This document shows, piece after piece, positions 1-64,000 of a stretch of 64,000 nt of DNA. The notes beneath the pieces were generated by a model. The model made no database searches. It saw nothing but the letters and a program-made list of their open reading frames with translations, and was not told the origin of the DNA. This DNA is from a virus. Position numbers and translations under genes: made by a program. How positions within the stretch are numbered: the stretch's first letter is position 1; each line of letters begins with the position of its first letter. The DNA is taken from IMG/VR virus record IMGVR_UViG_3300046542_000086, positions 1 through 64,000 of that record, one strand, 5' to 3'.

Positions 1-217
1 CGACAGTAGTCCAGAAGAGTTCTAGAAGGTCGTGGTCTAACGCTTGAATGTCAAGATCGAAGGGATCTTGCAGGCCCAAAGCCATGCTTGCCAGCTCTTC
101 GAAACTCGAAGTCTGATCTTCCTCTTCACCCAACTCGTCAATGACGACAGGATTCAAGGCTCGGTATATCGTCAGGGCCTCCATTAAGTTGGTGGACACG
201 AAAGCAGCACGACCCAC
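1..217 (-). CDS. Partial hypothetical protein (MGRAAFVSTNLMEAL...), runs off the window edge; last visible member of the early small-gene array
   Basis: Hand-translated open frame from GTG at 217 with GAGG upstream; not in the ORF track. Confidence 0.6.
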   Translation of the reverse strand, partial: MGRAAFVSTNLMEALTIYRALNPVVIDELGEEEDQTSSFEELASMALGLQDPFDLDIQALDHDLLELFWTTV

Positions 218-228
218 AATAACCTCAC

Positions 229-582
229 TTAGCCGATGGGTTCCAATAGAATGGTGGAACTCACCAGCGACTGGAAACGGTACATCAAATGACCGGAACT
301 GTTATATAGACGCATCTGTGCCATACAGCGACCCAGTGCTTCTCCGTACTCCTTCAACGCTCGTGACAAGATCTCACCATCAGAGGTGAACTCCCCACGA
401 GTTGATGTTTCGGACAGTACGACTAGACAGTAGCGATCTAACTCGCTCATGTTATTACAGTCGCTGATGTGTTTAATTACTCTTTGGGTGAGATCCCCTA
501 GGTCGTAGTCCACTACTTCCATCATTGCAGTGGTGGTTCGAAACTGTTTAACCGCAGCAGCGCTGTTCAAAGCAACGTTCAT
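229..582 (-). CDS. Hypothetical protein, 117 aa, early array
   Basis: Co-oriented ORF in a tightly packed run. Confidence 0.75.
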   Translation of the reverse strand: MNVALNSAAAVKQFRTTTAMMEVVDYDLGDLTQRVIKHISDCNNMSELDRYCLVVLSETSTRGEFTSDGEILSRALKEYGEALGRCMAQMRLYNSSGHLMYRFQSLVSSTILLEPIG

Positions 583-591
583 AATTCACTC

Positions 592-623
592 GTCATAAAG
601 GGAGGAGTGCCTGAACACTCCTC
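592..623 (-). terminator. Hairpin with CTTTATGACG tail
   Basis: GAGGAGTG-TTCAGG-CACTCCTC followed by CCTTTATGACG on the minus strand. Confidence 0.6.
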
Positions 624-1035
624 ATTTATAAGATTCGACCAGCACGTTACCCCCGATCCATTGACGGTTACGGTGATACGTAAAGCCAAGGTAAGGTGAA
701 TACTGGCGGTACATGTCAGAGATCAGTGTGTGAATCTCCAACGCAAGGTTTGTCAGGTTGTGGAGTGCGATGGCTTCATCGTCGGTCAGTTCGCTGATAT
801 TCTGTTGCCCTTTAACATTGCACAGGAAGTGATCCTCTACAATGCTCATCACCGTCCAGTGCTTACTGTTAGGTAAGTTCAAGTCAGTGATGCTGAAGGA
901 CAATTCGGCAAGCCCCTTCAGGCTCACTTCATGCTCCAACAGATAGGGCTCCAGATGCCAGTAGTCCCGGAGGATTCGACTCACCGGGATCAAGATTGGA
1001 TTCGCTTGAGCTTTTTGGATACACATAGCAGTCAC
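622..1035 (-). CDS. Hypothetical protein, 137 aa, early array
   Basis: ORF in packed run. Confidence 0.75.
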   Translation of the reverse strand: MTAMCIQKAQANPILIPVSRILRDYWHLEPYLLEHEVSLKGLAELSFSITDLNLPNSKHWTVMSIVEDHFLCNVKGQQNISELTDDEAIALHNLTNLALEIHTLISDMYRQYSPYLGFTYHRNRQWIGGNVLVESYK

Positions 1036-1053
1036 TCGCTCGAGTGCATTAGC

Positions 1054-1425
1054 TTAACAACGTACTAGGTCTACGTAGTGTCCGTGGTTAGGATTCAACC
1101 GTAGATCGAAGTCGTAGTTCCCGTGTCTCAGAATCGGCTTCAGGTAGCGGGCTACTGTTACCTGTGCTCGGAGGTAGTTATCCTCATAAGCCAGTAGTTG
1201 ACCCTTGTGTGCCCTGAAGTATGCGTAGTCTAGTTCCGACAGGTGTTGCACCAGGAAGTCATCCATGGAGCAGATCACACTGGCGTCGTAGTCACTAGGG
1301 TCGCGTGTGAGTTCCCCGTAGATCACGCTATTGAGGAACTCGTCACGATCAACCCCAAGTTGGTTGAGAATGTCTTTATCCACTGGTGGGAGTAAGGCAT
1401 CCCGTATGTATAAACGCATGGACAT
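1054..1425 (-). CDS. Hypothetical protein, 123 aa, early array
   Basis: ORF with AGGAG RBS. Confidence 0.8.
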   Translation of the reverse strand: MSMRLYIRDALLPPVDKDILNQLGVDRDEFLNSVIYGELTRDPSDYDASVICSMDDFLVQHLSELDYAYFRAHKGQLLAYEDNYLRAQVTVARYLKPILRHGNYDFDLRLNPNHGHYVDLVRC

Positions 1426-1426
1426 G

Positions 1427-1921
1427 TCAGACTCCTAGGTATTGACGCAAGCTGGAAGACACCCAGTCACCGTTCTCCACACTACTCTCTACATCCTTTT
1501 TCAGGAGGTCGATGTGATTCTGGGGGTTATGGGGGCGACACCGTGCTAACTGCAACAGCTTGATGTCACCTCGTGGGGTCATGTCAAAGTGCCAACTCCA
1601 ATCGTCAGCATTCTCTTTGATCATTCTCCAGATGTAACGTTTGATAAAGTCGATCGCTTCTTCAACCATATCCTCAACTTCTGTTTGAGGGATAGCAGTC
1701 GAGTAGGAGCGAATCTGGTTCACCACAATCTCACGCGCTGCCATTACGTTGCCGTAGAAGCAGTTCTCAACCGTACCAGAGAGAATCCCGGCTAGGTTGA
1801 TGTACTGGGTAGCTGGACCCAAGTAGGGCTGTAGGCGCCCTTCCAGTTGCTTAATGATTGGCATCCCAGGAATGACGTATGTTGCCGCGAGCGTAGTGCC
1901 AATCCCAAATTCGGTAGTCAC
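1427..1921 (-). CDS. Hypothetical protein, about 164 aa, early array
   Basis: ORF overlapping the upstream gene; start uncertain. Confidence 0.75.
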   Translation of the reverse strand: MTTEFGIGTTLAATYVIPGMPIIKQLEGRLQPYLGPATQYINLAGILSGTVENCFYGNVMAAREIVVNQIRSYSTAIPQTEVEDMVEEAIDFIKRYIWRMIKENADDWSWHFDMTPRGDIKLLQLARCRPHNPQNHIDLLKKDVESSVENGDWVSSSLRQYLGV

Positions 1922-2393
1922 CTTTTAACTCCAACATCAAATTATTGCCTAACTGCTTGATTGTACAGACCTTCCACGTAGGTTCTGTCAGCAGTCTCAT
2001 CATGATCTGGTTCACGTTCCCTGCAATAGGGTCCAAGACTTGGTTATCCAATTCCGAGAAGAAGCAGTCACCCACACCAGGAGTAACCTGTTGTCCGACG
2101 GTTTGTTCGTAACCCGGCATCAAGCGAGCCAGTGCACCAGCGATGAATCCTGCTTCAAAGAATTCACGAGGGTACTGACCAAATACACGAGACAGCTTAC
2201 GATCGCTCTTCTCGAGCTCGTACCACTGGAACCACTGGCGAAGTTCCCGCAAGATAATCGCTTGTGCCAACAGACGGCACTTGTTGACGGTGATGTTAGG
2301 CACCATCTCAGGATGGCCGACCGTGATCAAGAAGTTATCAAAATGATACTTCAAGCTTAGCGCTGTAGCATCAACAGGGAATAGGAAATTCAT
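1851..2393 (-). CDS. Hypothetical protein, 180 aa, early array
   Basis: ORF in packed run. Confidence 0.8.
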   Translation of the reverse strand: MNFLFPVDATALSLKYHFDNFLITVGHPEMVPNITVNKCRLLAQAIILRELRQWFQWYELEKSDRKLSRVFGQYPREFFEAGFIAGALARLMPGYEQTVGQQVTPGVGDCFFSELDNQVLDPIAGNVNQIMMRLLTEPTWKVCTIKQLGNNLMLELKGDYRIWDWHYARGNIRHSWDANH

Positions 2394-2403
2394 TGGGTAG
2401 CCT

Positions 2404-2760
2404 TTAAAGGTACAGATACAAACCCGTGGGTCTGATCATCAACGTCAATTCACCTTCTTGGACCAAGTGGTGGTTACACGCCTTGATCTTCCGGTAAAGC
2501 TGGGTGCGCAGGGTGTTACGCTTGTCAATCAGGTGGATCAGTTTGTAAATGTCATTTGGCGCATTATCCTCACGGAATACCAACAACAGTGTACTTTCAA
2601 TGCAGTCCTTCAACCAGATAGTCTCGATGGTGATCATCAACCACTGGAGTTCGTGTTGCTTTAATAGATGTTGAAACTGAGGGGTGCTTAAGGCGTCCCT
2701 GATCTCAGCCTGCAATAGGATCTGCAAGTTCCGGTAATCAGTTACTATTTGTAAATCCAT
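2404..2760 (-). CDS. Hypothetical protein, 118 aa, first gene after an early promoter
   Basis: ORF starting about 35 nt downstream of a TATATTA motif. Confidence 0.8.
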   Translation of the reverse strand: MDLQIVTDYRNLQILLQAEIRDALSTPQFQHLLKQHELQWLMITIETIWLKDCIESTLLLVFREDNAPNDIYKLIHLIDKRNTLRTQLYRKIKACNHHLVQEGELTLMIRPTGLYLYL

Positions 2761-2789
2761 CGTTCTAACCTTTCTGAAGGTTTGTTCAA

Positions 2790-2812
2790 TTGGATAATAT
2801 AGGTCTCAAACT
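2790..2812 (-). promoter_or_regulatory. phiKZ-type early promoter (variant TATATTAT)
   Basis: Minus strand TTTGAGACCTATATTATCC matches the other copies in the window. Confidence 0.65.
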
Positions 2813-2899
2813 AATTAGGATGACCTCTATGCCCTTTGCTCTATAAGATCAGGGGTATGTGTCAACTTATACAGAGAGTCGACTGAGGAGGCTTACAGA

Positions 2900-2940
2900 C
2901 GGCATAAAGCCCCTCACCGGATAACCAGCAAGGGGCTTTG
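2900..2940 (-). terminator. Hairpin with TTTATGCCG tail ending the tRNA/ncRNA block
   Basis: AAAGCCCCT...AGGGGCTTT stem followed by ATGCCG on the minus strand. Confidence 0.7.
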
Positions 2941-2950
2941 CGCTTTCTAC

Positions 2951-3422
2951 TCGTCGGTCAGCTATCTGTGAGTGGAGTCAGGTCCCCTCTCGGCCAACCT
3001 CATGGCGTCGGATGTAGCCAGGCGTGTTTTCCCACCTCTCGCTCCTGACAGCGATGAGGATTACGGCTAGAACGTACGCACCCCTCCAAATGCCCGGCTC
3101 GGCTGGTAAAGGTAGGATTCCCGATGCGTACTCGATTTACTCTAAAGTAAACCCCCTAGTGTATTACCCTAAGTCTGGCCAGACCGAAGGAGCAATAGAC
3201 TAGAGGCTGCACTTTACCGGGGTGACCAACTATAATGTCGCACGCCCCGACTCTTTACAACTTGAGCCCTTCGCAGGGGCCCCGTATCCTTTACATCGGG
3301 TCTGAGTGCGAGTCAGGTTCCAATGCTTCCTGTAGTACGTCTGCATTCCAGGATGAGGTTGCAAACGCTCAGCCCTTACCGGGCGGAGATACGTGATCCT
3401 CCGCACTCGCAGAGGACGACGA
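2951..3422 (-). ncRNA. Candidate ~470-nt structured ncRNA
   Basis: No ORF of 60 aa or more; nested end-to-end helices 2951-2956/3417-3422, 2965-2974/3404-3413 and 2995-3003/3353-3361; GNRA-capped hairpin on the minus strand. Confidence 0.55.
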
Positions 3423-3429
3423 TTTAGTA

Positions 3430-3930
3430 CCCCCGAACCTACCAGCTCTCTTGGACATATAGTCGTTTGATTTTGGCTGTGGACGGGGGAATCAAGCTAC
3501 CCTCTCTCTTTGAGTCGTCTACGCTTACAGATTTGCCTTGAAGGGGATCTGATTTGTGGTCCGGTCCTAAAAAGTAGTAACCATATCCTACGACGAACAG
3601 GGGATTAGCCTGTGAGGGTACAACTTAGGGTGAGCGGGAAAGCCGAAACCTTCCAGACAGTTAGATGCCCGACGGGGTGGGGCCTGTCCAAGAGTTGGGT
3701 AGATAAAGTCCAACTCAAGACTTGCGATACGCTCACTTAGGGAGCCTTCTCTCTACGTCGGGAAGGTTTATGTTCCGTTGCGCAGTACCATGACCTCGTT
3801 TGACCGAGAGAAGACATTACTCTTTACCCCATTAGTTCCCTTATCCCTGATTACCCTGCGCGTCAGGTCGAACGTAGATAAGGTAGGCGCGACAATGTCG
3901 CCTCGTTTTACTTCTGTTCCCTAAGGAACC
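3430..3930 (-). ncRNA. Hairpin-dense non-coding block including a four-way junction (3630-3736)
   Basis: No ORF; GTGAGCG/CGCTCAC closing stem with three internal arms, one UUCG-capped. Confidence 0.45.
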
Positions 3931-3936
3931 TTCTAA

Positions 3937-4070
3937 TGGGCATCCACCGGCAAGACTCGAACTTGCGACCTCCCGCGCTTCCCTCGCGCTAAACCACCCT
4001 CGCTACCGAAGTAGCTATCGATGGAGCCTTGGGATTAGACGAGTGTTCTAACCGACTGAACTACGGTGGC
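3937..4070 (-). ncRNA. tRNA-like RNA with a 62-nt anticodon loop
   Basis: GCCACCG-TA-GTTC AGTCGGTTA GAAC-A-CTCGT[62 nt]GCGGG-AGGTC-GCAAG TTCGAGT CTTGC-CGGTGGA. Confidence 0.8.
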
Positions 4071-4085
4071 GACTACAACTTAAAT

Positions 4086-4173
4086 TGGCGGAAGAACAGA
4101 GATTCGAACTCTGGGGGCTGTTACACCCGACGGTTTTCAAGACCGTTGCCTTAAGCCACTCGGCCATCCTTCC
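4086..4173 (-). tRNA. trnS: tRNA-Ser(UGA)
   Basis: Full cloverleaf, ACGGT-CT TGA AA-ACCGT, long variable arm, G73, encoded CCA. Confidence 0.95.
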
Positions 4174-4199
4174 AGAAATGATCCAGGATTCTATTCACC

Positions 4200-4385
4200 C
4201 TGGGAGTCACCGTACAGCCAAGGCGGCGGCTGTAATTCATTGGGAACTGAGTAAGGATCGCATGAACCTACGACATCAATACTCACTCTGCCTACCGAAG
4301 ACAGAGCAACACCTCATCGGTTCGTAACGAGTGTGAGCCCGTTACGCTGAGGGTGGTTGGGTAGACACCAGCAGGCGCAGGTGTT
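4200..4385 (-). ncRNA. Candidate structured RNA between the ORF and tRNA-Ser
   Basis: Hairpins TACAGCC/GGCTGTA, CTCTG/CAGAG and CGTAACG/CGTTACG within CCTCA/TGAGG. Confidence 0.35.
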
Positions 4386-4387
4386 CT

Positions 4388-4645
4388 TCAAGTCAAGCCT
4401 TCGCTCGACTCAGTAACTTCAGCAGACCCTTTGACAGGGGCTTGCTCTTCACCTTGCGGCGAAGTGGTGTACACATGGGGAAACAAGGCATTGCATTGCT
4501 CCTTACTGTCTTTTCCGAAGATACGATTCAACGCCTCAGTGAAGCGGACTTCGTCTTCAGGGGTGGGTGGTGGTAAAGGACGACCTGTACAAGCGTGCCA
4601 TCCGACACAACCACAGAGAGAACAACCAGCTGCTGTTTGCGACAT
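4388..4645 (-). CDS. Small protein with a Cys/His cluster (CSLCGCVGWHAC)
   Basis: GAGGA RBS; co-oriented with the tRNAs. Confidence 0.7.
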   Translation of the reverse strand: MSQTAAGCSLCGCVGWHACTGRPLPPPTPEDEVRFTEALNRIFGKDSKEQCNALFPHVYTTSPQGEEQAPVKGSAEVTESSEGLT

Positions 4646-4664
4646 TTGGTAATCCTCAGAATGG

Positions 4665-4753
4665 TGGCAGTAGATGAGAGATTCGAACTCTCGAGGCCCG
4701 AAGACCTACACCCTTAGCAGGGGCGCTCCTTAATCCATCTCAGACAATCTACT
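4665..4753 (-). tRNA. trnS: tRNA-Ser(GCU)
   Basis: AGTAGAT/ATCTACT acceptor, CGCCC-CT GCT AA-GGGTG, UUCG-capped variable arm, G73, CCA followed by a second CCA. Confidence 0.9.
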
Positions 4754-4810
4754 GTAAAAGGGTGCTTCGATCATTACCCGGTGTGTGGTCTGTTTTTTGG
4801 TTTGTAGATC

Positions 4811-4898
4811 TGGTGGCCCCACCAGGATTTCGGGTTGTACCTGAAATGCTACCTCGGAGGGTAGAGTTATACCTTACGGCGTTTTTAACTACAGGGCC
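4811..4898 (-). ncRNA. tRNA-like RNA with expanded D and T loops and a 6-nt anticodon loop
   Basis: GGCCCTG/TGGGGCC-ACCA acceptor; GTTA/TAAC D stem; CTACC-CTCCGA-GGTAG; TCAGG/CCTGG T stem with a 13-nt loop. Confidence 0.7.
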
Positions 4899-4922
4899 TT
4901 TCTTACCACACCACTGATCGAA

Positions 4923-4995
4923 TGTCTTCTTAGGAGAATCGAACTCCCGTGAGTCGCCTGTGTGGCAACCGTTCTACCATTGAACTATCGAAGAC
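4923..4995 (-). pseudogene. Degenerate tRNA or tRNA mimic (loop CACACAG, no U33, two acceptor mismatches, no CCA)
   Basis: GTTC AATGGTA GAAC D arm, GTTGC/GCGAC stem, GGGAG TTCGATT CTCCT T arm. Confidence 0.7.
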
Positions 4996-5023
4996 GGGGC
5001 GAGTTGTTTCCCTTAGGTCTGTG

Positions 5024-5167
5024 CTTTCTGAGGTCGGATTCGAACCGACAAAGTCGCGTGCTCAAGCCATTACGCTGCGCACTGGACGGCACCCACAGAC
5101 AGGCGGCCCACTATGGGACTAGGGGATGCGATCCCCAGGGTATACCAATTCCCCCACTCGAGGGAAA
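5024..5167 (-). ncRNA. Leu-type tRNA-like RNA with a 72-nt branched variable arm
   Basis: GGG GAATTGGTATA CCC D arm, GGGGA-TCGCA-TCCCC, 72-nt insert, GTCGG TTCGAAT CCGAC T arm. Confidence 0.75.
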
Positions 5168-5195
5168 CAACTCTATCCACCCCTAAGGTGGAATT

Positions 5196-5272
5196 TGGCT
5201 CACCTTCTAGGACTCGAACCTAGGACACCTCGGTTAACAGCCGAGTGCAACTACCAACTGTGCTAAAGGTGA
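5196..5272 (-). tRNA. trnN: tRNA-Asn(GUU)
   Basis: TCACCTT/AAGGTGA acceptor, CTCGG-CT GTT AA-CCGAG, G73, CCA. Confidence 0.95.
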
Positions 5273-5281
5273 ATGAAACTT

Positions 5282-5521
5282 TTAACACATGACAGCAGGG
5301 CCAGTGTCACTATGACAAGGACAGGTACAAACCTTCTCCTCATCGCCATTTGGTTTTACCATGACCCAGTTACGGTGGGGTCTTGGTGAAGTGAAATCAC
5401 GTTCTTCAATACGAACAATCTCACCAAACAGTTTTCGAAGGCGTTCGACATCGGGTTGACTATCGTAACCGACCTTGAAAGTTGCTTGGGGGACACTGCA
5501 ACATCCGAACATGACATTCAC
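5282..5521 (-). CDS. Small Cys-containing hypothetical protein (CTCPCH)
   Basis: GGAG RBS; packed with neighbours. Confidence 0.7.
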   Translation of the reverse strand: MNVMFGCCSVPQATFKVGYDSQPDVERLRKLFGEIVRIEERDFTSPRPHRNWVMVKPNGDEEKVCTCPCHSDTGPAVMC

Positions 5522-5529
5522 TCCGGTGC

Positions 5530-5712
5530 TTAGGAAGCCGTTACAACTTCGGCAACCTTGATTTCGCGGTCGTCGTAGACAACACGATCAGCGGACTGAC
5601 CATCTTGCAGGACGAACTGTTCGTGAACTTCGCCAGTGACGCGATTCACGATGGTCACTTCTACATGCTTTTCAGCCGAGCAGTGAGCTTGAACTTTTAC
5701 AGAAGTAGTCAT
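5530..5712 (-). CDS. Hypothetical protein, 60 aa
   Basis: AAGGAG RBS, highly expressed codon style. Confidence 0.8.
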   Translation of the reverse strand: MTTSVKVQAHCSAEKHVEVTIVNRVTGEVHEQFVLQDGQSADRVVYDDREIKVAEVVTAS

Positions 5713-5722
5713 GATGACTCCT

Positions 5723-6184
5723 TTAGAGGGTTTCCAGGATCTGCCAGTCGTCAGCCAGTTGATCCGACTGAGCCGGAGTCCACGGGGTGAAGACGTTCTG
5801 AGCAGTCTTCATGCCGACCCATGGAGCTAAGGTTGGACACTCGTTGACACCGGGTTTGAAGCCAATGGTTGCGCAGCCTACGTCGTAATGACCAGGCTTA
5901 ACCATCACCAACCACATACCTTGACCATTCCACGAAGGGCGAGTAACTCGCTTACCTTGCTTCAGGGCTTCGATAGCGAGACCGAAGTTCAGAGCATCGC
6001 ATGGACGGTAGCTGTCCTCGAACACGGCTTTAGGCGACCACGACTGGTGACCGTTGTCGTATTCAACTAGGTAGCCTTCATCAGCACCGTTCTCGCCGGC
6101 AGGAAGTTCCCAGCCTTTACGGTGGTTGTACTCCAACCGAGTCATCGGTTTACCAACAACCTTCTTGGTGCCAATGTAGTTCAT
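5723..6184 (-). CDS. DUF2829 / Tad2-like anti-defence sponge protein with an extra N-terminal domain
   Basis: FGLAIEALKQGKRVTRPSWNGQGMWL...WTPAQSDQLADDW signature. Confidence 0.75.
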   Translation of the reverse strand: MNYIGTKKVVGKPMTRLEYNHRKGWELPAGENGADEGYLVEYDNGHQSWSPKAVFEDSYRPCDALNFGLAIEALKQGKRVTRPSWNGQGMWLVMVKPGHYDVGCATIGFKPGVNECPTLAPWVGMKTAQNVFTPWTPAQSDQLADDWQILETL

Positions 6185-6193
6185 GACTAATCC

Positions 6194-6355
6194 TTAACAG
6201 ACCATGATGGGCACTGGTATGCCCTGTTCTTTGCAAACACGCTCAAGGTTCTCCTGAGCATCCTGCCATTGCTTTAGCCTAGCGAGGGTTTCCTCACGAG
6301 ACTGGGGTTTGATCTTGGAACGATCCAGATCACGTAAGCGAAATGTACGTACCAT
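6194..6355 (-). CDS. Small protein, 53 aa (MVRTFRLRDLDRSK...PIMVC)
   Basis: Hand-translated; AAGGAG RBS; below the ORF-track cutoff. Confidence 0.7.
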   Translation of the reverse strand: MVRTFRLRDLDRSKIKPQSREETLARLKQWQDAQENLERVCKEQGIPVPIMVC

Positions 6356-6436
6356 GACCAACTCCTTAAAAAATGGGACTGTTGCCTCGAAAGGCTTAGA
6401 GTCTGTGACGACCCGACCCCGACAGTTAGCGGGATT

Positions 6437-6654
6437 TCAACGTAGGTTGCTTTATACCTGACTAAGCGACCAACCTGTTGAGGATTGGCTAGGGGTATGA
6501 TCCCTAGTTCTCTCTACGTTGATTTTCTGAAGTTGACAGAGGAGAAAGGCGGCTCGTTTTATCTCCCGACTTGTACCCATGCACCTTAATGAACCACTGG
6601 GCGGCTCCTTTGAGTGCGGTTCGGCTGTACCCTACCGTCTGTCAATCAACTTCA
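6437..6654 (-). ncRNA. Two adjacent end-paired structured elements (6437-6522 and 6528-6654) directly downstream of tRNA-Asp
   Basis: 9-bp closing stems TCAACGTAG/CTACGTTGA and TGAAGTTGA/TCAACTTCA. Confidence 0.5.
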
Positions 6655-6660
6655 AAAAAC

Positions 6661-6737
6661 TGGCGCCTCCGAACGGACTTGAACCGTCGACCCCTAGCGT
6701 GACAGGCTAGTGCTCTAACCAACTGAGCTACGGAAGC
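6661..6737 (-). tRNA. trnD: tRNA-Asp(GUC)
   Basis: GCTTCCG/CGGAGGC acceptor, CTAGC-CT GTC AC-GCTAG, G73, CCA. Confidence 0.95.
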
Positions 6738-6937
6738 GAAAAGGTCCTGAGGAAGATGGACTCTGCGATCACCCAGACTGTGCCTGTAGGTGCATCGCTT
6801 GTAGGCTCAAGGTTCGTATAGACAACCATGGGCCAAGAACAGTCTTGAGCGTGACGAGCTAGGCTTAGCACTTTAAAGCGCAGCCCACTAGGAGATTTGT
6901 ACTCTCTTAGTTCCTCGATACTCTCTAACATGTTCAT
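6728..6937 (-). CDS. DUF1653-like small protein
   Basis: Y...G..FKVL..ARH.....MVVY..L......WV.....F pattern; GAGGA RBS. Confidence 0.7.
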   Translation of the reverse strand: MNMLESIEELREYKSPSGLRFKVLSLARHAQDCSWPMVVYTNLEPTSDAPTGTVWVIAESIFLRTFSLP

Positions 6938-6950
6938 TCCTCAAATAGGT

Positions 6951-7174
6951 GATCCTCCCAGCGTCTGAACGCCGGGTTAATGCTGAGGCGCGCCCGTAAC
7001 CGACATTCGCTCAAAAGGCTCGTCTAAGTGGGCGCACAGCAAAGGATCGTAAATGTGACCAGTGTTGTGCATCGAAGCACTGCTAGTTCCCGGACCGCAC
7101 TAGCTTTCCAATGTATACGGCTGACGCGATGTCAGCTATGGCCCTACACACTGACCTCCCTGAGGTACACTGGT
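6951..7174 (-). ncRNA. Two end-paired multibranch elements (6951-7048 and 7058-7174)
   Basis: GATCCT/AGGATC and ACCAGTGT/ACACTGGT closing stems; four internal hairpins in the second, the last being GTGC-TTCGAT-GCAC. Confidence 0.55.
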
Positions 7175-7180
7175 ATAAAC

Positions 7181-7337
7181 TGGCCCCGAGGGATGGATTC
7201 GAACCATCGACCTATCCGTTCAACCGACTCCGTTTGACGGGAGAGTTTAGTTACACCCGCCCAGTCAACTCCACCTTGCGGCTCACGTTGCGAATACGGA
7301 TGCTCTCGGACTGTTCTACCAACTGAACTACCCAGGG
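7181..7337 (-). ncRNA. tRNA-like RNA with an 88-nt structured anticodon loop and encoded CCA
   Basis: CCCTGGG-TA-GTTC AGTTGGTA GAAC-A-GTCCG[88 nt]CGGAT-AGGTC-GATGG TTCGAAT CCATC-CCTCGGG-G-CCA. Confidence 0.85.
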
Positions 7338-7346
7338 GATAAACCT

Positions 7347-7502
7347 TTAATAGTACTCACCACGCTCAGGACGAGCCTTAGTGGCACCGATCCCAACGAT
7401 GAACACGACTGCGAATACAACCAGTCCTGCTGTTGGGCTGAAGACTGCTGGAACAGCCGCCGTGAGTAACGCGGGTACAAATACAAACACTGCGCGCATC
7501 AT
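7347..7502 (-). CDS. Small membrane protein, 51 aa (MMRAVFVFVPALL...GEYY)
   Basis: Hand-translated; AAGGAGAG RBS; two hydrophobic stretches. Confidence 0.7.
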   Translation of the reverse strand: MMRAVFVFVPALLTAAVPAVFSPTAGLVVFAVVFIVGIGATKARPERGEYY

Positions 7503-7814
7503 GACGACTCTCCTTGAATTTAACCGCTACCCCGACCTACGGAACGAAATACAACAGTGTGGCCCAAGTGGTAAAAAGAAAAGAAAAACCACTTGGTAAT
7601 GCGGCATGCAAGCGCATCATGTATCACACCGTTGCCGGGTCACGCATTGACTAAACCGTAATCTACCGGATACCCGTCATTTCCAGTATATCCCAAAGGG
7701 AAGATTCCCCCAAAGCCGTGAAGCCTTAGGTCGTGCTGGAATCACTACTATCAGCCAATAACGCGTTAGTCTCTCAATAGATCAGTGTTCCATGTAAAAA
7801 AATACGTAAGTACA

Positions 7815-7846
7815 GGCAAAAAAAAAGAAGCCCCCGAAGAGGCTCC
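7815..7846 (-). terminator. Intrinsic terminator with U tract
   Basis: GGAGCCTC-TTCG-GGGGCTTC followed by T9. Confidence 0.85.
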
Positions 7847-7851
7847 CTTAA

Positions 7852-8040
7852 TCACCAACCAACTTTACGCCTCAACCTAGGATTTAGGAAGGGGGCGATA
7901 AACCCTACGAAGAGGATCACGTTGGCCAGTATGTACATTGCGAAGTGGTGCACAAACTTGATGTCGATCACTGCTACGAGCACGTAGAGCATGATTACGC
8001 AGAACGGATAGATGTAACCGCTGGGCATAGGTTTCTTCAT
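7852..8040 (-). CDS. Small two-TM membrane protein
   Basis: Hydrophobic ORF; likely start MKKPMPS. Confidence 0.65.
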   Translation of the reverse strand: MKKPMPSGYIYPFCVIMLYVLVAVIDIKFVHHFAMYILANVILFVGFIAPFLNPRLRRKVGW

Positions 8041-8050
8041 GGACTGTACC

Positions 8051-8461
8051 TTAAGGGATTGCTGGGAAACCAACGATCTTCAAGATCAGATTGCGTTTAC
8101 GACGGTACCAACCTGCTGACTTCGCTGGGAAGCCTCTGTCACCACTTTGCTTACGGATTTGATTGTCGTCTTCGAACAACAGGGGGATGGGGAAGTATCT
8201 CCAGTGTTTAGGGTCACCAGAGCGCACCAGAGCGTGCAGGGTGCGTTTGCTCCACTTACCTGTCTCAATGCCCATGATCAACTCTTGCTTGATCTCTTCG
8301 TGCTCTGCTTCGCTTGGATAGATCTCGAACAAGTTCTTGTAATGAGCAACTGTGGTTTTGTCATCGTTGGTAGTCTTCTCCATGATGAAGAGGACGCCAC
8401 CGATGTCGTGTAGGGAAGTGTTACCGTTTTCGTACTTGTGGGTGATATGATCGGCAGACAT
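8051..8461 (-). CDS. Early hypothetical protein
   Basis: Start MSADHIT with AAGAAGG RBS, just downstream of an early promoter. Confidence 0.75.
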   Translation of the reverse strand: MSADHITHKYENGNTSLHDIGGVLFIMEKTTNDDKTTVAHYKNLFEIYPSEAEHEEIKQELIMGIETGKWSKRTLHALVRSGDPKHWRYFPIPLLFEDDNQIRKQSGDRGFPAKSAGWYRRKRNLILKIVGFPAIP

Positions 8462-8506
8462 GATTTTTGCCTTCTTAGGTATGGGGAGATTAAAGAGTCT
8501 CACTAT

Positions 8507-8538
8507 TCACCTGAGTAATATAGGTCTGAAACTTATTT
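8507..8538 (-). promoter_or_regulatory. phiKZ-type early promoter
   Basis: AAGTTTCAGACCTATATTACTCAGGTGA. Confidence 0.8.
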
Positions 8539-8590
8539 GCTTCAACCCAAATAGAATGTAGGTGTTATCTTTAATCACTGGGGTGTCCAC

Positions 8591-9211
8591 ATGGGGCGTT
8601 TAATAAATCTGCTAGAGGAAGCTGAACTTTCCTTAACGTACAGCGCAGAAGGGATCGCTTCATTGGAAGACGGTGCCAACGAAGCAGTAGCTACAAAAGC
8701 CATCTATATCCTCCTCACCGATACCAAGACCCTAGTTAGTAAGGTCAGCCGTATGGTGACTGGTGATCCGTATAACCACGTTTCGCTGATGTTGTCGGAT
8801 GACTTTGACGATGGTATCTATACCTTCAGTCTTAGCAATGGCTTAAACGGCATAAAGGGCGGGTTCATGGTGGAGAGTCGTAAGAACCTGAAAGGCTCAC
8901 GCTACTCCATGTATCGCTTGCCTGTTACGTCAGCTAGCTACGACCGGATTAAAGATCGGGTAACTGGGTACGTTAAGGGTGTTGACAAAACCTCCTACAA
9001 CCACCTAGGGTTGTTCAATGCGATCTTCAACAAGAACATCTTCAAGACAGAGGACGGACAATCCTCAATCTGCTCTGAGTTCGTGGTGGAAGTCCTGAAG
9101 TTCTCTGGAGTGGAACTCTTCTCCAAAAGATTAGCGAGCACTGTAAGACCTTACGAGATCGTTAAATCGAAACTGCTGAAGTTCCACAAGCGTGGCGTCA
9201 TAAAAGGCTAA
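8591..9211 (+). CDS. Permuted papain-like (NlpC/P60, YiiX/YebB-type) enzyme, possible head protein
   Basis: YNHVSL (His) precedes ICSEFV (Cys); N-terminal SAE and SLE motifs. Confidence 0.65.
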   Translation: MGRLINLLEEAELSLTYSAEGIASLEDGANEAVATKAIYILLTDTKTLVSKVSRMVTGDPYNHVSLMLSDDFDDGIYTFSLSNGLNGIKGGFMVESRKNLKGSRYSMYRLPVTSASYDRIKDRVTGYVKGVDKTSYNHLGLFNAIFNKNIFKTEDGQSSICSEFVVEVLKFSGVELFSKRLASTVRPYEIVKSKLLKFHKRGVIKG

Positions 9212-9252
9212 ACCTCCCAGTCCATTTCGGTGGGCTGGGTTTATGACGGCAT
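9196..9252. terminator. Hairpin flanked by GTCATAA and TTATGACG
   Basis: CCCAGTCCA-TTTCGG-TGGGCTGGG hairpin between convergent genes. Confidence 0.65.
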
Positions 9253-9537
9253 AGAAGGAAAGCTCGAGGGAATCTCAACCTACTCCAGAACTTTCCCACC
9301 CCGGTAGGGAGGGCACGTCTGTTTCGCGTGGAATCCCTGCGGCTTTCATTGTCTTCTATGTTTCTTACTTACAAACTAGCACGAGTTTATCGTGACTGTG
9401 GTTATCGTGGCTACTAGGTCCATACGGACGCTTTGCTCTTAGAACCCCGCAATACTAACTTACACCCTGTACTATTCCGGCCCCAAACAGAGGCTCTATC
9501 ACATTAAATGCTCGTGAACCTCTAAGCACCCTGGCGG

Positions 9538-10143
9538 CTAAGAGGTATGCCTACCCGGCCCTTTGCCGAGTGCATTACCACCGAACCACTTAGAGGTGAT
9601 CTTAGAAAGGCGCAAGGCGTTTGATTGTGGTTTGCCGGAATCTCTCCCTATGCTGGGCTCCTCACTGAACACGAGCGTGTGCGTCAGTAAGAAAAGTACG
9701 AATACTCTAACCCAACTAGAAATCCCCAACCAAAGCCAGTTCTTCAACTCTTCTGTCACGGTGTGCGCATTAACCGTTGGCTTCAGGCTCAGTAATATAC
9801 TCGAGAAGTCCTCTATGCCAGACCACGTACCACGAACGTGCGGCAGTCGAAGCTTCTCTAAGTCACTACGCAGTAACTCAGGCTTGTGGAACGCGTGCCA
9901 TCGCCGTTCTATCTCTACCACCGGGTCGTAGTCTAAGACCATACCCGCAGTGAGCGAAGGCAATACGACAGCGTGTTCCAAGTGAGAGAGTGCAACGAGC
10001 TGTCCCAAACCGACGTATGTACGTTGGCCGGATTCAGATCGGTACTCTTCTTCAGTAACTACGTCCAAGCCGCAGTTAGCTAGAAGTCTCGCTAAGCCTA
10101 GTGCGCAACCACCGAGGATCAAGATCCGTCGACCGGTGCTCAA
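9538..10143 (-). CDS. Hypothetical protein
   Basis: AAGGA RBS, follows the Zn-ribbon gene; C-terminal part less convincing. Confidence 0.55.
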   Translation of the reverse strand: MSTGRRILILGGCALGLARLLANCGLDVVTEEEYRSESGQRTYVGLGQLVALSHLEHAVVLPSLTAGMVLDYDPVVEIERRWHAFHKPELLRSDLEKLRLPHVRGTWSGIEDFSSILLSLKPTVNAHTVTEELKNWLWLGISSWVRVFVLFLLTHTLVFSEEPSIGRDSGKPQSNALRLSKITSKWFGGNALGKGPGRHTS

Positions 10144-10155
10144 TAGACATCCTTA

Positions 10156-10347
10156 TCAGCCCAGACCAATACCTGAAGTACGGTTTTCGACCTGATGTTT
10201 CGCAGGATCGTAAACCACCTTCTCGTAAAAGTTGTGCCAAGGTTTACCCAAACAGCAAGTGCAATGGAACGGGGCTGCCGCTGGATTGCTCAGGAGTTCA
10301 ATGACTCCGCACTTGTCGCAAGCGTATTCCAGCAGCGTACCGCTCAT
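10156..10347 (-). CDS. Small Zn-ribbon-like protein coupled to phuZ
   Basis: CDKC...CTCC..WH; TAATG overlap with the phuZ stop. Confidence 0.8.
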   Translation of the reverse strand: MSGTLLEYACDKCGVIELLSNPAAAPFHCTCCLGKPWHNFYEKVVYDPAKHQVENRTSGIGLG

Positions 10348-11309
10348 TACAACACCAGGCCATCGTCAGTAGTGGCAGCGTTGCCCACCAAGTCGATAGC
10401 AGCAGCACGGCCTTCACGGCGCTGGATGAACTTTTCCAGAGTGCCGTTCAGCTTTTCGTAGGTAGCATCCAGGTTCTCGGTGGAGACCACCAAGTGGAGC
10501 TCAGGGATGCCGTCGATTTTGGTCGTGAAGTAACCGGTGCACGGATATTCCGGGATCGGCTCTTCCAGATGCGGTTGGTCACGGTCGCTGTACAGCGAAG
10601 CGATAGTGATCGGGTCGGTGATCGAAGCAACTTGTTCCGGTGCGGAGAAGATGTCGAGCAGGGCCAGTTGAGCAGGCACGCTGGTGCTGTGGTTGAAACG
10701 CAACCAGTTCGCAACGTCCTTGGTGTCCAGCTCGTCGTTCTGACGCGAAGTCAGGTAGCACAGGCTGGAGATGGCCAGGTTCAGTTGACCGTCGACGACC
10801 GAACGAGTGCACTCGCCGCCGTTGTGACGATAGAACATGACCACCGGGGTGTCGATCTGCTTCGAGATAGCCGACAGCGACTTCAAGGTGTTCAGGGTGT
10901 TCTGTGCGGTGATGGTCGATTCAGAAGAACCGGCCAAGCACACTACGACGGAGTGGCCACGTGCCAGCAGTTCTTTGGCGAGCAAAGGACCGATTACCGA
11001 ACCCGAACCACCAGACGCCGAGAAAACAACGATGTTGAAATCTTCGGGAGGCTGTTGGAGCAGGATCTGTTTGACCGCTGCGGAGATCTGCGCGTGGTTT
11101 TCTTTACGCACTTTACCGGAGCCGTCGGTTTTGTCGAGGACGTAGATCGTTTTCTCGTCCTCGATACCAGCGAGGTTGGAGCGGCTGGTATCAATGAAAC
11201 TTGGGAGGGTGATCGCGAATCCAGGAGCTGGCTGACGACCGATGTAGTCTTTGACAATGTTGGTACCCAGACCACCACAGCCGTACAGACGAACTTTACC
11301 TTGTTCCAT
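10347..11309 (-). CDS. phuZ: PhuZ/TubZ phage tubulin
   Basis: GCGGLG, DGSGK, tubulin signature SASGGSGS, ELDTKD T7 loop, DDGLVL tail; start MEQGKV. Confidence 0.95.
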   Translation of the reverse strand: MEQGKVRLYGCGGLGTNIVKDYIGRQPAPGFAITLPSFIDTSRSNLAGIEDEKTIYVLDKTDGSGKVRKENHAQISAAVKQILLQQPPEDFNIVVFSASGGSGSVIGPLLAKELLARGHSVVVCLAGSSESTITAQNTLNTLKSLSAISKQIDTPVVMFYRHNGGECTRSVVDGQLNLAISSLCYLTSRQNDELDTKDVANWLRFNHSTSVPAQLALLDIFSAPEQVASITDPITIASLYSDRDQPHLEEPIPEYPCTGYFTTKIDGIPELHLVVSTENLDATYEKLNGTLEKFIQRREGRAAAIDLVGNAATTDDGLVL

Positions 11310-11376
11310 GATTCGACTTCCTAACAAACAGATTAAAGAAACGAGTGGTGTTCAACAGAGTCCCCAGACTTAACGG

Positions 11377-11709
11377 TTAAGACTCAGCGCTAAGCTTGAT
11401 CAACAGTTCTCGCATTTCTGCGGAGAACTCCCCGAAGTAAGAGGAGTCATCCTCAATGCGTTTGAGCAGGATCACAAGAGGCACCTCTTCAGGTTCCCAC
11501 TGATCTTCCAACCCATAGCACGAGCAATGTCCACCGAACACTTCAAACAACTTTCCGTCTCGACGAAACAGTACGTAAGCGCTACCCGAATAGTCCTCGT
11601 ACGAATACGAAGCCAACAGTATTTCAGTGCCCACGAGATCTGCTTCAGCGATATTGAAATCGTTGATCATGCCTTCGCGTTGTGATTCTGCCCAGTCGTG
11701 CATATACAT
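11377..11709 (-). CDS. Acidic phage hypothetical protein (GGHCSCYGLE motif)
   Basis: ORF with AGGA RBS; motif recalled from many phage proteins. Confidence 0.8.
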   Translation of the reverse strand: MYMHDWAESQREGMINDFNIAEADLVGTEILLASYSYEDYSGSAYVLFRRDGKLFEVFGGHCSCYGLEDQWEPEEVPLVILLKRIEDDSSYFGEFSAEMRELLIKLSAES

Positions 11710-11925
11710 GTAGTTATTCCTAAGTGTGGTCGATTAGCAATCGACGTAATTTTCCGCATTCAAGGCGCGGTACACTTTCGGATGTCACTAACTGGGGACT
11801 CGATTGAACGAGAGCGCATGTACTCTCTATTTCATAACTCCGGTATATCTTTTTTTACAGACGTAGGACTTATGGTGCGTTATTGAATGACCGCAGGGTC
11901 TTCTTTATCCACCGGAGACGCTATC

Positions 11926-12741
11926 GTGAATCCTATTCAGAAAGCAATTTCGGACGTGAAGGCGGCGATCCCTCGGGAAATCCTCGAACGCACGTTCATG
12001 AAACCTGAGCAAGTCGCTTTCGGACAACGTCAGAGTTTCAACCCTACCTCGCTAGACTTCCGTATTCGTACGGCTGTGATCGAAGCTAACGTACTCCCCG
12101 ACTGTAACTTGGTGGGTGGTACTGAAGTAACGATTCCGTTGAGAGAAGTCATCCCGCAATGGATTACCGATTACAACGTTCTGTACCGTATCCCTAAACA
12201 CTTGACCCAGAACCGGAGCATCTTGCGTCTGATCCACATGACGTTCGGTGACGGTGGTGTGGTCGGTAGTATGAACTTGGCGATCCAAGGTCGCTCTCCT
12301 TTAATGGACGCGGCTCAGGGGACCTTACAAGCTCACTTACCGATTCCGATCATCTCTACTGCGAACATGGAGATCGTGGCAGAGAACACCGTAATGGTGA
12401 AAGACAACATCACCATGCCGGGTAACCCGTACTTGCGTTGTGTGATTGAAGGTGACAGTGAACTCAACCACTTGCAACCTACGTCGTACAAAGCCTTCAG
12501 TAAGCTGGTCGTACTGGCGGTCAAGGCTTACATCTTCAACAACATGGCGGTTATGACTGACCAAGCTGCGTTGTCAGGTGGTATGGCCTTGGGTCGTATC
12601 CGTGAAATCATCGATGGCTACTCAGATGCTTACGAGCTGTACGAGGAATACTTCGAGAACACTTGGCGTAAGGTGGCAATTTTTAACGATCCAGAAGCCA
12701 ACAAGCGCCATCTTAAGTACATCACTGGGGGTCGCTGGTAA
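11926..12741 (+). CDS. Conserved phiKZ-like protein near phuZ, probably virion-associated
   Basis: Likely GTG start (MNPIQKAISD..IPREILE) after GGAG; function inferred. Confidence 0.75.
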   Translation: MNPIQKAISDVKAAIPREILERTFMKPEQVAFGQRQSFNPTSLDFRIRTAVIEANVLPDCNLVGGTEVTIPLREVIPQWITDYNVLYRIPKHLTQNRSILRLIHMTFGDGGVVGSMNLAIQGRSPLMDAAQGTLQAHLPIPIISTANMEIVAENTVMVKDNITMPGNPYLRCVIEGDSELNHLQPTSYKAFSKLVVLAVKAYIFNNMAVMTDQAALSGGMALGRIREIIDGYSDAYELYEEYFENTWRKVAIFNDPEANKRHLKYITGGRW

Positions 12742-13148
12742 TGTCTGAATATACTGTTGGCAAGGTTACTCGTGAACAAGCCTTCGAGTGGCTAGCTGAG
12801 CACAGTCAGTCTCGTCCAGAGCCTTTCAATGCTGGGGCGTTCAATCCAGCAGGGGCTAACGAAGACCGGGTCTACGCCTTTGCTTATAAGGGTGACGAGG
12901 TCGTAGGCTACGCAAGTCTACTCAACGGTCAGCGTTACCTGATTGACATGTTCGTCCCAGAGTCCTTACGGGGTCAGGGTATTGGACGTCAGTTGGTTGA
13001 CTCTCTCCTAGTGGATCTCGTGGTTGTAAGGAAACACCAGACAGAGATCATTGAGTTCCTCAAGGCTACAGGCTTTAGCCTAGAGAATGACTTTGTCGGC
13101 ACTAAGGTGTATCGCAAGTACCACGGTCCTAAGGTTCACGCTTACTGA
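12741..13148 (+). CDS. GNAT-family acetyltransferase
   Basis: MFVPESLRGQGIGRQL acetyl-CoA motif; FLKATGF. Confidence 0.75.
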   Translation: MSEYTVGKVTREQAFEWLAEHSQSRPEPFNAGAFNPAGANEDRVYAFAYKGDEVVGYASLLNGQRYLIDMFVPESLRGQGIGRQLVDSLLVDLVVVRKHQTEIIEFLKATGFSLENDFVGTKVYRKYHGPKVHAY

Positions 13149-13187
13149 CAGCATAGGGGCTCCCACGCAGGGAGCCTCTTTATGCGC
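13149..13187. terminator. Bidirectional hairpin with TATGC tails
   Basis: GCATA-GGGGCTCCC-ACGCA-GGGAGCCTC-TTTATGCG. Confidence 0.75.
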
Positions 13188-13556
13188 TTAGTAACGCTTG
13201 TGCCATGCGTACATCGGTTCATCCTTCAGCTTGATGACCTCATGTCCAGGAGCAGCAAAGGTAAAGTACCCCACGCTGGTAGACATCCGGATAGCAGAAC
13301 GGTCACGTACGTTGATTCCCCACGACACTTTACGGACAGTATCCTCAAACTCAACGTCAAGGGCTTGGTAATGCTTACGAGCGTACTCCATAAGCGTACC
13401 AGTCAGCTTCAGCTTGACGTTGTCCAACAGACTGACCTTCTCTAGGTCTCTGGTCTCACAACGCCCTATGCGAGCTGTCAGGGCTTCGATGTGTTGTTGG
13501 AACGCTAGCTTGTGCATCATCAGCTCAGTAGCGGTATACTCTTTGTATTCAGACAT
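13188..13556 (-). CDS. Hypothetical protein
   Basis: 122-aa ORF ending at a terminator. Confidence 0.7.
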   Translation of the reverse strand: MSEYKEYTATELMMHKLAFQQHIEALTARIGRCETRDLEKVSLLDNVKLKLTGTLMEYARKHYQALDVEFEDTVRKVSWGINVRDRSAIRMSTSVGYFTFAAPGHEVIKLKDEPMYAWHKRY

Positions 13557-13995
13557 TCTACGGTCTTCGATTAGGTTAAGTGATAGTGGCTTTTCATAAT
13601 CATTAGAACGTAGTAGATTATTATATCTTAGTCTAAATTTGAAAATTTCGGGAATTTTTTATTAGCGTTGTCTAGTTAAAGCTCTCCGTGTAGTAGGTGA
13701 CATGGATGCTTGTCGTACTCGCGTACTAGCATCCTGTACTACTAGGTAAGCATAAAACGCCCAGAGAACAAGGCTAGCATAGACTATGGAATAGGATTTG
13801 CTACGCATCCATTCACAAAGCTTAACTTAATTTAATTAATTCTTTGCTTTGTGTTTATTGATCCACCCCCAAACCCCCTCCTTACTTCATTGAAACGCGA
13901 ATAATCCTACTAACAAAAGATAGGTAGAGTTAATTATTCTTTTACTCAACACGTCAGAGAAACCTAGGGAAAGCAGGGAGCTACACTCCCTGCAC

Positions 13996-14406
13996 TCACA
14001 CGTAGAAGTAATCGGTAGTCTTGGAACTCTGGAAATGGTAAACGGTAGAGCCATTAAACAACACCCTGAAATCGTCACTGTGTACTTCAAACAACTCACC
14101 ACCAGTCCCTACAAAGAAACGATCGTACAGACAACGCTTAAGCTGACTGAACACCGTAGGCGTAGCTTGGTAGTGATTAGGCCTTACCTTGATGTCGTTC
14201 AAGAACTTCAACTTAGGTAAGTAATCGTAGACAAACAGACGAATCGGAGTCTTCCCTTCCGCAGCATCTACCCCCAGCTCACGGAATGCAACCAAACCAT
14301 CTACCTCACCCTCTAGGAAGCTCTCTAACGAACGTTCTGTTCGATTGAGTACAAAGCCTAAGGCCTCAGCTAGAACCTCCCCTACATCCTTAGAATCGGT
14401 CATCAT
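13996..14406 (-). CDS. Hypothetical protein
   Basis: Likely start MMTDSKDV with GGAG RBS. Confidence 0.7.
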   Translation of the reverse strand: MMTDSKDVGEVLAEALGFVLNRTERSLESFLEGEVDGLVAFRELGVDAAEGKTPIRLFVYDYLPKLKFLNDIKVRPNHYQATPTVFSQLKRCLYDRFFVGTGGELFEVHSDDFRVLFNGSTVYHFQSSKTTDYFYV

Positions 14407-14452
14407 TAAACTCCAGCATAATGGGACTGCCACGACAGCAGTCCCAGAATGT

Positions 14453-14947
14453 TTAGACAGCACACGCAATGTAGAGCGCCGCGTCTTCCATAGAAGCCAC
14501 AACTACCGCACCTGAGTCAGTGTAGTGAGTGTGGAGACGTCCACGATCGGGTCGACCCAGTGGAATCACCACCAGAGTATCTTCAGGGTCGTTCATCGCC
14601 GCAGCAGACAGCTCTTCGTATGCGGTGAAACCCTGTTGGTCTTCTGGTAGTACGAACACCTTGGTAGCTGCTGAGAGTTGCCCTAGGACATCGGCGACGG
14701 CCTGTTCCTGTAGCTGCACAGTTTCCAAGGATGGCTGAGCATTGCCATTAACGTTCCAGACTTTAACTTCCTTGTGGCACTCCATGAGCACCGCTTCCCA
14801 TTCACCCGCAGACACGTCACCATAGATGATCACGTTGCGTTCATTCTTGATCCCATCAACGTCCGCCAACTCGTCATTAGGAGTGGCCACGTGATTTGGA
14901 CCTTCATCAGCTTCATCAGAAGGATCGAGGTAATCACTGAGAGACAT
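14453..14947 (-). CDS. Acidic hypothetical protein
   Basis: AAGGAG RBS. Confidence 0.8.
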   Translation of the reverse strand: MSLSDYLDPSDEADEGPNHVATPNDELADVDGIKNERNVIIYGDVSAGEWEAVLMECHKEVKVWNVNGNAQPSLETVQLQEQAVADVLGQLSAATKVFVLPEDQQGFTAYEELSAAAMNDPEDTLVVIPLGRPDRGRLHTHYTDSGAVVVASMEDAALYIACAV

Positions 14948-14988
14948 CGTTAACTCCTTAAGTACAGTTGGGTCTCATAACGTATATC

Positions 14989-15020
14989 GGACAAAAAGAA
15001 AAGGGGGTGTGAAACCCCCG
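14989..15020 (-). terminator. Intrinsic terminator with U tract
   Basis: GGGGGT-TTCAC-ACCCCC followed by TTTTCTTTTTG. Confidence 0.75.
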
Positions 15021-15025
15021 ATCTC

Positions 15026-15631
15026 TTAAAGCATCCCTACCACCCGTTGGCGGAGGATTGCTTTGTCACGTGCCACTTGAATGAAACCGCCTTCTAGCGT
15101 CACGTCGATATTCGCTGATTCGATTCGAGCAAGGTGCTCAGGATTCAAGGTACCGCCAGGACTGACCAGTACGTCATGTACTCGTTTGCCTAACAGCTTC
15201 AGCTCACTGAGCTTAGGTTGCGCTTCTTCTGGATAACCTTCCAGCAGAACCACGTGTTCATAGAAGATGTTGAAGTGGAGAATCAAATCGCTGACTGGGT
15301 CACCCAGGCTCGAAGTATTCTCAGGAGTAACCACCACTGGTTTCCAACGTTCTTTAAGCTCTGCTACAGCTGCTTCCACATCCACGCCTTGTTCACGCAG
15401 GTAGGTACCCAGACCACGCCCTACAGACTCAGCACTGAAGTGTACATCGGGATGCTGCTCCAACCAGGTCTCTGCAAAAGACTTGCGAGGTTTCTCATCA
15501 GGGAGAACCCAAGTAACAGGTTCGCCGCCAGTGAAGTTTGGTATTACAGTTTGCGCGACGTCCATGATCGAGCTGAAGTCGCAAGGGTACATTGCTTCGT
15601 CTACGAAGCTGTTGCGTTCGGTGCTTTGCAT
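15026..15631 (-). CDS. Early hypothetical protein
   Basis: Likely start MQSTERN with GGAG RBS. Confidence 0.75.
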   Translation of the reverse strand: MQSTERNSFVDEAMYPCDFSSIMDVAQTVIPNFTGGEPVTWVLPDEKPRKSFAETWLEQHPDVHFSAESVGRGLGTYLREQGVDVEAAVAELKERWKPVVVTPENTSSLGDPVSDLILHFNIFYEHVVLLEGYPEEAQPKLSELKLLGKRVHDVLVSPGGTLNPEHLARIESANIDVTLEGGFIQVARDKAILRQRVVGML

Positions 15632-15704
15632 TTCTGTAACTCCGATTGAAAAGAGAGGGTGTAACAAAGGGGTCAGCGTAGCCAACCCCCTGCTGCTAAG
15701 CGAT

Positions 15705-16811
15705 TTACTTACCGTCTACACGAACCAGGTTCCACAACATATTGTGATCCCAGTCCTGATAAGTAGCCAGACGTGCTTCCATGTCCAGCTCTTTGTGGTC
15801 AACGTTACCGCCGACCGAACTGGTAGCCAGGTACGGTTCGTCGTGATCCAGGAAGATCGGATTCAGACAGAACAGCTTACCGTCCATCAACGCCACAACC
15901 GTTTCCTTGTAACCCGGTACGCCGAACAGCGCGACGTGGGTCAGTTGGATCTTGGCTTCGAAGCGATGCATGTCACGGATGTTACCCAGCGCCGCTTTCA
16001 CGGCTTCGATGGTTTTGTAGTTGCTGACCTGAATTTTCGGATTGATTGGTTTCCAGTCCGAACGATCAGGAGTTGGATACGGGTTAGCTTCAACCCGAGC
16101 ATCGAACTCTTCTTCCAGCACTACTGGTTTGTCCATGTCGATGACCGTAGTCTTGACGATGTCCACACCAGCTTGCAGTTCAGTGAAGCCTTTACCATCA
16201 ACGCGGGTTACGTCCCACAGCTCGCTCTTGCTGAAGTCTTCATAGCCATCAACGGCTTCTTCAACAGATTGAATAGTGGTATCCAGTACGCCACCTACCG
16301 AACAGGTGCTCAGGAACACGTTACCCTCACGGTCCATACCAACTTGGTTCAGGCAGAAGCGACTGTTGTTGTAGATAGCCACGACTACTTCACGACCACC
16401 TTTTTTACCGAACCGTGCAACGTGCGACAGTTGGGTCTTGGTGCCTTCTTGGTGGGCATCATCGATTAAGCCTTTAGCCAAGTTCACTGCGATGAAGATG
16501 GCTTCGTTCTGAACGATGCACTTAGCCCGGATACGCTCTTCACGAGTTTCCATAGGCAGCCACAGTGGTTCCAGCTTAGCGACGAATTCGTCGTTGACTG
16601 GATAGACGTCCAGCATTACGTTGTCACCTTCTTTGTAAGCATTGAAGATAACGTTGTTCTTGTTGCGAGTGTAGATCACTGGGGTGCCATCGATCGAGGC
16701 AACCACACAATGCTGAATCATGCTGCGACCCAGCACACCAACGGAACCATCACGCAGGGCAACGACGATAGCGTCGATTGCAGCGTTTACAGCTTGAGTG
16801 GAGATAGTCAT
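15705..16811 (-). CDS. Early protein with an internally duplicated domain
   Basis: Start MTISTQ after AAGAAGGA; two HVAxFG...FCLN...SVGG...LW...RVDGK repeats. Confidence 0.85.
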   Translation of the reverse strand: MTISTQAVNAAIDAIVVALRDGSVGVLGRSMIQHCVVASIDGTPVIYTRNKNNVIFNAYKEGDNVMLDVYPVNDEFVAKLEPLWLPMETREERIRAKCIVQNEAIFIAVNLAKGLIDDAHQEGTKTQLSHVARFGKKGGREVVVAIYNNSRFCLNQVGMDREGNVFLSTCSVGGVLDTTIQSVEEAVDGYEDFSKSELWDVTRVDGKGFTELQAGVDIVKTTVIDMDKPVVLEEEFDARVEANPYPTPDRSDWKPINPKIQVSNYKTIEAVKAALGNIRDMHRFEAKIQLTHVALFGVPGYKETVVALMDGKLFCLNPIFLDHDEPYLATSSVGGNVDHKELDMEARLATYQDWDHNMLWNLVRVDGK

Positions 16812-16864
16812 GATACTTTCCTTCTTAGGATTGGGATTAGATGAACGAGATATTGCTATCCTAT

Positions 16865-16896
16865 TCACCTGAGTAATATGTATCTGAGATTTTTTT
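16865..16896 (-). promoter_or_regulatory. phiKZ-type early promoter
   Basis: AAAATCTCAGATACATATTACTCAGGTGA. Confidence 0.75.
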
Positions 16897-16996
16897 ATTT
16901 CAACAAATCGGCACAGATCCCTCTGTACACATATGTCAACAAAGTAATTTTAAATGAGCGGTATTTTGTGACTACCGTTACTCTTGAGGCTCGACC

Positions 16997-18223
16997 ATGT
17001 CTTCTAGTATTAAGGAGGTCTTTAAAAGAGAGCTTAAAGACCTAGAGTTGGACAGCAAGCTGGTAAAGCGATTGTCCCACTTCAAGCACGCCTTCATTAA
17101 CAAGAACGACGATCACATCAAGTTCTTCGGTGGTAACCTCTTGGGCGTAGAGGTTGTTCGCTATCTACAGGCAGACCGGGATGAATGGTTCAGTGAGGTA
17201 CTGGACGTGGACGACGTCTCCCTGACTGAGTCCCTCTATTCGTTGGAAGTGATCAACGAGGAATACAAACGCACCTCGGACGTGGTCAACCTAACCAGCG
17301 TCTGGCTGCTACACGCGATCTCTAACTCCAATAAGCTCAGTGCTGCGGAGAAAGAAAAAGCGATGATCGATGTGGTGTACATGTTGCAGGTGAAGTTTAT
17401 CACCAGTATCTTTGCCCACTACTTTAAGTTCCCTGCTGACAAAGAGATTGCTCAGGCTGTCTACGAGTCGTTGAGTCGTAAGTACGCACTCAAGCAAGCC
17501 GGTAGCTGGAATGCGCTGTTCACTGAACGGTCCAAAGACGTGATTGCCCACAACAGCATCCACCTCAAGACCATCAAGAACTTTGATGACGATGATGCGA
17601 TCTTGTACATGATCACAGACATCCAAGGGCGTATCCGGGAAGTTGTGAAGAAGATGTACGCGGTGTTGATCCAGATGCGCGATAACAAAGACCGCATCCA
17701 CTCGACCACCAGCATTGCTTTGACGACCGATGGGGAAGCTATCCTCAAAGACCGTCAACGTAGCTTCTCGACGTACAAGCGGTACATCCACAGTGTGATC
17801 CCTGATAGACAAACGTTTATCCGTGACGAGGTGGTGTCAGTTATTACAGATGCCATGCACACTATGTCCCCGAAGTTATTTATCGACGTATTGGAACACT
17901 GTAGTGCTAACTACGGCAAAGCCCAACACGCTGAGATTGGGGAGTTGTGCGATGAGACGTTACTCCACGCCTTTGAGTTCTTGGCCACTAACCGTGCGCT
18001 ACTGCGCAACCAAGGCGACCTGAGTAAACTCCTAACGCGTCTGCGTTCGTTGTATATGGCCTCCCGGATGGTAGATCCTGTATTACTGAAAATGCGTGAC
18101 CTTGCTGACAGCATTGTAGCCAAGTCCTCAATCAGTAAGAACAAAGCCATGCAAGCCAGTCTCCGAACGGGTTTGGAGTTGTACATCGTCCTGCGCACCT
18201 TTACCATGAACTACTACTCTTGA
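16997..18223 (+). CDS. Conserved virion structural protein (phiKZ gp32-like)
   Basis: FFGGNLLGV motif, size, and position convergent on terminase. Confidence 0.75.
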   Translation: MSSSIKEVFKRELKDLELDSKLVKRLSHFKHAFINKNDDHIKFFGGNLLGVEVVRYLQADRDEWFSEVLDVDDVSLTESLYSLEVINEEYKRTSDVVNLTSVWLLHAISNSNKLSAAEKEKAMIDVVYMLQVKFITSIFAHYFKFPADKEIAQAVYESLSRKYALKQAGSWNALFTERSKDVIAHNSIHLKTIKNFDDDDAILYMITDIQGRIREVVKKMYAVLIQMRDNKDRIHSTTSIALTTDGEAILKDRQRSFSTYKRYIHSVIPDRQTFIRDEVVSVITDAMHTMSPKLFIDVLEHCSANYGKAQHAEIGELCDETLLHAFEFLATNRALLRNQGDLSKLLTRLRSLYMASRMVDPVLLKMRDLADSIVAKSSISKNKAMQASLRTGLELYIVLRTFTMNYYS

Positions 18224-18230
18224 GGCAACC

Positions 18231-18599
18231 ATGAAAGAACTGCTCCGCGCACTGGGCACCCAATTCAATACTGAAAAGTCGAAGTGGGATCTGATCATCG
18301 AGCGTCCTCCGTTTGAGCCGGAGTTGCGTAAGATTATCAAAAGTACCCGACAGGTGATTAAGACCACCACGAAGATCAGAAGTTGGCAGTGCCTGTGGTG
18401 GAATGGTTACGAGGAAGAAGTGGTGGTGGATTACCACGTTGTTCACTACCTGGTTCGCGGTGACGTCCTGTCGTACACCAAACGCTCTACCAATGGGCAG
18501 GTTGATCCTGCTAAGTTGGAAGCGTTGTACCAAGAGTCGTTGTTCTACGTCAAAGGTGCTTTGGCTGAAGACGAGTTCTTCGCCGAGATCAATGAGTAA
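18231..18599 (+). CDS. Hypothetical protein
   Basis: GAGG RBS, follows the previous gene. Confidence 0.75.
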   Translation: MKELLRALGTQFNTEKSKWDLIIERPPFEPELRKIIKSTRQVIKTTTKIRSWQCLWWNGYEEEVVVDYHVVHYLVRGDVLSYTKRSTNGQVDPAKLEALYQESLFYVKGALAEDEFFAEINE

Positions 18600-18600
18600 G

Positions 18601-18638
18601 CGCATAACGAGGGAGGCCTAGGCCTCCCTCTATGCCGT
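18601..18638. terminator. Bidirectional hairpin with TATGC tails
   Basis: CGCATAAC-GAGGGAGGCC-TA-GGCCTCCCTC-TATGCCG. Confidence 0.8.
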
Positions 18639-20849
18639 CTATCGACGCATCAGTGCTTGCCAGTGACTGGTGTCACGTTTGGTCGAGTTACCGCCCCAGT
18701 TGATTCCCTTCTGGAAGAAATCACTTTGAGTCAGTCGCTGAGACTTCTGGTTACGAGCCATCCGTTCATCAGCCGCACGCTTGATCAAGGAGTCCATGTT
18801 AGTGATCTCCTCGGAGTCTTCCTCAACCCGAGTACTCAAGAACCGCAAACGAGCCTCACACTTAGTCACAGTGAAAGTATCATTAGCATCCGTGAGCTGA
18901 GCGTACAAGTCGTCAATCTCCTTACGGAACAGCTTCTGCATCTGTCGCTCGTAGATCTCCTCCTGAGTCATCTGCTTACTATTGTCACTGACCCCAATCA
19001 TTACCTGACTTCGGTCAATCCCATAGAACTCGAGGTTCTTCCCGATCGTGAGCAACCAGTTCGCCAACAGCCACGCAACTACCGTGTCATCGTGTCCAGA
19101 AGCTTCGTGGTCAATCCTACCCCGCTTCACTACCAACGCTCGGATCTCTCCTGACAGCACCTTATCCCTCACCAGATGTCCTGCCTTCTTCGCCGCGTTC
19201 TGCAACACAGTGGAGTAGAGGGTCATCCGTGATTCAGCTGAGGTGTTGAAACCAAAGTACTTCTTGGTCGTGTCGTAGAAGCTGGTGGTACGACTACCCG
19301 CAGGCTTGGAGATCTCTTTGAACAGATCTGGCTTCTCGTTAGCTTCATCGACAATGCGGTTGAAGATACGACGGAATGGATCGATACCGTGTTTAGGCAG
19401 GATCATCAACAGGGCGTCAACGATCATCTGGCCAGTGGACTTCTTCTCAGGGATCAAGGTCATGTTAGGGTACTTAACCATGATCTCAGCCAGAGCGTTC
19501 GAGAAGCGGATCAAGTTGGTTTCGTTCACAGTGAACGCACCGACTACCGACAGGTCACGCGCAGAGATAATCACACCAGCAATGGCGTCTCGCCCTACGG
19601 CTTCTGAAGTATCGAGACCGAGGATAAACTGGTCGTTGCGTTTGGCCGCTTCCAGTTCCTTCTCGTCCAAGTACCAACGAATGCAGTACAGCTCTTTCGT
19701 GATCTCGGTGTGTTTGACATCTCGTACCGAATCGCGAATCTTTTCGTTGAGTGCTGGAGACAGTGGAGAACTCTGTGTACCAGAAGTCCACACGTTGAAG
19801 AAGTCACGGTCAGCTGCTTCACCAAACGAGGAAGCCTGTGCCATCGCTTCGTACAGCCATTCGTCAGTGTAACCCAATTGACGGTGACTGAAGGTAGCGT
19901 TGATCATCAACTTACGACCAGCGCAGTTGACTTTAACCATTTGACGTAGTGCTTCCAGATCCATGCAGTCGTAGAACAGTTCAGTCCAAGTCGCTGCACC
20001 GTGGATCATGTCGTACATGAACTTACCGTCACGGTCGTCTTTCTTACCGGCGGTTGTGGTAAAGATGTTTCCGTGTGGAGCCCCGTGTAGCTTAGCTTCA
20101 GCACGAGCGGTAGTAGCAGCAGCCAGTGCAGCAGGCAGTGTAGTACCGATGTGGTTAATGAAGGGACCTTCGTCGATGTGGGTAATCGGAGCAGTCAAAC
20201 CCCGACCCAAGTTGTTTGCAGTGGACTCAGAGTTCTGAGCAACACCAGTGGTGTACTGGTTGTTGTGTTCCTTACAAGTAACTTCGAATTGGTTGTCCGA
20301 GTCTTCGCGGTGCTTAGGTACCAAGTACTGCGGCAACAGGTCACGCAGCTTCTTAATACGCTCCACGTTCTTCTTACGCAGACCGTCATCCTTCGTGATC
20401 ATGTTGATGATGGAGTTACCAGCACCAATGAACAGAAGCCACAACATCACACAGTCAGTAGACACTGACTTACCTGTCTGTCGTGGTTGGATCAACGCGA
20501 TGTCGATACTGTTTAAGAAAGCCCAGGTGATCGCAATGTTGCCCCGGTTCGCTTTGTACGAAATAGGGTTAGGGCCGGACACTGGAGGAATGCGGACGAC
20601 TTCACGCAGGAAGTACCAGATGTTGTAGCGACACTCCAAACCGATCGCAATCTTGGTTGCATCAGACAGAATAGCGCTGTGTGGATCTACCCCTTTCAAG
20701 TCTTGGTTGATCAAGGCTAAGGGGAAAAACCGGTTCTTTATGCCCATTTCATCGTACAAGGAAACCAGTCGTAGAAAGGACTCGTTCTTTGTGTCGAAGT
20801 CTGGTCTGGCAGTACTAAACCGATTCCAATCTTGGTGAAATAGAATCAT
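18639..20849 (-). CDS. terL: Terminase large subunit (phiKZ gp25-like)
   Basis: Walker A PRQTGKS, Walker B THIDE, motif III TTT, nuclease LGLDTS and HDD; start MILFHQDW. Confidence 0.95.
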   Translation of the reverse strand: MILFHQDWNRFSTARPDFDTKNESFLRLVSLYDEMGIKNRFFPLALINQDLKGVDPHSAILSDATKIAIGLECRYNIWYFLREVVRIPPVSGPNPISYKANRGNIAITWAFLNSIDIALIQPRQTGKSVSTDCVMLWLLFIGAGNSIINMITKDDGLRKKNVERIKKLRDLLPQYLVPKHREDSDNQFEVTCKEHNNQYTTGVAQNSESTANNLGRGLTAPITHIDEGPFINHIGTTLPAALAAATTARAEAKLHGAPHGNIFTTTAGKKDDRDGKFMYDMIHGAATWTELFYDCMDLEALRQMVKVNCAGRKLMINATFSHRQLGYTDEWLYEAMAQASSFGEAADRDFFNVWTSGTQSSPLSPALNEKIRDSVRDVKHTEITKELYCIRWYLDEKELEAAKRNDQFILGLDTSEAVGRDAIAGVIISARDLSVVGAFTVNETNLIRFSNALAEIMVKYPNMTLIPEKKSTGQMIVDALLMILPKHGIDPFRRIFNRIVDEANEKPDLFKEISKPAGSRTTSFYDTTKKYFGFNTSAESRMTLYSTVLQNAAKKAGHLVRDKVLSGEIRALVVKRGRIDHEASGHDDTVVAWLLANWLLTIGKNLEFYGIDRSQVMIGVSDNSKQMTQEEIYERQMQKLFRKEIDDLYAQLTDANDTFTVTKCEARLRFLSTRVEEDSEEITNMDSLIKRAADERMARNQKSQRLTQSDFFQKGINWGGNSTKRDTSHWQALMRR

Positions 20850-20895
20850 AGGGGAACCCGTGGGTATAGGGAAGTATTCATAGGTATACCCCACA

Positions 20896-20925
20896 GGGCA
20901 TAAACGGAGCCCGAAGGCCCCGTTC
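20896..20925 (-). terminator. UUCG hairpin with TTTATGCC tail
   Basis: AACGGGGCC-TTCG-GGCTCCGTT-TATGCCC. Confidence 0.7.
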
Positions 20926-20932
20926 ACTTAGA

Positions 20933-22621
20933 TCACGCCGAAGCGTCCTGTTGCAACACGATCATGCCACCGATGCCGAGCTGGAGATCAGCCTCAGGTA
21001 GACGACGGATGAAGCGAATGAACAACGGTTCACCACTTGCCGGTACCGCAGGAACCAACAGCTCAGTGTTCCAACGATCAATCGGGTAAGTGTACTCCGT
21101 ACCATTGATCATCAAGATGAAATGGTTTGGTTCTGGAGCACGGGTTTCCGATTGGGTGTTAACCAACGGCTCGGAGTTGTAGAACACCTTCTGGAGCCAA
21201 GTCGATTGCAATTCCAGTCCGCAGTCGATCTTGATCTTCCAGTTGTTGACGTTGACAAAGGTCGTGATCGCTCGCAGACCCTTACCGTACAACTCAGCTT
21301 GACCTGGACTGTACTCGATGTTCCAACCGTTGCTGGTGTCGTTCCCTGGAGCCAACAGACCGATACCAATCTCTTGCGAGTGGCGCCAGTTACCGTAGCT
21401 GGAGTCCAAGTCAGACATGTTGATACCGACTGTAACCCGCTGAAGCGGACCGTAAGCAATCGGATCGAACGGGTTGGAGTTCACACCGAAGGTCACCATC
21501 GAAGTCACTTCGAAGAACTGCGAACGGTTCAAGTTGAACAAGAACCAGCGCAGGCGGTAACCCGATACAGCATCGACCCATTGCGGGAAGCAGAACAGCT
21601 TGACCGAGAACGCACCATCGAGTCGTGTAGTGGTTGCCCAATACGGAACCGACATGTGTTTCTGCAAGCTGGCTGAAGCGCCGTAGACGTATTCCTCAGC
21701 CGACAGACGGTAAGACAGAACCAACTCAACCTTCTGACCTACGATCGTCGCAATGAAGTTCTGCAAGCCGTACAGGTTGAACTTAGTACCATCCACTGGG
21801 AACTGTTTCTTCGAACCGTCACTGTAAGTCACCACACCTCGGGCGTTGAGGGCTTCGACTGGCATGTTGATCGCAAACTTCAACAGACTGTCATCGCCTT
21901 CCGAGATAAACGGAGACTCCAAGTGAATACTGGTGATGAACTTCTTCGACGCGTCCGTAGTACGGATAAACGCCGTGTTCATGATCAACAGTTTAGCCAA
22001 CGAGGTCACGTTACCGACATCATCGTACATTACGACAGTGACGACTTCGTTATCCGGCAGCTGCTGGTTCGTGTAACCAACCATCGGGGTTTTCACCGCG
22101 TAGTTGATTGCTGAAGGAACACCTGACTGTGGGTTGGTCGGCATCTGAACCAGTTCGAGTGGGATGTTCTCCCCGAGCAAAGTACCACCTTGGTCATACA
22201 TCGCCGAGATGACTTTGGACTCGTCACTGATGTCCGTACCCCAGAACACTTTGATCTGACTCACGCTAGTACCGTACACCCGCAAGCGAGAGTCGATAGC
22301 CAGTACGTGAGGGATTACCGAAGTGTCCAGATACACACGGTAGGATTCTGACTGATAGCCAGGTCCCACGCCCAACAGCATGTCTTCCTCGGTCACAGTC
22401 TCACCGGTAGCCGGTGGAACGTATTGAACCAGTTGGCTCAGACCAGTAGACAGGTTGACACTGGCGACGCGCCACAGACCAGTGATCCAGTCCCAGACTT
22501 CATCGTCGATGTTGGGGATGTATACACCAGTACCCGTGGGGCCGGTATAGATTTCACTTTTTAGCCACCGACGGTGTCCCCGGTTAGGATCGCCAATCGG
22601 GACAATAGCCACATCACTCAT
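20933..22621 (-). CDS. Virion structural protein (phiKZ gp26-like)
   Basis: Size, beta-rich composition, synteny with terL. Confidence 0.75.
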   Translation of the reverse strand: MSDVAIVPIGDPNRGHRRWLKSEIYTGPTGTGVYIPNIDDEVWDWITGLWRVASVNLSTGLSQLVQYVPPATGETVTEEDMLLGVGPGYQSESYRVYLDTSVIPHVLAIDSRLRVYGTSVSQIKVFWGTDISDESKVISAMYDQGGTLLGENIPLELVQMPTNPQSGVPSAINYAVKTPMVGYTNQQLPDNEVVTVVMYDDVGNVTSLAKLLIMNTAFIRTTDASKKFITSIHLESPFISEGDDSLLKFAINMPVEALNARGVVTYSDGSKKQFPVDGTKFNLYGLQNFIATIVGQKVELVLSYRLSAEEYVYGASASLQKHMSVPYWATTTRLDGAFSVKLFCFPQWVDAVSGYRLRWFLFNLNRSQFFEVTSMVTFGVNSNPFDPIAYGPLQRVTVGINMSDLDSSYGNWRHSQEIGIGLLAPGNDTSNGWNIEYSPGQAELYGKGLRAITTFVNVNNWKIKIDCGLELQSTWLQKVFYNSEPLVNTQSETRAPEPNHFILMINGTEYTYPIDRWNTELLVPAVPASGEPLFIRFIRRLPEADLQLGIGGMIVLQQDASA

Positions 22622-22623
22622 GG

Positions 22624-25194
22624 TTATACCCATCCGTCTTTGATAGAGATAAAGTGACTGATGTCAACTTTAGACTCCAAGTAAAAGGCAATAGCCCGTT
22701 TTAAGAAGTTGTACTGGTAGATGTTCAACTCCACTACGCTGGACCGGTGGTGTGGATGGATACTGACGTACCGCGTGTCCACATCCTGCTTACACGGATC
22801 GAAATCCAGCAGGTACTCGTAAGAGGCCAGCCAACGCTTGATGTCCATGTCACCGTAGTGGGTCATCATCTGGTCGTCCCAGATCACTCCACTGATCAGG
22901 TCAAACATCACCTTGCACGCAAACGGGCTGAACACCTCGTAACGCTCAGTGATAACGTTTGGATCAGACACCTGTGGCTCAGGAAGCTTCAAGGTGAGGT
23001 AGTTGGAGATACTCGTGTCGATTGCCTGCGACTTAGCACGCAATGAGTAAGTGTTCTCGTCCACCAGATTACGCAACGGGACAACCACGTCATCAATCAG
23101 GTACGGGCTTCCGTTTTGCACGACGTTAGTGAGGTACACACCACTGTGCTCTTCTGCAAACTTCAGCTTGTCACGAGTCAGCGTCTTTCCACGCACGATG
23201 ATCCGCATGACTTTGTCGTCACGAATATCGAAGCGTTTATTACGACTGAGCAAACCTAGGTTCACAAAACCAAACTCAGCAGGTGGCTCCATCGACATGT
23301 CGTCGTCAGGGAAACCTGTTACCCGCACCACTACGTTCTGGGTGTCACCTGGGACCAAGAACTCGCGGTTCGTGATCGTGACGTACGGCCAGTTCAAGAA
23401 GTAGTCGAGACCTTCGATCAAGGCGTGTCGATTCAAGAACAGTTCGACCTTACCCATCCGCAGGTTCATCGGCTGGTTATAGTAGTTACCGTCGCTGCGC
23501 TTTTCAGTCGCTTTGATCGGGAAGTAGTACAACCCATCTGGAGCTGTGATGTTGACGCTGTAAGTCAGGAACTTGCGGTCATCACGTACAGCGGTATACC
23601 ACGACACTCGGTCGAGCATCCAGACCACTTTACCATCAACGAAGGTGTAGTCAACGTCTTCCACCGCCGTGACCCAGTTATACGACGGCGTACCAGCCAC
23701 CATCGAACACTTGTAGTATCGATAGTTGTAGACCGGATCAATCGTCGTGGTCAGGGCGTTATAGACAGTGTCCAAGATCTCAGAACCTGTCCCCACCAGA
23801 GCCTCAACCAAACGACAGTCGACGTTACGTGGGTTGTAGTAGACCCCGGAGGTGTGAGGATAGATCCCCAATAGCAAACCGTCAGCGTCAAACTCGTAGC
23901 ACGTCGCCGCACTCTGCAAACCGTAAGGCATGGTCGCAAAGCGGTCACGGGTGAGTACTGTCACCTTCTGTGGCGTGTCAGCAACCAACTTACTGATGGC
24001 GTTGTAGCCATAAGCGTTCTGTACCAACTCACGAGTAATCCCAGGACCTAAGTCCCGCATCACTTTAGGGTACATGGCTGCTTCGAGGTTGTCGGCTCGC
24101 CAAACGGCTACAGTCGATTCAATCCCGAGCATGGCTTTAGGGATGTCTGCCGCACTGAGTTTGTACAACTCTTTAATGCGGGAGTTCTCATTCACCAGCG
24201 GACGTTTCCATCCTGACTCACGAATGCACAACCGAACCGTGATGTCTGAGGGATTGGACCAACCTTCTTTAGCCGCAATGAAACCTGCCACGTAAGGCAC
24301 TACAATCGAGTAGTCCTTGTGCGTGACCATGCGCATCGAGTCTTCCTGATTGCGGTGATGGAACACCCCAGTAAAGCGACCGTTGGTCTCTTTCTTGATC
24401 AGGTAGATGTCAATGTCATCGCAGTAGTCGATCGTTTCCTGTTGGTCAGCGGTGTAGTGCAACAGGTACTTGAACTTATTGTCCAAGCTACTGGTGAACG
24501 TACTGAGCCCACTGATCGGCAAGTCTACTACCCGACGAATTGTCGAATCGTAAACGTACTCCAACACATCCCCCACCTTGTAGCGGTTAGGTTGGAAGTC
24601 GTCGACCAGATAGCCGTTGCAGTAAGCGTAGGTGTGACCCAACTTAGCTTTCCAAGCGAGGTACTCACGTTGGAAGGTTAGCAGGCGACCAGAGTCTCCA
24701 TCGAACGTGTAGCCATTAACGACCACAGAGTTCGCCACGTTGTACGAACGTTCAGAAGCCAAGTAGGCGTTGGAGTAAACCCGGAAGAACACGGGCTCGT
24801 TGTACAGGCTATCAAACTGCTCGTTACGCTTAATGGCGATCACGAGGTTTCGATCACCCATCACTTGGAAATACGCCAAGTGGCGAGGAATCTGAACACC
24901 GTCGTTGTTGTACAGATCCACCATCATCTTCGCCTCATTACAGACGACGGAGAACGGGGTCCAGGTCTTCCACGAGTCAACCAACCCGAGGAGCTTAGGA
25001 TGAATCTGTCCAATCCAGTAAACGTTGAAGGTATCGGTGCGGTTTGGCAACACGATGGTTTGCCATTCTACATCGACCAAACGAGTAGTACCGTACGGCC
25101 CAGTGATGTGTGCCAAACGGTAGATGTATTGATAGTCCTGATCGGGAGTGCACCAGACATTGTCTAGCGCGTGCTCAATCAAGAAATCAGACAT
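22624..25194 (-). CDS. Virion structural protein (phiKZ gp27-like)
   Basis: HALDNVWCTPDQD N-terminus, MVTHKDYS motif, synteny. Confidence 0.75.
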   Translation of the reverse strand: MSDFLIEHALDNVWCTPDQDYQYIYRLAHITGPYGTTRLVDVEWQTIVLPNRTDTFNVYWIGQIHPKLLGLVDSWKTWTPFSVVCNEAKMMVDLYNNDGVQIPRHLAYFQVMGDRNLVIAIKRNEQFDSLYNEPVFFRVYSNAYLASERSYNVANSVVVNGYTFDGDSGRLLTFQREYLAWKAKLGHTYAYCNGYLVDDFQPNRYKVGDVLEYVYDSTIRRVVDLPISGLSTFTSSLDNKFKYLLHYTADQQETIDYCDDIDIYLIKKETNGRFTGVFHHRNQEDSMRMVTHKDYSIVVPYVAGFIAAKEGWSNPSDITVRLCIRESGWKRPLVNENSRIKELYKLSAADIPKAMLGIESTVAVWRADNLEAAMYPKVMRDLGPGITRELVQNAYGYNAISKLVADTPQKVTVLTRDRFATMPYGLQSAATCYEFDADGLLLGIYPHTSGVYYNPRNVDCRLVEALVGTGSEILDTVYNALTTTIDPVYNYRYYKCSMVAGTPSYNWVTAVEDVDYTFVDGKVVWMLDRVSWYTAVRDDRKFLTYSVNITAPDGLYYFPIKATEKRSDGNYYNQPMNLRMGKVELFLNRHALIEGLDYFLNWPYVTITNREFLVPGDTQNVVVRVTGFPDDDMSMEPPAEFGFVNLGLLSRNKRFDIRDDKVMRIIVRGKTLTRDKLKFAEEHSGVYLTNVVQNGSPYLIDDVVVPLRNLVDENTYSLRAKSQAIDTSISNYLTLKLPEPQVSDPNVITERYEVFSPFACKVMFDLISGVIWDDQMMTHYGDMDIKRWLASYEYLLDFDPCKQDVDTRYVSIHPHHRSSVVELNIYQYNFLKRAIAFYLESKVDISHFISIKDGWV

Positions 25195-26098
25195 TCAAGG
25201 CCTCGATTAGACGTGAAACGTTCAGGAGGAAACTCTTGCCTGCGTTGTTACGATCGGACGCTTGAACGATCTTGGCAACACCCGAGTTACGGTAGCTGCG
25301 ATCCAACAGAGACATGTACACCATCGCCAAAAACGTCGGGACGTGTTCCAGTGCCACAGCCATGGTTTCTTTCTGGTTCAGACCAAACCAACCACCGCCA
25401 ACAATAGCGAACAACAGTGGAACGTTGAGGTTCTCACCGCGCTTGTTGTTCAGCACTTCTTTAAGCACTGCAACGAAGTCTTCTGGACCGTCCATGTGAC
25501 GCAATGAAGCGGCGTGATCGAATACCACGTCGGCTGGAATGCGGGTAGCTCGAGCTACTTTCAACGCAATCTTTTGCAGTTCACGCTCGTCGAGTTCTTC
25601 GGCAGGACGGAACATACAAGCGTACCAAACGGCAGCAGTCATGGTGATCAGCATTTGTTCTTGCGGACTGAACATCAAACGCTTGGTGATGTTCTCACCG
25701 AGGTAACGGGCAAACACGGTCATGGGGAGATCACCCAAACCAGCCATGTCTTCTACACCGTAACGGTGGGCATAAACAGTCAGTGCAGCACGCACCATGT
25801 TGAAGTTGTATTCACCCATGTTGCTGATGCTCAGCTCGTCACCCTTACGACCACGAGTGTAACCCCGTACGTCCAGAATCACCATCTCGCTGCCGTCACG
25901 CGACTTGAAGAACAGTGGGTGAGCAAAGCCGGGTACTTCTTTGTTCTCAGGACTCACGCCCCAGACGCAATTGATGTACTTACCATTCAGCTTCAGAGGT
26001 TGCAGCTCGCCTTCAATCTCAGCGAGGGACAGAGCCTTTTTAATGCCGTCCATTTGGTACCCAGCACAGGGTTTTGTTTCATACGGTGAGATCTTCAT
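25187..26098 (-). CDS. Conserved protein (phiKZ gp28-like)
   Basis: PYET and FAHPL motifs; divergent from the sheath gene. Confidence 0.75.
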   Translation of the reverse strand: MKISPYETKPCAGYQMDGIKKALSLAEIEGELQPLKLNGKYINCVWGVSPENKEVPGFAHPLFFKSRDGSEMVILDVRGYTRGRKGDELSISNMGEYNFNMVRAALTVYAHRYGVEDMAGLGDLPMTVFARYLGENITKRLMFSPQEQMLITMTAAVWYACMFRPAEELDERELQKIALKVARATRIPADVVFDHAASLRHMDGPEDFVAVLKEVLNNKRGENLNVPLLFAIVGGGWFGLNQKETMAVALEHVPTFLAMVYMSLLDRSYRNSGVAKIVQASDRNNAGKSFLLNVSRLIEALNV

Positions 26099-26308
26099 TC
26101 GCTCAGGTCCCCAGTGGAATGTAGGTGTAAAAGTTTACTAAACCGACATATATACATTTTAACTTAGAATAGTATGATGTATTCCATCGGTACGGTAACT
26201 ATACCATTCAAGTCAATTCTCTCTCTAAAGGACCATGGCCTTGAAAGATGAGAGATTTGAGTGGGTTCCCAAAGCGGTAACTTAGATAGATCTATCACAG
26301 GAGCTGTT

Positions 26309-28366
26309 ATGATCAATATCAGAAACGCTGCTCCTCGCGCAATCCTGAAGGGCTTCAAAGATGAGAGCGGTCGTGCTCCGGTTGTAGAACCGGAACAGCT
26401 TCCTTCTCACTTGGCGCACTCGTTCATCTTCGCTGAACGTGGTACGCTTTTGCCCCAACTGGTTGTCGGGGACAGCCTGACTACTACTTACGGTGCCAAG
26501 TCATTCGACTACCGTTCGAAGTTTGCCAACCACCAAACCGTGCTGGTTAACACCATCAATGGCGAGGGCAACTCGCAGATGGTTCAACGTCTGGTTCCAG
26601 ACGATGCCGCGACTGCAACGCTGGTTCTGTGGCTGGACGTGGTGGAAGATAACGTTCCCCAATTCGAGCGTAACACCGACCTGTCGTTTAAGCTGTCACA
26701 GCTGAACGAACGCATTCCTACCGCGACCGTGGTGCTCGGTCACCGTGTGCGCTGGGCTGTTGAAGTTCTCCCTGAGGGTAAAGCCCTGAGTGAGCTGGTT
26801 CCGAAAGTTGGTAGCCTGACTTCGGTTCTGAACAGCAGCCAATCCCAGATGTACCCAATCCACGCGTTCACCGTTGCCTCCCCAGGCTCGTACGGTAACC
26901 TGGTTGGCGTCCGTCTGTCAGCTCCGACTACCGTTTCGGCTTCACCAATCGACGATGCCACCGTAGATGCGGCGAAAGCCTATATGTACCGGTTCGCGAT
27001 GGTTGAACGTCCAGACGAATTCTCCACCCCGAATGTGAAAGAAACAATTCAGGGTGAGCAGTCGGTTGACTTCACCTACAAGGCTGGCGTAATCAACCGC
27101 AACGACAAGCTGGTATCTGTCGATGACGTGTTGCTGCAATCGTGGAACGCTTCGGCGATCAACGGTATCCCAGCGACCGTGGGCGTGATCAACGATCACC
27201 ACGTTTACCACGATCACATCGCTACTCTGCTGGCTCAGTTCCAAGCTGCTGAAGCCGAGTTCGATCTGATCTCTGACCTGGACGAAGACGTACACCTCTT
27301 CAACTTCGTCGGCGGTACCTCGATCCAAAACGTACCGTACTACTCGTACGTCGTTGAAGGTCCTGCGTCCGGTGGGGTGCTCCTGTCCGAAACCTCCAGC
27401 CACTACGCCAAAGGTGGTGCTGACGGTACCCTGGACTTCGCTACTTTCGACGCACTCGTTGCTAACGCCACCGCCAACTACGGCGACCTGGCTGGCTTCG
27501 ATTTCCTCGATACCGCGATCTACCCTCAGAGCTGCATCTACGATACCGGCTTCACGCTGGACACGAAGAAGAAGCTGCTGACCGTACTCGGTCGTCGTAA
27601 AGACATGTGGGTCGTGCTGTCGACTCAAGACGTGTCTGCCAAACAGAACACTCCGTCTGAAGAATCGAGCATCGCGGTTGCCCTGCGTACTGCTGCTCGT
27701 ATGTACCCAGAATCGGAAGTTTACGGTACCCCGGTTTGCCGTGCTATCGTGATCGGCCACTCTGGCTACCTGATCAACTCCCAATGGACCAAACTGACCC
27801 CGCTGACCATCGAGTTCGCGGCCAAGTCGGCTCGTTACATGGGTGCTGGTAACGGTATCTGGAAATCGGCTTCGTCGTTCAGCATCTCCCCAGCTAACCA
27901 AGTCACCATGTTCCGTGACGTAAACGCCAGCTTCAAGAAAGCTGACGTCCGTTCACAAGACTGGGACACTGGTCTGGTGTGGGTACAGAACTACGACCGC
28001 CGTAGCCTGTTCTTCCCGGCGTTCCAAACTGTGTACGATGACGACACCTCGATCCTGAACAGCTTCTTCAACATGGCTATCGCCGTGGAGCTGGAAAAGA
28101 TCGCAGACCGCGCCTGGCGTGATCTGGTCGGTATCGACAGTCTGACCCCAGAGCAGTTCATCGCTCGTTCCAACCGCATCATCAGTCAAGCCGTAGCTGG
28201 TCGTTTCGACGGTCGTGTAACGATTGAGGTAGATACTTTCCTCACCGCAGCCGACACCCAGCGTGGTTACTCGTGGTCGTGTAACATCATCATGTACGGT
28301 AACAACATGATGACCGTTGGTTCGTTCACCATCGTTGCCCGTCGTCGTGAGGATCTCGCACAATGA
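26309..28366 (+). CDS. Tail sheath protein (phiKZ gp29-like)
   Basis: About 685 aa, strong codon bias, IYDTGFTLDTK and YPESEVYGTP motifs; start MINIRN after AGGAG. Confidence 0.88.
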   Translation: MINIRNAAPRAILKGFKDESGRAPVVEPEQLPSHLAHSFIFAERGTLLPQLVVGDSLTTTYGAKSFDYRSKFANHQTVLVNTINGEGNSQMVQRLVPDDAATATLVLWLDVVEDNVPQFERNTDLSFKLSQLNERIPTATVVLGHRVRWAVEVLPEGKALSELVPKVGSLTSVLNSSQSQMYPIHAFTVASPGSYGNLVGVRLSAPTTVSASPIDDATVDAAKAYMYRFAMVERPDEFSTPNVKETIQGEQSVDFTYKAGVINRNDKLVSVDDVLLQSWNASAINGIPATVGVINDHHVYHDHIATLLAQFQAAEAEFDLISDLDEDVHLFNFVGGTSIQNVPYYSYVVEGPASGGVLLSETSSHYAKGGADGTLDFATFDALVANATANYGDLAGFDFLDTAIYPQSCIYDTGFTLDTKKKLLTVLGRRKDMWVVLSTQDVSAKQNTPSEESSIAVALRTAARMYPESEVYGTPVCRAIVIGHSGYLINSQWTKLTPLTIEFAAKSARYMGAGNGIWKSASSFSISPANQVTMFRDVNASFKKADVRSQDWDTGLVWVQNYDRRSLFFPAFQTVYDDDTSILNSFFNMAIAVELEKIADRAWRDLVGIDSLTPEQFIARSNRIISQAVAGRFDGRVTIEVDTFLTAADTQRGYSWSCNIIMYGNNMMTVGSFTIVARRREDLAQ

Positions 28367-29223
28367 GCCGATTAGCCGATACGATCCTTGATAACAAGGC
28401 GTACAACCAGTACGGTCGTCAGGCCATGGTTGACATCCGTAAGGGTGGTCAGAATGGTGTAGCACCAGATTTCTCGACGTATGTCAGCAACGCTGCGTAC
28501 GTTCGCCGGAACCTGATCGCGATCTTGATCGAGGCCCCTCGGGGCTTCCAAGATCTCGAGAACCCGGACTACTGGGTTTCGACCCTGAAGAACCTGGTTG
28601 AGCTGGCACCGAAGTCCATTGAAGGTCTCGTACAGACCCTCAGCGTTGAGCACATCGAAAACCCATTCGGTGGCGCTGGTGAGATGCAACAAGACATCTC
28701 CAACGTTACCCGTGCTCGTTCGAGCCCGTCGTTCACCTGGACCGAGAAATACGGTAAGTCGGTAGCGACATTCCTGAACGGTTGGGTACTCAACCTGATC
28801 ATGGACCCAGAAACCAAGTACCCTCGTGTGGTCAACAACGCTGAAAAGCCGACTGACCTGCTGCCGGATTACACTGGCATGACGGTACTGTTCCTGGAGC
28901 CAGATCCAACTGGCACCAAGGTGATCACCGCATGGCTGTCTACCAACATGCGTCCAAACAGCAACGTAGCTGAAATCACGGGTAACCGTGACGTAACTGC
29001 CGCGCTACAAGGTCAGGACTACAGCGTGGAGTTCACTGCTCTGACTCAGGTCGGTGAAGGCGTAAATACCTTCGCTCAAGAGCTGCTGGACAACATGACT
29101 CTGACTGGTGCTAACCCTAACCTGCAAGAAGCGTTCGTTCGAGAAATCGACGCCGACGTTAAAGCCGGTGAATCGGGTTACGCCGAACAGATCAACAAGA
29201 TGGCCTCCTCGGCGATCTCGTAA
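28363..29223 (+). CDS. Tail tube protein (phiKZ gp30-like)
   Basis: Coupled to sheath; 286 aa; WTEKYG, MDPETKYP and EPDPT motifs. Confidence 0.82.
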   Translation: MSRLADTILDNKAYNQYGRQAMVDIRKGGQNGVAPDFSTYVSNAAYVRRNLIAILIEAPRGFQDLENPDYWVSTLKNLVELAPKSIEGLVQTLSVEHIENPFGGAGEMQQDISNVTRARSSPSFTWTEKYGKSVATFLNGWVLNLIMDPETKYPRVVNNAEKPTDLLPDYTGMTVLFLEPDPTGTKVITAWLSTNMRPNSNVAEITGNRDVTAALQGQDYSVEFTALTQVGEGVNTFAQELLDNMTLTGANPNLQEAFVREIDADVKAGESGYAEQINKMASSAIS

Positions 29224-29232
29224 GTCTGGTAT

Positions 29233-29268
29233 TAAAGCGGGGGCCTTCGGGCTTCCGCTTTATGCCGT
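29233..29268 (+). terminator. UUCG hairpin with TTTATGCCG tail
   Basis: AAAGCGGGGGCC-TTCG-GGCTTCCGCTTT-ATGCCG. Confidence 0.8.
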
Positions 29269-29307
29269 ATCTAATGAATAAACCTAACCCAATAAGGATT
29301 TGGCAAC

Positions 29308-30579
29308 ATGGCCCTTAATGAATACTTTGAAGAACCCCCAGTAGCCAAGAGCGCACTGGATAGCTACGATGCTCTGCGTGTGGTGGCCCGTGACCGTCAG
29401 GTTGATCCATTCGTACATGACGACAACCTCGATGCTTTGGCTGATGACGTGGACACTTTCGTGGCTAGCGTTGAGTCGATCATTGACTCAGGTCAGTGCA
29501 GTAAAGGTACAGCGGCCATGGTGTACGCCTCGCTGGAAAGCATCTCCACGCGCATGGGGATCGTTCTGGAACTGCCATCGCTGGAGTCGGATGACCATAG
29601 TCCTGAAGACATCCACACGATCGCTATGGAAGCTTTCACTGACATCCTCGGTCGTATCATCCAGGGTTACGTGAACAAGTACAAGACGATGTTCGCTGGT
29701 CTGATCATCCTCTTCCGTGGCCGTGCTAAGTTGGCACAGCGTCACAAGCGCCGCATTGGTGAATACCGCCAAGAGTGGAAAGACAAGGGTGACGAAATCT
29801 TCCAGATCCGTCAAACCGGTAGCGCTCTGGGTCTGATGACTCAGCAAGTGTTCTATGCGAACAACCGCGTAGTAACCGACCCGTTTGCCCAACTGTCTCA
29901 CGACATGGTGTTCTACCGCTGGTTCTTTGGTCCTTACTCGCGCAGTCTGGAACAAGCAGCCAACACGGTAGGTCAGACGTTCAAGTCTACCCGAATCAAT
30001 TCGGACAAAGACATTGAAACCTTGGCTGGCAAGATCGTCAAGCTCAAGCGTCCAGCACAACTGTTCGATCAGAAGTACCTGAACAAAGGTCCGATCCTGA
30101 TGAAGAACGTAGGCTTTACGGTAAAGACCAGTAAAGCTCCTCGTCCTGCTGGTCGTGGACCTGTCTTCGATCGTCTGGCTGAAATCTCCGGTAAAGAGCT
30201 GGTCTACCCAACTGCCAAAGTGTTGAAGCTAGCCTTCGACCCTAGCCAGATCTGGAAAGACGTCCACATCAAAACGGCTGACGTCGTGAAGTACCTGGAC
30301 ATGTGCGACGAGGCCTGTGACATCATCATCGACTACGTCGAGCGTATGAAGATCCACACTGCGCCGTACTGGAACATGGTTGACGACATGAAGCAGGCTG
30401 CTGATGCTGTTGACGGTCTGTCCAACACCAGCAAACGTGCCTTGAAGCAAGCGATTGGTTTCGGCGACTCGATCCGGTACCAGCACTTCTTCTTGGTCAA
30501 ACAGATGTCGATGGTGCTTAACGATGTGTCTATCGGGTGCACGTACTTCATCTCGCGTTTGATTGCTCGTTCGAAATGA
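29308..30579 (+). CDS. Internal head (ejection/inner-body type) protein with acidic propeptide
   Basis: Acidic N-terminus with SVE, SLE, SLE and AME (S/A/G-X-E) protease motifs. Confidence 0.7.
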   Translation: MALNEYFEEPPVAKSALDSYDALRVVARDRQVDPFVHDDNLDALADDVDTFVASVESIIDSGQCSKGTAAMVYASLESISTRMGIVLELPSLESDDHSPEDIHTIAMEAFTDILGRIIQGYVNKYKTMFAGLIILFRGRAKLAQRHKRRIGEYRQEWKDKGDEIFQIRQTGSALGLMTQQVFYANNRVVTDPFAQLSHDMVFYRWFFGPYSRSLEQAANTVGQTFKSTRINSDKDIETLAGKIVKLKRPAQLFDQKYLNKGPILMKNVGFTVKTSKAPRPAGRGPVFDRLAEISGKELVYPTAKVLKLAFDPSQIWKDVHIKTADVVKYLDMCDEACDIIIDYVERMKIHTAPYWNMVDDMKQAADAVDGLSNTSKRALKQAIGFGDSIRYQHFFLVKQMSMVLNDVSIGCTYFISRLIARSK

Positions 30580-30630
30580 CGGCATAAAGACCAAAAAAAA
30601 GGAGGGCCCGAAAGCCCTCCTTTTATGCCG
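30579..30630. terminator. Bidirectional terminator
   Basis: CGGCATAA...A8-GGAGGGC-CCGAAA-GCCCTCC-TTTTATGCCG. Confidence 0.8.
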
Positions 30631-31009
30631 CCTTACGTAGACGGTGTCCTAACACCAACTCGTGTACAAGGTAGAATAGCTCTAGTTCAACAAGATACTC
30701 TTTGTCCAATGACCATGGTCTGATGTAGTTGTTCTTAAGGGAGTAATCGTAGAACTGTTGGTAGCACTGAGCCTTCTCAGGCCAGCGATCACTGAATGCC
30801 AAACACCACTGGAAGTAGAACACCACCAACGGATTGTTCCCACAGACTTGATGCACCCTCATGGGTCGTAGTTCTTTATGGAACTCTGCCACTAAGGAGT
30901 TGAACTCCTTGTGTTCGGTATCTGTACGTCCCCGCAGATCAACCGAATCGTAAAGGATCACCCCATCCATTACAGCAACCAACATTGTTCTGTAGCGATC
31001 AACGTCCAT
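30623..31009 (-). CDS. Hypothetical protein
   Basis: 128-aa ORF. Confidence 0.7.
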   Translation of the reverse strand: MDVDRYRTMLVAVMDGVILYDSVDLRGRTDTEHKEFNSLVAEFHKELRPMRVHQVCGNNPLVVFYFQWCLAFSDRWPEKAQCYQQFYDYSLKNNYIRPWSLDKEYLVELELFYLVHELVLGHRLRKAA

Positions 31010-31047
31010 GCCCCAACCCCTAACATAGCCTCAATTATACAGTAGGC

Positions 31048-31404
31048 TTAGATTTCACCCATGTACACGCAGTCAAGACCCTTCTCGACAGCGTAAGCTT
31101 GAATCTTCAGCACACACAAGTGACGATGACAGAATACCCCAGCTCGACACATACAGGCTATGGCTACCTTACCGTGTTCAAAGAGCGCAGCCCATTCTTC
31201 GGGACTGGTCTCTTGGGACTGGTTCAGGATGTCGTTGTAGAGTTCTGCGTATTCGTCTTGCGACATGCTCCCGTACTTGTAGGAATGTACCATCCACTTG
31301 GTAGGGGAGAAGGCTGTTTCTTTTTTGAAGGTGGTGTCCACAAAGTGAATACCCAGTGGTGCACAGCGTCGCCACTGACCCATTTGGATTGTATACAGTT
31401 CCAT
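31048..31404 (-). CDS. DUF488-like protein
   Basis: ELYTI...FSPT...IACMC.....CHRH pattern. Confidence 0.65.
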   Translation of the reverse strand: MELYTIQMGQWRRCAPLGIHFVDTTFKKETAFSPTKWMVHSYKYGSMSQDEYAELYNDILNQSQETSPEEWAALFEHGKVAIACMCRAGVFCHRHLCVLKIQAYAVEKGLDCVYMGEI

Positions 31405-31430
31405 TTCGACCTCAACAAAAAAATAAGACT

Positions 31431-31467
31431 CAGCATAAAAGCGGTAGGGTTGGCCCCTACCGCTTTC
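31431..31467 (-). terminator. Hairpin with TTTTATGCTG tail
   Basis: AAAGCGGTAGGG...CCCTACCGCTTT. Confidence 0.75.
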
Positions 31468-31479
31468 ACACTTTAGTAC

Positions 31480-32355
31480 TTAGGCCTTGGCCAGAGCTTC
31501 AGCAGCACGCTTGTTGATGCCGTCGCGGACTTTCTTCAGCGAACCCTTGTTCGCATGAGCGTTAACGCCGTACTTCATGTTGACGATGCCGTACTTGACG
31601 ACGGTCGCGTTTGGATCACGCACTTCGCCTTCTTTCGGGATGCCGCCAGCTGGGTACTCTTTCGAGCGCTGGATGGTGCCGGCCAGGGAGTCACTGCCGC
31701 AGCCGAATTCGACGCTCAGTTGTTCCAGCTTGTCGTCAGCCTGGAACGCCGGGATCGCGATGTTTGCCAGAGCTTCAGCAGTACCGGCAACCAGGTCGCT
31801 GGTGTGGTCCTGGTAAACCTTGACGAGTTCCGGGGTCAGGGTTTCAGGCAGCAGCTTGGTGTACAGATCGCTGCTGACTTCGACGATGCCCGCTTCACCG
31901 ATTTTCATTTCGGCTTGGATAGCTGCGGCCAGGTCCAGAACGTTCTTTTTGATGTCGCTCATTGCACGATTTCCTTGCGGTTGATTTGGTGTATCTGAAT
32001 TTTGAGGGGTAACTACATACTCTTGTTCATCACAGTAATCTTTTACTGATAGATTATCGAGCGGTGTAGCGTTGACTAAGGCTCCAACAACGACTTTATC
32101 AATGATCGCTTTGATCTCGTCGGCGTCGAGTTCCCTAGGTTCAGGGTACGTAACCCTGATTACATCTGCCATCTCTGTGACGATCTCGAGTTGATTGTCA
32201 CTATCGATGTTGTCGAACCAGCCGTCAAAGCCTCCACGACAGCTTAGGTTAAACAGGATGTCCTTTGCTGCTTGGTTAGCTGGATCAGAGAGATCGAGTT
32301 TAGTGAAGGGATCTCCATCATCCTCGTCCTCATCCAGATCGTAATTAGACATCAC
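31480..32355 (-). CDS. ORF with a strong internal start at 31962 (160-aa highly expressed protein, MSDIKKNVL...)
   Basis: AAGGA RBS before the internal ATG; codon style shifts there. Confidence 0.75.
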   Translation of the reverse strand: MMSNYDLDEDEDDGDPFTKLDLSDPANQAAKDILFNLSCRGGFDGWFDNIDSDNQLEIVTEMADVIRVTYPEPRELDADEIKAIIDKVVVGALVNATPLDNLSVKDYCDEQEYVVTPQNSDTPNQPQGNRAMSDIKKNVLDLAAAIQAEMKIGEAGIVEVSSDLYTKLLPETLTPELVKVYQDHTSDLVAGTAEALANIAIPAFQADDKLEQLSVEFGCGSDSLAGTIQRSKEYPAGGIPKEGEVRDPNATVVKYGIVNMKYGVNAHANKGSLKKVRDGINKRAAEALAKA

Positions 32356-32391
32356 ACGACTCCATAGACAATGGATTCAGCTAGTTATTGC

Positions 32392-32418
32392 ACTTAGGTA
32401 ATATGTGTCTCAAATCTA
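32392..32418 (-). promoter_or_regulatory. Early promoter overlapping the end of the upstream ORF
   Basis: GATTTGAGACACATATTACCTAAGTG. Confidence 0.6.
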
Positions 32419-32732
32419 TTTGGATCAAGTCTTTCGAATACGGTTACGCTAGCAGCCTCCAGTAGCTTAGGCTCAGGTCGTTCTACCTCAAAGGTGTAAG
32501 GTAGTTCAACCCGCTTCCAAGGAACTGTTAGCTGGCCGCTCTTGTGGACATTCAATAGCAAGCGTTCTCTAGCGAGGATCACCCGGTTGTCGCTGAGGGT
32601 AATCTTAAGATTGTGCTTGATCCGTTTGTACTTACCACCGAGGATGTTCGTAATCCCAACCACCACAGCATCGAGGTGGATGATCCGATCGAGGACCTGT
32701 AGCTGATAAGGGTTCACAGTGACCCGACTCAT
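32394..32732 (-). CDS. Early hypothetical protein
   Basis: TGATG coupling to the upstream gene. Confidence 0.75.
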   Translation of the reverse strand: MSRVTVNPYQLQVLDRIIHLDAVVVGITNILGGKYKRIKHNLKITLSDNRVILARERLLLNVHKSGQLTVPWKRVELPYTFEVERPEPKLLEAASVTVFERLDPNRFETHIT

Positions 32733-33112
32733 CAGTCCTTCATCCCGTAGTACTTAGTCCGAGGAAAAGCACCGCACAATGCCGAGCGTGCCTGTGTAGC
32801 CCGCTTAACAATCATCACCTCTTTACCAATGTCCTCAGTGGACACAGGGTCGATCTTGTTGTCGCAGCGAACCAACGTGCCGAGAGTAGGGAAGATGAAA
32901 GCAGTGCGCTTAGACTCAACCTCCTCCAGACGAATCCGTTCGATAGTGTAAGGGACCTCATCCGTCCACATACCTGCCGCATTCACCGTACCACTGAAAC
33001 CCGGTGGATAGCCAAAGCCACGTTCTTTAACGCACACGTCGTACTCAACCAACATGTCACCAACCCGCAGGTTGTTCAGAACCATGCTTTCAAGCTCAAC
33101 CATTTTTAGCAC
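32732..33112 (-). CDS. Early hypothetical protein
   Basis: Packed operon. Confidence 0.75.
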   Translation of the reverse strand: MLKMVELESMVLNNLRVGDMLVEYDVCVKERGFGYPPGFSGTVNAAGMWTDEVPYTIERIRLEEVESKRTAFIFPTLGTLVRCDNKIDPVSTEDIGKEVMIVKRATQARSALCGAFPRTKYYGMKD

Positions 33113-33305
33113 TCCACATTAGTAGACCACCAAGACCACGCCGAATCGGCTTACAGACTACCACCAGTAACAGGAACACAATCTGAAGAGCAGTGATCAC
33201 CAGACTGAGTTTCAGGAAGATCAGACAGAACAGATCCACCGCTAGGAAACCCAGCAAGCAGATCAGTAGGAATTTCTTAATTGCTTTCATCGCCGTTGAT
33301 ACCAC
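33096..33305 (-). CDS. Small two-TM membrane protein
   Basis: Hydrophobic; likely start MKAIKKF. Confidence 0.7.
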   Translation of the reverse strand: MVSTAMKAIKKFLLICLLGFLAVDLFCLIFLKLSLVITALQIVFLLLVVVCKPIRRGLGGLLMWSAKNG

Positions 33306-33487
33306 CGATAGGTTTTCAGCACAGCCAAGCCTAGGGTCAAGATGAACACAAAGAAGATCTGTGCGTAGAAGATGGCATCTTCAGTTGAGAAGAACTGCAT
33401 CAGCACCACGATGGTGAGGAGGTACGCAATGGAACAACCAATCAAGTACCAAGCCTTGGGGGTAATGCTTCGGATATATGCTTTCAC
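33287..33487 (-). CDS. Small two-TM membrane protein
   Basis: Hydrophobic; first gene after an early promoter. Confidence 0.7.
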   Translation of the reverse strand: MKAYIRSITPKAWYLIGCSIAYLLTIVVLMQFFSTEDAIFYAQIFFVFILTLGLAVLKTYRWYQRR

Positions 33488-33536
33488 GGTAAGTCTACCT
33501 TTTGATTAAAAGACTATGCTACAACTTTGTAGTTCA

Positions 33537-33568
33537 TCACCTAAGTAATATAGGTTTGAAATTTATTT
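33537..33568 (-). promoter_or_regulatory. phiKZ-type early promoter
   Basis: AAATTTCAAACCTATATTACTTAGGTGA. Confidence 0.8.
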
Positions 33569-33587
33569 CAACAGAACTCGATTTAAA

Positions 33588-33632
33588 GGGCATAAAAGCC
33601 CCAAGGGCTACACACCCTTGGGGTCTTATGCG
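33588..33632 (-). terminator. Hairpin with TATGC tails on both sides
   Basis: GCATAAAAG-CCCCAAGGG...CCCTTGGGG-TCTTATGCG. Confidence 0.75.
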
Positions 33633-33638
33633 ATCGTG

Positions 33639-34352
33639 TCACCAGCGAGCGCTGGGAGGCTCCTGATGGGACAGGAGGTCTGCTGTTTGGCCTTTGATCT
33701 TCTTCCACTCAGTCGAGGTCAGTTGGCGAAGGTTTGACACTTCCCCTTTGTTCCAACCCTCTACCATACGAGCGTATTCCAACGTCCAGAACCCCTCAGT
33801 CAGAATGATGTCATCCATCACTCGAACCACAGCACCCTTACTCACCTCGAAGAACATCTCGATAGCTTTCTGGTACTTGTCGTTGAGTTGCCTTACGTAG
33901 ATCGACCGGTAGAAATACTTACCGATGATCTCGGCTGGGTATTGCCACTTGTTGTCAGCGTAAGGAACCAACCACCGCTCATCAGTGTAGTCAGCATCAA
34001 ACAAGATCTTGACGGACGGTTTGACGTTCACCTCGTTGCGGAAACCGTAGATGTACCAACCATCACGCCACTTCTTGTTATAGCGACCCTCTTCCCAATC
34101 GATGCGATCCTGTTGATAACCCAAGATGCAACCGATGATTGTTGGCGCTGTACTGATTCGAGGAACAGAACGATCCTCGTGCTTGGCAGAACGTTGGGTC
34201 AACTGAGGGACAAACTTCTTAATCCCAGGGTTAACGGAGATGTGATACAGAAACTCCTGACCCGTCTCTTCTGGCGACACTACCTTGCAGTTCTTACCCA
34301 CACCGTTCTTGAAGGAATCAATGTAGGTCTGGCAGTCTTCGACGTCGCTCAT
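33639..34352 (-). CDS. Conserved protein of the protease operon, C-terminus PPSARW
   Basis: LYHIS...FVPQ...EDRSVPRISTAPT; GGAGGA RBS. Confidence 0.8.
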   Translation of the reverse strand: MSDVEDCQTYIDSFKNGVGKNCKVVSPEETGQEFLYHISVNPGIKKFVPQLTQRSAKHEDRSVPRISTAPTIIGCILGYQQDRIDWEEGRYNKKWRDGWYIYGFRNEVNVKPSVKILFDADYTDERWLVPYADNKWQYPAEIIGKYFYRSIYVRQLNDKYQKAIEMFFEVSKGAVVRVMDDIILTEGFWTLEYARMVEGWNKGEVSNLRQLTSTEWKKIKGQTADLLSHQEPPSARW

Positions 34353-34362
34353 TGTTCCTCCC

Positions 34363-34758
34363 CTAATCTTTCAAATACTGCACCAACACTTCCTCATCGT
34401 CCTTGATAGACTTTGCGGTAGCGTAGAACCCAGCCTTTGTGAAGGCGTGGATACTCGGTTGGTTCGTTGGGTTGATATAAGAACGACCCCGACGATGCTT
34501 GAAGAACTCTACAAGCCACTTACCCCCAAACCCTTTACCGCGTTCTTTCGCAGTAATGAAGATAGGGCCAGAGCGCCAGCGTCCGTCGCTTTCCTTTCGA
34601 GGGATCGCAAACCCAATCAACTCACGCCCTGAATAGATCGGGACAATGTCTTTAGGGTTCTTGTGTAACGCGATGTCCCCAAGGTAAGGATCGTGGGTCG
34701 ACTCATTGAGCAACTCGATCATCCCTTTCGGAAGCTTGGAATAGTCAGGGTTACTCAT
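34363..34758 (-). CDS. GNAT-family acetyltransferase
   Basis: IFITAKERGKGFG and NQPSIHAFTKAGF motifs; start MSNPDY. Confidence 0.75.
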   Translation of the reverse strand: MSNPDYSKLPKGMIELLNESTHDPYLGDIALHKNPKDIVPIYSGRELIGFAIPRKESDGRWRSGPIFITAKERGKGFGGKWLVEFFKHRRGRSYINPTNQPSIHAFTKAGFYATAKSIKDDEEVLVQYLKD

Positions 34759-34762
34759 TAAA

Positions 34763-35524
34763 TCACCAACGGGCAGAAGGAGGGAGAACCAAACCAGCAG
34801 GGCCAGTTTTCTTCCAACCGAAGTCAACGAAGATCGTGCCGCTAGACACCCCGTTGTCTTCCATCGACACGCCTTCACCTACACCACCGTCCAGACCTTC
34901 AACGTGCTCACGGGTGAACTCAGCTTCTTGGAAGGATTCCAACGACGGAGAGTGCCACTTGCGAGCAATGTCAATGCCAGGCTCGTTCACGTAGTCCCAG
35001 GTGACGATTGTGCGGATGTGCTTGACCAGACGTCCGCCTTCGATCTTGTCGTCCGTCAGCGAGCGTACAGAGAAGCACACGCTTTCGTTCGGGTTCTCCA
35101 TCGATTCGCCCAGTGACTGACCTTTAGGACCAGACGGCTTGACGTGTCCGATGACAGCAACCACACGATTACCCGACTTGTCTTTGATCGTGTCCTTCTC
35201 GATGCGTACATCTTTGAAGTGGCAGCAGACGTTGTCTTCGTAGATCGTTGACACACGACGCAAGAAGCTGCGCATGTCTTGACCCGGTAGTTGTTTCGGG
35301 TGACCGTACTCGCCACGACAAGCACCGGTCTCGATACGACGCATCAGGTTCGAGGATTGCTCGAACAGTGACTGTGCCGACTTCAGCGGATAGAAAGCAC
35401 CACCGCTGTTGTAGGTGTCTAGTCCACCCAGAACGAATTCGTAGTAGCCCGAACTGTCTGGGGTCATCTTGCCTACTTTGTTAGTGCCGAGCAACGCGAC
35501 ACAACCATAACTCACACGTTCCAT
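34763..35524 (-). CDS. Prohead (head maturation) protease, phiKZ gp175-like
   Basis: GEYGHP (His), FSVRS (Ser), TWDYVNEPG (Asp); C-terminal SLE/SME self-cleavage motifs. Confidence 0.92.
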   Translation of the reverse strand: MERVSYGCVALLGTNKVGKMTPDSSGYYEFVLGGLDTYNSGGAFYPLKSAQSLFEQSSNLMRRIETGACRGEYGHPKQLPGQDMRSFLRRVSTIYEDNVCCHFKDVRIEKDTIKDKSGNRVVAVIGHVKPSGPKGQSLGESMENPNESVCFSVRSLTDDKIEGGRLVKHIRTIVTWDYVNEPGIDIARKWHSPSLESFQEAEFTREHVEGLDGGVGEGVSMEDNGVSSGTIFVDFGWKKTGPAGLVLPPSARW

Positions 35525-35534
35525 AATGGCACCA

Positions 35535-36260
35535 TTACCTTCTCAAGAGTCCTTCAATGGGCTCTACTGTATCGGAAGGATTCACCAAAGCCGAAGTGAG
35601 ACCCTCTTCCCAATAAGCACCCACCAGTTTTGCTGTAGTGTTACTTGCACCGTACGTCACCGAACGCAGAGGGATATAAAACGCAGGGACAGTCCCCAAG
35701 TCTTTCTCCATCTTAACCGCATGGCGATAGAACATTGACCGATCCGCAGACAGACGACTGATCGCAGCGATGATCATCTCCACGATGGCGAAGTTAGCAC
35801 CCACTGACACACCAGCATGTTTCGGTGCACTCTCGAAGATCCGCCCCAAGTCCTCGTAAGACATAAACCAAGGAACGTGTCCCTTAGCAATGATCTCTGA
35901 GTACACTCGGTAGATGAACGTGTCTCGCTTAACCAAGTTGGTGTCAGCAATAACCACGCTACCAGGCTCGAAAACAAACTCAAGGTAGTCTTCGTCTTCG
36001 ATCTTGATGTAGTTCGTGCTTGTGGGTTCAATACGCATCATGGCGTTGACCAACGACACACCGTAGTAAGTGTCGTCGACCGTGATTGCAAAGATACCAG
36101 AGATGCTAGTCTCAGTACCTAAGAACGCCATCTGTTGTTCAGTAAAACGGGCAGGGACGTAGATCTTACATCCCTTGGTAGTTACCAGTGTCCCGTCTTC
36201 CATCTCCCGCAGATACGCATGAACCTTCGAAGGATCGCGTTTGAGCTTTCTCGGGTCCAT
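35535..36260 (-). CDS. phiKZ gp176-like protein, probable beta' C-terminal subunit of virion RNAP
   Basis: Synteny; C-terminal PLRSVTYGASNTTAKLVGAYWEEGLTSAL resembles the end of beta'. Confidence 0.65.
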   Translation of the reverse strand: MDPRKLKRDPSKVHAYLREMEDGTLVTTKGCKIYVPARFTEQQMAFLGTETSISGIFAITVDDTYYGVSLVNAMMRIEPTSTNYIKIEDEDYLEFVFEPGSVVIADTNLVKRDTFIYRVYSEIIAKGHVPWFMSYEDLGRIFESAPKHAGVSVGANFAIVEMIIAAISRLSADRSMFYRHAVKMEKDLGTVPAFYIPLRSVTYGASNTTAKLVGAYWEEGLTSALVNPSDTVEPIEGLLRR

Positions 36261-36271
36261 TAGTCAGTTCC

Positions 36272-37723
36272 TTAGGCGGCTGGGTTAACGCGGTCAGCAG
36301 TGATCAGAGTAGCAACCCAGTTCGGGATGTATTCGATCATTGCCAGCAAGCCAGCTTCACGAAGATCCAGAGTTGGGTTTTCTTTGGCCGCTGTGTCGAG
36401 CATGGTGAGGATTTCCAGCGCATCGGTGTGCGGGAACATCACGTTGCAGATCACTTTACGGCAAGTGGTGAACAGGCAGTCTTCGTACCAGTTGTTCGGC
36501 ATGTCCTTCACGTAAGCGTGCAGGGACGTCACGTAGATGCTGCGCTCGGTAACCAACAGGTCATCTGGCAGAGCAGCGATCTGTTGTTCCACACCACGTA
36601 CCAGGCCGGTCAGGTAATGGTTAGCCTTTTGCAGACGCAGGTTGGTGTTCATCACACGTTCCTGACTTTCCCACACTTTGACGTACTGGTCTTTACGCTC
36701 GAGCAGCATGTCGTAGTTGTAGTTACGATCGGTCAGGAAAGCCCCGAACAACACTTCAGGAGAACCACCGGCTTCGAGGAACGTGCCGTAGATGTCGCCG
36801 TTCACGCGGATAACAATCGGAGTCACACCGATGTCGTCTTCGCGGTACTGGGTCCAATCGTTGATCAGCACCTTACGCTTGGCAGCAGCTTCACGACGCT
36901 CGAGGATACGTACCAACGCACGGCCCGATTGGGCGATGATGTCAGAGACGTACTCTTTATAGTCGTTGAGGCTGGCACGGATACCTTCCGGCACCACTTC
37001 CAACAGCTTGAGAGCCATCAGGTGGATCAACAGAACCTGGTTCGGTTCAACGTACAGGTGGTTCAGGTGCGACAACAGCGACGGGTTGTAGTCGGCGTCC
37101 TGGGTCACGAACAACTTGTTGTACAGGCTGGTGATGTAGTTCTCTGGCAGGGTAGCCACGAACTCAGTCAGCTCAGTGTTGAAGCGGGTGATCCCGGTTT
37201 CGATCAGCGCAGTAGGACTGGCCATGTTTTCCGGCAGTGGAACAGCGATTGCCATCTTGATGTCTTTGACGGCAGTTTCGTTGTAACGCTCGATCATCCC
37301 CTGGAGGTAATGGCTACCCCAGATGGAGTGGTAAGTGTCAGCACGCACCGAGATCGCAGTGTTCTTCAGAGTCATCGCCGAAGCGGTGTAGTCTTCGATG
37401 AACTGTACGGTGGTGTGGACGCATGGGTTAACTTGGTTACGGGCCAAGTCCAGACCCCAAGTCACGGTACGCTTGAGGACTTCCACAACTTCGTCCATGA
37501 CGAGGTCGTGTTCACACACGCCTTGGGCGTTCTTGCTCACGCTACCAAACTGGATGCGCTCTTCAGCCGACATCTCCATGCTACCCACGTCGGGGTTAGG
37601 CAGGTAGCCAGCAGAGATCAAGGTGGCCAACGGCGTGCCAGTGATGGCTTTCAGTTGAACGCCTTTCTTTTCCAGCTTGTCCGCCAGAGCGATAGCTGCT
37701 GTTAAGGAATTGTAGTTAAGCAT
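36272..37723 (-). CDS. Virion protein (phiKZ gp177-like)
   Basis: GTPLATL and LARNQVNP motifs; synteny. Confidence 0.7.
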   Translation of the reverse strand: MLNYNSLTAAIALADKLEKKGVQLKAITGTPLATLISAGYLPNPDVGSMEMSAEERIQFGSVSKNAQGVCEHDLVMDEVVEVLKRTVTWGLDLARNQVNPCVHTTVQFIEDYTASAMTLKNTAISVRADTYHSIWGSHYLQGMIERYNETAVKDIKMAIAVPLPENMASPTALIETGITRFNTELTEFVATLPENYITSLYNKLFVTQDADYNPSLLSHLNHLYVEPNQVLLIHLMALKLLEVVPEGIRASLNDYKEYVSDIIAQSGRALVRILERREAAAKRKVLINDWTQYREDDIGVTPIVIRVNGDIYGTFLEAGGSPEVLFGAFLTDRNYNYDMLLERKDQYVKVWESQERVMNTNLRLQKANHYLTGLVRGVEQQIAALPDDLLVTERSIYVTSLHAYVKDMPNNWYEDCLFTTCRKVICNVMFPHTDALEILTMLDTAAKENPTLDLREAGLLAMIEYIPNWVATLITADRVNPAA

Positions 37724-37725
37724 GG

Positions 37726-37920
37726 TTACACCACCCCTTGGTCTTTCGACAGACGACGTTGAATGGTCGCCGCGATGGCGCTCTTCATGGTAGCTGGAGG
37801 AATCTTTTTCCCGTTGACAGTGTTGGACACTGCTTCACCGGCTACTGCCAGAATCAGACAGGCTGACAGTTCAATGGCGTTACCCAAAACGGTCAGGTTT
37901 TGTTCAGTTACTTTGTTCAT
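37726..37920 (-). CDS. Small hypothetical protein, 64 aa
   Basis: Fills the gap in the operon. Confidence 0.65.
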   Translation of the reverse strand: MNKVTEQNLTVLGNAIELSACLILAVAGEAVSNTVNGKKIPPATMKSAIAATIQRRLSKDQGVV

Positions 37921-37973
37921 AAGAAGAACCCGATTGAGAGTTAACGTAGATCAGGGGCCGAAGCCCCTAACCA

Positions 37974-40900
37974 CTAACCTTTTTTGTACGCCTCTACTAC
38001 CTTCTTGCTCAACACCTTCAACAACGTGGTGGTGGTCCCGATTAACTCAGGAGAGAGACAGATCCGGTTTGAGAAACTGGTGTACGAGAAGATGGCGTCC
38101 AAGTCTTCGCCGGATTCAGTCTGGTTACGACCTGACATTACCCGACCAAAGATCGTCTTCATCTGGTTAACGAAGACACCCTTGTCACCCACCCCAGCAG
38201 ACACACGAGTCGTGATGTAAACGCGAATAGCCATAGAATCCATGTTCAAAGGATTCCCTGCCACTCGCAAAGCACCGTCGACGCTACCTGTTAGCACTTT
38301 ACGGTTGAGGTTCTTGGAGAGCTTAGCACGCTCCTTGTCACCCAGATCCGCAATCGCCCGCAGGCTTGGAGACATGTCTTCTTTGTCCCCATTGTAGAAC
38401 ACTTCGATCCGTTCAATCACACCGTTGTGCTTGGCTTTAGGGGTTTGAGCCCCGAGCAAACGCAGTGTATCAATGGTGTCTTCATCGAACAGTTCGGTGT
38501 TCGCCGTAACAGCGTCTTCGATAGTACATAAAATATCTTCACTATCGACCGTTTGCCCTGTTTTGACGAAGTTACGAACCGTCTGGTCAAACGTCAGAAC
38601 GATGTCACGGATCTCGGTGACCGAGGTAGTCATCAACTTAGCAACACGCTCAGAGATGACCGAGGAGTCTTCCAGGGTGTCCGCACATTCCAGAATGGCT
38701 GTCCGAACCATCACACCCGTTTTCATCGAAACCTGTTTAGGGTTCAGCGTAGACGGTTGGAAGTACAGAGTGTTGTAGGAAACAACGTCACCGGCTTTAA
38801 CCTTCTGACCCAACTTCAGATCAGTGGCGATGTTGTGTGGGAACGTCTTACCCGCTACCGTACCGAAGCGACGACCTAACTCAACCGAACGAGTAGTCCC
38901 GTCCTTATAAGTAACAGTGATCGCATCATCTGACAACGCAGTGATAGTTCCGTCCAATTGCGCAGTGTAAGCGAACAAGTCGTTCACCCGGTGAGCAATG
39001 ACTTCGTCGTAGCCAGTTTGTACTGGTTGGACTTGGTAGCCTTCCGAGAACATTGTCGAGTGATACTGAATGCCGATGAAGTTAACCCGTTTCGGGTCAT
39101 CACGGTCAGCACAAGGCGACACCAACGCAGCGGTAGAGATCAGCTTAGTAGCACCGTCCTCACCTGAGCGATAACGACGAGAGATACCACGCAGCGACGT
39201 GAAGCTTGGGTCAGCTGTGAGGAACGTTGAGATAGCTACGTCACCAGAGTCCACGGTCGACTCAGAGATTACCCCCATGTCGTTTGGATGGAACACCCGA
39301 GAACGTTTAACCATCGAACGACGGCTACGACCACCCACACCACCAAAGGTTACGGCTTCCTGAGTACGCAGACACTCGATCGGGTTGGACTCTTCCACCA
39401 GACCTTTCGAGGGGTCTTCTTGAATAGCCTGCCAGATAGCGTGTGGAGCCATCTCTAGTTTGTTACCTGAACTACCACGACGAGCATTGTGGATACGGGT
39501 AGATCTCACTACCTCAGCATACACAGCACCGGCGATACGCTCGTAGCCTTTGATCCGCATGAACTCCATGTCAGTCTCAGCTGGAGCCCAGTCAGTGATC
39601 AACAGTTCCACAGCACGGGTCAACAAACCTTCCCATTGCGTTGGTTCCTTCATCTCAACCAGCAGGTCGTAAGTGACAGGGTCAACAAACATATCCCGCA
39701 GCAAGTCCAGTTCACGCAAGTAGCGTACACCGATCTTGTTGGTTTCCAGAACGTTGAGGTACACGTCCTTACGGTTGAAGTCTTGAACGCTGTAGTTCTT
39801 GATGGTCTTAGCGTAGGTGTTGAAACCTTCCATCAACAACGCAATGACTTTATCGTCACGGTGGAAGATCAAGTTCTCATCAGCAAAGCGAACAGCGTAC
39901 TCACCGTCTGCCAACTTCAGTCGTTCACCGACTGGAGAGCGGCGGAACGAGGTAGGCTTCAGAGACTTAATGATGCGCTCCAAACCTAGGTAGTAGCTGA
40001 GCACCATACCCAACGGAATGGTCTTGTTGAACACACGCAGTTCAGCCATCTCCATTGGGGCTGTAGAGATGTCGAGTTCCAACAGCTCTTCGATCTTGCC
40101 GAGTGGTTCCAGACCTTTGGCTTTAACAGCGTACAGAGTGTCGTAGTGGTCCACTACAATCAGTTCCGTACCCTTACGACCAATCACTACTACGCCTTTG
40201 CCTTCCGCAGCTTGCACTGCTTTAGCACCGAACTCTTCTTCGCGCTTGGTGTACTCCAGCACAAAGTCAATCCCCACCGCTTTGAAACGACGGAAGTGTT
40301 GAGCCAGTGTTGAGTAAAGCTTAGGTACGCTCACCAGTTGGTCAAAGACGTTAGACGGTTTCATTTCCGTCACACGCTTGTCGCTGTCATCCAGTCCGAT
40401 AGCACGGATTTTGTTGCACAGCCATTTCGGGTAATCGTTTACTGCTCGCTCAGATCGATCAACGAACACTTTACCGTAATAGCTAGTGAGAGCAACACGG
40501 GACGGAGAGACCTTGCGAATCGGGACATCGCCACGTTGCTTGCGTAGGCTGTACCGTACGCCGTTTGCCAGATAAGAACCATCAGGGTCCACCTTAGGAA
40601 TTTTGAATCGGATAGTCGATGACTGACCAGTTGCAGGTGTCAGTTTGATCGTGTGAATCTCGTAGTGGTTGAGAACGTCTTCTACGTCTTCTACGTCGTA
40701 CGAGGTCACCGCCACACCAGCGTTCTGGATGGACATTACCGAGTTCACAACGTCTTTGGGCAGAATGTTTTCAATGTAACGTTTATCGAACTCCAGCAAC
40801 GAGGACTGAAGCATCGACTTGTCAAACACGGTTGGTGAATCAGGAATCAACACCGGCTTGGTGATCTTGAGCGACTCAGGGTTGATAACCATGTGGTCAG

Positions 40901-42242
40901 CCAGAGTTCCTTTACCGTACGGGTTAGGGATCTCTTTATAGCTGTTGGCAAGTTTCATCAGACGACGATACTCAGCCCCCGAGACCATACCAGAGTCGGC
41001 CAGTTCATTAGCCTTCTCGATGATCCCTTGGTCCATGCCTTTGCGTTCACCACCGATGACGATCAGTTCAGCCGTAGCCGACTCTTCAGCAGCCGCTTCA
41101 GTGTTCTCCGCAATCTGAGTCAAACCAGCAAGGTCTTTCTCCAGATCCTCGTCCATCAAGCCATCAGCTTTAGCTTGATCCAAGTCTTCACGCAGGTGAC
41201 GCTCAACCTCTTCAGCAAAGCTGGCATCAGAGATGGATTCTTCCTCTTCGGTCAATACAACCGGAGCGGTGTCTTCCAAACGCTTCTTGACGGTCTTGGT
41301 CCCTTTGTCGTTTTCCACGGCATCAGGATGCAGGTCGTCTTCGTCCAGTTCCTCGTTATCAGCTTCATCCTCGATCTCAACGATCGTGTGGGCTTCTTGC
41401 AAGGACATCATGGCTTTGAGGAAACGTTTCTGCAAGACGAAAGGATCAACCCCTTCAGTCTTCTTGCCGTTGACAATCTTGGCACGCCACGAGTCCAACA
41501 GACCCAAGTTGATGGTGAACCATTTGTCTTGGCTTTGGAAGATCAGGTTGACTTTGTCGAGGTTAGCTTCCTTGACGTGAGCCATCGGCGTCTCAGCACG
41601 GTGTTCACCCAACCACTGGTACATGTCCAGCAAGTTGAAAGCTTCCCAACCCTTGAGCTTACCCAACGAGTTACGGTCGATGTTCTTTTCAGCCAACATC
41701 AACGCTGGGAGTGCTGGGATCACCTGAGGCAACAGCATCCGTACAAACTGCTGACGCTCAGGTTGTTTGTCGATCAGCTGGTCAATGTGTTTCCACATCG
41801 TGTGGCGAATGTTCACCCAACGATAGTAGTTGGCAAAGAAGCTCGACGTGTAGCGCTTGGTGAACAGTAGTGGAGCAAAGTTCTCCAGTACCAACGTCCG
41901 AGGGTTAGCGAACGCCGATTGAGGGTTAGTCAACAGACGCATCTTGCTACGGTTCTTACGCTGGTAGTCCCGCAGTGGTTTACCAATCAGGAACTGGGCT
42001 ACCTTCGGGTTACCAACGTCGCTCTGCATGTCAAAGATGTGCTCAACGAACACGATCTTCTCAGCAGTCTTGATCAGCGGGTCTTCAACGGACGGACCGA
42101 AGTTGACCATGTCTTCAGGGAAGTAGTTGACCACCGCCCCTTGGGGGAGTGTTAACTTACCGATCCCAAACGTAACAGGTACCGTGAAATTCGGTAAGCG
42201 ACGCACACCAAACCGACGGTACCAAATAGGGTACAGAATCAT
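37974..42242 (-). CDS. Virion RNA polymerase beta subunit, N-terminal part (phiKZ gp178-like)
   Basis: FHPNDMGVISESTVDSGDV, DDPKRVNF, TLEDS and GDKGVFVNQMK motifs. Confidence 0.93.
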   Translation of the reverse strand: MILYPIWYRRFGVRRLPNFTVPVTFGIGKLTLPQGAVVNYFPEDMVNFGPSVEDPLIKTAEKIVFVEHIFDMQSDVGNPKVAQFLIGKPLRDYQRKNRSKMRLLTNPQSAFANPRTLVLENFAPLLFTKRYTSSFFANYYRWVNIRHTMWKHIDQLIDKQPERQQFVRMLLPQVIPALPALMLAEKNIDRNSLGKLKGWEAFNLLDMYQWLGEHRAETPMAHVKEANLDKVNLIFQSQDKWFTINLGLLDSWRAKIVNGKKTEGVDPFVLQKRFLKAMMSLQEAHTIVEIEDEADNEELDEDDLHPDAVENDKGTKTVKKRLEDTAPVVLTEEEESISDASFAEEVERHLREDLDQAKADGLMDEDLEKDLAGLTQIAENTEAAAEESATAELIVIGGERKGMDQGIIEKANELADSGMVSGAEYRRLMKLANSYKEIPNPYGKGTLADHMVINPESLKITKPVLIPDSPTVFDKSMLQSSLLEFDKRYIENILPKDVVNSVMSIQNAGVAVTSYDVEDVEDVLNHYEIHTIKLTPATGQSSTIRFKIPKVDPDGSYLANGVRYSLRKQRGDVPIRKVSPSRVALTSYYGKVFVDRSERAVNDYPKWLCNKIRAIGLDDSDKRVTEMKPSNVFDQLVSVPKLYSTLAQHFRRFKAVGIDFVLEYTKREEEFGAKAVQAAEGKGVVVIGRKGTELIVVDHYDTLYAVKAKGLEPLGKIEELLELDISTAPMEMAELRVFNKTIPLGMVLSYYLGLERIIKSLKPTSFRRSPVGERLKLADGEYAVRFADENLIFHRDDKVIALLMEGFNTYAKTIKNYSVQDFNRKDVYLNVLETNKIGVRYLRELDLLRDMFVDPVTYDLLVEMKEPTQWEGLLTRAVELLITDWAPAETDMEFMRIKGYERIAGAVYAEVVRSTRIHNARRGSSGNKLEMAPHAIWQAIQEDPSKGLVEESNPIECLRTQEAVTFGGVGGRSRRSMVKRSRVFHPNDMGVISESTVDSGDVAISTFLTADPSFTSLRGISRRYRSGEDGATKLISTAALVSPCADRDDPKRVNFIGIQYHSTMFSEGYQVQPVQTGYDEVIAHRVNDLFAYTAQLDGTITALSDDAITVTYKDGTTRSVELGRRFGTVAGKTFPHNIATDLKLGQKVKAGDVVSYNTLYFQPSTLNPKQVSMKTGVMVRTAILECADTLEDSSVISERVAKLMTTSVTEIRDIVLTFDQTVRNFVKTGQTVDSEDILCTIEDAVTANTELFDEDTIDTLRLLGAQTPKAKHNGVIERIEVFYNGDKEDMSPSLRAIADLGDKERAKLSKNLNRKVLTGSVDGALRVAGNPLNMDSMAIRVYITTRVSAGVGDKGVFVNQMKTIFGRVMSGRNQTESGEDLDAIFSYTSFSNRICLSPELIGTTTTLLKVLSKKVVEAYKKG

Positions 42243-42245
42243 GGG

Positions 42246-43874
42246 TTAATCTCCGGTCATATTTCTCAAAACAAGTTGTACGGTGGTGACGTTACTGGAA
42301 GCACGGAAGCCACCACGAGGATCAAGGAACGCCTCACGACTGTCCAAGAGACGGTCGATCTCAGCAATCGCTTCAGAGGTATAGACCAGAGTCGACGACG
42401 CCGTGTCACCGTCATAGTCCGCACCCAAGCCTGCGATACGAGACGGGTGGATTACTTGACTGTCTACGAAAGCATTCGGAACACGAGTCGGGAACTCCAA
42501 TGCGAGTGGTCCCTCAACTGGTGTCCAAGTAGCATCCAGTTCAGTACGCACTTCACCACGGATACTGGTCTTGCAATACACAGTGGATGGGTAGGTCGAA
42601 CCAATACCGGTTACGGGGTAACGCGTCACGATACTCTTCAGGGTGTTCCACTTGTGGTAACCCGAGAGGTAAAGGAGTTCCACCAGAGTCAGTGGCTCGA
42701 CGTATTGACGATCGTAACCTTCGGGGAGTTCATTGATGTCGCCAAAGATACGGAACGTCATGTCCGGACCTTTATAGATCAGCCCGAGGTAACGTCCTTC
42801 CACCAAGATTGGCTTGTGACGGTTCTCAACGATCCGATACGACTCAATGACTTTCTCCAAACCTTCCACAGTGATCCAACGGTCACGAGTGTCCGAAGGC
42901 AAGTCAACCATTTCCGACTTGAGGGTTTTGACATCTACCAGTCTCGCAGTAGTAGCCGAACCACCCACGGAGAACACTTCACCCAACCAACCGGTACGCA
43001 ACAGGTTAATGGTCAGAGGCAGGGCACCTTTAATCACTTGGAACAACCCAAGGATTGTATCGGTGTAGTCAGGAGCCTGAACGCCATCCAAGTCAGCTGT
43101 GGAAGTATCCATCGCCGAGATTACGTTTCGAGTACCGTTAAAGATACGACGAGAACCGAACTTCTCTTGGATGAAACCTTTCTTGCCGGTTATCATTCCG
43201 AGGATGGTGTCGTAGACGTCGTTGAAGCCTTGCTGGAGAGACTTGCGACTGTTGTCGTACAACGACGAGGTCTCTGCTCCATCAGCCCCTACGATGACCT
43301 TAGAGGCCCCGAGGATGCGACGGTACACGTCGTTGATTTCGTCCTCAGTACCACGACCACTGGCATCAATAACAAAGTCACGCAGACCAGCTGGCATGAC
43401 CAAGATTTGTTTGGTGGTGGAGATAGGGAGATACTTATCAATCATCTTCACCCGTTCAGTCCGCACAGGAGACTTCGACGGTTTGAACTTGATCTTCTTC
43501 CAGTGTTTGAGAAAGAAAGCGTAGCCGGTTTCACCCGTCATTTCGTTAGCAGGAACGAAGTCGTTTTCTTCATTACTCCACTGGGCATAAGCAGTGCCGC
43601 CCATGATGTCACGATACAGAGAACGCAACTGCACCAAAGCGCGGTAAATAGTAGGATGAAGGACATTCAAATGCATGTCGATATAAGAGAACTTCTGGTC
43701 TCGAATTTCGTCACCTACACGCCCGAATGTCAGCACACTGAAGAGCCCATCCTCATGAAAGTTACCGGTCACTGGATCGTACACATCCGGCGATTTTACT
43801 GGACGTAACGTCTTGAGTTTCTCTGGAGTAAGATTCAAGATGGAAACGTTAAAAGGAATCTGACTATTTTTCAT
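42246..43874 (-). CDS. Virion RNA polymerase beta' subunit carrying the catalytic loop (phiKZ gp180-like)
   Basis: DGLFS..FG, GKKGF, RYP and catalytic GADYDGD. Confidence 0.95.
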   Translation of the reverse strand: MKNSQIPFNVSILNLTPEKLKTLRPVKSPDVYDPVTGNFHEDGLFSVLTFGRVGDEIRDQKFSYIDMHLNVLHPTIYRALVQLRSLYRDIMGGTAYAQWSNEENDFVPANEMTGETGYAFFLKHWKKIKFKPSKSPVRTERVKMIDKYLPISTTKQILVMPAGLRDFVIDASGRGTEDEINDVYRRILGASKVIVGADGAETSSLYDNSRKSLQQGFNDVYDTILGMITGKKGFIQEKFGSRRIFNGTRNVISAMDTSTADLDGVQAPDYTDTILGLFQVIKGALPLTINLLRTGWLGEVFSVGGSATTARLVDVKTLKSEMVDLPSDTRDRWITVEGLEKVIESYRIVENRHKPILVEGRYLGLIYKGPDMTFRIFGDINELPEGYDRQYVEPLTLVELLYLSGYHKWNTLKSIVTRYPVTGIGSTYPSTVYCKTSIRGEVRTELDATWTPVEGPLALEFPTRVPNAFVDSQVIHPSRIAGLGADYDGDTASSTLVYTSEAIAEIDRLLDSREAFLDPRGGFRASSNVTTVQLVLRNMTGD

Positions 43875-43935
43875 TGGTAACTCTCAGGAATTTATATGAA
43901 TACCAATACTTCACCCAAGAGCCGGGAGCGTAACC

Positions 43936-46900
43936 ATGGCTAAGGATAAGAACGAATTTGGGGATGATGACGATCTGAAGTGGGATGACTTAGACTTTGG
44001 GGATGACTTTCCCGACTTCGATGCGCCTCCGCCAGCAGACGATCGTAAACCAGTGGTTAAGGTAGCGACCTCTTTCTTGAAGGGTGCTGCCGAAGAACTC
44101 ACTGACCCCACCAGAGTCCGTAAAATGGCCCTGGATGCGTTACCTGAAGGCTATGGCAAAGCAGCTAATCTCGCCGATACCATAGCGTCAACGGGACGCG
44201 AACTATACCATACGACCGCCGAGGAATTGAAGCCCGTAATTAAAGACGCAAAGCGCGTTGCTAGACGGGTTCTACCGCTGACCAAAAGTCTGTTGCCAGA
44301 GAAACTCCAGAAGAAACTGGAGGACATGACTTCTGACAACGAGTACAAAGGTCCAAGCGTTGAACAGACTCGGGACTCACAGATCAACTCTGAAGTTGCG
44401 GACATCTTCAAACTCCAAATGGAGAATGACGCCCGTGACAAAGCAGAGGACGAAGTAGCTGACCAAACCAAACGCAAACAGGACACGGCTCGGTTTAAGA
44501 CTGAGTTGCAAACCCTGAATGCGATCTTGGGTGGCGTGAACCGTCAAGTGGCTTACCAAGACCAGATTGCCTCGAAGTACCAGCGTAAACATCTGGAGCT
44601 TCAGTTCCTTCAATACTTCACCCTGCGTGACACTTACGAGTTGCACAAGGCTTCTGCTAAAGAGACCAAGTCCCAACTCGACAACGTGATCAAGAACACT
44701 GGCTTGCCTGAGTTTGCGAAATCAAACGTAACTGAGCATGCGGGTCACTTGTTCCGTGAACGGTTGCTCAACGCAGCGTCGTCGAAGGTGAACCAGTTCG
44801 CTAAAGGGTACATCGATAAGTACAAAGACAACATCATCAAGAAAGGCAAGGAACAGATCGGTGCCTTTAAAGATGGCGCTATGCAAGGTCTGACCGGCGT
44901 CGACATGTTGCTAGACTCGCGTGAGCAGATGGCTGACATGGGTGAAGGCGGAGACGCTTACACTGGTGGCGGGAAGATGCTCGGCGGGATGGCTGGTGGT
45001 TGGTTAGGGAGTAAAGTCTCTAAGCTGGCTAAGCCTCTGTTGGAACGTAATCCAGGGATTGCTAAATGGGGCAACAAACTGGAATACGGTGTCGATAACT
45101 TTGCCTCGTTGTCTTCTGATTGGGCGAAGAGTGACAAGGGCGAGAACACCGGGATGGATTGGTGGAACAAAGCTCTACGGGGCTTTAAAGACCTTTCCCC
45201 GACTGAGGTGGTTGACTCCAGTCTCGGCGACTCTGACCTGACTCGTTCACAAGACGCCGTACCGTTCAACCATCTGGCACGCAAAACCCTCACGGACATT
45301 ATCCCTGGCTACCTGTCGCGGATTCACCATGAGTTGGCTATCATCCGTACAGGAGATCCTTCGCTTAAACGCCTAGGCTACGACCTGAAGGATGGTGGGT
45401 TTGCTTCGATGGATAAAGTCACCAAGTCGATGGGTTCGGTGCTGTTCGATCAGACCAAGAACTTCGATAAGGTTAAAGGCACTACCAACAACCTGATTGA
45501 TGGGTTGGAAAAGCAACACGGGCAAAAGTTCTCTGACACCCAACGCAAAGCTCTCTATGACAAGTTCATTGGCGAAGCAGCTTCGGGGCAGGGTCGTTTT
45601 GACGTCAAGAAGTTCGCAGACGTTGACCAATGGAAGGACCTCAGTGATGAGGACGCTCTGAAGCTCTCCTACATGTTCAGTGATGACGTGGGTGAAGAGC
45701 AACAGAATAAATACTCGAAAGAGTTCTTGAAGATCCGTGAAGGCGTCAACAACCCGACCGACGCTATTAAAGGTCTGATTGATTCTGGTCAACTCGAGAG
45801 TATGCGAGCACTGGGGCTAGTTACGGGTGAGGGTGACGGTCGCAAGGTATCACAAGAGCGTATCGTAGACATCCTACGTAATGGAGGTTTCGGTGAGCCA
45901 ACTGATGAAGGAACTCCTCCTCCTAACGGTTCTCCTCCTAGTCCTGACAGCCGTCCAGGCGGTGGAGGCCCTCTTGGCGGTCTTCGTAATGCCAACGACG
46001 CTCCTAAAGGCGCTGGCCAGAAAGATGGGGGGATAGACACACCTAAGAATCCTAATGAGTTCATGGAGGTCATTGGGGAATACCAAATGCTGTTGCTGGA
46101 AGACATCCGTAAGGGGATTGCTAACCCAGCCGCACTCTCTCAATACGCCGAGGCTGCACGCAATGCTCCGGGCGCTACTGAAGAGACGTGTGAGTGTGTG
46201 GACAAGATGGTGGAGGCGTATAAAGCTGGTAACGATGAGCTGGTGCAACACTTAGCTAACGTGTACGAGCTGCTGGCTTCTGGGCAACTGCAAACCATGT
46301 CGATGAGTATGCCGTTTGACCCTGAGCGTTTCAACACGGTAGGCGGTCACCTAGGTCGTGGGTTGAGCAAACTCAAAGGGGCTGGTAAGTGGGGCTTGGG
46401 CAAAGTTACTGGTTTCTATGGCTCGATGCTGTCCATGCAAAAGAACCTCCTCAAAGGTGGGGTGAAAGGTGCGTGGTCTGCTGCTAAGGGTGCAGGCAAT
46501 CTGCTTCTGGGTAGAGCCAAAGACCAACTGAACGAATGGGGTGACGTCTACATTAAAGGACAGGGTCGACCTATCCTGACGTGGGCTCAACTCAAGGCTG
46601 GTGAATACTTAAACGAAGACGGTACGCCGATTACTTCGTGGAAGGACGTCAAAGGTCCAGTGAAGAACAAAGCGGGTCAGTACGTTCTGACAGCTGAGCA
46701 GTTTGCAAAAGGCTTGGTCGACGAACACGCTCGTCCGATGTTCACCAAGATCAAAGACTTCGGGATGAAATGGGCTGGCCGTTTGAGCAGCTTCGTGACG
46801 TCTCCGTTCCGTGGAATGAAAGACGCTATCAAAGGCACTTTCAACACAGTCAAGGACTTTGTAGAACGTCCACGCGACATGTACCTGCCGGGCAATCCGA

Positions 46901-49900
46901 TTCCGGTACTGTTGGCGAGTGTGATGCAAGCTGGTGGTTATAAGAACTCTGACGGTTCTGAGATCCGTAAGATCACCGACATCAAAGGTACCGTGTACGA
47001 TCTGGAAGGGAACGTAGTAGTCTCTCTCGAATCGTTGCGGGCTGGTCTGGTCGACGTTGCGGGCAAGAAGTTCAAGTCATTGGGTCAGGCTGTACTGGGG
47101 GGTGCTGGGAAGCTGATCGGGGGAGCTGTTGGCCTCGGGATCAAAGCGTTCAAAGGCGTCTCCAACCACATGAGTAAAATGCTCGGTGGATTGAAGTCTG
47201 GTGCTGGCAATCTGTTTAACAAAGGTCGAGGAATGCTGAAGGGACTTAAGGTCCCTGGTCTGGGTGGCGATACAGAAATGATGGAAGTGATTGGTGAATA
47301 CCAAATCCTTCTGCTCGAAGAGATTCGAGACGCTATCCGTGCACAATCGGCTAAAAAGGTTAAAGGCGACTTTGACGGTGACGGACTACGCAATGGTTCT
47401 GGGGAAGCCCTCAGTGCTAGCCGTAAGAAAACTCGTGACGAACGTGAGGCTAAACAGAAGGCTGCTGACGAAGAACGCAAGAAAGGTAAAGGCGAGAAGA
47501 AAGGCGGCTTGATGGGGTTGTTGACCATGATCGGTGGCGCTGTGATGGGGATGGCTAAAGGCTTCATGGACCTACCTAAAACCCTGATCACTGCGATGCG
47601 TGCAATGTCTGCGGCGAAAGCTTTGGGTAGTGCGGCTGACCTAGCTGGTGGTGCTGGTCGTGGTGGTAAGTTGGCTCGTGGGGCGAAAGCTCTAGGTCGT
47701 GGTCTGTTGGGTGCTGGCTCGATGTTGGGGACAGCAGCAATGGGTGTCGGTCGTCTGGCCTTCGGTGGCGTGAGTGGTTTGGCTCGTGGTGCTTGGGCGG
47801 TGGGTTCAGCAGCAGTCGGTGTGCTGGGTGCTCCAGTCGTCTTGGGTATCGCTGCGGCTGCGGCTGTTGGGTATCTGGGTTACAAAGCTTGGAAGTCTTA
47901 CAAGAAGACTGGCAACAGTGACCTGTTGAAGTACCGAGTAGCACAGTACGGTCTCGACTACGAGGATGACGAGCAGACTAAGAAAGTCTTCGAGTTGGAA
48001 AGCTTGATTGGTCCGAACGTTAAGTTCAATGGGCGTGGTCCAGAGATCAACTGGCAGAACGTTGACGTTAAACGTGTCCGTGAGATCTTTGGTCTGAAGG
48101 ACGATGATCCTGAGGGTCTCAAACGTTTCGGTACTTGGTTCGAGACTCGCTTTGGTCCAGTGTTCGTCAGTCACCTTAAAATGCTTCAGAAGTATTCGAC
48201 GTCTACCAAGATCGAAGAAGCTGATGAAGTGGTGAAGATCGAAGACAAACTGAAGTTCCTCGAAGGTGTCCAAGTTGATGACGCTGACACCACTTACGGT
48301 GAGTTGACCAGTCCGTTTGGTGACGAAGCTTTGTCTATGGGTCCGTCTCAGGTGAAAGCGGTCTACGATACAGTAGTAGCGCACATCAAAGAGCAGCTAC
48401 CTAAAGGCAAGGACAAAACCGGTAAAGAACCAGCGGTTGGCATTGCTGGGGCTGCTGCGGCAGCGACTTTGGCTGGTGGTCCTCTGGCTGGCCTCGCTAC
48501 GGCGAACGCTAAGGCAGAAGTTGAGCAGACCCTAGCCTCTAAGGTTGGTGGTTGGTTGTCCAACGCGGTCTCGTCTATCCCCGGTGCGGGTATGGTGGGC
48601 TCAGCTTTCAACTGGCTCAAGGACAAGGTGCTCGGGAAAGACTTCAAAGTCCCTGACATCATGAACCGTGAGATTGATCCACTGACCTCTATTCGCTACC
48701 GCTTGTACGGTTTAGCGGAGATGAACTACTCTCGTGTGTCGCCGATCTCTCGCTTGGAAGAGCGGGTGTTGAAGGACATCTCGTACAGTGGTTCGAAACA
48801 GGCAGAGTTTAACGGGGATGCTGAAGACATCTGGAATGAGGTAGCTGGTGGCTTTACGTCCAGTCCTAATTCTGAAGCAGTCAAGACCCGTTGGATGAAG
48901 TGGTTCGGTGAGCGTTTCCTCCCAGTGATGATTGCGTTCTTAACCGGTGTGCAGAAGTTTGTCTCGAACGGTAACCCGTTTGAAGCACACGATCGCCTCA
49001 AAGCGTCTCAGAGTCTTGAGATTGCTCGGTTCATGAACAGCTCCCAGTCCAACTACGACAAACAGTCGAATGAGAATTCTTCGGTTTGGGGTGTGACTGC
49101 TTCGCCGTTTGATGACTACGAGGTCAACACTGACGCTACGGTACTCAAACCGTTCATGGCTGCTCTGGAAGAGTCTGCTAACAAAGAGACCCTCAACGAG
49201 AAAGTCAAAACGGAACGAGCGGGGAAAGTACAAGCCCTGTTGAATAAAGTCACCGGTAGTTCGGGTAAGGCTAATCCAAGTCCGCTGTGGGAAGACGAAG
49301 GCGTAGCTGATCGCAGCAGTGTGCCTAAGCCGTTGCTGAAAGCCATGTACGGCGTAATGCCAATGGCTGGTGGTGAGGCGGGTTACACGAAAGGCGGTCT
49401 CGGGACGTTGGATGTGGGTGCAGGGGCTGGCGGTAACATTGCTGGTCTACCTGAAGTCACAGGTCCTGACGGAGAATACTCCACCTACAAAGACATGATC
49501 ATCGCTGTGTCGAAGATGGTGGGTGTTGACCCTGGTCTGATGGCTACCATGGCATCGATCGAGTCAGGCTTCCGTGGTCGAGTGAAAGCTGCTACGTCCT
49601 CTGCGACTGGTTTGTATCAGTTCATCAGTGGTACGTGGAAGACCATGTTGGCGAAGTACGGTTCCAAGTATGGGTTGTCTCCGGATACCCCGTCCTCTGA
49701 TCCTCGTGCTAACGCCTTGATGGGTGCGGAGTACATCCGTGAGAACTCGGCAATCCTCAAAGCCAAAACTGGACGGACTCCAACTGACACCGATATTTAC
49801 TTGGCGCACTTCTTGGGCCCAGGTGGTGCGGCTAAGTTGCTCAGTGCTGACCCTAGTGCAAACGCGGCAACGCTGATGCCTTCGGCTGCTGGTGCGAACA

Positions 49901-50658
49901 AGTCGATCTTCTTCGCAGATGGTCGTCCTCGTACGGTAGCACAAGTCTACGCTGAGATTGACCGTCGGGTTCGTGTACACCGGGCTAAGTATGCTGGTGA
50001 CGCACGTGCGGCTGGTGGGTTCTCTGCTAACGTAGACGTTCCTACTTCGGCTCCGTCAATTCCGGGTGTAACAGCTCCGACTGCTGCTCCATCAGCTAGT
50101 GGGACTCCTGCTCCTAAAGCTCCTGCAAGTGGCGGTCCAATTGGGATCATGGCTCCAGCGGCTCCGACTGCTGCTCCTGAAGTCCCAGCGACTAAACAGT
50201 CTCCATTGGTTCAATCGGTTGCTGCTGCGGCACCAGCTGCAATGCCAACGGGTCCTGTCGCCCCAGTAACTAACAGCGTTCCTCCAAGCACTGGTGTAAC
50301 TAGTGAGCCTGCACTGGGTGGTAACGTAGCTGAAGCCGCTGTGATCCGTAAGGCACAGGCTGAGAGACAAGCACAAGCTGCCTCGTTGCAAGACCAGGAA
50401 TCAAGTGCTGCGTTGAATCAGAACTTCAGTGGTGTGGCTGAGGTCATGCGCAAACAACTGGAGATTCAGCTGAAGATGGCTCAGTCGTTGGATAACATCG
50501 ACCAAGGTATTCAGACGCTGGTCAAGAGTGGTTCTGTAGCAGCCGCAGGTCAACCTGCTCGTAATGAACCTGTTGCGAGTAGATCCAACACCGCAGTTAA
50601 ACCGACAGACGTGCCTGCACGTTTGACGCCCATTAGCATGAAGCGGTTGAAGGCGTAA
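43936..50658 (+). CDS. Giant tail-associated protein with a C-terminal lytic transglycosylase (phiKZ gp181-like)
   Basis: 2240 aa; IESGF...ATGLYQFISGTW...YLAHFLG SLT motifs; Gly/Ala-rich tape-measure-like body. Confidence 0.92.
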   Translation: MAKDKNEFGDDDDLKWDDLDFGDDFPDFDAPPPADDRKPVVKVATSFLKGAAEELTDPTRVRKMALDALPEGYGKAANLADTIASTGRELYHTTAEELKPVIKDAKRVARRVLPLTKSLLPEKLQKKLEDMTSDNEYKGPSVEQTRDSQINSEVADIFKLQMENDARDKAEDEVADQTKRKQDTARFKTELQTLNAILGGVNRQVAYQDQIASKYQRKHLELQFLQYFTLRDTYELHKASAKETKSQLDNVIKNTGLPEFAKSNVTEHAGHLFRERLLNAASSKVNQFAKGYIDKYKDNIIKKGKEQIGAFKDGAMQGLTGVDMLLDSREQMADMGEGGDAYTGGGKMLGGMAGGWLGSKVSKLAKPLLERNPGIAKWGNKLEYGVDNFASLSSDWAKSDKGENTGMDWWNKALRGFKDLSPTEVVDSSLGDSDLTRSQDAVPFNHLARKTLTDIIPGYLSRIHHELAIIRTGDPSLKRLGYDLKDGGFASMDKVTKSMGSVLFDQTKNFDKVKGTTNNLIDGLEKQHGQKFSDTQRKALYDKFIGEAASGQGRFDVKKFADVDQWKDLSDEDALKLSYMFSDDVGEEQQNKYSKEFLKIREGVNNPTDAIKGLIDSGQLESMRALGLVTGEGDGRKVSQERIVDILRNGGFGEPTDEGTPPPNGSPPSPDSRPGGGGPLGGLRNANDAPKGAGQKDGGIDTPKNPNEFMEVIGEYQMLLLEDIRKGIANPAALSQYAEAARNAPGATEETCECVDKMVEAYKAGNDELVQHLANVYELLASGQLQTMSMSMPFDPERFNTVGGHLGRGLSKLKGAGKWGLGKVTGFYGSMLSMQKNLLKGGVKGAWSAAKGAGNLLLGRAKDQLNEWGDVYIKGQGRPILTWAQLKAGEYLNEDGTPITSWKDVKGPVKNKAGQYVLTAEQFAKGLVDEHARPMFTKIKDFGMKWAGRLSSFVTSPFRGMKDAIKGTFNTVKDFVERPRDMYLPGNPIPVLLASVMQAGGYKNSDGSEIRKITDIKGTVYDLEGNVVVSLESLRAGLVDVAGKKFKSLGQAVLGGAGKLIGGAVGLGIKAFKGVSNHMSKMLGGLKSGAGNLFNKGRGMLKGLKVPGLGGDTEMMEVIGEYQILLLEEIRDAIRAQSAKKVKGDFDGDGLRNGSGEALSASRKKTRDEREAKQKAADEERKKGKGEKKGGLMGLLTMIGGAVMGMAKGFMDLPKTLITAMRAMSAAKALGSAADLAGGAGRGGKLARGAKALGRGLLGAGSMLGTAAMGVGRLAFGGVSGLARGAWAVGSAAVGVLGAPVVLGIAAAAAVGYLGYKAWKSYKKTGNSDLLKYRVAQYGLDYEDDEQTKKVFELESLIGPNVKFNGRGPEINWQNVDVKRVREIFGLKDDDPEGLKRFGTWFETRFGPVFVSHLKMLQKYSTSTKIEEADEVVKIEDKLKFLEGVQVDDADTTYGELTSPFGDEALSMGPSQVKAVYDTVVAHIKEQLPKGKDKTGKEPAVGIAGAAAAATLAGGPLAGLATANAKAEVEQTLASKVGGWLSNAVSSIPGAGMVGSAFNWLKDKVLGKDFKVPDIMNREIDPLTSIRYRLYGLAEMNYSRVSPISRLEERVLKDISYSGSKQAEFNGDAEDIWNEVAGGFTSSPNSEAVKTRWMKWFGERFLPVMIAFLTGVQKFVSNGNPFEAHDRLKASQSLEIARFMNSSQSNYDKQSNENSSVWGVTASPFDDYEVNTDATVLKPFMAALEESANKETLNEKVKTERAGKVQALLNKVTGSSGKANPSPLWEDEGVADRSSVPKPLLKAMYGVMPMAGGEAGYTKGGLGTLDVGAGAGGNIAGLPEVTGPDGEYSTYKDMIIAVSKMVGVDPGLMATMASIESGFRGRVKAATSSATGLYQFISGTWKTMLAKYGSKYGLSPDTPSSDPRANALMGAEYIRENSAILKAKTGRTPTDTDIYLAHFLGPGGAAKLLSADPSANAATLMPSAAGANKSIFFADGRPRTVAQVYAEIDRRVRVHRAKYAGDARAAGGFSANVDVPTSAPSIPGVTAPTAAPSASGTPAPKAPASGGPIGIMAPAAPTAAPEVPATKQSPLVQSVAAAAPAAMPTGPVAPVTNSVPPSTGVTSEPALGGNVAEAAVIRKAQAERQAQAASLQDQESSAALNQNFSGVAEVMRKQLEIQLKMAQSLDNIDQGIQTLVKSGSVAAAGQPARNEPVASRSNTAVKPTDVPARLTPISMKRLKA

Positions 50659-50660
50659 CT

Positions 50661-50682
50661 AGAGTGGGGGCAACCCCACTCT
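50661..50682 (+). terminator. GNRA hairpin between the gp181-like and gp182-like genes
   Basis: AGAGTGGGG-GCAA-CCCCACTCT with a weak tail. Confidence 0.5.
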
Positions 50683-50707
50683 CCCTTTACTTAAACGAGA
50701 TCAGGTC

Positions 50708-52663
50708 ATGGCTGAATTAAAGGACACAGACTGGATCAGACAATCGTTTATGTTGCCACGCAAGTCTATTGCGAATGCTGACTCCATTCGTCGTACCCTA
50801 ACAGATGCTCGGTTCAAGTTCACCGACACCACGCTAGGCGGCAACTTCGCGATTAACCCTCCTCCTCAGTTTACTCGTTATGCTGACTTGGTGGTACCTA
50901 GCTTGTACAGTAAGTCCACGGGGATGGGTCGTTACTACAGTGAGGCCATCGATGACAACGCACAACTGATCCACATGCGTTTCGGTGTACCAGAGTTCAA
51001 CTCCCTCACGAACTTCTTCTTCAACTTCTATAACCCTCAAGCGGCTTCCCTAGCGCGGACCGGTAGGGCTAACGAGATCTCGTTTGCTCTGGGTAAGTTG
51101 TTGGGGACGATCATTACCTTGCCTGCTCAGTTGTTTATCACAGCAGGTTCGGCACTGAACTTCTTCTTGGGTCGTCCTACCTCGAAGTACTACTACCTCA
51201 AACCAGCGATGCCTTTGTATTGGAACGCTGTGAACACCATTGCCAACGGCATTGCCGTGAACATGGGTATCACCCCTCGTACCTTTCAGGACGATGAAAA
51301 GAAATCCATTCCGGGTTCACTGGAGAACACTGCCGAACAAGCCAAGCTCTATCACAAACTCAATCCGGGGTTGTGGCATGAGTCTGGTCAGATCGACGTG
51401 TACTCACTGGCAACCAAAGCGCAACGCTTGGCCAACAGTCAACGTGACAAGATGGCGGAGATCCTCGAGTCCCGTGAGAGTCCTACGGCGATTCGCAATG
51501 CGATCCTAAGCTTCCGGGAAAACCCTCAGCTTAACGACAACCGCATCTATAAGGACTTCGAGTCTTACCTGTCTGCCTACCAAGGTCTCAACGAACGCAA
51601 GTCTGATACTGATGACGGTGCTGCGGAGATGACTGGAGACAAACGGGAGTACAAGAAGAACTTCCTTGAGTTTGTGGAAGCCGAGCACAACGACGGTGCA
51701 CAGTGGGTTACGTTTAACGTAGAACACACAGGGTCTGCCTCTGAGAGTTTCAACAGCTCGGTGGGTGAGTCTGACATCTCGTCCAAGTTGAATGGGTTGT
51801 CGGCTGCTGGTCGTTCGGCACGTTTCTCTACAGCTGATGGTCAGTCCGGTATCAACTTCATTGACGATGCGATGAAGATGGTGGGGAGCTTTGTAGACGG
51901 TGCGTTGGATTCTATTAAGCTCTCGGGCTTGATGGCGTTCTCTGGTATGGCCATTGCTGACATTCCCAAGATGTGGCAATCGTCTTCGGCTAACCTACCA
52001 CGCATGGATTACACGATCAAACTACGCACGCCGTACGGGAACAAGTTCTCCCGGTTCACGGATATGTACGTTCAGTTGTCGATGTTGTTGGCAGCCGCTC
52101 TACCGATCTCCACTGGTAAGCAATCGTACACCAGTCCGTTTCTGTGTGAGGTCTATTCCAAAGGGCGGGCACAAACCCGTCTGGGTATGATCGAGTCTAT
52201 GACGATCACTCGGGGTACTGGTAACCTTGGGTGGACACAGGACAGTGAAGCACTGGGTATTGACGTGACGTTCTCGATTGTGGACATGTCTACGATCATG
52301 CACATGCCAATCAACGCAGGCTTCCAGTTGAACGACGCTATCGTTGGCGGTCTCGGTGTAGCAACCGCAATCGCTGGTGGTGGTAGCGGTAAAGCTATTG
52401 CTGCGGGTGTGTCACTGGTGGCGGGAACAGACTTTGCCAAAGGGGTGTTTGCTGAAGACACCATGTTCTCGGACTACTTAGCAGTCTTAAGTAGTATGTC
52501 ACTCGTCGAACAAACGTACACGTATCAGAAACTGCGCTTGAACCTTGCGAAACAAATGGGTTCGATGGATACGTGGTTCTCGCAGTCGCACTTCGCCAAC
52601 TGGTTCATGAACACCAAACCAGCACGCCTGATCTCTGGGTTTGCTACGGGTACAGGTATCTGA
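50708..52663 (+). CDS. Tail/baseplate structural protein (phiKZ gp182-like)
   Basis: FTDTTLGGN, GMGRYYSE and YTSPF motifs; synteny. Confidence 0.8.
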   Translation: MAELKDTDWIRQSFMLPRKSIANADSIRRTLTDARFKFTDTTLGGNFAINPPPQFTRYADLVVPSLYSKSTGMGRYYSEAIDDNAQLIHMRFGVPEFNSLTNFFFNFYNPQAASLARTGRANEISFALGKLLGTIITLPAQLFITAGSALNFFLGRPTSKYYYLKPAMPLYWNAVNTIANGIAVNMGITPRTFQDDEKKSIPGSLENTAEQAKLYHKLNPGLWHESGQIDVYSLATKAQRLANSQRDKMAEILESRESPTAIRNAILSFRENPQLNDNRIYKDFESYLSAYQGLNERKSDTDDGAAEMTGDKREYKKNFLEFVEAEHNDGAQWVTFNVEHTGSASESFNSSVGESDISSKLNGLSAAGRSARFSTADGQSGINFIDDAMKMVGSFVDGALDSIKLSGLMAFSGMAIADIPKMWQSSSANLPRMDYTIKLRTPYGNKFSRFTDMYVQLSMLLAAALPISTGKQSYTSPFLCEVYSKGRAQTRLGMIESMTITRGTGNLGWTQDSEALGIDVTFSIVDMSTIMHMPINAGFQLNDAIVGGLGVATAIAGGGSGKAIAAGVSLVAGTDFAKGVFAEDTMFSDYLAVLSSMSLVEQTYTYQKLRLNLAKQMGSMDTWFSQSHFANWFMNTKPARLISGFATGTGI

Positions 52664-52701
52664 CGGCATAGAGGCTCCCTTCGGGGAGCCTCGTTATGCG
52701 C
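52663..52701. terminator. Bidirectional UUCG hairpin with TATGC tails
   Basis: CGGCATA-GAGGCTCCC-TTCG-GGGAGCCTC-GTTATGCG. Confidence 0.8.
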
Positions 52702-53706
52702 TTACAAATTGACACCGGGGTAGTACTGACGAATCAACGAAGTCAAAGCAGCCGCCTTGTGCGTTGGTGCAATCATCACTGGCAACTTGTATTCTTCCAT
52801 TTGACCCAGTAACGTCAAAGCACTGGCGGAAGCGTACGTGAACATTTCCAAGTTGTCGATGCTCACACCGTTACGAGTGTACTTCGCCCAATTGGGGTCA
52901 ATGTGATTCAAGACCGCTAGCAGCTCCGTGGTGCGTTCTGGATACTGAGCCGGTGTGGTTTTATCAGCGAACTTGTAAAACATCAGGATGCGCTTACAGG
53001 CGTCCGGAGCAGTGTTCAACACACCACCTGCGGTTAACGTCTCACCCATAATCTTCAACGCTTCGATATTACTCGACAGGATGGCTACTGTGTAGGACTT
53101 ACCGTAAGAATACAACGTTACGGAATTATCGCTAACCGAAGCCACAGCTTCCTGAATCAAGTCAGTAGCACCCGACTTAATTGCGTAGTCGATGATCGTG
53201 CTAGCCATCGATGCTTCAGCTGCCAAATCGAACACACTGAAGATGTCAGACTTACCAGTTAACTGCCGCGCTAGACCAGCCAGTCCGTTGATGTCATCCA
53301 AGTTACCTGACATGTACGCCTTCACGCCAGTCTTGGTTGCCCCCATGATTGACGCCACGGTACCCTTAGACACCCCGAACTTATCGAAGGTATCGAACAG
53401 AGTGTTCTGCATGTTCCCCGTCAAGCCTTTCATCAGACCTGTGGAGCCCATGCTCTTACCGATCCGAGTCAGTACGTCCAGCTTAGACAGTCGTCCATTC
53501 TGAGCCGCCGTAACGTCCCGCATGATGTTTTTGAGCATCGCTGGGTTTTTACGGATGGTCTGTGCAGCGTCAGCACTGAAGTTCTTCAGTACGTCCGGTA
53601 ACGAGTTAAGCGTCTGGTTAGCTTTCTGTTTATACGTATCGACCGTTAGGAGTGCGTCCACCGGCCCAGACTTAAACAGAGAGGTTGCAATCTTACCTGT
53701 AGTCAC
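52702..53706 (-). CDS. Probable virion structural protein
   Basis: 334 aa, convergent on the gp182-like gene. Confidence 0.7.
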   Translation of the reverse strand: MTTGKIATSLFKSGPVDALLTVDTYKQKANQTLNSLPDVLKNFSADAAQTIRKNPAMLKNIMRDVTAAQNGRLSKLDVLTRIGKSMGSTGLMKGLTGNMQNTLFDTFDKFGVSKGTVASIMGATKTGVKAYMSGNLDDINGLAGLARQLTGKSDIFSVFDLAAEASMASTIIDYAIKSGATDLIQEAVASVSDNSVTLYSYGKSYTVAILSSNIEALKIMGETLTAGGVLNTAPDACKRILMFYKFADKTTPAQYPERTTELLAVLNHIDPNWAKYTRNGVSIDNLEMFTYASASALTLLGQMEEYKLPVMIAPTHKAAALTSLIRQYYPGVNL

Positions 53707-53722
53707 GGTTCTCTCCCAAACG

Positions 53723-53756
53723 AGACAAAAAAAAGAAGGGGCGTGAACCCCTTCTT
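53723..53756 (-). terminator. Intrinsic terminator with U tract
   Basis: AAGAAGGGG...CCCCTTCTT followed by a T run. Confidence 0.8.
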
Positions 53757-53769
53757 AATTCTTTAGAGC

Positions 53770-54078
53770 TTAGAAATGCTGGGTGCCGACTGGGCGCTCC
53801 AGTTTACACAGCTTCAGGAAACCAGCGGCTTCCAGTTTCTGCATGAACACAGCAGGAGGGTACAGTAGCTTACCGATCTGGATGAAGTCGCCATCTTGCA
53901 CGTCTTCAGCCTGATGGAACTCAAAGCCGTCCATGGAAGGCGGTACCAAACGAACCATGTGGTCGTGATACGCCTTGCCAGTGACTTTGCGCCAGTAGGT
54001 CATGTCGGTCGGATTCAGCTTCGGAAGCGGAGTCTCTTCACCAACAATACGGCACTTCAGAACAGTTTCCAAACTCAT
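53770..54078 (-). CDS. Hypothetical protein
   Basis: 102-aa ORF coupled to the upstream gene. Confidence 0.75.
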   Translation of the reverse strand: MSLETVLKCRIVGEETPLPKLNPTDMTYWRKVTGKAYHDHMVRLVPPSMDGFEFHQAEDVQDGDFIQIGKLLYPPAVFMQKLEAAGFLKLCKLERPVGTQHF

Positions 54079-54080
54079 CT

Positions 54081-54599
54081 TTATTTCTTCCCAATCAATC
54101 CAGTATGTCCGGCTTTCAAGAAGACACGAATGTCTTCCAAGTCGGTCACCAACGTTCCTGTTTCCTTGGCGTTGACCACTTTACATTTATCCAAGGAGTC
54201 AGGGTCTCCATAGTAATAGTAATGGGTAAACGGTAGCTCGCTCTCGATGAAGAGCTCGAACAGTTCTTGGTTCTGTGTAATCTTGGCTACTAAGCCAATA
54301 CGGAACATCCAGTCGAACTGGTAGTCTAGTACGATGTTGTTAGGAATCTTGCAGTAGGCCACGCCCAACTCTTTTGCTTTATAGCCCCACAGCTTACGGA
54401 ACTCCTGTACCTTGCGTCCTGTCTTCAGGAAGTAATGGAGTCCCTCGGTGGATTCAAACTGCCCTAGCAACGGGTGCCAGAACGGTTCATGGGCGAAGTT
54501 AGTTAGCTTCAGTCCCAATGGTGACTTCGCTTTTGTGTAGACGTTGATGTGGTCTACATTGTCCGTCGACGGATGCCAAGATTTAAGTACTTCTGTCAC
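54081..54599 (-). CDS. T4 gp30.3 / NADAR-like protein
   Basis: INVYTK...LTNFAHEPF.....FESTEG..Y..K and AKITQN..L pattern. Confidence 0.55.
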   Translation of the reverse strand: MTEVLKSWHPSTDNVDHINVYTKAKSPLGLKLTNFAHEPFWHPLLGQFESTEGLHYFLKTGRKVQEFRKLWGYKAKELGVAYCKIPNNIVLDYQFDWMFRIGLVAKITQNQELFELFIESELPFTHYYYYGDPDSLDKCKVVNAKETGTLVTDLEDIRVFLKAGHTGLIGKK

Positions 54600-54613
54600 G
54601 ATAACTACTCTTC

Positions 54614-54645
54614 GGGCATAAAGCCGCCTCGCTAAAGGCGGCTGT
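54614..54645 (-). terminator. Hairpin with TTTATGCCC tail
   Basis: AGCCGCCT...AGGCGGCT-TTATGCCC. Confidence 0.65.
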
Positions 54646-54650
54646 TGGGA

Positions 54651-55124
54651 TCAAACACCACTATTGGGGTCAATGTCTCTGATCGCCTTCACGAGGTTCT
54701 CAACACTGACGCCTGTGTGTTTAACGGGAATGGTGGATTCATCAGACTCTTGCGCAGTCTCAGTTCCCACATGAATGATCGCAGAATACTCGGTCTTAAG
54801 ACCCGTACGCCATTCGAACTCCAGAGTCAATCTCACACGCATGGGATTGAGGAATCGAATAGCCTTCTCAAAGACACCCCAAGTCATCGAGGGCTTCAAG
54901 AGTTCCTTAGACAGGTTGCCCCTTGCGGAGGACATGTCGCGGGAGTTTTGCGGGATACGGTTACGTGGATCTTTCAGGTACCGTAGCATGTTACGGTTCC
55001 ACGTACTCATATTGAAGTTCTGGTCACTCAAGATCTGTCGAAACAACTTGCTCAACGTACCGTTGGCTTCTTCAGACCTTTTGGTTTTGGAGCTGAGTAC
55101 CTGATTGAGTTCCTTGTTTTGCAT
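54651..55124 (-). CDS. Conserved phiKZ-like protein
   Basis: LSKLFRQIL...RGNLSKEL...MTWGVF motifs. Confidence 0.8.
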   Translation of the reverse strand: MQNKELNQVLSSKTKRSEEANGTLSKLFRQILSDQNFNMSTWNRNMLRYLKDPRNRIPQNSRDMSSARGNLSKELLKPSMTWGVFEKAIRFLNPMRVRLTLEFEWRTGLKTEYSAIIHVGTETAQESDESTIPVKHTGVSVENLVKAIRDIDPNSGV

Positions 55125-55650
55125 ACGATTGGACCTCCAGGAAAGCTTTAACTACCGCTTCCACATCACCCATCAGGTGTGTGAATTGTCGGGTGTAGTA
55201 CTCAACACCACTTTTGGAATCTGCACTTTCATGCAACAACGCTTTCTGGATATATTCCAGTTGTAGAATGAGGGCATTATAAACCTCCACAGGTTCTAGT
55301 TGATGACCCTTATCAGTAGACAAGTAGTCGTCCAGTTTTACAACACGCACGTTACCGGGTAGGTTACGGCTTTTCTGGATACGTTCAGACACAAGGTCTT
55401 TGTCATGTACGATGCGTGAACACTCGTTCAGCAGCAGTAACAAGGAATGTACCGTAGGGTTGATTACGCGAACATTGATGGAAAGTCCCAGCAATGGTGT
55501 GTATTGCTTAAGTTGCGCGACATCAACCAACCGTGCCAAATCCATGCAGTAAAGTACGTCCATCAGGACAGTGCCTTCTACTGTGTGTTTACGGATCACC
55601 GATTCGATTTGGTTCTGCAACGTGGGCTTCTTTACTACTCCACTAAGCAG
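55072..55650 (-). CDS. Hypothetical protein; start uncertain, downstream of the promoter at about 55680
   Basis: C-terminal part of the 282-aa track ORF; the upstream part overlaps a plus-strand gene. Confidence 0.6.
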   Translation of the reverse strand: MLSGVVKKPTLQNQIESVIRKHTVEGTVLMDVLYCMDLARLVDVAQLKQYTPLLGLSINVRVINPTVHSLLLLLNECSRIVHDKDLVSERIQKSRNLPGNVRVVKLDDYLSTDKGHQLEPVEVYNALILQLEYIQKALLHESADSKSGVEYYTRQFTHLMGDVEAVVKAFLEVQSYAKQGTQSGTQLQNQKV

Positions 55651-55669
55651 TTTTCTCAAACTAGCTTCA

Positions 55670-55698
55670 ATGGAATAATATACACTTGTAATTTTTTT
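55670..55698 (-). promoter_or_regulatory. Promoter-like AT-rich element (AAAATTAC...TATATTAT)
   Basis: Divergent junction; variant of the early motif. Confidence 0.45.
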
Positions 55699-55714
55699 GA
55701 GCGAGGAGCTGAAC

Positions 55715-56137
55715 ATGTCTGAGGACCTTTTAACGGACGACAACATTCTACGGTTTACCCAGAAGCAACGGAAGTCACTCGAAGCTGAGCTGATGAAAAA
55801 CGGCTGGCCTAAGGATACGGATACCCAAGAACAGTTGATGACTCTGTGGAATGACATGGATCGCCAAGCTCTGGGTAACAAGCGAATCGGTGCGGCAGAG
55901 AAGCTGGCTGACTCCGACAAATACGTAGCAAGTGTGATCGCTGACGTAGTGAAGAAGTTCGGCTCGAAAATTCCTTACGAGAACGGAAGCCGTGGGGACA
56001 CTGGTCTGTTGATCGAACAGTACACGGAAGGCGAGAAGCACAAGTTGCCTAAAGCTGAGCCAGTGCCGGGGGAAATGGGCATCGGTACAGCCAACATGAA
56101 CTTCACGGACTTCGTTAAGGCGTTCGAGGAGGAATAA
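55715..56137 (+). CDS. Conserved hypothetical protein
   Basis: GAGGAG RBS before MSEDLL. Confidence 0.8.
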   Translation: MSEDLLTDDNILRFTQKQRKSLEAELMKNGWPKDTDTQEQLMTLWNDMDRQALGNKRIGAAEKLADSDKYVASVIADVVKKFGSKIPYENGSRGDTGLLIEQYTEGEKHKLPKAEPVPGEMGIGTANMNFTDFVKAFEEE

Positions 56138-56174
56138 GCAACATAATATCGCACTACCCCGTAATTTTAAATAC

Positions 56175-56212
56175 GGTCATAAAGGGAGGCCTGGGGCCTC
56201 CTTCTATGCCGT
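56175..56212. terminator. Bidirectional hairpin with TATG tails
   Basis: GTCATAAAG-GGAGGCC-TGG-GGCCTCC-TTCTATGCCG. Confidence 0.75.
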
Positions 56213-56916
56213 TAGCGAACGGGGCTGAACTGAGCGATGTCTAGCAGCTGGAGGTTAACGTACAGTTTACTGGTGAACTCAAGCATCTCGAAGGGAGACA
56301 CTATACCAATCCCAGGCAGGGTGATGTCCTCCTCAGTAAAGTCGCCCACTGCCGATCTAGCCGGAGCAAAGACCGTGATGCTGGGGATAACCTTATTGTG
56401 GAAGCGAGCTTCCTGTAGACCCATCCATTCGTCAAAGTCGTACAGGATGTAAGCTGAGTAGTCTGCATCCAACAACGCTGGAGTGATTTCGTCAGGAGCC
56501 ATCCAGACGTGGTCTAACTTAACCTCGTTGTTAGTGAACACCGCAAGGCTGGTCAGGTACATCTCGATCTGGTCATCATCCAAGTGGTATGGATAGAAGT
56601 TGATCGTAAGCTTGACGTCGTGTACCAGCGGAGAGTTGATACGCTGGTCACAGAGGTTCGCAAACATGCTCGTCAATGACAGACACAGGTTTGTACACAA
56701 CGAGCCCCGTAGGGTGTCTACATCGCGTTTGGCGTACTGAGCTTGATAAGCCTCGTTAGTCACCATCCCACCAGTGTACTTAGCAAAGTCATCAGACAGA
56801 CGTTGCCAGTAGTACTCGTTCACCATCTTTGCAGCTGCCTCAGGATTGACCCGTGCCAGAGACGGCAACCGGGTATCAACCAAGGCATCAATCTGACACA
56901 GGACATGTTGATCCAT
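56212..56916 (-). CDS. Conserved hypothetical protein
   Basis: IDALVDTRL and INFYPY motifs; operon with RNAP beta-C. Confidence 0.8.
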   Translation of the reverse strand: MDQHVLCQIDALVDTRLPSLARVNPEAAAKMVNEYYWQRLSDDFAKYTGGMVTNEAYQAQYAKRDVDTLRGSLCTNLCLSLTSMFANLCDQRINSPLVHDVKLTINFYPYHLDDDQIEMYLTSLAVFTNNEVKLDHVWMAPDEITPALLDADYSAYILYDFDEWMGLQEARFHNKVIPSITVFAPARSAVGDFTEEDITLPGIGIVSPFEMLEFTSKLYVNLQLLDIAQFSPVR

Positions 56917-57395
56917 TACGCAGCCTCTTCCGGACGCAGACCACCCAACACACGATCGAGTTCGAGGAAGTCAATCAGCAACACAAGAACCAACCACGGA
57001 TAGGCACTCATGTACTTGGTCAGGTTAGGCTCAGACACCATCCGTTCCAACATGTCCTCACCGATGGTTTTATCTTCCTCTACGTCCAGACTGGATTCGT
57101 AGTGAACAGTGAACGCATCGGCCAACTTAGCCACCAGTTCATCCCAACCCTCTTTACCGAGGATGAATCGCATCTGCTGACTACCACCGTGAACGAAGTC
57201 CACCAGCACTTCTTTCTCACGGATCATTTCCCACAGTTCTTGAACCTGAGTCTCCGTGGCGAGTTGGTTCAGACGGATGTCGTTCTGGAGGAAGAACAGA
57301 AACTCCACTACATCAATCTTGCCTGGCTCATCCAACATCGCTTCGAAGCGACGACGCAGAGCGTACGTGATGTCATTGATGACGTCTTTCATCAT
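56916..57395 (-). CDS. Hypothetical protein
   Basis: Overlapping start/stop on both sides. Confidence 0.8.
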   Translation of the reverse strand: MMKDVINDITYALRRRFEAMLDEPGKIDVVEFLFFLQNDIRLNQLATETQVQELWEMIREKEVLVDFVHGGSQQMRFILGKEGWDELVAKLADAFTVHYESSLDVEEDKTIGEDMLERMVSEPNLTKYMSAYPWLVLVLLIDFLELDRVLGGLRPEEAA

Positions 57396-58063
57396 TTATC
57401 CAAAGTGTTGTCGAGGTGGATAGTTTTGAGGAGGGTGGATAGAGTCGTTACAGACTTGACCTTAGTGCCGAACTGAGACAAGTACTCGATACTCACCCCA
57501 CCCGTTTCAATGATCGAACGGTTCATGGCGTTGAAAGCCTGAGCGTCGCCCCCACGGAACTTGATCAGCTCAGTGATCGTAGCGTCCAACCCTTGAGCGA
57601 ACAACACCTGTAGTTCAGGGAAGGAGATCTTCGAACCTTTGGAAGGGCCAGTAGACTGACCAGACAGTTCGTCGATGTGCTTGTTGTTCTCTGGGATGGT
57701 CGCTTTACTTTGCAGCAACTGAACCTGACGACGCAGTGGTACGTCAATGACCAGATACTTCACCGGAGTCTTGTAGACTTCCCCAGTGGTCGGATCAGTC
57801 AGGATCAGGTATTGGAAGAAGTCGTGTCCCAGTTCCTTAGCGATCGCAAGGTTACGGTCTAGACTCAACTTCTGTTTCGACAGGTTCGGTGTCTTGATGG
57901 TCAGGATCTCAGTCCCGTCCTCTAGATTCTTCATGAACTGGTCGAATTCTTTGTCCGTCATCTCAGACAGACGCATCGTGTAGAACGCAGTATTCGGGCT
58001 ACCGGGTAGGATCTTTTCGATGTACTTCAAGATCATAGCGGTAGCAGCTTTACGGTTGCTCAT
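57392..58063 (-). CDS. Virion RNA polymerase beta subunit, C-terminal part (phiKZ gp149-like)
   Basis: LTDPTTG, SGQSTGPSKGSKISFPE and ELIKFRGGD, equivalent to the beta C-terminus. Confidence 0.88.
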   Translation of the reverse strand: MSNRKAATAMILKYIEKILPGSPNTAFYTMRLSEMTDKEFDQFMKNLEDGTEILTIKTPNLSKQKLSLDRNLAIAKELGHDFFQYLILTDPTTGEVYKTPVKYLVIDVPLRRQVQLLQSKATIPENNKHIDELSGQSTGPSKGSKISFPELQVLFAQGLDATITELIKFRGGDAQAFNAMNRSIIETGGVSIEYLSQFGTKVKSVTTLSTLLKTIHLDNTLDK

Positions 58064-58092
58064 GGTCGTGTCCTAATTAGTTCCCTATAGGA

Positions 58093-58611
58093 TCACTCAT
58101 TAAGAATGAACTTAAGGTAAGACAAACCATGTGACCACGCCAAAGTGGCAAAGTGAGATTGTTGTGTAAAGTTCTGGGTAGCCATGCGACGTGAGGTGAA
58201 TTCCACAGCATGGGTACATTGCTTCAGGAGATGGTCAATTGATTCCTGGGCTTCTGCATTGTCCTTAGATAACCGCACGCCATGGTGGGGTAGGCGCTGT
58301 TTGGTTACGCAGTAGGTCATCGCGTTGACGAACTCTGTACTCCCGGAGATGTGTAACACAGCACCGACACGCGGTAGTTCTGGGTCCCATCCGAGGTCCT
58401 TGAGTAACGTCAGTACGGTATTCTCAATCGATACCATGTCCCCTACGAAGTCTGAGCAGTACACCAACAAGTGTACGACGTCGTAAAGACCACGGGTTTC
58501 AAGCTTCACATTAACCGAAGGCAGTGCATCGTTACGTTCACTTCTCCCCGTGGTAGCCATAATGGCTTGGGCGAAGACGTCGATGCCTCCGGTGGGGAGT
58601 TGAATGTTCAT
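58093..58611 (-). CDS. Hypothetical protein
   Basis: Likely start MNIQLP. Confidence 0.7.
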   Translation of the reverse strand: MNIQLPTGGIDVFAQAIMATTGRSERNDALPSVNVKLETRGLYDVVHLLVYCSDFVGDMVSIENTVLTLLKDLGWDPELPRVGAVLHISGSTEFVNAMTYCVTKQRLPHHGVRLSKDNAEAQESIDHLLKQCTHAVEFTSRRMATQNFTQQSHFATLAWSHGLSYLKFILNE

Positions 58612-58615
58612 GGGG

Positions 58616-58894
58616 TCACTTCCAGCTAGGTAGTCCGTAAGCCGCAATGGTCGGAGCTACGTGTTTATTGAACAGACGCAACCAGTCTTTCTCGGTAACG
58701 TCATCCATCAAGCATTCACGTTCGTTCACCGTGGAGCACGGCAACATGCCCAACTGTACCCGCAGGTAGTTGTTGGTCGTAATCACTGGATTGGGAACAT
58801 CTGCGGAAGGGCTGAAGTGTGCTTGCATTTTAGCGGCAGCATCAGCACTGTGTTTACTCAAGCACTGTAATACGTTGTCGTAAAAGGTATTCAT
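58616..58894 (-). CDS. Small conserved protein
   Basis: CAGGTGA RBS; 92 aa. Confidence 0.75.
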   Translation of the reverse strand: MNTFYDNVLQCLSKHSADAAAKMQAHFSPSADVPNPVITTNNYLRVQLGMLPCSTVNERECLMDDVTEKDWLRLFNKHVAPTIAAYGLPSWK

Positions 58895-58963
58895 TGGATC
58901 ACCTGTCGTTTAAGAAGGCGGACATTCCACCTATATAGTTACTTTGCTGCATTAAGAATTACT

Positions 58964-59003
58964 AGGCACAAAAAAATAGCCCCTAGGTAAGCAGGCTATT
59001 TTC
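58964..59003 (-). terminator. Intrinsic terminator with U tract
   Basis: AAAATAGCC...GGCTATTTTTTT. Confidence 0.7.
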
Positions 59004-59011
59004 TCTAGAGT

Positions 59012-59398
59012 TCAACCGCCAATCCGATTCTGGATAGCTTTGATCTCTTTGCCCAGCGCCAAGACTTGGCTGCCGATTTTCTCAGCGATGTTACCAATGC
59101 GATTAGCTTGATGCTGACGAAGATGTTCAATCTTAATACAGTGCTGAATGTCTTCGGCGACTTGGGTAGTGGCGTCGAGCCAGAACACCATCATCAACCA
59201 ATTACCACTGCAAAGCGCAGCCATACTGTAGACCAACAACGTGGACATGTTTTCATCAGTATAAGGCATCTCACGACATTTGATTATCCGGTCATTGAGT
59301 GCACGCAGTCGAAGCAGCTTCTTATGAAGCTTACCAAGTTCACCCATCTTGACATTGATCAAGATACGTCCTGCATTGTATTGTGCGTCAGTTACCAT
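59012..59398 (-). CDS. Early helical hypothetical protein (single-gene unit)
   Basis: Own early promoter and terminator; GGAG RBS before MVTDAQ. Confidence 0.75.
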   Translation of the reverse strand: MVTDAQYNAGRILINVKMGELGKLHKKLLRLRALNDRIIKCREMPYTDENMSTLLVYSMAALCSGNWLMMVFWLDATTQVAEDIQHCIKIEHLRQHQANRIGNIAEKIGSQVLALGKEIKAIQNRIGG

Positions 59399-59452
59399 TA
59401 TCAGTTCTCCAGAGAACACTAGATTGTTGTAAACAAGATATTGCTATCCTAT

Positions 59453-59483
59453 CCCCTAGGTAATATATACCTGAGATATTTTT
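59453..59483 (-). promoter_or_regulatory. phiKZ-type early promoter
   Basis: AAATATCTCAGGTATATATTACCTAGGGGA. Confidence 0.8.
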
Positions 59484-59492
59484 AGTTTTACT

Positions 59493-59526
59493 GGCGGCAT
59501 AAAAGCCTCCCCGAAGGGAGGCTCCC
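59493..59526 (-). terminator. UUCG hairpin with TTTTATGCCG tail
   Basis: AGCCTCCC-TTCG-GGGAGGCT-TTTATGCCG. Confidence 0.8.
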
Positions 59527-59530
59527 ACGT

Positions 59531-59701
59531 TTACCGATCAGGTCTCTTGAGACCGAGCTTTAACAACCCACTGATACTGAGCTTTAACTCAGACATCCTG
59601 ATTATGGTTTGCTCCCAGAACGCTATCCGATCATCAGTCACCAGATCTAAGCACTTCTCTTTGAGTACACGACAACCGATGGTAGCCCGACGCCGCTTCA
59701 T
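59531..59701 (-). CDS. Small basic protein, 56 aa (MKRRRATIG...), coupled to uvsX
   Basis: Hand-translated; TAATG overlap; stop just before the terminator. Confidence 0.5.
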   Translation of the reverse strand: MKRRRATIGCRVLKEKCLDLVTDDRIAFWEQTIIRMSELKLSISGLLKLGLKRPDR

Positions 59702-61107
59702 TACGCAGCCGCCTTGTTGACCACGCCCTTGTACCAGTAAGGAACGTACTCACCCTTGGCCATACGGAGCAAGTCGAAGGTGGACATGAACTGTTTAGGG
59801 TTCTTGTTCTCTTCGAAGTCCCAGTAACCACGAGTGTCCAGCAACTCGTCCCAGTTGTAACCCATCGCCTTGATCTTCTCGTAGAGCTCTTTAGGCTCCA
59901 TCAGGTAGCCACGAGTTTGAACAAAGCCGAGGTTTTCCATCTGGCAAAGCTCAGAGGTGATTTCCATCGCCCGCTGGAGACGCTCAGAGTCACGGATCTT
60001 GCCACGCACAGTCGTACGCTGCATGGTGATCTCTGGACACAGTTCCATGTAGTACGCACGGTCGTGACCGCCAATACCGTACTTGAAGAACTTGCAGTAG
60101 TTGAACTCAGTCATCCCTACCAGCAAACCTTCACGCTGAGAGTAGATCACTTCGAACGGCATCCCGGTAGGACCCGCCTTAGCCCGCAGGTTCTGTAGAA
60201 CCAGCAAGTTCAGGTCAGTGTCGCCTTCAAGGTTGTCATCCGGCCCTGCTGGGAACTCAGGAGCTTTGGTGGCCTTGTTCTGGAGTACCGTAACGCTGTT
60301 GCAGTACCACAGGTTGTTCGTGAGGAACGTAAACTTCTCAGGAACGTTCTTGAAGACGTTCTTCCCTTTGAGGAAGGCCAGCTTCTTCGGATCAGGTGCG
60401 TACTGATCGAGCTGGTGCTTGTCGCCCACGTGTGCCGTTGCAATCAGGTAGTTGTTAGCACCTGCTGTCAAGTTCGGCAACTGCATCAACATCTGCGTCT
60501 TAGCCGCAGCAGAACGCAAGGCGTCAGTGTTAGCACCGGAGTCACCGATCTCGTTCTTGTCGTAGATGCCTTCGACCGAGTCAGTGATGAACATGCTGAG
60601 GGAATCGATCTCGAACAAGTGCGGCATGATGCACTTGATGAACTCACCCTTGTTGTCGATGAAAGGCATGGTCCGTTGCATGGACTTCGCCTCTTTCTTC
60701 TTGAGGTTGGACATGTCACGGAACTTGTCGAACCATTTGTTACCGGAGACCATCGTCGAGTCAGTGAGGACGATCTTCTTCAGTTCAGCCAGATCCTGAC
60801 CCATCAGCTCAGGGAACTGCATGGCCAACTGGTACAGACGTTCGAGCGTCATAGACGTTTCGGTGTCGTAGAAGTTAGCCTTAGCCAGATAGCGGGCAAT
60901 GATCCGAAGAATCATGAAGTGGGCAATCAGCGACTTACCCATATTACCGCGACCAGCAATACCAGTGAACGGCGACAAACCACCGTTCATGATCATCTCC
61001 CCATGCTTACCTTTGTAGTAGCGTCCAGTGGGAAGGTCAAACAGGCAGCCCAAGTTAAAGAAAGGGCGAAGGCGTGGTGCCTGTTCAAAGAAATCGTCTA
61101 ATTCCAT
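59701..61107 (-). CDS. uvsX: UvsX/RecA-like recombinase (phiKZ gp152-like)
   Basis: Walker A GRGNMGKS, YDTE, Walker B FEIDSLS, RAKAGPTG. Confidence 0.9.
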   Translation of the reverse strand: MELDDFFEQAPRLRPFFNLGCLFDLPTGRYYKGKHGEMIMNGGLSPFTGIAGRGNMGKSLIAHFMILRIIARYLAKANFYDTETSMTLERLYQLAMQFPELMGQDLAELKKIVLTDSTMVSGNKWFDKFRDMSNLKKKEAKSMQRTMPFIDNKGEFIKCIMPHLFEIDSLSMFITDSVEGIYDKNEIGDSGANTDALRSAAAKTQMLMQLPNLTAGANNYLIATAHVGDKHQLDQYAPDPKKLAFLKGKNVFKNVPEKFTFLTNNLWYCNSVTVLQNKATKAPEFPAGPDDNLEGDTDLNLLVLQNLRAKAGPTGMPFEVIYSQREGLLVGMTEFNYCKFFKYGIGGHDRAYYMELCPEITMQRTTVRGKIRDSERLQRAMEITSELCQMENLGFVQTRGYLMEPKELYEKIKAMGYNWDELLDTRGYWDFEENKNPKQFMSTFDLLRMAKGEYVPYWYKGVVNKAAA

Positions 61108-61221
61108 GTTTTACTCGCTACTGTGGCTGGAATAAATGTTTTAAACTCATTTGATACGTCCCGTGAGTTTAATTTTATGTGTCTTTGCTCAACCGAGCTA
61201 TTCCCCACTCAAGGTGACTCA

Positions 61222-62034
61222 ATGAACATCTCTTTAGAACACCAGGCCAGTGTCCTGTCGATGGAAGCGTTTAACCTGCGCGCTTCTCTGACAGCACTGA
61301 CCAAAGTCTTTCCTCAATACGCTCGTGGCATCGGCGACACCATCCTTTCGTATCTGGCCAACGACCAACCACAGATCCCTCTGGTGCAGGTACCAAAGAA
61401 GACCGGTCTGGGTAAAGGCGTTGACTACTCGTCTCACCGTAAAACTGCCATCATTGGCCCTGCTGGTCTGAAGACCAACTACCTCGAGTACCTACACGCT
61501 GTAGAAGCCTCTGTAAGCCTCGCTAAGGAAGTCTACGCTTCACAGCTGGTACCTTTCAACCAATGGGTCGGCAGCCTCTTGGGCAGCCCTGAGGAGCTTA
61601 CCAGCATCGCTGTTAAGCAAGACGTGTTGAAGTACGACGACTCGGACATCGAGAAGTGCAAGCGTCTTCTGGAGAAGTGCATTAACCGCGCTAGCTCGCA
61701 GACCAAACACGAATACGGCAAGCTGGTTAAGCAGAATGCTGAGTGGGATGCGATCTTGGAAAAGACCAACCATCTCGTGGTCGGCTACCAAACCGTGAAC
61801 CGGACTGCGGTCCTCGATGAAGTGGATGTCCTTAACGAACAACTACTGAAGCTGGCTCAGCGTATCCAAGACGAACCAGAAGTCTATAAGGCTTCAGGTG
61901 TAACGATCTCGGAACTGGCCAAGCGTTGCCTCGTAGTTGCCCGTTTCGTAGAGTTCTACTCGATCACCGGTTACCTGATGACCGAACTGTCGAACTCGGT
62001 ACAAGCATCCGTAGATGCACTGAAGCGCCTGTAA
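61222..62034 (+). CDS. Head protein with short propeptide (phiKZ gp153-like)
   Basis: MNISLE...LSMEAF protease motifs; divergent from uvsX. Confidence 0.7.
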   Translation: MNISLEHQASVLSMEAFNLRASLTALTKVFPQYARGIGDTILSYLANDQPQIPLVQVPKKTGLGKGVDYSSHRKTAIIGPAGLKTNYLEYLHAVEASVSLAKEVYASQLVPFNQWVGSLLGSPEELTSIAVKQDVLKYDDSDIEKCKRLLEKCINRASSQTKHEYGKLVKQNAEWDAILEKTNHLVVGYQTVNRTAVLDEVDVLNEQLLKLAQRIQDEPEVYKASGVTISELAKRCLVVARFVEFYSITGYLMTELSNSVQASVDALKRL

Positions 62035-62090
62035 GCGTCATAAAGACTGACTACCCGGCTGAGGCTAGGTAGTCAGTCAGCTATGCTGGC
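62035..62090. terminator. Bidirectional hairpin with TATG tails
   Basis: GTCATAAA-GACTGACTACC...GGTAGTCAGTC-AGCTATGCTG. Confidence 0.75.
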
Positions 62091-62094
62091 TTGT

Positions 62095-62502
62095 TTAAGC
62101 CACACCCAATCTTGCCGTTTGAATGACAGTCCGGGCATCTTCCACCATTTTGGCAGTATCGCCGTATTGCATCCATGACGGCATCGCTTTAACTACTTGG
62201 TCTGCACCAGCCCCAAGCGAGCCACAGGCAATAGCTTGATCCAAGTCACAATTCTTCCATATCCGTTTGGAGAAAAGAACCGGAATTTCCAGGGCCTCCG
62301 TACAAGAAGCCAAGCTCATCTTCTTGTTCAGCAGTTCCAGATCTTTCAGTTCTGTGTGGGAGAGCTGCTTAAGTCCGGCAAACAGACTGACAACAAACAT
62401 CAGGCGTTTACCGTACCGTGGCAACCCCACCCGCAAGAGTCGAGTCATTAGTCTGTGGTTAAGACGACTGACCCGCTCCGTGATGGCGGTAATTGGGTTC
62501 AT
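62095..62502 (-). CDS. Hypothetical protein
   Basis: 135-aa ORF after RNase H. Confidence 0.75.
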   Translation of the reverse strand: MNPITAITERVSRLNHRLMTRLLRVGLPRYGKRLMFVVSLFAGLKQLSHTELKDLELLNKKMSLASCTEALEIPVLFSKRIWKNCDLDQAIACGSLGAGADQVVKAMPSWMQYGDTAKMVEDARTVIQTARLGVA

Positions 62503-62516
62503 AGGGCGTTCTCAGG

Positions 62517-64000
62517 TCAACTGGTCAAAAGACAGATGTTGGAATAAATACCAGCCCAAATACCAATGTCGTCGTCCGTTTGAACAATGGTAGCGTAACG
62601 GAAGGCCGTGTCGCTCTCTCGCCATGTGATCAAATGAACTTTGGGATTCAAGGCCGCCAACGCCGACAACGTGTTTCGGTTAGCGATGTCAATTCCGATC
62701 GTAACCGGAAGTTTAAACACGCCAGACTTCGCACCCGTGTCATACGCCGCTTCGATCTCTAGACGCTTCACCGTACTGTTGATCGCAGGGAGCAACTTCG
62801 TCACAGGCTTCTTCTTGGCGGTATTTACCTCATAGAGTAGACCTGTAATGTCGTTAACAATCACGCCCTTGCCAGTAGGGTCGCTGATGTAGTCAATCAA
62901 CATACTTTCCATCACACCCATTTGCTGCATAACCCGGAAGGCAATGCGGGGTGGACGCAGTTCTTTGGTCAGGAGCAGTTCACTCGCTGTGAACAGATCC
63001 ATCTTGCCATAGTTACAGTTCTGAAGGAACTGATCACCATAGCGTTCCAAGTCCGTGTAGGTCTTCGATGAAGTAATGTTACTCAACCGACCGATAATCA
63101 TGCTGTTGAAACCGCCGGTGTCCAAAGAGTCTTGGTGCGCCGTCAGCATCTCCAGTACAGGATTACGCTCTTTCAAGAACAGTACCGAGAAGCTTGCCGA
63201 GCTAACTGGTTTACCCAGGAAGTCGTCTTCAGCACCATGTTCGCCAAGGTAATACACCACACGACCATCTGGACTCTTCTGAGTGCCGCCCACATTGGTA
63301 TTGAAGTACCAGTACGGGTGAGAGATCATCCGGTTGTAATCAGCCTTGACACTCCAGTAGCCTTTCGCTTCAACCAGTTCGATCGAACGCAAGGCCTTAC
63401 CTTTCTTACCAGCGATGACTGCCGAAGTAGCCAGCAAGTCTACCGTATCGTTACCGGTGTCGCCACTGTGACCACGAACCCAACGGGTGTGAATCAAAGT
63501 ACCACGGTCTGCGAGGATTTGTTTAGCCACCAGAACCTGTTTCCACAGCTCAGCGTTAGCCACTGGGGTCAGGTCCGGTCGTACCCAGTTGTTGGACTGC
63601 CACTTAGGCGACCAGTTGAGCAAACCGTTCAAGGCGTACTTACTGTCGATGATCAACATCACCGAAACAACCTGTTGTTCGATGGCAACCTGTAAGGCTT
63701 CCAGCAAACCAGTTACTTCGGCAATGTTGTTAGTGGCTTCAGGGATCAACGAACCGTAACCATTGATGTACTTCAACGGCGTCACAGTCGAGATCATCGG
63801 GTTATCGAAATACTCAACCTCAGCATCACGATCAGCCGACTTGTAGTTAAAGAAGGACGAACCCGGCGCGGCATCAACCGCATCGATGTAGCCGAAGTTA
63901 GTGACTAAGCACGGGGCTCCGGTACCTTGCTTCGACTTCTCTGTCGTATAGATGTATCCATGGACACCCCAACCACCAATACCGCGAGACGGCTTACAGC
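62517..64000 (-). CDS. rnhA: Ribonuclease H (phiKZ gp155-like); 5' end lies beyond the window
   Basis: Frame stays open to the edge (CKPSRGIGGWG); TNNIAE, IDSKY, NAELW and WVRGHSG..GN..VD motifs. Confidence 0.9.
   Translation of the reverse strand, partial: CKPSRGIGGWGVHGYIYTTEKSKQGTGAPCLVTNFGYIDAVDAAPGSSFFNYKSADRDAEVEYFDNPMISTVTPLKYINGYGSLIPEATNNIAEVTGLLEALQVAIEQQVVSVMLIIDSKYALNGLLNWSPKWQSNNWVRPDLTPVANAELWKQVLVAKQILADRGTLIHTRWVRGHSGDTGNDTVDLLATSAVIAGKKGKALRSIELVEAKGYWSVKADYNRMISHPYWYFNTNVGGTQKSPDGRVVYYLGEHGAEDDFLGKPVSSASFSVLFLKERNPVLEMLTAHQDSLDTGGFNSMIIGRLSNITSSKTYTDLERYGDQFLQNCNYGKMDLFTASELLLTKELRPPRIAFRVMQQMGVMESMLIDYISDPTGKGVIVNDITGLLYEVNTAKKKPVTKLLPAINSTVKRLEIEAAYDTGAKSGVFKLPVTIGIDIANRNTLSALAALNPKVHLITWRESDTAFRYATIVQTDDDIGIWAGIYSNICLLTS

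What the first reader, a model, noticed from the sequence alone, without database searches (positions are those of the whole stretch)
2900..7790. Array of tRNA-scaffolded and other structured ncRNAs: candidate undescribed RNA system
Seen: in one ~4.9 kb minus-strand block, bounded by terminators at about 2900 and 7815, four canonical tRNAs are mixed with five elements that keep tRNA D, T and acceptor architecture but cannot decode as written. Two have giant anticodon loops (62 and 88 nt), one has a 72-nt variable arm, one has enlarged D and T loops, and one has a non-canonical loop. At least six further end-paired multibranch elements fill almost all remaining non-coding space. The inserts are themselves paired and capped by UUCG or GNRA loops, which argues for selection on structure rather than decay. 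Known: nucleus-forming phages shield their DNA but remain exposed to RNA-targeting and tRNA-cleaving defences. Inference: the tRNA fold is used as a chassis (RNase P/Z maturation, stability) to deliver cargo domains, or as decoys for anticodon nucleases or tRNA-sensing proteins. The embedded Tad2-like gene supports a counter-defence island.
Basis: partly seen in the sequence, partly recalled or inferred. Interest (0 to 1): 0.9.

Follow-up and report, generated by a model that had tools for sequence, protein, structure and literature searches.

The report
Phage operon of tRNA-shaped RNAs
A giant phage related to phiKZ carries a 4.9 kb stretch in which four normal tRNA genes are mixed with about a dozen conserved, folded, non-coding RNAs, several built on a tRNA body that cannot read codons; phages T4 and T5 have such RNAs too, but these families are uncatalogued and their job is unknown.

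Summary
On the minus strand of 2900-7815, ARAGORN finds four tRNAs. Rfam's tRNA model also hits three tRNA-shaped genes that cannot decode: a 60-nt insert, an ~88-nt insert, and an A33 loop. About 59% of the block is neither ORF nor tRNA. Four to ten related phage contigs show far more compensatory base-pair changes in most non-coding modules than column-shuffled controls; coding controls show none.

Two modules belong to widespread families with no Rfam match at E<=10:
- A (6524-6655) follows a real tRNA in Pseudomonas phages Psa21, D6 and HPP-Temi and in an Erwinia phage.
- B (3818-3941) occurs in over 30 phage or metagenome contigs and in none of 185,579 species genomes. It always sits 2-4 nt behind a tRNA-shaped module whose anticodon arm varies freely.

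The "tRNA as chassis" idea is therefore supported. The decoy or counter-defence function is untested. The inserts are not introns, and the elements are not decaying pseudogenes.

The closest known things are the stable tRNA-like RNAs of the T4 and T5 tRNA clusters. They are analogous, not homologous. This scan had already met the tRNA-like + B RNA on other phage DNA. Verdict: a new variant of a known kind, function unknown.

The parts
7824..7849 (-). Intrinsic terminator of the upstream gene; 5' boundary of the block
   Evidence: 11-bp stem, UUCG loop, U run. The stem covaries in relatives.
7792..7809 (-). Conserved AT-rich box just behind the terminator; candidate promoter (inference only)
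   Evidence: Conserved in relatives. Occurs once in the window. No sigma-70-like site anywhere in the block.
7503..7795 (-). Conserved structured leader RNA ahead of the 51-aa ORF
   Evidence: 73-77% identity. Compensatory pairs 19 vs 6.5 shuffled (n=5, z -5.1) and 16 vs 7.0 (n=8): moderate support. Substitutions show no codon periodicity.
7347..7502 (-). 51-aa ORF, hydrophobic
   Evidence: Third-position excess of substitutions in relatives. No Pfam family.
7181..7337 (-). tRNA-shaped RNA with an ~88-nt folded insert in place of the anticodon loop; G-CCA end encoded in the window
   Evidence: Rfam tRNA model 22.1 bits at 7192-7328. Acceptor and T stems are kept by compensatory changes. 12 compensatory pairs vs 2.2 shuffled, z -8.0, n=8. 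The insert ends with UUGAA or UCGAA.
7056..7176 (-). Multi-branch RNA with a T-arm-like hairpin
   Evidence: 12 compensatory pairs vs 2.2 shuffled, z -10.3, n=5.
6948..7050 (-). End-paired structured element
   Evidence: n=4, 4 compensatory pairs vs 1.8 shuffled, z -4.4: weak support. In relatives a tRNA-Tyr sits just upstream of it.
6728..6937 (-). 69-aa ORF, overlaps the start of tRNA-Asp
   Evidence: ORF list. Only a weak coding signature. No Pfam family.
6661..6737 (-). tRNA-Asp (GTC)
   Evidence: ARAGORN. Rfam 68 bits.
6524..6655 (-). Element A: ~125-nt RNA directly behind a tRNA. A closing stem holds two hairpins with invariant loops carrying GAGCCGCC, and GGGUACA occurs twice.
   Evidence: Found in Psa21, D6, HPP-Temi, Erwinia phage pEa_SNUABM_9 and 5 IMG/VR contigs. 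12-sequence alignment: 11 of 26 pairs have compensatory changes. Model R2 scores 129-165 bits on the members. No Rfam hit.
6437..6522 (-). Circularly permuted tRNA-like element: closing stem, T-like arm, acceptor closed by a loop, D-like arm
   Evidence: Read from a 4-sequence alignment; covariation is weak (1 vs 0.5). Partial homologues in Psa21-like phages. No Rfam YrlA hit.
5723..6184 (-). Tad2-like (DUF2829) protein gene, flanked by small conserved ORFs at 6194-6361 and 5530-5712
   Evidence: PF11195, 84.3 bits. Strong third-position substitution excess for all three ORFs.
5196..5272 (-). tRNA-Asn (GTT)
   Evidence: ARAGORN. Rfam 58 bits.
5020..5172 (-). tRNA-derived RNA with a perfect T arm and large extra hairpins; exact cloverleaf reading unsettled
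   Evidence: T arm at 5029-5045. Among the five aligned relatives it is shared only with G002, but it recurs in 5 metagenome loci. 5 compensatory pairs vs 1.0 shuffled.
4924..4994 (-). tRNA-Val(CAC)-like gene with an invariant CACACAG loop (A33 instead of U33), no CCA encoded, and a weak base of the acceptor stem in the window
   Evidence: Rfam 31.6 bits. ARAGORN calls the G006 and G007 copies tRNA-Val. 6 compensatory pairs vs 0.5 shuffled.
4764..4923 (-). tRNA-shaped core (enlarged D and T loops) enclosed in a long outer stem
   Evidence: 13 compensatory pairs vs 1.8 shuffled, z -8.9, n=9.
4665..4753 (-). tRNA-Ser (GCT)
   Evidence: ARAGORN, here and in all four relatives. Not listed by the Rfam tRNA model at E<=1.
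4174..4387 (-). Structured non-coding stretch ahead of tRNA-Ser
   Evidence: 10-14 compensatory pairs vs 4.5-6.2 shuffled: moderate support.
4086..4173 (-). tRNA-Ser (TGA)
   Evidence: ARAGORN. Rfam 54.5 bits.
3942..4070 (-). tRNA-shaped front module of the two-part RNA: a 60-nt insert with a UUCG-capped helix replaces the anticodon loop
   Evidence: Rfam 42.4 bits. 20 compensatory pairs vs 3.0 shuffled, z -8.9, n=9. Loop residues are not conserved between relatives.
3818..3941 (-). Element B: ~115-nt core with helices P1-P5 and invariant joining strands, fused 2-4 nt behind the tRNA-shaped module
   Evidence: 20 sequences: 97.1% of cells paired vs 76% shuffled; 18 of 30 pairs with double changes; slid controls 29-48%. 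Model R1 scores 129 bits here and finds a single copy in the contig. 20 viral and 14 metagenome loci, none in the species genomes.
3492..3738 (-). Two end-paired domains (3630-3736 and 3498-3620), 91-97% conserved even in the most distant relative
   Evidence: 18 compensatory pairs vs 3.6 shuffled, n=11. The closing helix 3614-3620/3498-3504 has 6 of 7 pairs compensatory.
2944..3491 (-). Chain of locally folded hairpins and domains
   Evidence: 3122-3491: 43 compensatory pairs vs 6.1 shuffled, z -10.3. 2900-3121: 4 vs 1.4. Supported helices are local, for example 3409-3421/3392-3404 (9 compensatory) and 3313-3326/3293-3305 (8 compensatory). No ORF of 60 aa or more; substitutions flat across codon positions.
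2902..2943 (-). Terminal stem-loop followed by UUUAUGCC; probable 3' end of the unit
   Evidence: The stem is replaced by a different complementary stem in G002 and L092. Not called by the terminator scan.

Best explanation
The block is a tRNA/non-coding-RNA operon of a phiKZ-like jumbo phage.

Shown: it encodes four ordinary tRNAs and about a dozen RNAs whose folds are kept by selection. At least five or six of these are built from a tRNA body with an intact acceptor stem, D arm and T arm but no usable anticodon loop.

Inferred: the unit is transcribed as one or a few long minus-strand precursors, starting just behind the terminator at 7824-7849 and ending at the 2902-2943 hairpin. Host tRNA-maturation enzymes then cut it, RNase P at the 5' side of every tRNA-shaped module and RNase E/Z-type enzymes plus exonucleases at the 3' side. 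The tRNAs and tRNA look-alikes thus act as punctuation and as stable handles for the attached or neighbouring cargo domains. These cargoes are the inserts in the anticodon position, core B fused to the 3' side of a tRNA-like module, and core A behind a real tRNA.

More speculative: the released RNAs act in trans as stable structured RNAs. They most likely bind a protein of the tRNA or translation machinery, or a tRNA-directed defence protein, as the invariant single-stranded joiners of A and B suggest.
For: - Real tRNAs and tRNA-like hits.
- All features lie on one strand, between a strong terminator and a covarying terminal hairpin.
- 13 of 15 non-coding modules fold better on the minus strand than on its complement.
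- Compensatory pairs, observed vs column-shuffled: tRNA-like-88 12 vs 2.2; 7056-7176 12 vs 2.2; 4764-4923 13 vs 1.8; tRNA-like-60 20 vs 3.0; 3492-3738 18 vs 3.6; 3122-3491 43 vs 6.1. Coding controls give 0 vs 1.0 and 1 vs 1.8.
- Non-coding modules lack codon periodicity, while the small ORFs show it.
- Acceptor and T stems of the tRNA-like modules change by compensatory substitutions, whereas the anticodon arm is free to vary: a 3-nt loop, UUCG- or UUAG-capped stems, or 40-60-nt inserts.
- B is always 2-4 nt behind such a module and is often followed directly by the next tRNA. A always follows a real tRNA.
- B structure: 97.1% of cells paired vs 76% shuffled, 18 pairs with double changes.
- ncRNA modules are retained in relatives that differ in which true tRNAs they carry.
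- Precedent for processed stable RNAs in phage tRNA clusters: the T4 rnaC/rnaD and T5 RNA1/2/3 annotations.
Against: - There are no expression data for this phage or its isolates, so transcripts, ends and processing are all inferred.
- The promoter is not identified.
- CCA is encoded behind only some tRNA-like modules and never between the tRNA-like module and B, so it is open whether that junction is cut at all.
- Some stretches (6362-6436, 3739-3817) show no covariation. The leader and 4174-4387 have only moderate support and could be cis-acting UTR structures.
- No partner protein is identified. No Ro60/TROVE gene occurs in four complete B-carrying genomes.
Confidence: 0.55

Rival explanations
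1. [quoted passage not shown] Their role would be like that proposed for theta (HDV-like) ribozymes next to phage tRNAs.
For: Both start 2-10 nt behind a tRNA or tRNA-like 3' end. Helices vary while the joining strands are invariant, the pattern expected of a ribozyme or ligand pocket. Theta ribozymes show that phages place ribozymes at tRNA 3' ends (PMC10879173).
Against: No Rfam ribozyme family matches at E<=10. P1 of A and of B pairs the 5' end with the 3' end, unlike the nested double pseudoknot of HDV-like ribozymes. No cleavage data exist.
Confidence: 0.12
2. The tRNA-like genes with inserts are real decoding tRNAs whose inserts are introns removed after transcription.
For: The 7181-7337 element has a complete tRNA body and an encoded G-CCA end. 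Its insert ends with UUGAA (UCGAA in some relatives) just before the 3' strand of the anticodon stem, like the 3' half of a Gln or Arg anticodon loop.
Against: - The inserts are 60-88 nt, and no Rfam family of any kind, intron families included, matches at E<=10.
- No excision gives a 7-nt loop with U33 in all relatives.
- Loop-flanking residues of 3942-4070 are not conserved.
- Homologous modules in other phages have 3-nt loops or UUCG-capped stems that cannot decode.
- The inserts themselves covary as helices.
- No tRNA-splicing endonuclease or RtcB ligase is found in five related records.
Confidence: 0.06
3. Part of the non-coding sequence consists of cis-acting untranslated regions. These would be leaders, RNase barriers or terminators that control the small ORFs (51-aa, 55-aa, Tad2-like, 60-aa, 85-aa), not free-standing RNAs.
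For: The 290-nt conserved leader lies directly ahead of the 51-aa ORF, and 4174-4387 follows the 85-aa ORF. Both have only moderate covariation.
Against: A and B occur between tRNAs with no ORF nearby in other phages. The 860-nt tail has no downstream ORF before the terminal hairpin. This can explain a few modules at most.
Confidence: 0.15
4. The odd elements are decaying pseudo-tRNAs and debris left by turnover of tRNA cassettes, with no function of their own.
For: tRNA content differs between close relatives, and whole cassettes come and go (tRNA-Tyr, Gln, Arg; the 5020-5172 element).
Against: Compensatory changes far exceed shuffled controls. A and B are 70-85% conserved across phages whose neighbouring genes no longer align. 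The ncRNA modules are more constant than the tRNAs.
Confidence: 0.04

Closest known systems
Stable RNAs of the phage T4 tRNA cluster (rnaC 'species 1', rnaD 'species 2') and of the T5 tRNA region (RNA1, RNA2, RNA3 'tRNA-like stable RNA with unknown functions'; RNAI, RNAIII, RNAIV, RNA2H)
   Same: They sit among phage tRNA genes on the same strand, mixed with small ORFs. Some carry a T arm and an acceptor-like end; the T4 rnaC sequence shows one. Their function is unknown (GenBank annotations). That they are cut from tRNA precursors by RNase P is from my own knowledge of the older T4 literature and was not checked here.
   Different: There is no sequence or structure homology. Covariance models of A and B find nothing above noise in the T4, T5 or phiKZ tRNA regions, even with filters off. 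Here the non-coding share is much larger: about 2.9 kb and a dozen modules.
Canonical tRNA (Rfam RF00005)
   Same: Acceptor, D and T arms are present, and the D-loop and T-loop sequences look normal. Two of the odd genes score above the Rfam cut-off.
   Different: There is no 7-nt U33 anticodon loop. The anticodon arm is replaced by folded inserts or capped stems that differ between relatives.
YrlA / bacterial and phage Y RNAs (Rfam RF02553), partners of Ro60
   Same: These are tRNA-mimicking non-coding RNAs. The 6437-6522 element has the same permuted order: closing stem, T arm, looped acceptor, D arm.
   Different: No window element reaches the YrlA model at E<=10; the only weak hit is in a relative (23.6 bits, cut-off 69). 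No TROVE/Ro60 gene occurs in four complete phage genomes that carry B.
Theta (minimal HDV-like) ribozymes next to phage tRNAs (PMC10879173)
   Same: A structured RNA is placed immediately 3' of a phage tRNA.
   Different: The fold differs and no Rfam ribozyme matches. Theta ribozymes are reported from gut phages of Bacteroidota and Bacillota, whereas these are jumbo phages of Pseudomonas and Erwinia.
Engineered tRNA scaffolds, and tRNA-like processing signals (mascRNA of MALAT1, gammaherpesvirus tRNA-miRNA units, plant mitochondrial t-elements). From my own knowledge, not tested here.
   Same: A tRNA fold is used as a handle for RNase P/Z processing and for stability of an attached RNA.
   Different: Those are eukaryotic, organellar or artificial. 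Here the cargo is either inserted in the anticodon position or appended to the 3' side, in a bacteriophage.

Membership tests
Canonical decoding tRNA (RF00005) | Score at or above the Rfam gathering cut-off (29 bits) | tested here: met
   3942-4070 scores 42.4 bits and 4924-4994 scores 31.6 bits. 7192-7328 reaches only 22.1 bits. 5020-5172 and 4764-4923 get no hit.
Canonical decoding tRNA (RF00005) | 7-nt anticodon loop with U33 and a conserved anticodon | tested here: not met
   60-nt and ~88-nt inserts replace the loop. 4924-4994 has A33. Loop residues of 3942-4070 differ among relatives. Homologues carry 3-nt loops or UUCG caps.
Intron-containing tRNA (group I intron, or protein-spliced) | Recognisable intron (Rfam group I/II models) or a splicing endonuclease and ligase in the genome | tested here: not met
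   No Rfam family other than tRNA matches the inserts at E<=10. No PF01974 or PF01139 in G000, G001, G002, G006 or G007; those records are 30-86% complete.
T4/T5 tRNA-cluster stable RNAs | Encoded within a phage tRNA gene cluster, same strand, tRNA-like T arm and acceptor | tested here: met
T4/T5 tRNA-cluster stable RNAs | Homology to rnaC, rnaD or T5 RNA1-3 | tested here: not met
   Models R1 and R2 give only noise-level scores on the T4 and T5 regions. This was tested for A and B only.
T4/T5 tRNA-cluster stable RNAs | Accumulates as a discrete stable RNA processed from the tRNA precursor | not testable with these tools
   Needs Northern blots or small-RNA-seq from an infected culture.
YrlA / Y RNA (RF02553) | Match to the Rfam model | tested here: not met
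   No hit in window 2700-8100 at E<=10.
YrlA / Y RNA (RF02553) | Ro60 (TROVE) partner gene | tested here: not met
   0 of 5 B-carrying phage records, four of them complete; the control rings in Deinococcus and Bacteroides. Host genomes were not examined.
HDV-like / theta ribozyme | Nested double pseudoknot with the cleavage site at the 5' end of P1 | tested here: not met
   No Rfam HDV-type hit. The covariation-supported P1 of A and of B joins the 5' and 3' ends.
HDV-like / theta ribozyme | Self-cleavage | not testable with these tools
   Needs an in vitro transcription and cleavage assay.
5S rRNA (RF00001) | Match to the Rfam model | tested here: not met
   No match at E<=10 in the contig; the control rings in 14 of 14 genomes.
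Large ornate phage RNAs near tRNAs (GOLLD, ROOL) | Match to the Rfam models | tested here: not met
   No such family is listed for 2700-8100 at E<=10. The 860-nt tail resolves into local domains.

The most novel reading that the evidence does not exclude
The tRNA-like + B RNA and its relative A are a new class of phage RNA that acts on the tRNA system itself. Either it is a ribozyme that processes or repairs tRNA ends, or it is a tRNA-shaped particle that captures a host tRNA-directed enzyme (anticodon nuclease, RNase, modification or CCA enzyme). The rest of the island would then be a toolbox of such RNA effectors carried on tRNA handles.
Probability: 0.17. Interest if true: 0.85.

Novelty: new variant of a known kind. 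Interest (0 to 1): 0.66.

Why it matters
Stable tRNA-like RNAs have long been annotated in the T4 and T5 tRNA clusters, still with 'unknown functions'. This locus shows that the phenomenon is much larger in phiKZ-like jumbo phages: about 2.9 kb and a dozen covarying RNA modules.

It also defines two families (A, and tRNA-like + B) with clean, testable consensus structures. These occur in cultured phages of Pseudomonas syringae, P. aeruginosa and Erwinia amylovora, which makes the old question experimentally approachable.

If the RNAs prove to be effectors against host tRNA-directed enzymes or defences, that would add an RNA-based layer to phage takeover and counter-defence. They would also give natural designs for tRNA-scaffolded RNA expression.

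Tried and rejected
- **5S rRNA:** B has short stretches that reminded me of 5S rRNA. The Rfam 5S model finds nothing at E<=10, so I dropped the idea.
- **Known RNA families:** Rfam at E<=10 over 2700-8100 gives only tRNA hits and sub-threshold noise, such as HPnc0260 antisense to tRNA-Asp and sX4 over tRNA-Ser.
- **phiKZ ncRNA:** phiKZ has a ~100-nt abundant ncRNA between PHIKZ298 and PHIKZ297, inside its tRNA region (PMC8545117). Neither model finds A or B there.
- **PA5oct ncRNA001/002:** they are not next to tRNAs and the phage is from another genus, so they are irrelevant here.
- **Expression:** no RNA holder is listed for this DNA. The best holder is a rhizosphere metagenome that is probably the source. 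Wastewater 'RNA-Seq' runs hold contigs of relatives across coding and non-coding parts alike and are probably DNA. Nothing can be said about expression.
- **Promoter:** there is no sigma-70-like site, and the conserved AT-rich box at 7792-7809 does not recur in the window.
- **Pfam on the 69-aa ORF:** my guess of DUF1653 was not borne out.
- **Long-range helices in 2951-3422:**
- **Literature:** six full-text searches found no paper describing A, B or tRNA-like + core RNAs in jumbo phages. A 2023 catalogue of about 10,000 candidate viral RNAs mentions tRNA-like candidates only generically (PMC10690425); I did not check its supplementary data for these families.

Full report
**What the DNA is.** The window is the first 64 kb of an 81.7-kb viral contig. 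The best-holding public run is a rhizosphere metagenome, probably the source of the contig. The contig encodes phiKZ-type multisubunit RNA polymerase beta subunits, a large terminase and a tail sheath. Its nearest GenBank relatives, at tRNA-level similarity only, are the Pseudomonas syringae jumbo phages Psa21 and D6. It is therefore a phiKZ-like jumbo phage. I did not test for the nucleus-shell protein.

**Checking the observation.**
- ARAGORN finds four tRNAs on the minus strand: Ser-TGA, Ser-GCT, Asn and Asp.
- Rfam's tRNA model also reports 3942-4070 (42.4 bits, 60 nt in place of the anticodon loop) and 4924-4994 (31.6 bits). It reports 7192-7328 at 22.1 bits, below the cut-off.
- A T-arm motif scan finds eight T arms on this strand within the block, including one at 5037-5045.
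- ORFs take about 1.7 kb and tRNAs 0.33 kb of the 4.9-kb block, leaving about 2.9 kb (59%) as other non-coding sequence.
- The Tad2-like gene is real: PF11195, 84 bits.
- A strong terminator closes the upstream gene at 7824-7849. At the far end, a stem-loop at 2902-2943 is replaced by a different complementary stem in two relatives.

**Relatives and the covariation test.** DNA pattern scans and genome searches gave four syntenic relatives at 65-95% identity: G001, G002, G006 and G007. Metagenome loci from the same lineage added more.

For each module I aligned the homologues and took the RNAalifold consensus. I then counted pairs with changes on both sides and compared the count with alignments whose columns were shuffled within conservation classes.

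| Module | Compensatory pairs | Shuffled mean |
|---|---|---|
| 7181-7337 (tRNA-like, 88-nt insert) | 12 | 2.2 |
| 7056-7176 | 12 | 2.2 |
| 4764-4923 | 13 | 1.8 |
| 3942-4070 (tRNA-like, 60-nt insert) | 20 | 3.0 |
| 4924-4994 (Val-like) | 6 | 0.5 |
| 3492-3738 | 18 | 3.6 |
| 3122-3491 | 43 | 6.1 |
| Tad2 ORF (coding control) | 0 | 1.0 |
| 55-aa ORF (coding control) | 1 | 1.8 |

- Support is moderate for the leader 7503-7795, for 4174-4387 and for 2900-3121.
- There is no support for 6362-6436 or 3739-3817.
- Substitutions in the non-coding modules are flat across codon positions, whereas five ORFs show the third-position excess of coding sequence.
- 13 of 15 non-coding modules fold better on the minus strand than on its complement.
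- In the 860-nt tail, six sequences give 228 consensus pairs, 59 of them compensatory. Every well-supported helix is local, so the tail is a chain of domains and not one end-paired giant RNA.

**The tRNA-shaped modules.**
- In 7181-7337 the acceptor stem changes from CCCUGGG/CCUCGGG to CCUCUUG/CAAGGGG between relatives. The second T-stem pair runs through A-U, U-A and G-C. The insert keeps its own helices.
- That insert ends in UUGAA or UCGAA just before the 3' strand of the anticodon stem. This looks like the remnant of a Gln or Arg anticodon loop, but no excision restores a U33 loop.
- In 3942-4070 the residues flanking the insert differ in every relative, while the UUCG- or UUAG-capped helix covaries.
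- 4924-4994 keeps an invariant CACACAG loop (A33). ARAGORN calls it tRNA-Val in two relatives. It may be a working but unusual tRNA, or a look-alike.
- 6437-6522 reads as a circularly permuted tRNA-like element, as in Y RNAs of the YrlA type. Covariation for it is weak and the Rfam model does not match.
- No archaeal-type splicing endonuclease or RtcB is found in five related records.

**Two widespread families.**

*Element A (6524-6655)* directly follows a real tRNA here and in four cultured phages.
- The phages are Psa21, D6, HPP-Temi (P. aeruginosa) and pEa_SNUABM_9 (Erwinia); A also occurs in five IMG/VR contigs.
- Twelve sequences show compensatory changes in the closing stem and in both hairpins, next to invariant loops.

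*Element B (3818-3941)* was found with an invariant 24-mer.
- It occurs in 20 IMG/VR stretches and 14 metagenome stretches. These include complete 310-317-kb genomes and a 566-kb contig. It occurs in none of 185,579 species genomes.
- On 20 sequences, 97.1% of cells pair, against 76% in shuffles and 29-48% when partners are slid. Eighteen of 30 pairs have double changes.
- In every instance that could be read, B lies 2-4 nt behind a tRNA-shaped module of 68-129 nt with a good T arm and acceptor stem. The anticodon arm of that module ranges from a 3-nt loop through UUCG-capped stems to 40-60-nt inserts.
- B is often followed at once by the next tRNA.
- A and B share two motifs, UAAAACGAG(G/C)CG and GCA.GGGUA, in opposite order. 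They may therefore be rearranged relatives. This is an inference and was not tested.

Neither family matches Rfam. Neither occurs in the tRNA regions of T4, T5 or phiKZ.

**How it most likely works.**

*Shown:* selection maintains these folds, and maintains the tRNA handles specifically, while the anticodon position is free.

*Inferred:* the unit is made as a long precursor and cut by the host's tRNA-processing enzymes at each tRNA-shaped module. This releases stable RNAs whose cargo domains act in trans.

*Open:* whether the junction between the tRNA-like module and B is cut, because no CCA lies between them.

Related phages keep the ncRNA modules while swapping true tRNAs in and out (Tyr, Gln, Arg). 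This argues that the ncRNAs are not accessories of decoding.

The invariant joiners of A and B suggest a protein-binding, ligand-binding or catalytic site. A partner is not identified, and no Ro60 gene occurs in complete genomes that carry B. The counter-defence reading remains a hypothesis. Its only support is the neighbouring Tad2-like gene.

**What is known.** The kind is known. T4 annotates rnaC and rnaD behind its tRNAs, and rnaC has a T arm. T5 annotates seven stable RNAs among its tRNAs, small ORFs and homing endonucleases, three of them labelled 'tRNA-like', all 'with unknown functions'. Theta ribozymes show another RNA device placed at phage tRNA 3' ends. The families here are not homologous to any of these, and I found no paper on them.

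Earlier agents of this scan reported the same tRNA-like + core RNA on other phage genomes and came to the same reading. My analysis reached it independently before I looked those notes up.

**Verdict.** The finding is real, RNA-dense and well conserved: a new variant of a known but unexplained kind. Interest 0.66.

Noticed in passing
window 7047-7058, compared with L055 and L056: Relatives G001, G002, G006 and G007 carry a tRNA-Tyr here, and G001 and G006 also a tRNA-Gln, exactly between two ncRNA modules where the window has nothing. True tRNAs come and go as cassettes while the ncRNA modules stay.
   Followed up: partly
L004 3580-3659 (Erwinia phage pEa_SNUABM_9): A miniature B-like RNA (22.4 bits, E 7e-5) keeps P1, the UAA.ACGAGGCG joiner and P3 but lacks P4 and P5. 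The record annotates a hypothetical protein on the opposite strand there.
   Followed up: no
L003 4045-4137 and L004 4052-4306: GenBank annotates 'hypothetical protein' CDSs across element A in HPP-Temi and pEa_SNUABM_9. These are probably mis-calls over an RNA gene.
   Followed up: no
G008:C1:49574-49729 and 50169-50320: One complete 310-kb phage genome has two stretches about 600 nt apart that match the window's tRNA-like + B region.
   Followed up: no
window 5282-5521: A 79-aa ORF is present only in the window (G001 aligns poorly and has stops); the other relatives lack the whole segment. It has no Pfam match.
   Followed up: partly
window 30897-30905, minus strand: A T-arm-like hairpin (stem, TTCAACT loop, stem) lies far from the tRNA block. 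I did not examine whether it is a tRNA-like element or chance.
   Followed up: no
window 4388-4645: The 85-aa ORF shows no third-position substitution excess and aligns poorly in relatives. It may not be a conserved gene.
   Followed up: partly
window 4830-4850 and 6570-6635: The motif GGUACAA of element A recurs in the enlarged T loop of the 4764-4923 element. It may be chance or a shared binding site.
   Followed up: no

What the first reader, a model, noticed from the sequence alone, without database searches (positions are those of the whole stretch)
2951..3422. ~470-nt end-paired non-coding RNA candidate
Three nested long-range helices join the ends (2951-2956/3417-3422, 2965-2974/3404-3413, 2995-3003/3353-3361). 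Inner stems include GTACGCA/TGCGTAC and a GCGA-capped hairpin at 3266-3280. A motif recurs (TCTGTGAGTGGAGTCAGGT at 2965 and TCTGAGTGCGAGTCAGGT at 3301), allowing alternative pairing. Size and tRNA linkage recall phage ornate large RNAs (GOLLD, ROOL), but I see no diagnostic match.
Basis: partly seen in the sequence, partly recalled or inferred. Interest (0 to 1): 0.75.

Follow-up and report, generated by a model that had tools for sequence, protein, structure and literature searches.

The report
Part of giant jumbo-phage RNA
The flagged stretch is real folded non-coding RNA, but it is read from the opposite strand and is only the rear part of a roughly 835-base, patchwork RNA gene of unknown job that closes the tRNA gene cluster of an uncultured giant phage.

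Summary

**Strand.** The RNA strand is minus, as for the tRNAs. Folding gives z -3.2 on minus and -1.2 on plus. In the paired cells there are 134 G-U against 6 A-C.

**Structure.** Five homologues, about 80% identical, keep 93.3% of 718 cells paired. 41 of 144 pairs show compensatory change, against 22.4 in shuffles and 5-9 in slid controls. This support lies almost entirely in local hairpins.

**Extent.** The stretch is the 3' part of a unit of about 835 nt (about 3738 to 2904). The unit starts with a tRNA-like cloverleaf at a module boundary where relatives carry a tRNA, or a tRNA plus a nuclease gene. It ends in a strong terminator hairpin.

**Mosaic make-up.** A sixth relative keeps the 5' modules but lacks the ultra-conserved 188-nt 3' domain (3135-2948).

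**Identity.** There is no Rfam match, GOLLD and ROOL included, and nothing in GenBank phages. The function is unknown and no expression data exist.

This scan had already noted the same family on sister contigs (e1-5651775 and others).

The parts
2904..3738 (-). Inferred whole RNA unit (about 835 nt), of which the finding is the 3' 57%
   Evidence: Continuous conservation at about 80-83% in L002, L003, L004 and L012. The 5' limit is set by tRNA or gene insertions in relatives at 3739/3738. The 3' limit is set by the terminator. The ends are inferred, not mapped.
3630..3736 (-). Module M1: tRNA-like cloverleaf. It has a 7-bp closing stem, an arm with the invariant 11-nt loop ACUUUAUCUAC, a long variable arm, and a UUCG-capped arm abutting the closing stem.
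   Evidence: The closing stem GUGAGYG/CRCUCAC changes C-G to U-A or U-G. The inner variable-arm stem changes GCCC/GGGC to GUGAC/GUCAC or UCC/GGA (read from alignment A3). It is not called a tRNA by ARAGORN or Rfam.
3493..3627 (-). Module M2: three-way junction closed by a 12-bp stem, with a 5-bp hairpin carrying the invariant 7-nt loop CUAAUCC
   Evidence: RNAalifold. Together with M1 it is 91% identical even in L030. It is the part of the unit kept in 6 of 6 sequences.
3430..3489 (-). Module M3: 60-nt irregular hairpin
   Evidence: 5 pairs show both-side changes. It is absent from L030.
3396..3417 (-).
   Evidence: 7 of 9 pairs show compensatory change (helix 2).
3283..3393 (-). Four-way junction. 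The closing helix is 3393-3387/3289-3283. It encloses hairpins M5 (3386-3370, GGYAA loop), M6 (3368-3337) and M7 (3326-3293, invariant loop CUCGCAC).
   Evidence: M7 has 7 of 11 pairs compensatory (helices 7-8). The closing helix varies on one side only. L030 adds compensatory pairs in M5 and M6.
3264..3282 (-).
   Evidence: Kept in 6 of 6 sequences, with A-U/G-C and G-U/U-A exchanges.
3134..3261 (-). Hypervariable hairpins. These include 3205-3153, whose loop keeps the palindrome GGCC (3180-3177) on a covarying stem.
   Evidence: 12 of 19 pairs are compensatory (helix 14). GGCC is present in 6 of 6. Two sequence 'types' are shuffled among lineages.
2948..3135 (-). Ultra-conserved 3' domain. 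It has a long hairpin (3133-3072) with a 10-nt bulge, and hairpins with the invariant loops GUCAGG, GGAAAACA and ACCUGA.
   Evidence: Mean column identity is 93%, against 81% for the neighbouring gene. Model R1 finds one copy in each of 4 of 4 family records held whole, and in L012. It finds none in L030's locus or its 112-kb contig.
2904..2939 (-). Intrinsic-terminator-like hairpin followed by UUUAU
   Evidence: -32.7 kcal/mol, z -6.98. The stem sequence differs in L004 and L030, while the downstream CUUUAUGCC.UCUGU is invariant in 6 of 6. The simple scan missed it because the U-tract is short.

Best explanation
The flagged 472 nt are the rear part (57%) of a non-coding RNA gene of about 835 nt on the minus strand (about 3738 to 2904). 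This gene is the last unit of the tRNA/ncRNA array of a phiKZ-like jumbo phage.

**Shown.**
- The stretch does not code for protein.
- It is conserved in six phage sequences.
- It folds into many local hairpins kept by compensatory changes.
- The strand is minus.
- The unit is modular. M1 and M2 are universal, the central hairpins diverge and recombine, and M3 and the 188-nt 3' domain are dispensable.

**Inferred.**
- It is transcribed with, or behind, the array.
- Its 5' end is made by tRNA-type processing at the boundary 3739/3738. Relatives carry a tRNA there, and the RNA itself begins with a tRNA-like cloverleaf.
- Its 3' end is made by the terminator hairpin.
- It then persists as a stable trans-acting RNA.

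**My best guess for what it does** (about 1 in 4 on its own): a protein-free or protein-poor scaffold or particle in the manner of GOLLD and ROOL. Invariant loops (GGCC, CUCGCAC, GUCAGG/CCUGAC) would make RNA-RNA contacts. The second guess is a decoy for host RNA-directed enzymes.
For: **Strand.** MFE z is -3.20 on minus and -1.22 on plus. In all five homologues minus has the lower z; L002 barely (-1.22 against -1.12), and there plus has the lower MFE. The alignment fold gives -143.4 against -111.2 kcal/mol, and 41 against 22 compensatory pairs. There are 134 G-U against 6 A-C cells. The tRNAs and the terminator lie on minus.

**Structure.** 93.3% of 718 cells are paired, against 86.2 +/- 0.7 in shuffles (0 of 500 reach it). 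41 pairs are compensatory, against 22.4 +/- 3.0 in shuffles (0 of 500) and 5-9 in slid controls.

**Non-coding.** 19 of 19 indel events are not multiples of three. Variable columns fall 56/59/60 by phase, and there are stops in all frames. No ORF appears under TGA=W or TAG=Q.

**Boundaries.** Relatives carry a tRNA-Leu, or a tRNA plus an SNase gene, exactly at 3739/3738. The terminator hairpin varies in sequence but is kept in structure.

**Modularity.** L030 lacks the 3' domain. Wastewater contigs bridge 3121 to 3492 with 378 unalignable letters.

**Setting.** GOLLD and ROOL are phage RNAs 'often near tRNA islands' (passages read).
Against: - There is no transcript evidence of any kind. No run is on record as RNA, and the runs laid look like DNA.
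- There are only six sequences from one narrow clade, and many 'compensatory' changes are inherited in blocks, so independent events are few.
- The structure tested was predicted from the same alignment, which favours it.
- Loss of whole modules in L030 fits a string of separate small RNAs as well as one large RNA.
- The full-length RNAalifold fold prefers 5'-3' long-range helices. None of their 31 pairs covaries, and they clash with the covarying M1 stem, so the global architecture is open.
- No repeated motif is enriched.
- Nothing tests oligomerisation.
Confidence: 0.6

Rival explanations
1. The region is not one RNA. It is a chain of independent small structured RNAs (M1, M2, M3, the junction domain, the 3' domain), each cut out of the array transcript like the tRNAs around them. 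This would resemble T4's rnaC and rnaD.
For: - Covariation supports only local helices.
- Modules are lost or swapped independently: L030 and the wastewater contigs.
- M1 is a closed tRNA-like cloverleaf.
- T4 places two stable RNAs of 119 and 139 nt at the distal end of its tRNA cluster on the same strand.
- The array upstream holds other short structured units.
Against: - In six relatives no tRNA, gene or terminator is ever inserted inside 3738-2940, although such insertions occur at its 5' edge.
- The modules always keep the same order.
- The helix 3421-3418/2955-2952 and the 6-bp core 3361-3356/3000-2995 could tie distant parts together.
- No processing sites are known.
Confidence: 0.25
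2. One reading: a stand-alone RNA of about 470 nt (2951-3422) whose ends are joined by three nested helices, with a repeated motif allowing a structural switch.
For: - All three helices are present in the window.
- When only this stretch is folded, RNAalifold closes it with 3421-3418/2955-2952.
- L030 lacks both strands of that helix together.
Against: - Helix 2 falls to 5-7 of 10 pairs in relatives, and its strand sits in a covarying local hairpin.
- Helices 1 and 3 never covary.
- The 3' strand CCGACGA has two other possible partners (CGUCG at 3674 and 3595).
- Conservation and structure continue upstream without a boundary at 3422.
- The motif copy at 3318 is kept in only 2 of 5 sequences.
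Confidence: 0.08
3. The stretch has no function as an RNA product. It would be a long structured 3' trailer that only shields the tRNA transcript from exonucleases, or a leader of the downstream 118-aa gene.
For: It lies between the array and the next gene. Structured 3' ends protect transcripts (general knowledge).
Against: - The 188-nt domain is 93% identical, loops included, which is more than the flanking gene at 81%. That is far more constraint than a shield needs.
- A terminator, and a conserved promoter-like block (CTATATTAT, 2802-2794), separate it from the gene.
Confidence: 0.05

Closest known systems
GOLLD RNA (Rfam RF02032)
   Same: It is a large (over 800 nt) multi-domain phage RNA of unknown function next to tRNA genes. 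One part is conserved and another variable, and tRNAs sometimes lie inside or beside it (passages of 10.1101/2024.12.08.627333 read). It has conserved hairpin loops, including a palindromic one.
   Different: - There is no match to the model at E up to 10.
- Here the universally kept part is the 5' end (M1-M2), and the conserved 3' domain is dispensable. In GOLLD the 3' region is the universal one.
- The host range differs: phiKZ-like jumbo phages.
- Oligomerisation is untested.
ROOL RNA (Rfam RF03087)
   Same: It is a large ornate phage or prophage RNA, often near tRNA islands, with no known protein partner.
   Different: - There is no match. In one search the control genomes did not ring either, so that call alone proves little.
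- The size differs: the model has 574 positions, against about 835 nt here.
- No shared motifs were seen.
Phage T4 rnaC and rnaD (species 1 and 2 stable RNAs)
   Same: They are non-tRNA stable RNAs at the distal end of the tRNA cluster on the tRNA strand (annotation of NC_000866). rnaC carries a tRNA-like T arm (sequence seen), as M1 here is tRNA-like. Their function is unknown (recalled).
   Different: - They are 119 and 139 nt, against about 835 nt here.
- blastn-short finds no similarity beyond words of 9-11 nt.
- That the T4 RNAs are cut from tRNA precursors by RNase P is recalled, not checked.

Membership tests
GOLLD (RF02032) | Match to the Rfam covariance model at or above the gathering score (150 bits) | tested here: not met
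   No GOLLD match at the gathering score. None at E up to 10 in 2600-7200 or 2890-3750. None in the whole 81.7-kb record.
GOLLD (RF02032) | Phage or prophage RNA beside tRNA genes | tested here: met
   A minus-strand tRNA array lies upstream. The phage has a phiKZ-like structural protein. In L012 a tRNA-Leu directly abuts the unit.
GOLLD (RF02032) | Universally conserved 3' region with a less conserved 5' region | tested here: not met
   The 5' modules M1-M2 are kept in 6 of 6 sequences. The 3' domain is missing in 1 of 6.
GOLLD / ROOL | Self-assembly into a closed homo-oligomeric cage | not testable with these tools
   The only leads are the invariant GGCC loop (6 of 6) and other invariant loops.
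ROOL (RF03087) | Match to the Rfam covariance model (gathering score 99.1 bits) | tested here: not met
   No match. In one search nothing rang in the control genomes either.
T4 rnaC/rnaD-type stable RNAs | Sequence similarity to rnaC or rnaD | tested here: not met
   blastn-short gives only exact words of 9-11 nt, with E of 0.25 or more.
T4 rnaC/rnaD-type stable RNAs | Position at the distal end of the tRNA cluster, on the same strand | tested here: met
   for T4. for the window.
Canonical tRNA (RF00005), for module M1 | Recognised by the tRNA models | tested here: not met
   No ARAGORN or Rfam tRNA hit at 3630-3736, even at E up to 10. The T-like arm has a 4-nt UUCG loop, not a T loop.

The most novel reading that the evidence does not exclude
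This is a third, unrelated class of giant phage RNA that, like GOLLD and ROOL, assembles without protein into a multimeric particle. It differs in being built from exchangeable cassettes. A universal tRNA-like 'head' (M1-M2) would serve both as the processing signal and as the core. Swappable hairpin modules, and a mobile ultra-conserved 188-nt domain, would tune what the particle binds in cells infected by nucleus-forming phages.
Probability: 0.15. Interest if true: 0.85.

Novelty: new variant of a known kind. Interest (0 to 1): 0.6.

Why it matters
Large protein-free RNAs of phages (GOLLD, ROOL) have solved structures but no known job. An unrelated family in the same genomic setting, in phiKZ-like jumbo phages, would show that 'giant RNA at the tRNA island' is a recurrent phage invention. 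Its cassette-like make-up offers natural deletion variants: L030 lacks the 3' domain and M3. These variants could make the function testable. The family sits in an array that also carries a Tad2-like anti-defence gene, so a role in host takeover or counter-defence is worth testing. For annotation, about 0.8 kb of 'empty' DNA in these phages should be marked as an RNA gene on the tRNA strand.

Tried and rejected
**Explanations tested and rejected.**
- Protein coding under the standard code, TGA=W or TAG=Q: rejected.
- Any Rfam family: the best hit was rnk_leader at 21 bits against a cut-off of 50, E 0.71.
- A CsrA-type or other repeated-motif sponge: GGA occurs 17 times against 17.7 expected, and no k-mer exceeds the shuffles.
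- The full-length 5'-3' end-paired fold from RNAalifold: none of its 31 long-range pairs covaries, it clashes with the covarying M1 stem, and L030 keeps M1 without the 3' partner. I do not adopt it.

**Searches for distant homologues.**
- blastn against 50,697 GenBank phage records hit only window 3821-3941, a different element.
- Model R1 was run on 6 GenBank phages. The best E was 0.088, and that hit lies inside a structural-protein gene.
- An 18-mer scan of 185,579 species' genomes gave 11 stretches, and 0 of 11 matched R1.

**Chance pattern hits dropped.** L011, and L028 and L029.

**Expression.**
- No RNA holder was listed.
- The four wastewater 'RNA-Seq' runs that I laid are Logan contigs. 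Two of the four are flagged 'probably DNA'.
- Uneven contig depth in run X2 was seen but cannot be used.

**Literature.** Searches found no description of this RNA. I read passages only of 10.1101/2024.12.08.627333, PMC10690425 and PMC13282480. The supplementary tables of PMC10690425 list 10,006 candidate viral RNAs from IMG/VR and may include parts of this one.

Full report
**Context.** The window is the first 64 kb of an 81.7-kb IMG/VR virus contig, about 30% complete. A virion structural protein (20933-22633, minus) is 47-50% identical to those of the Xanthomonas jumbo phages Xoo-sp14, RTH11 and LucasX. It is about 39% identical to those of PhiPA3 and 201phi2-1. So this is a phiKZ-like jumbo phage; that it forms a nucleus is inferred, not tested. 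From about 7820 down to about 2900 the minus strand carries an almost gene-free array with tRNA-Asp, Asn and two Ser. It also carries two weaker tRNA-model hits, one of them (4070-3942) with a long insert. The finding lies at the downstream end of this array. Next comes a 118-aa gene of unknown family at 2760-2404.

**The observation.** The three long-range complementarities exist in the window, with 6 of 6, 9 of 10 and 9 of 9 pairs. So do the GTACGCA/TGCGTAC stem, the GCGA-capped hairpin and the repeated motif. That is z -1.22, with 17 of 100 shuffles as good. Folded as the minus strand they give -189.8 against -168.7 +/- 6.6, z -3.20, with 0 of 100 as good. The centroid is nearly equal to the MFE.

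**Strand.**
- With my own dinucleotide shuffles (40 each), the minus-strand z-scores of the five homologues are -3.6, -1.2, -1.5, -1.9 and -2.7. The plus-strand scores are -1.2, -1.1, +0.8, +0.3 and +0.4.
- RNAalifold gives -143.4 kcal/mol, 144 pairs and 41 compensatory pairs on minus. On plus it gives -111.2, 123 and 22.
- In the minus-strand structure, the 718 cells are 536 Watson-Crick, 134 G-U, 6 A-C and 42 other. The structure was predicted on that strand, which favours G-U.
- The tRNAs and the terminator are on minus too.

**Homologues.**
- The neighbouring gene led to three IMG/VR contigs: L002, L003 and L004.
- A 20-mer scan of metagenomes gave L012 and one chance hit, L011.
- A 17-mer from module M2 gave a sixth sequence, L030, and two chance hits, L028 and L029.
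- A 17-mer from M1 found only the same contigs.
- blastn identity to the window over the non-coding stretch and the neighbouring gene together is 80-83%.
- Wastewater runs hold further relatives. Contigs in two runs join 3121 to 3492 through 378 letters that do not align at 80%. Another joins 3215 to 3626 through 396 letters.
- GenBank phages have nothing alignable except an unrelated element at 3821-3941.

**Not coding.** In the five-sequence alignment of the finding, 19 of 19 indel events are not multiples of three. The 175 variable ungapped columns fall 56/59/60 by phase. Every frame of every sequence has stops. Reading TGA or TAG through opens no frame.

**Structure.** For the finding region (alignment A7), the predicted structure has 144 pairs in 24 helices.
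- 93.3% of cells are paired, against 86.2 +/- 0.7 after shuffling partners (0 of 500 shuffles reach it).
- 41 pairs show change on both sides, against 22.4 +/- 3.0 (0 of 500), and against 5-9 when partners are slid by 1-3 columns.
- The support sits in local hairpins:

| Hairpin (window coordinates) | Pairs with compensatory change |
|---|---|
| 3417-3396 | 7 of 9 |
| 3326-3293 | 7 of 11 |
| 3205-3153 | 12 of 19 |
| 3055-3039 | 3 of 5 |

- There are single exchanges in the GCGAA hairpin and in the GUACGCA stem.
- Caveats: there are only five sequences. The changes come in lineage blocks. The structure was derived from the same alignment.

- Helix 1 is kept but never covaries. L004 has one mismatch, and L012 has a one-base insertion that can bulge.
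- Its 3' strand could equally pair with CGUCG at 3674 or 3595.
- Helix 2 drops to 5, 7, 5 and 7 of 10 pairs, and its 5' strand is the covarying hairpin 3417-3396. It is rejected.
- Helix 3 has an invariant 6-bp core. One pair reads C-G, A-U and A-U, but is mismatched in two sequences.

**Extent and architecture.**
- Conservation runs on upstream of 3422.
- Exactly at 3739/3738, L012 carries a tRNA-Leu(taa) that ends 3 nt before the homology resumes.
- At the same place L002-L004 and L030 carry a 160-aa SNase-family gene (PF00565, E 2e-12). In L004 a further tRNA hit lies upstream of that gene.
- So whatever lies downstream does not need continuity with upstream RNA, and it begins at about 3738.
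- The first 107 nt (3736-3630) fold into a cloverleaf. Its 7-bp closing stem changes C-G to U-A and U-G. An inner arm changes GCCC/GGGC to GUGAC/GUCAC and UCC/GGA. A UUCG-capped arm abuts the closing stem as a T arm would. tRNA finders do not call it.
- Then follow a three-way junction (3627-3493), a hairpin (3489-3430), and the finding region.
- The unit ends in a hairpin of -32.7 kcal/mol, z -7.0, followed by UUUAU. The stem sequence differs in L004 and L030, while the downstream CUUUAUGCC.UCUGU is invariant.
- The whole unit is therefore about 835 nt. This size is inferred, since no ends are mapped.
- Folded whole, RNAalifold prefers to pair 3675-3633 with the 3' domain. None of those 31 pairs covaries, and they exclude the covarying M1 stem. 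L030 also keeps M1 without the partner.

**Mosaic nature.**
- L030 keeps M1-M2 at 91% identity.
- It has diverged but recognisable versions of the junction hairpins, the GCGAA hairpin and the GGCC-loop hairpin. It also has the terminator.
- It lacks M3 and the entire 188-nt 3' domain.
- Model R1 of that domain finds it neither in L030's locus nor in its 112-kb contig. R1 does find one copy in each of the other four records held whole, and in L012.
- That 3' domain is the most constrained piece where it is present: 93% mean column identity, loops included, against 81% for the adjacent gene.
- In the centre, two sequence types are distributed differently among lineages in different segments. The window groups with L002 in one segment and with L003 in another, which suggests recombination between modules.

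**Comparison with known RNAs.**
- No Rfam family matches. GOLLD and ROOL, searched by name, give nothing at E up to 10. The ROOL control was silent, so that call is weak on its own.
- The resemblance to GOLLD and ROOL lies in size, phage origin, tRNA neighbourhood, and the mix of conserved and variable parts (passages read).
- T4 offers the closest layout. rnaC and rnaD, annotated 'small, stable RNA', sit at the distal end of its tRNA cluster, but they share no sequence with this RNA.
- The literature searches listed under Tried and rejected found no description of this RNA.
- Earlier notes of this scan describe the same family on sister contigs as a giant RNA of about 840 nt. I reached the same size independently. 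What I add is the module boundary, the tRNA-like head, the rejection of helix 2, and the natural variant lacking the 3' domain.

**Mechanism.**
- Shown: a conserved, non-coding, minus-strand RNA structure, and its modular make-up.
- Inferred: transcription with the array, release at the tRNA or tRNA-like boundary, termination at 2939-2904, and a trans-acting stable RNA.
- The function is a guess. Invariant loops on covarying stems point to specific contacts. These loops are GGCC in 6 of 6, CUCGCAC in 5 of 5, and GUCAGG with its complement CCUGAC in 5 of 5. I favour an RNA scaffold or particle, and second a decoy.
- The array also carries a Tad2-like gene (PF11195, E 8.8e-24).
- A sponge with repeated sites is not supported.

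**Limits.**
- There are six sequences from one clade.
- There is no expression data.

Noticed in passing
window 3825-3937 (minus): A structured element of about 110 nt sits directly behind the insert-bearing tRNA-like gene. A bipartite motif from it occurs in 41 IMG/VR stretches. 24 of these carry the full element, and 18 of the 24 have a T-loop-like sequence within 60 nt upstream. The outer 8-bp stem is 8 of 8 paired in 22 of 24, across 15 stem variants. It is also present, unannotated, inside the tRNA clusters of phages Psa21, D6 and TPWB-08. There is no Rfam match. Earlier notes call it the back half of a two-part, YrlA-like phage RNA.
   Followed up: partly
window 3942-4070 (minus): The Rfam tRNA model hits here (42.4 bits) over 129 nt, i.e. 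a tRNA frame with an insert of about 55-60 nt. ARAGORN does not call it. A second weak tRNA hit (31.6 bits) lies at 4924-4994.
   Followed up: no
window 5723-6184 (minus): A 153-aa ORF inside the RNA array has a Tad2-like (Thoeris anti-defence 2) domain: PF11195, E 8.8e-24. It also matches phrog_872.
   Followed up: partly
L002 8534-9016; L004 8170-8649; L030 about 3395-3450: Relatives carry a 160-aa gene inserted exactly at the window's 3739/3738 junction. It has a signal-peptide-like N-terminus and belongs to the SNase family (PF00565, E 2e-12). In L004 a tRNA hit lies upstream of the gene. L012 has a tRNA-Leu(taa) at the same junction instead.
   Followed up: partly
window 2761-2830 (minus) and 8515-8523 (minus): A block of about 50 nt upstream of the 118-aa gene is invariant in four sequences and contains CTATATTAT. 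A near-copy, CTATATTAC, precedes gene 8503-8051. This recalls the AT-rich phiKZ early-promoter motif, which I give from memory. The pattern count in the window is not above chance (5 against 4.3 expected).
   Followed up: partly
L003 9633-10000; L004 9634-9990: L003 and L004 have about 370 extra bases between the RNA's terminator region and the 118-aa gene. In L004 these hold a further 118-aa ORF, which the window lacks.
   Followed up: no
window 7824-7849 (minus): A strong terminator-like hairpin with a run of U marks the upstream end of the RNA array.
   Followed up: no

What the first reader, a model, noticed from the sequence alone, without database searches (positions are those of the whole stretch)
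7181..7337. CCA-ended tRNA scaffold with an 88-nt anticodon domain
This is the cleanest example: canonical U8/A9, D arm, AGGTC variable loop, T arm and G-CCA. The loop (7219-7306) folds into CC-GCAA-GG and TTGAC...GTCAA helices, and the 5' stem strand is duplicated (GTCCG and ATCCGT). It resembles a natural version of engineered tRNA-scaffold expression RNAs. It is not tmRNA (too short, has a D stem, no tag ORF).
Basis: partly seen in the sequence, partly recalled or inferred. Interest (0 to 1): 0.75.

Follow-up and report, generated by a model that had tools for sequence, protein, structure and literature searches.

The report
Anticodon-less tRNA-shaped phage RNA
Among the tRNA genes of an uncultured phiKZ-like giant phage lies a gene for an RNA shaped like a tRNA, but with a conserved 88-base folded domain where the anticodon loop should be; it cannot read codons, resembles the unexplained tRNA-like stable RNAs of phages T4 and T5, and has no known job.

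Summary
On the minus strand, 7181-7337 has a full class I tRNA frame: acceptor, U8/A9, D arm, 5-bp anticodon stem, AGGUC, T arm and G-CCA. An 88-nt insert (7219-7306) replaces the anticodon loop.

It is a selected RNA gene. Three related IMG/VR jumbo-phage contigs carry it, one copy each. Six helix pairs show compensatory changes, and the elbow pair G19:C56 becomes A19:U56 in one relative.

It is not a decoding tRNA. No single-block deletion rebuilds a U33/R37 anticodon loop. CCA is encoded in 2 of 4 copies. One relative has a decayed frame but a 99% identical insert.

Frame and insert have discordant histories, and a 35-nt block of the insert is almost invariant.

No Rfam family fits the insert. 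It is not YrlA: no Ro gene, and the topology is wrong. It is not tmRNA and not a recognisable intron.

The best reading is a tRNA frame that serves as a processing and stability handle for a functional RNA domain. The kind is known from T4 rnaC and T5 RNA1/RNA2, so this is a new family of a known, unexplained kind.

This scan noted the same family before on a related genome (e1-5651778, e1-5651788). Expression and function are untested.

The parts
7181..7337 (-). Whole tRNA-framed RNA gene, 157 nt including the encoded CCA
   Evidence: Conserved in L017, L018 and L019.
7331..7337 (-). Acceptor stem, 5' strand (CCCUGGG)
   Evidence: Pairs with 7185-7191, 6 of 7 pairs. The stem covaries among relatives (helix 1).
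7313..7328 (-). D arm: GUUC stem and AGUUGGUA loop with G18 G19
   Evidence: G19 becomes A in L018 together with C56 to U.
7307..7311 (-). Anticodon stem, 5' strand (GUCCG)
   Evidence: Invariant in 4 of 4 copies and pairs with 7214-7218 (helix 3). With no variation there is no covariation test.
7219..7306 (-). 88-nt insert that replaces the 7-nt anticodon loop
   Evidence: One copy per genome. No Rfam family.
7254..7302 (-). Long hairpin of the insert: a 7-bp helix, a 4-bp helix and a 3-bp helix capped by GCAA, separated by internal loops
   Evidence: Compensatory changes in all three helices (helices 5-7). It is also part of the minimum-energy fold.
7219..7253 (-). Nearly invariant 35-nt block of the insert; contains the small hairpin CCGU-NAA-ACGG at 7230-7240
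   Evidence: 33-35 of 35-36 positions are identical in every pair of copies, while the hairpin half drops to 33 of 55. The only variable base of the small hairpin is in its loop.
7214..7218 (-). Anticodon stem, 3' strand (CGGAU)
   Evidence: helix 3.
7192..7208 (-). T arm GAUGG-UUCGAAU-CCAUC
   Evidence: One stem pair shows four pair types across the four copies (helix 9).
7181..7191 (-). Acceptor 3' strand (CCUCGGG), discriminator G and encoded CCA
   Evidence: CCA is present in the window and L018 and absent in L017 and L019.
7347..7502 (-). Upstream 51-aa hydrophobic ORF; its stop codon lies 9 nt before the RNA. Context: probably co-transcribed
   Evidence: Kept in all three relatives. No sigma-70-like promoter between them, and the nearest terminator-like hairpins lie upstream of the ORF, at 7588-7605 and 7824-7849.

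Best explanation
This is a gene for a non-decoding, tRNA-framed small RNA. The tRNA frame (acceptor stem, D arm, T arm and the elbow they form) acts as a handle. Host tRNA-processing enzymes would cut the RNA out of a longer transcript, and the frame would protect it. The 88-nt domain grafted onto the anticodon stem is the working part. It most likely binds a conserved host or phage factor through its nearly invariant 35-nt block.

Shown here: the gene is conserved, selection acts on RNA structure, it cannot decode, and the frame is exchangeable while the insert is kept.

Inferred: RNase P and 3'-end processing, stability, and any binding partner.
For: 1. The RNA structure is under selection. 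97.1% of cells pair against 24-46% for slid controls, and 6 pairs have changes on both sides (0 of 500 shuffles reach the observed value on four of five measures). The tertiary elbow pair G19:C56 becomes A19:U56 in L018.
2. It cannot decode. 0 of 14, 14, 16 and 19 single-deletion products have U33 and R37.
3. The insert is better kept than the frame. Window against L019: insert 87 of 88 identical, frame 50 of 66. L019 has G8, G14, two acceptor mismatches and no CCA.
4. The histories are discordant. The window's frame is closest to L018 (60 of 65), but its insert is closest to L019 (87 of 88, against 66 of 91 for L018). This indicates exchange of frame against insert.
5. CCA is encoded in 2 of 4 copies, against 22 of 26 ARAGORN-called tRNAs in the same four loci.
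6. The short frame inside the insert is not conserved as a peptide, whereas the helices are.
7. The same design with other inserts occurs nearby: at 3942-4070, in L017 at 7755-7853, and in 3 of 5 cultured jumbo phages examined.
8. T5 RNA2, annotated 'tRNA-like stable RNA', has the same layout of frame plus a large middle insert.
Against: There is no expression evidence at all: no RNA run holds this phage, so processing and stability are assumed.

Only 4 sequences are available, and 3 of them are close, so the covariation rests mainly on L018. Shuffle controls ignore relatedness.

The anticodon stem, the 4-bp helix that closes the junction and the small hairpin never vary, so they are untested.

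The whole element is not unusually stable (z = -0.18).

No partner or target was found. The best complementarity to the window is 10-11 nt, which is chance level.

The elbow covariation shows that the frame's shape itself is selected, which fits a mimic reading equally well.
Confidence: 0.55

Rival explanations
1. It is a tRNA mimic in which the frame is the active part. The RNA would occupy or mislead a protein that recognises the tRNA L-shape, such as a host tRNA-cleaving defence nuclease, a processing or modification enzyme, or a synthetase. The insert would block normal use.
For: The elbow pair covaries (G19:C56 to A19:U56), and the T stem and acceptor covary, so the L-shape is selected. 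A Tad2-like anti-defence gene lies about 1 kb downstream in the same island (E 8.8e-24). Several differently filled tRNA frames sit in the same island.
Against: L019 keeps the insert at 99% while its frame loses U8, A14, two acceptor pairs and CCA. A 35-nt block of the insert is nearly invariant, which a mere blocking insert would not need. No anticodon loop is present for anticodon nucleases to recognise.
Confidence: 0.2
2. It is a cis-acting end structure of the upstream mRNA. A tRNA-like punctuation mark would direct RNase P cleavage and define or stabilise the 3' end of the 51-aa ORF's transcript.
For: The ORF's stop codon lies 9 nt upstream. No promoter-like site lies between, and the nearest terminator-like hairpins lie upstream of the ORF, at 7588-7605 and 7824-7849. 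The ORF and the RNA stay adjacent in L018 and L019.
Against: In L017 another tRNA-like gene lies between them. A plain tRNA would serve the purpose. The conserved, covarying 88-nt domain is left unexplained.
Confidence: 0.1
3. It is an intron-containing tRNA gene. The 88 nt would be removed by an unrecognised splicing route to give a working tRNA, as proposed for the 'enigmatic' tRNA introns of Lak megaphages.
For: The insert sits in the anticodon loop, where tRNA introns lie. Devoto et al. 2019 report conserved inserts in phage tRNAs and call them introns (passages read).
Against: No single excision gives U33 and R37 in any of the four copies. The insert has no group I or other ribozyme hit, and I recall that known group I introns are considerably longer than 88 nt. 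No RtcB ligase was found in the 4 records. By eye I found no bulge-helix-bulge at the junctions. The acceptor, discriminator and CCA are not kept. L019's frame would make a poor tRNA.
Confidence: 0.07
4. It is a dead tRNA gene disrupted by an insertion, with no function.
For: It scores below the tRNA gathering score (22.1 against 29 bits), and one acceptor pair is mismatched.
Against: Compensatory changes occur in 6 pairs. The insert is 93-99% identical where flanking DNA is about 80-85%. There is one copy per genome, so it is not a repeated mobile insert.
Confidence: 0.05

Closest known systems
Phage T5 RNA1 (144 nt) and RNA2 (125 nt), annotated 'tRNA-like stable RNA with unknown functions' (NC_005859 misc_RNA T5s03 and T5s06)
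   Same: Both are encoded inside the phage tRNA gene cluster. RNA2 folds with an acceptor stem, a D-like arm, a canonical T arm and a large insert in the middle. My model of the present element aligns to RNA2 end to end through the frame (22.1 bits).
   Different: The inserts share no sequence, and the match is to the tRNA frame only. The host and phage lineage differ (T5 against phiKZ-like). The T5 RNAs are annotated as stable RNAs in the record; this one has no expression data.
Phage T4 rnaC (species 1 RNA, 139 nt) and rnaD (species 2), 'small, stable RNA' (NC_000866)
   Same: They lie at the end of the T4 tRNA cluster. rnaC has a canonical T arm next to a terminal helix, plus long hairpins, and its function is unknown.
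   Different: rnaC has no recognisable D arm or anticodon stem in the fold. The present RNA keeps the complete cloverleaf frame. My model gave no hit on rnaC or rnaD.
Engineered tRNA-scaffold expression RNAs (recalled from Ponchon and Dardel; not read here)
   Same: The design is the same: a foreign structured RNA is grafted onto the anticodon stem of a tRNA, so that the cell processes and protects it.
   Different: Those are man-made. The resemblance is by design logic only and was not tested.
'Enigmatic' introns in tRNA genes of Lak megaphages (Devoto et al. 2019, PMC6784885; passages read)
   Same: Those are oversized phage tRNA genes with highly conserved inserted sequence and no Rfam class.
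   Different: The Lak genes were assigned an anticodon and an excision point by tRNAscan in eukaryote mode. Here no excision restores an anticodon loop.
YrlA, bacterial Y RNA-like RNA (Rfam RF02553; Chen et al. 2014, PMC4201824; passages read)
   Same: It is a non-decoding RNA with a tRNA-like domain.
   Different: YrlA is encoded next to Ro60, carries a Ro-binding stem at its ends, and has its T and D arms in permuted order. None of these holds here.

Membership tests
Canonical tRNA (Rfam RF00005) | Score at or above the family's gathering score of 29 bits | tested here: not met
   22.1 bits, model positions 10-63 only. ARAGORN makes no call.
Canonical tRNA (Rfam RF00005) | Cloverleaf frame: 7-bp acceptor, 4-bp D stem, 5-bp anticodon stem, 5-bp T stem with UUCRANY loop | tested here: met
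   One U.C mismatch in the acceptor.
Canonical tRNA (Rfam RF00005) | 7-nt anticodon loop with U33 and a purine at position 37, directly or after removal of one block | tested here: not met
   The loop is 88 nt. 0 of 14, 14, 16 and 19 deletion products qualify in the four copies.
Canonical tRNA (Rfam RF00005) | Elbow pair 19:56 between the D and T loops | tested here: met
   G19:C56 in three copies and A19:U56 in L018.
Canonical tRNA (Rfam RF00005) | Aminoacylation | not testable with these tools
   The discriminator varies (G, G, C, C), and CCA is encoded in 2 of 4 copies.
Phage tRNA-like stable RNAs (T4 rnaC; T5 RNA1/RNA2) | Encoded within the phage's tRNA gene cluster | tested here: met
   Four ARAGORN tRNAs lie at 4086-6737 on the same strand. 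In relatives, tRNA-Tyr and tRNA-Gln follow directly.
Phage tRNA-like stable RNAs (T4 rnaC; T5 RNA1/RNA2) | Acceptor-type terminal helix plus a canonical T arm, with non-tRNA structure in between | tested here: met
   for this RNA; for T4 and T5.
Phage tRNA-like stable RNAs (T4 rnaC; T5 RNA1/RNA2) | Accumulates as a discrete stable RNA in infected cells | not testable with these tools
   No RNA run is listed for this phage.
Phage tRNA-like stable RNAs (T4 rnaC; T5 RNA1/RNA2) | Sequence homology of the non-tRNA part | tested here: not met
   Model R1 hits T5 RNA2 only through the frame (22.1 bits) and does not hit rnaC. blastn of the insert against 50,697 phage records gives only a 24-nt match inside a Streptomyces phage gene.
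YrlA (RF02553) | Match to the covariance model | tested here: not met
   No YrlA hit at E up to 10 in 3000-9000 or in 7170-7350.
YrlA (RF02553) | Encoded within about 4 kb of a Ro60/TROVE gene (Chen et al. 2014) | tested here: not met
   PF05731 is found in 0 of 4 records, two of them 86% complete.
tmRNA | Detected by ARAGORN; G3:U70 alanine identity; conserved tag reading frame | tested here: not met
   No tmRNA call. Position 3:70 is C:G. The 11-codon frame of the window reads on differently in L018.
Self-splicing or self-cleaving intron (group I, small ribozymes) | Match to a ribozyme family | tested here: not met
   No such hit at E up to 10 on 181 nt.
Protein-spliced (bulge-helix-bulge) tRNA intron | Two 3-nt bulges around a 4-bp helix at the exon-intron junctions, plus a ligase | tested here: inconclusive
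   None is seen by eye at the junctions, but no program was run. RtcB is found in 0 of 4 records. The splicing endonuclease was not searched.

The most novel reading that the evidence does not exclude
Nucleus-forming (phiKZ-like) jumbo phages may use tRNA frames as interchangeable handles for a whole repertoire of structured RNA effectors. The frame would recruit host tRNA processing and protect the RNA, and might also route it out of the phage nucleus. Each insert would be a separate effector. The nearly invariant 35-nt block of this one would bind a conserved host factor, for example as an RNA counter-defence decoy encoded beside the Tad2-like gene. That would give the 50-year-old T4 and T5 stable RNAs a function class.
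Probability: 0.25. Interest if true: 0.75.

Novelty: new member of a known kind. Interest (0 to 1): 0.5.

Why it matters
Phage tRNA clusters have long been annotated as holding tRNA-like stable RNAs of unknown function. Examples are T4 rnaC and rnaD and T5 RNA1 and RNA2.

This element adds a clean comparative case. The frame and the insert evolve separately, and a short invariant block marks the likely active site.

Similar unannotated elements in the cultured phages FLC9 (Burkholderia), RP12 (Ralstonia) and RTH11 (Xanthomonas) would make the class testable at the bench.

It is also a natural counterpart of the engineered tRNA scaffold.

For annotation, such genes are missed by ARAGORN and fall below Rfam's tRNA threshold.

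Tried and rejected
**Searches for more members**
- A D-arm-to-T-loop pattern with a gap found 15 stretches. All were pairs of adjacent ordinary tRNAs.
- A 20-nt block of the insert found only the 3 known relatives in viral contigs. It found 0 in metagenome contigs and 0 in genome contigs.
- A 16-nt hairpin pattern found 59 stretches (60 sites). Only 3 were the element; the rest looked like terminator hairpins or unrelated DNA.
- A two-block pattern found 0 in metagenome contigs.
- Protein-guided searches with two neighbouring genes returned the same three contigs.
- megablast and blastn against the phage collection found nothing related. E. coli genomes gave no match.

**Expression**
- No RNA holder is listed for this phage. 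This is no evidence either way.

**Read laying**
- All runs are contigs.
- DNA runs X15 (record 3, 7071-7534, 52 other letters and 11 gaps) and X4 (record 19) hold diverged relatives of the element. I could not obtain their sequences.
- X2 and X4 show a tandem layout, a tRNA-like gene followed by an L019-type copy, as in L017.
- One X4 contig joins 7212 to 7318 with unknown letters between. It is DNA, laid at 80% likeness with a 23-nt side, and is most simply an ordinary tRNA with similar arms. It is not evidence of splicing.
- X9 is labelled RNA-Seq by its library but is only a guess. I draw nothing from it.

**Readings considered and dropped**
- A peptide tag: the frame is not conserved.
- A T-loop to internal-loop pseudoknot: one compensated and one broken pair in L018, and broken in L019 (by eye).
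- A sarcin-ricin-like GAGA loop: the closing pair is lost in L018 (by eye).
- GGA-motif protein sponge: one of three motifs is not conserved and another lies in the anticodon stem.
- Antisense target in the window: best match 10-11 nt, chance level.
- The motif TTAAAGGTTT upstream as a recurrent promoter: 4 matches against 2.96 expected.
- Xoo-sp14, the nearest cultured phage by one protein (30% identity), has no tRNA hits.
- My guess that the ORF at 6728-6937 is DUF1653 was not confirmed (0 families).

**Literature**
- Eight searches ran. They found no description of this family, and no paper on T4 species 1 or T5 RNA1/2 in the held library.
- Supplements were closed. This matters for Devoto 2019 Table S6 and the Chen 2014 tables.

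Full report
**Source.** The window is the first 64 kb of an 81.7-kb IMG/VR virus record that CheckV rates 30% complete. Its proteins match phiKZ families: phiKZ_gp29PR, phiKZ internal head protein and DUF7193. The nearest cultured phage by one 483-aa protein is Xanthomonas phage Xoo-sp14, at only 30% identity. It is therefore a fragment of an uncultured phiKZ-like jumbo phage. The best DNA holder is a rhizosphere metagenome, which may be the source sample.

**The observation.** Read on the minus strand from 7337 to 7181, the element has these parts:
- a 7-pair acceptor stem with one U.C mismatch;
- U8 A9;
- a 4-bp D stem with a GG-containing loop;
- A26;
- a 5-bp anticodon stem, GUCCG/CGGAU;
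- the variable loop AGGUC;
- a canonical T arm;
- discriminator G and CCA.

Between the two strands of the anticodon stem lie 88 nt (7306-7219) instead of 7. Rfam's tRNA model aligns positions 10-63 around exactly this 88-nt insertion. It scores 22.1 bits, under the gathering score of 29. ARAGORN calls four ordinary tRNAs nearby but not this one. The coordinates and the listed tRNA features are correct.

**Relatives and selection.** A neighbouring protein led to three related contigs: 238.8 kb, 238.0 kb and 94 kb. Each has one copy of the element at the syntenic place. I found no further members. The evidence from the four-row alignment is as follows.
- With a structure I wrote from the tRNA frame plus the insert helices, 97.1% of cells pair, against 24-46% when partners are slid.
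- Six pairs carry changes on both sides, and 0 of 500 column shuffles reach the observed values on four of the five measures, 1 of 500 on the fifth.
- The compensations lie in the acceptor stem, the T stem and all three helices of a long hairpin in the insert. These are 7 bp, 4 bp and 3 bp, capped by a GNRA loop.
- The D-loop G19 and T-loop C56, which form the elbow pair of a real tRNA, change together to A and U in L018.
- Caveats: there are only four sequences, and three of them are close. The shuffle control ignores relatedness. The anticodon stem, the junction helix and the small hairpin CCGU-NAA-ACGG never vary, so they are untested.
- The element as a whole is not more stable than shuffles (z = -0.18).

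- The GCAA-capped hairpin is right.
- The TTGAC/GTCAA pairing loses 2 of 5 pairs in L018. Its TTG belongs instead to the compensated 4-bp helix.
- The 'second copy' of the stem strand (ATCCGT) is one strand of the compensated 7-bp helix, not an alternative register.

**It does not decode.**
- I tested every way of removing one contiguous block to leave a class I anticodon arm, with variable loops of 3 to 7 nt.
- Among products with at least 4 of 5 stem pairs (14, 14, 16 and 19 in the four copies), none has U33 and a purine at position 37 (earlier version).
- The discriminator is G, G, C and C in the four copies.
- CCA is encoded in 2 of 4 copies, against 22 of 26 ARAGORN-called tRNAs of the same loci.
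- L019 has G8, G14 and two unpaired acceptor positions.
- An 11-codon frame inside the insert (GUG to UAA) begins with AUG in L017, but in L018 it reads through as a different peptide. All changes fit the helices, so the RNA is selected, not a peptide.

**Frame and insert evolve apart.**

| Comparison | Frame identical | Insert identical |
|---|---|---|
| Window against L019 | 50 of 66 | 87 of 88 |
| Window against L018 | 60 of 65 | 66 of 91 |

- The window therefore combines an L018-type frame with an L019-type insert.
- Within the insert, the hairpin half diverges with compensation (33 of 55 against L018).
- The last 35 nt (7253-7219) stay at 33-35 of 35-36 in every comparison. Flanking DNA is about 80-85% identical.
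- This block is the best candidate for the working site.

**What it is not.**
- No Rfam family matches the insert at E up to 10.
No TROVE/Ro gene is found in the four records, two of them 86% complete. The topology is also unpermuted, unlike YrlA as described by Chen et al. 2014 (passages).
- No RtcB is present.
- There is no tmRNA call.
- The insert occurs once per genome, so it is not a repeated mobile insert.
- No convincing antisense target lies in the window.

**Company it keeps.**
- The same island holds other tRNA frames that cannot decode. The element at 3942-4070 has a 60-nt insert. It is kept in all three relatives, with a covarying anticodon stem but no conserved anticodon and no CCA.
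- L017 has an extra tandem tRNA-like gene with an anticodon stem extended to about 11 bp.
- Among five cultured jumbo phages searched with the tRNA model and with my model R1, three carry unannotated hits of 108-156 nt. These are tRNA frames with inserts of roughly 35-85 nt.
  - The three are FLC9, RP12 and RTH11, with two elements each.
  - LucasX and phiKZ have none over 100 nt.
- R1 scores ordinary tRNA-Asn-like genes highest (59.4 bits in RP12). No hit aligns the insert. The frame is thus a generic class I tRNA, and this insert is confined to the four contigs.

**Context.**
- A 51-aa hydrophobic ORF ends 9 nt upstream.
- No sigma-70-like promoter lies between the ORF and the RNA. The nearest terminator-like hairpins lie upstream of the ORF, at 7588-7605 and 7824-7849. 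The RNA is probably cut out of a longer transcript.
- A protein with a Tad2-like anti-Thoeris domain is encoded about 1 kb downstream. This marks the island as accessory or counter-defence DNA, which is a weak hint only.

**Comparison with what is known.**
- The T4 record annotates rnaC and rnaD, and the T5 record annotates RNA1, RNA2 and RNA3, as (tRNA-like) stable RNAs of unknown function inside the tRNA clusters.
- rnaC folds with a T arm and a terminal helix plus long hairpins.
- T5 RNA2 folds as acceptor, D-like arm, large middle insert and T arm. R1 matches it end to end through the frame (22.1 bits).
- The kind is therefore known. This family, its insert and its frame-against-insert mosaic are not described in the papers I could search (8 searches; see Tried and rejected).
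- Devoto et al. 2019 called conserved inserts in Lak phage tRNAs 'enigmatic introns' (passages). Here the intron reading fails the anticodon test.
- The resemblance to engineered tRNA scaffolds is recalled, not tested.
- Earlier agents of this scan reached a like reading on a related genome. I re-derived the frame and insert discordance and the T5 comparison myself.

**Verdict.**
- This is a real, selected, non-decoding tRNA-framed RNA gene.
- The most likely mechanism is a tRNA handle for processing and stability that carries a functional RNA domain (0.55). A frame-based tRNA mimic is the main rival (0.2).
- Expression, ends, charging and partner are all untested.

Noticed in passing
window 3942-4070 (-): A second tRNA frame with a 60-nt insert (Rfam tRNA 42.4 bits). 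All three relatives keep it, with covarying acceptor and anticodon stems. There is no conserved anticodon sequence, no CCA, and a conserved 3' trailer.
   Followed up: partly
window 5006-5172 (-): A canonical T arm at about 5033-5049 is enclosed by a perfect 12-bp long-range helix (GAGTTGTTTCCC with GGGAAACAACTC, read). No acceptor partner was found by my scan, and there is no Rfam hit beyond the T arm.
   Followed up: no
window 4924-4994 (-): A tRNA-model hit of 31.6 bits whose anticodon loop reads CACACAG, with A at position 33 and no CCA. ARAGORN does not call it.
   Followed up: no
L017 7755-7853 (+): An extra tandem tRNA-like gene directly upstream of the element. Its acceptor matches the window's element, and its anticodon stem is extended to about 11 bp. 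The leader TTTTAAAGGTTT is duplicated. Contigs of runs X2 and X4 show the same tandem layout.
   Followed up: partly
LC667451.1 128916-129205; AP017924.1 131862-132187; OQ790161.1 75697-76001 (loci L098-L100): The cultured jumbo phages FLC9, RP12 and RTH11 carry tRNA frames with large anticodon-position inserts; in the records I checked (FLC9 and RP12) they are unannotated. One pair (RTH11_a, FLC9_b) shares an insert that begins with a T-arm-like hairpin. RTH11_b has a T arm and a D arm nested inside its insert.
   Followed up: partly
window 5723-6184 (-): A 153-aa protein with a Tad2-like (Thoeris anti-defence 2) domain, E 8.8e-24, sits among the tRNA and tRNA-like genes.
   Followed up: partly
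window 7059-7180 (-): The 120 nt downstream of the element are non-coding. They are 84% identical to L017 and hold three short hairpins. In relatives, tRNA-Tyr and tRNA-Gln follow, but the window lacks both.
   Followed up: no
window 2760-3940 (-): About 1.2 kb without an ORF of 80 aa or more lies next to the tRNA island. It is conserved at 80-83% in relatives and has no Rfam hit at the gathering threshold.
   Followed up: no
window 7269-7292 (-): A 24-nt exact match to a protein-coding gene of Streptomyces phage Galactica (E 0.006). It is probably chance.
   Followed up: no
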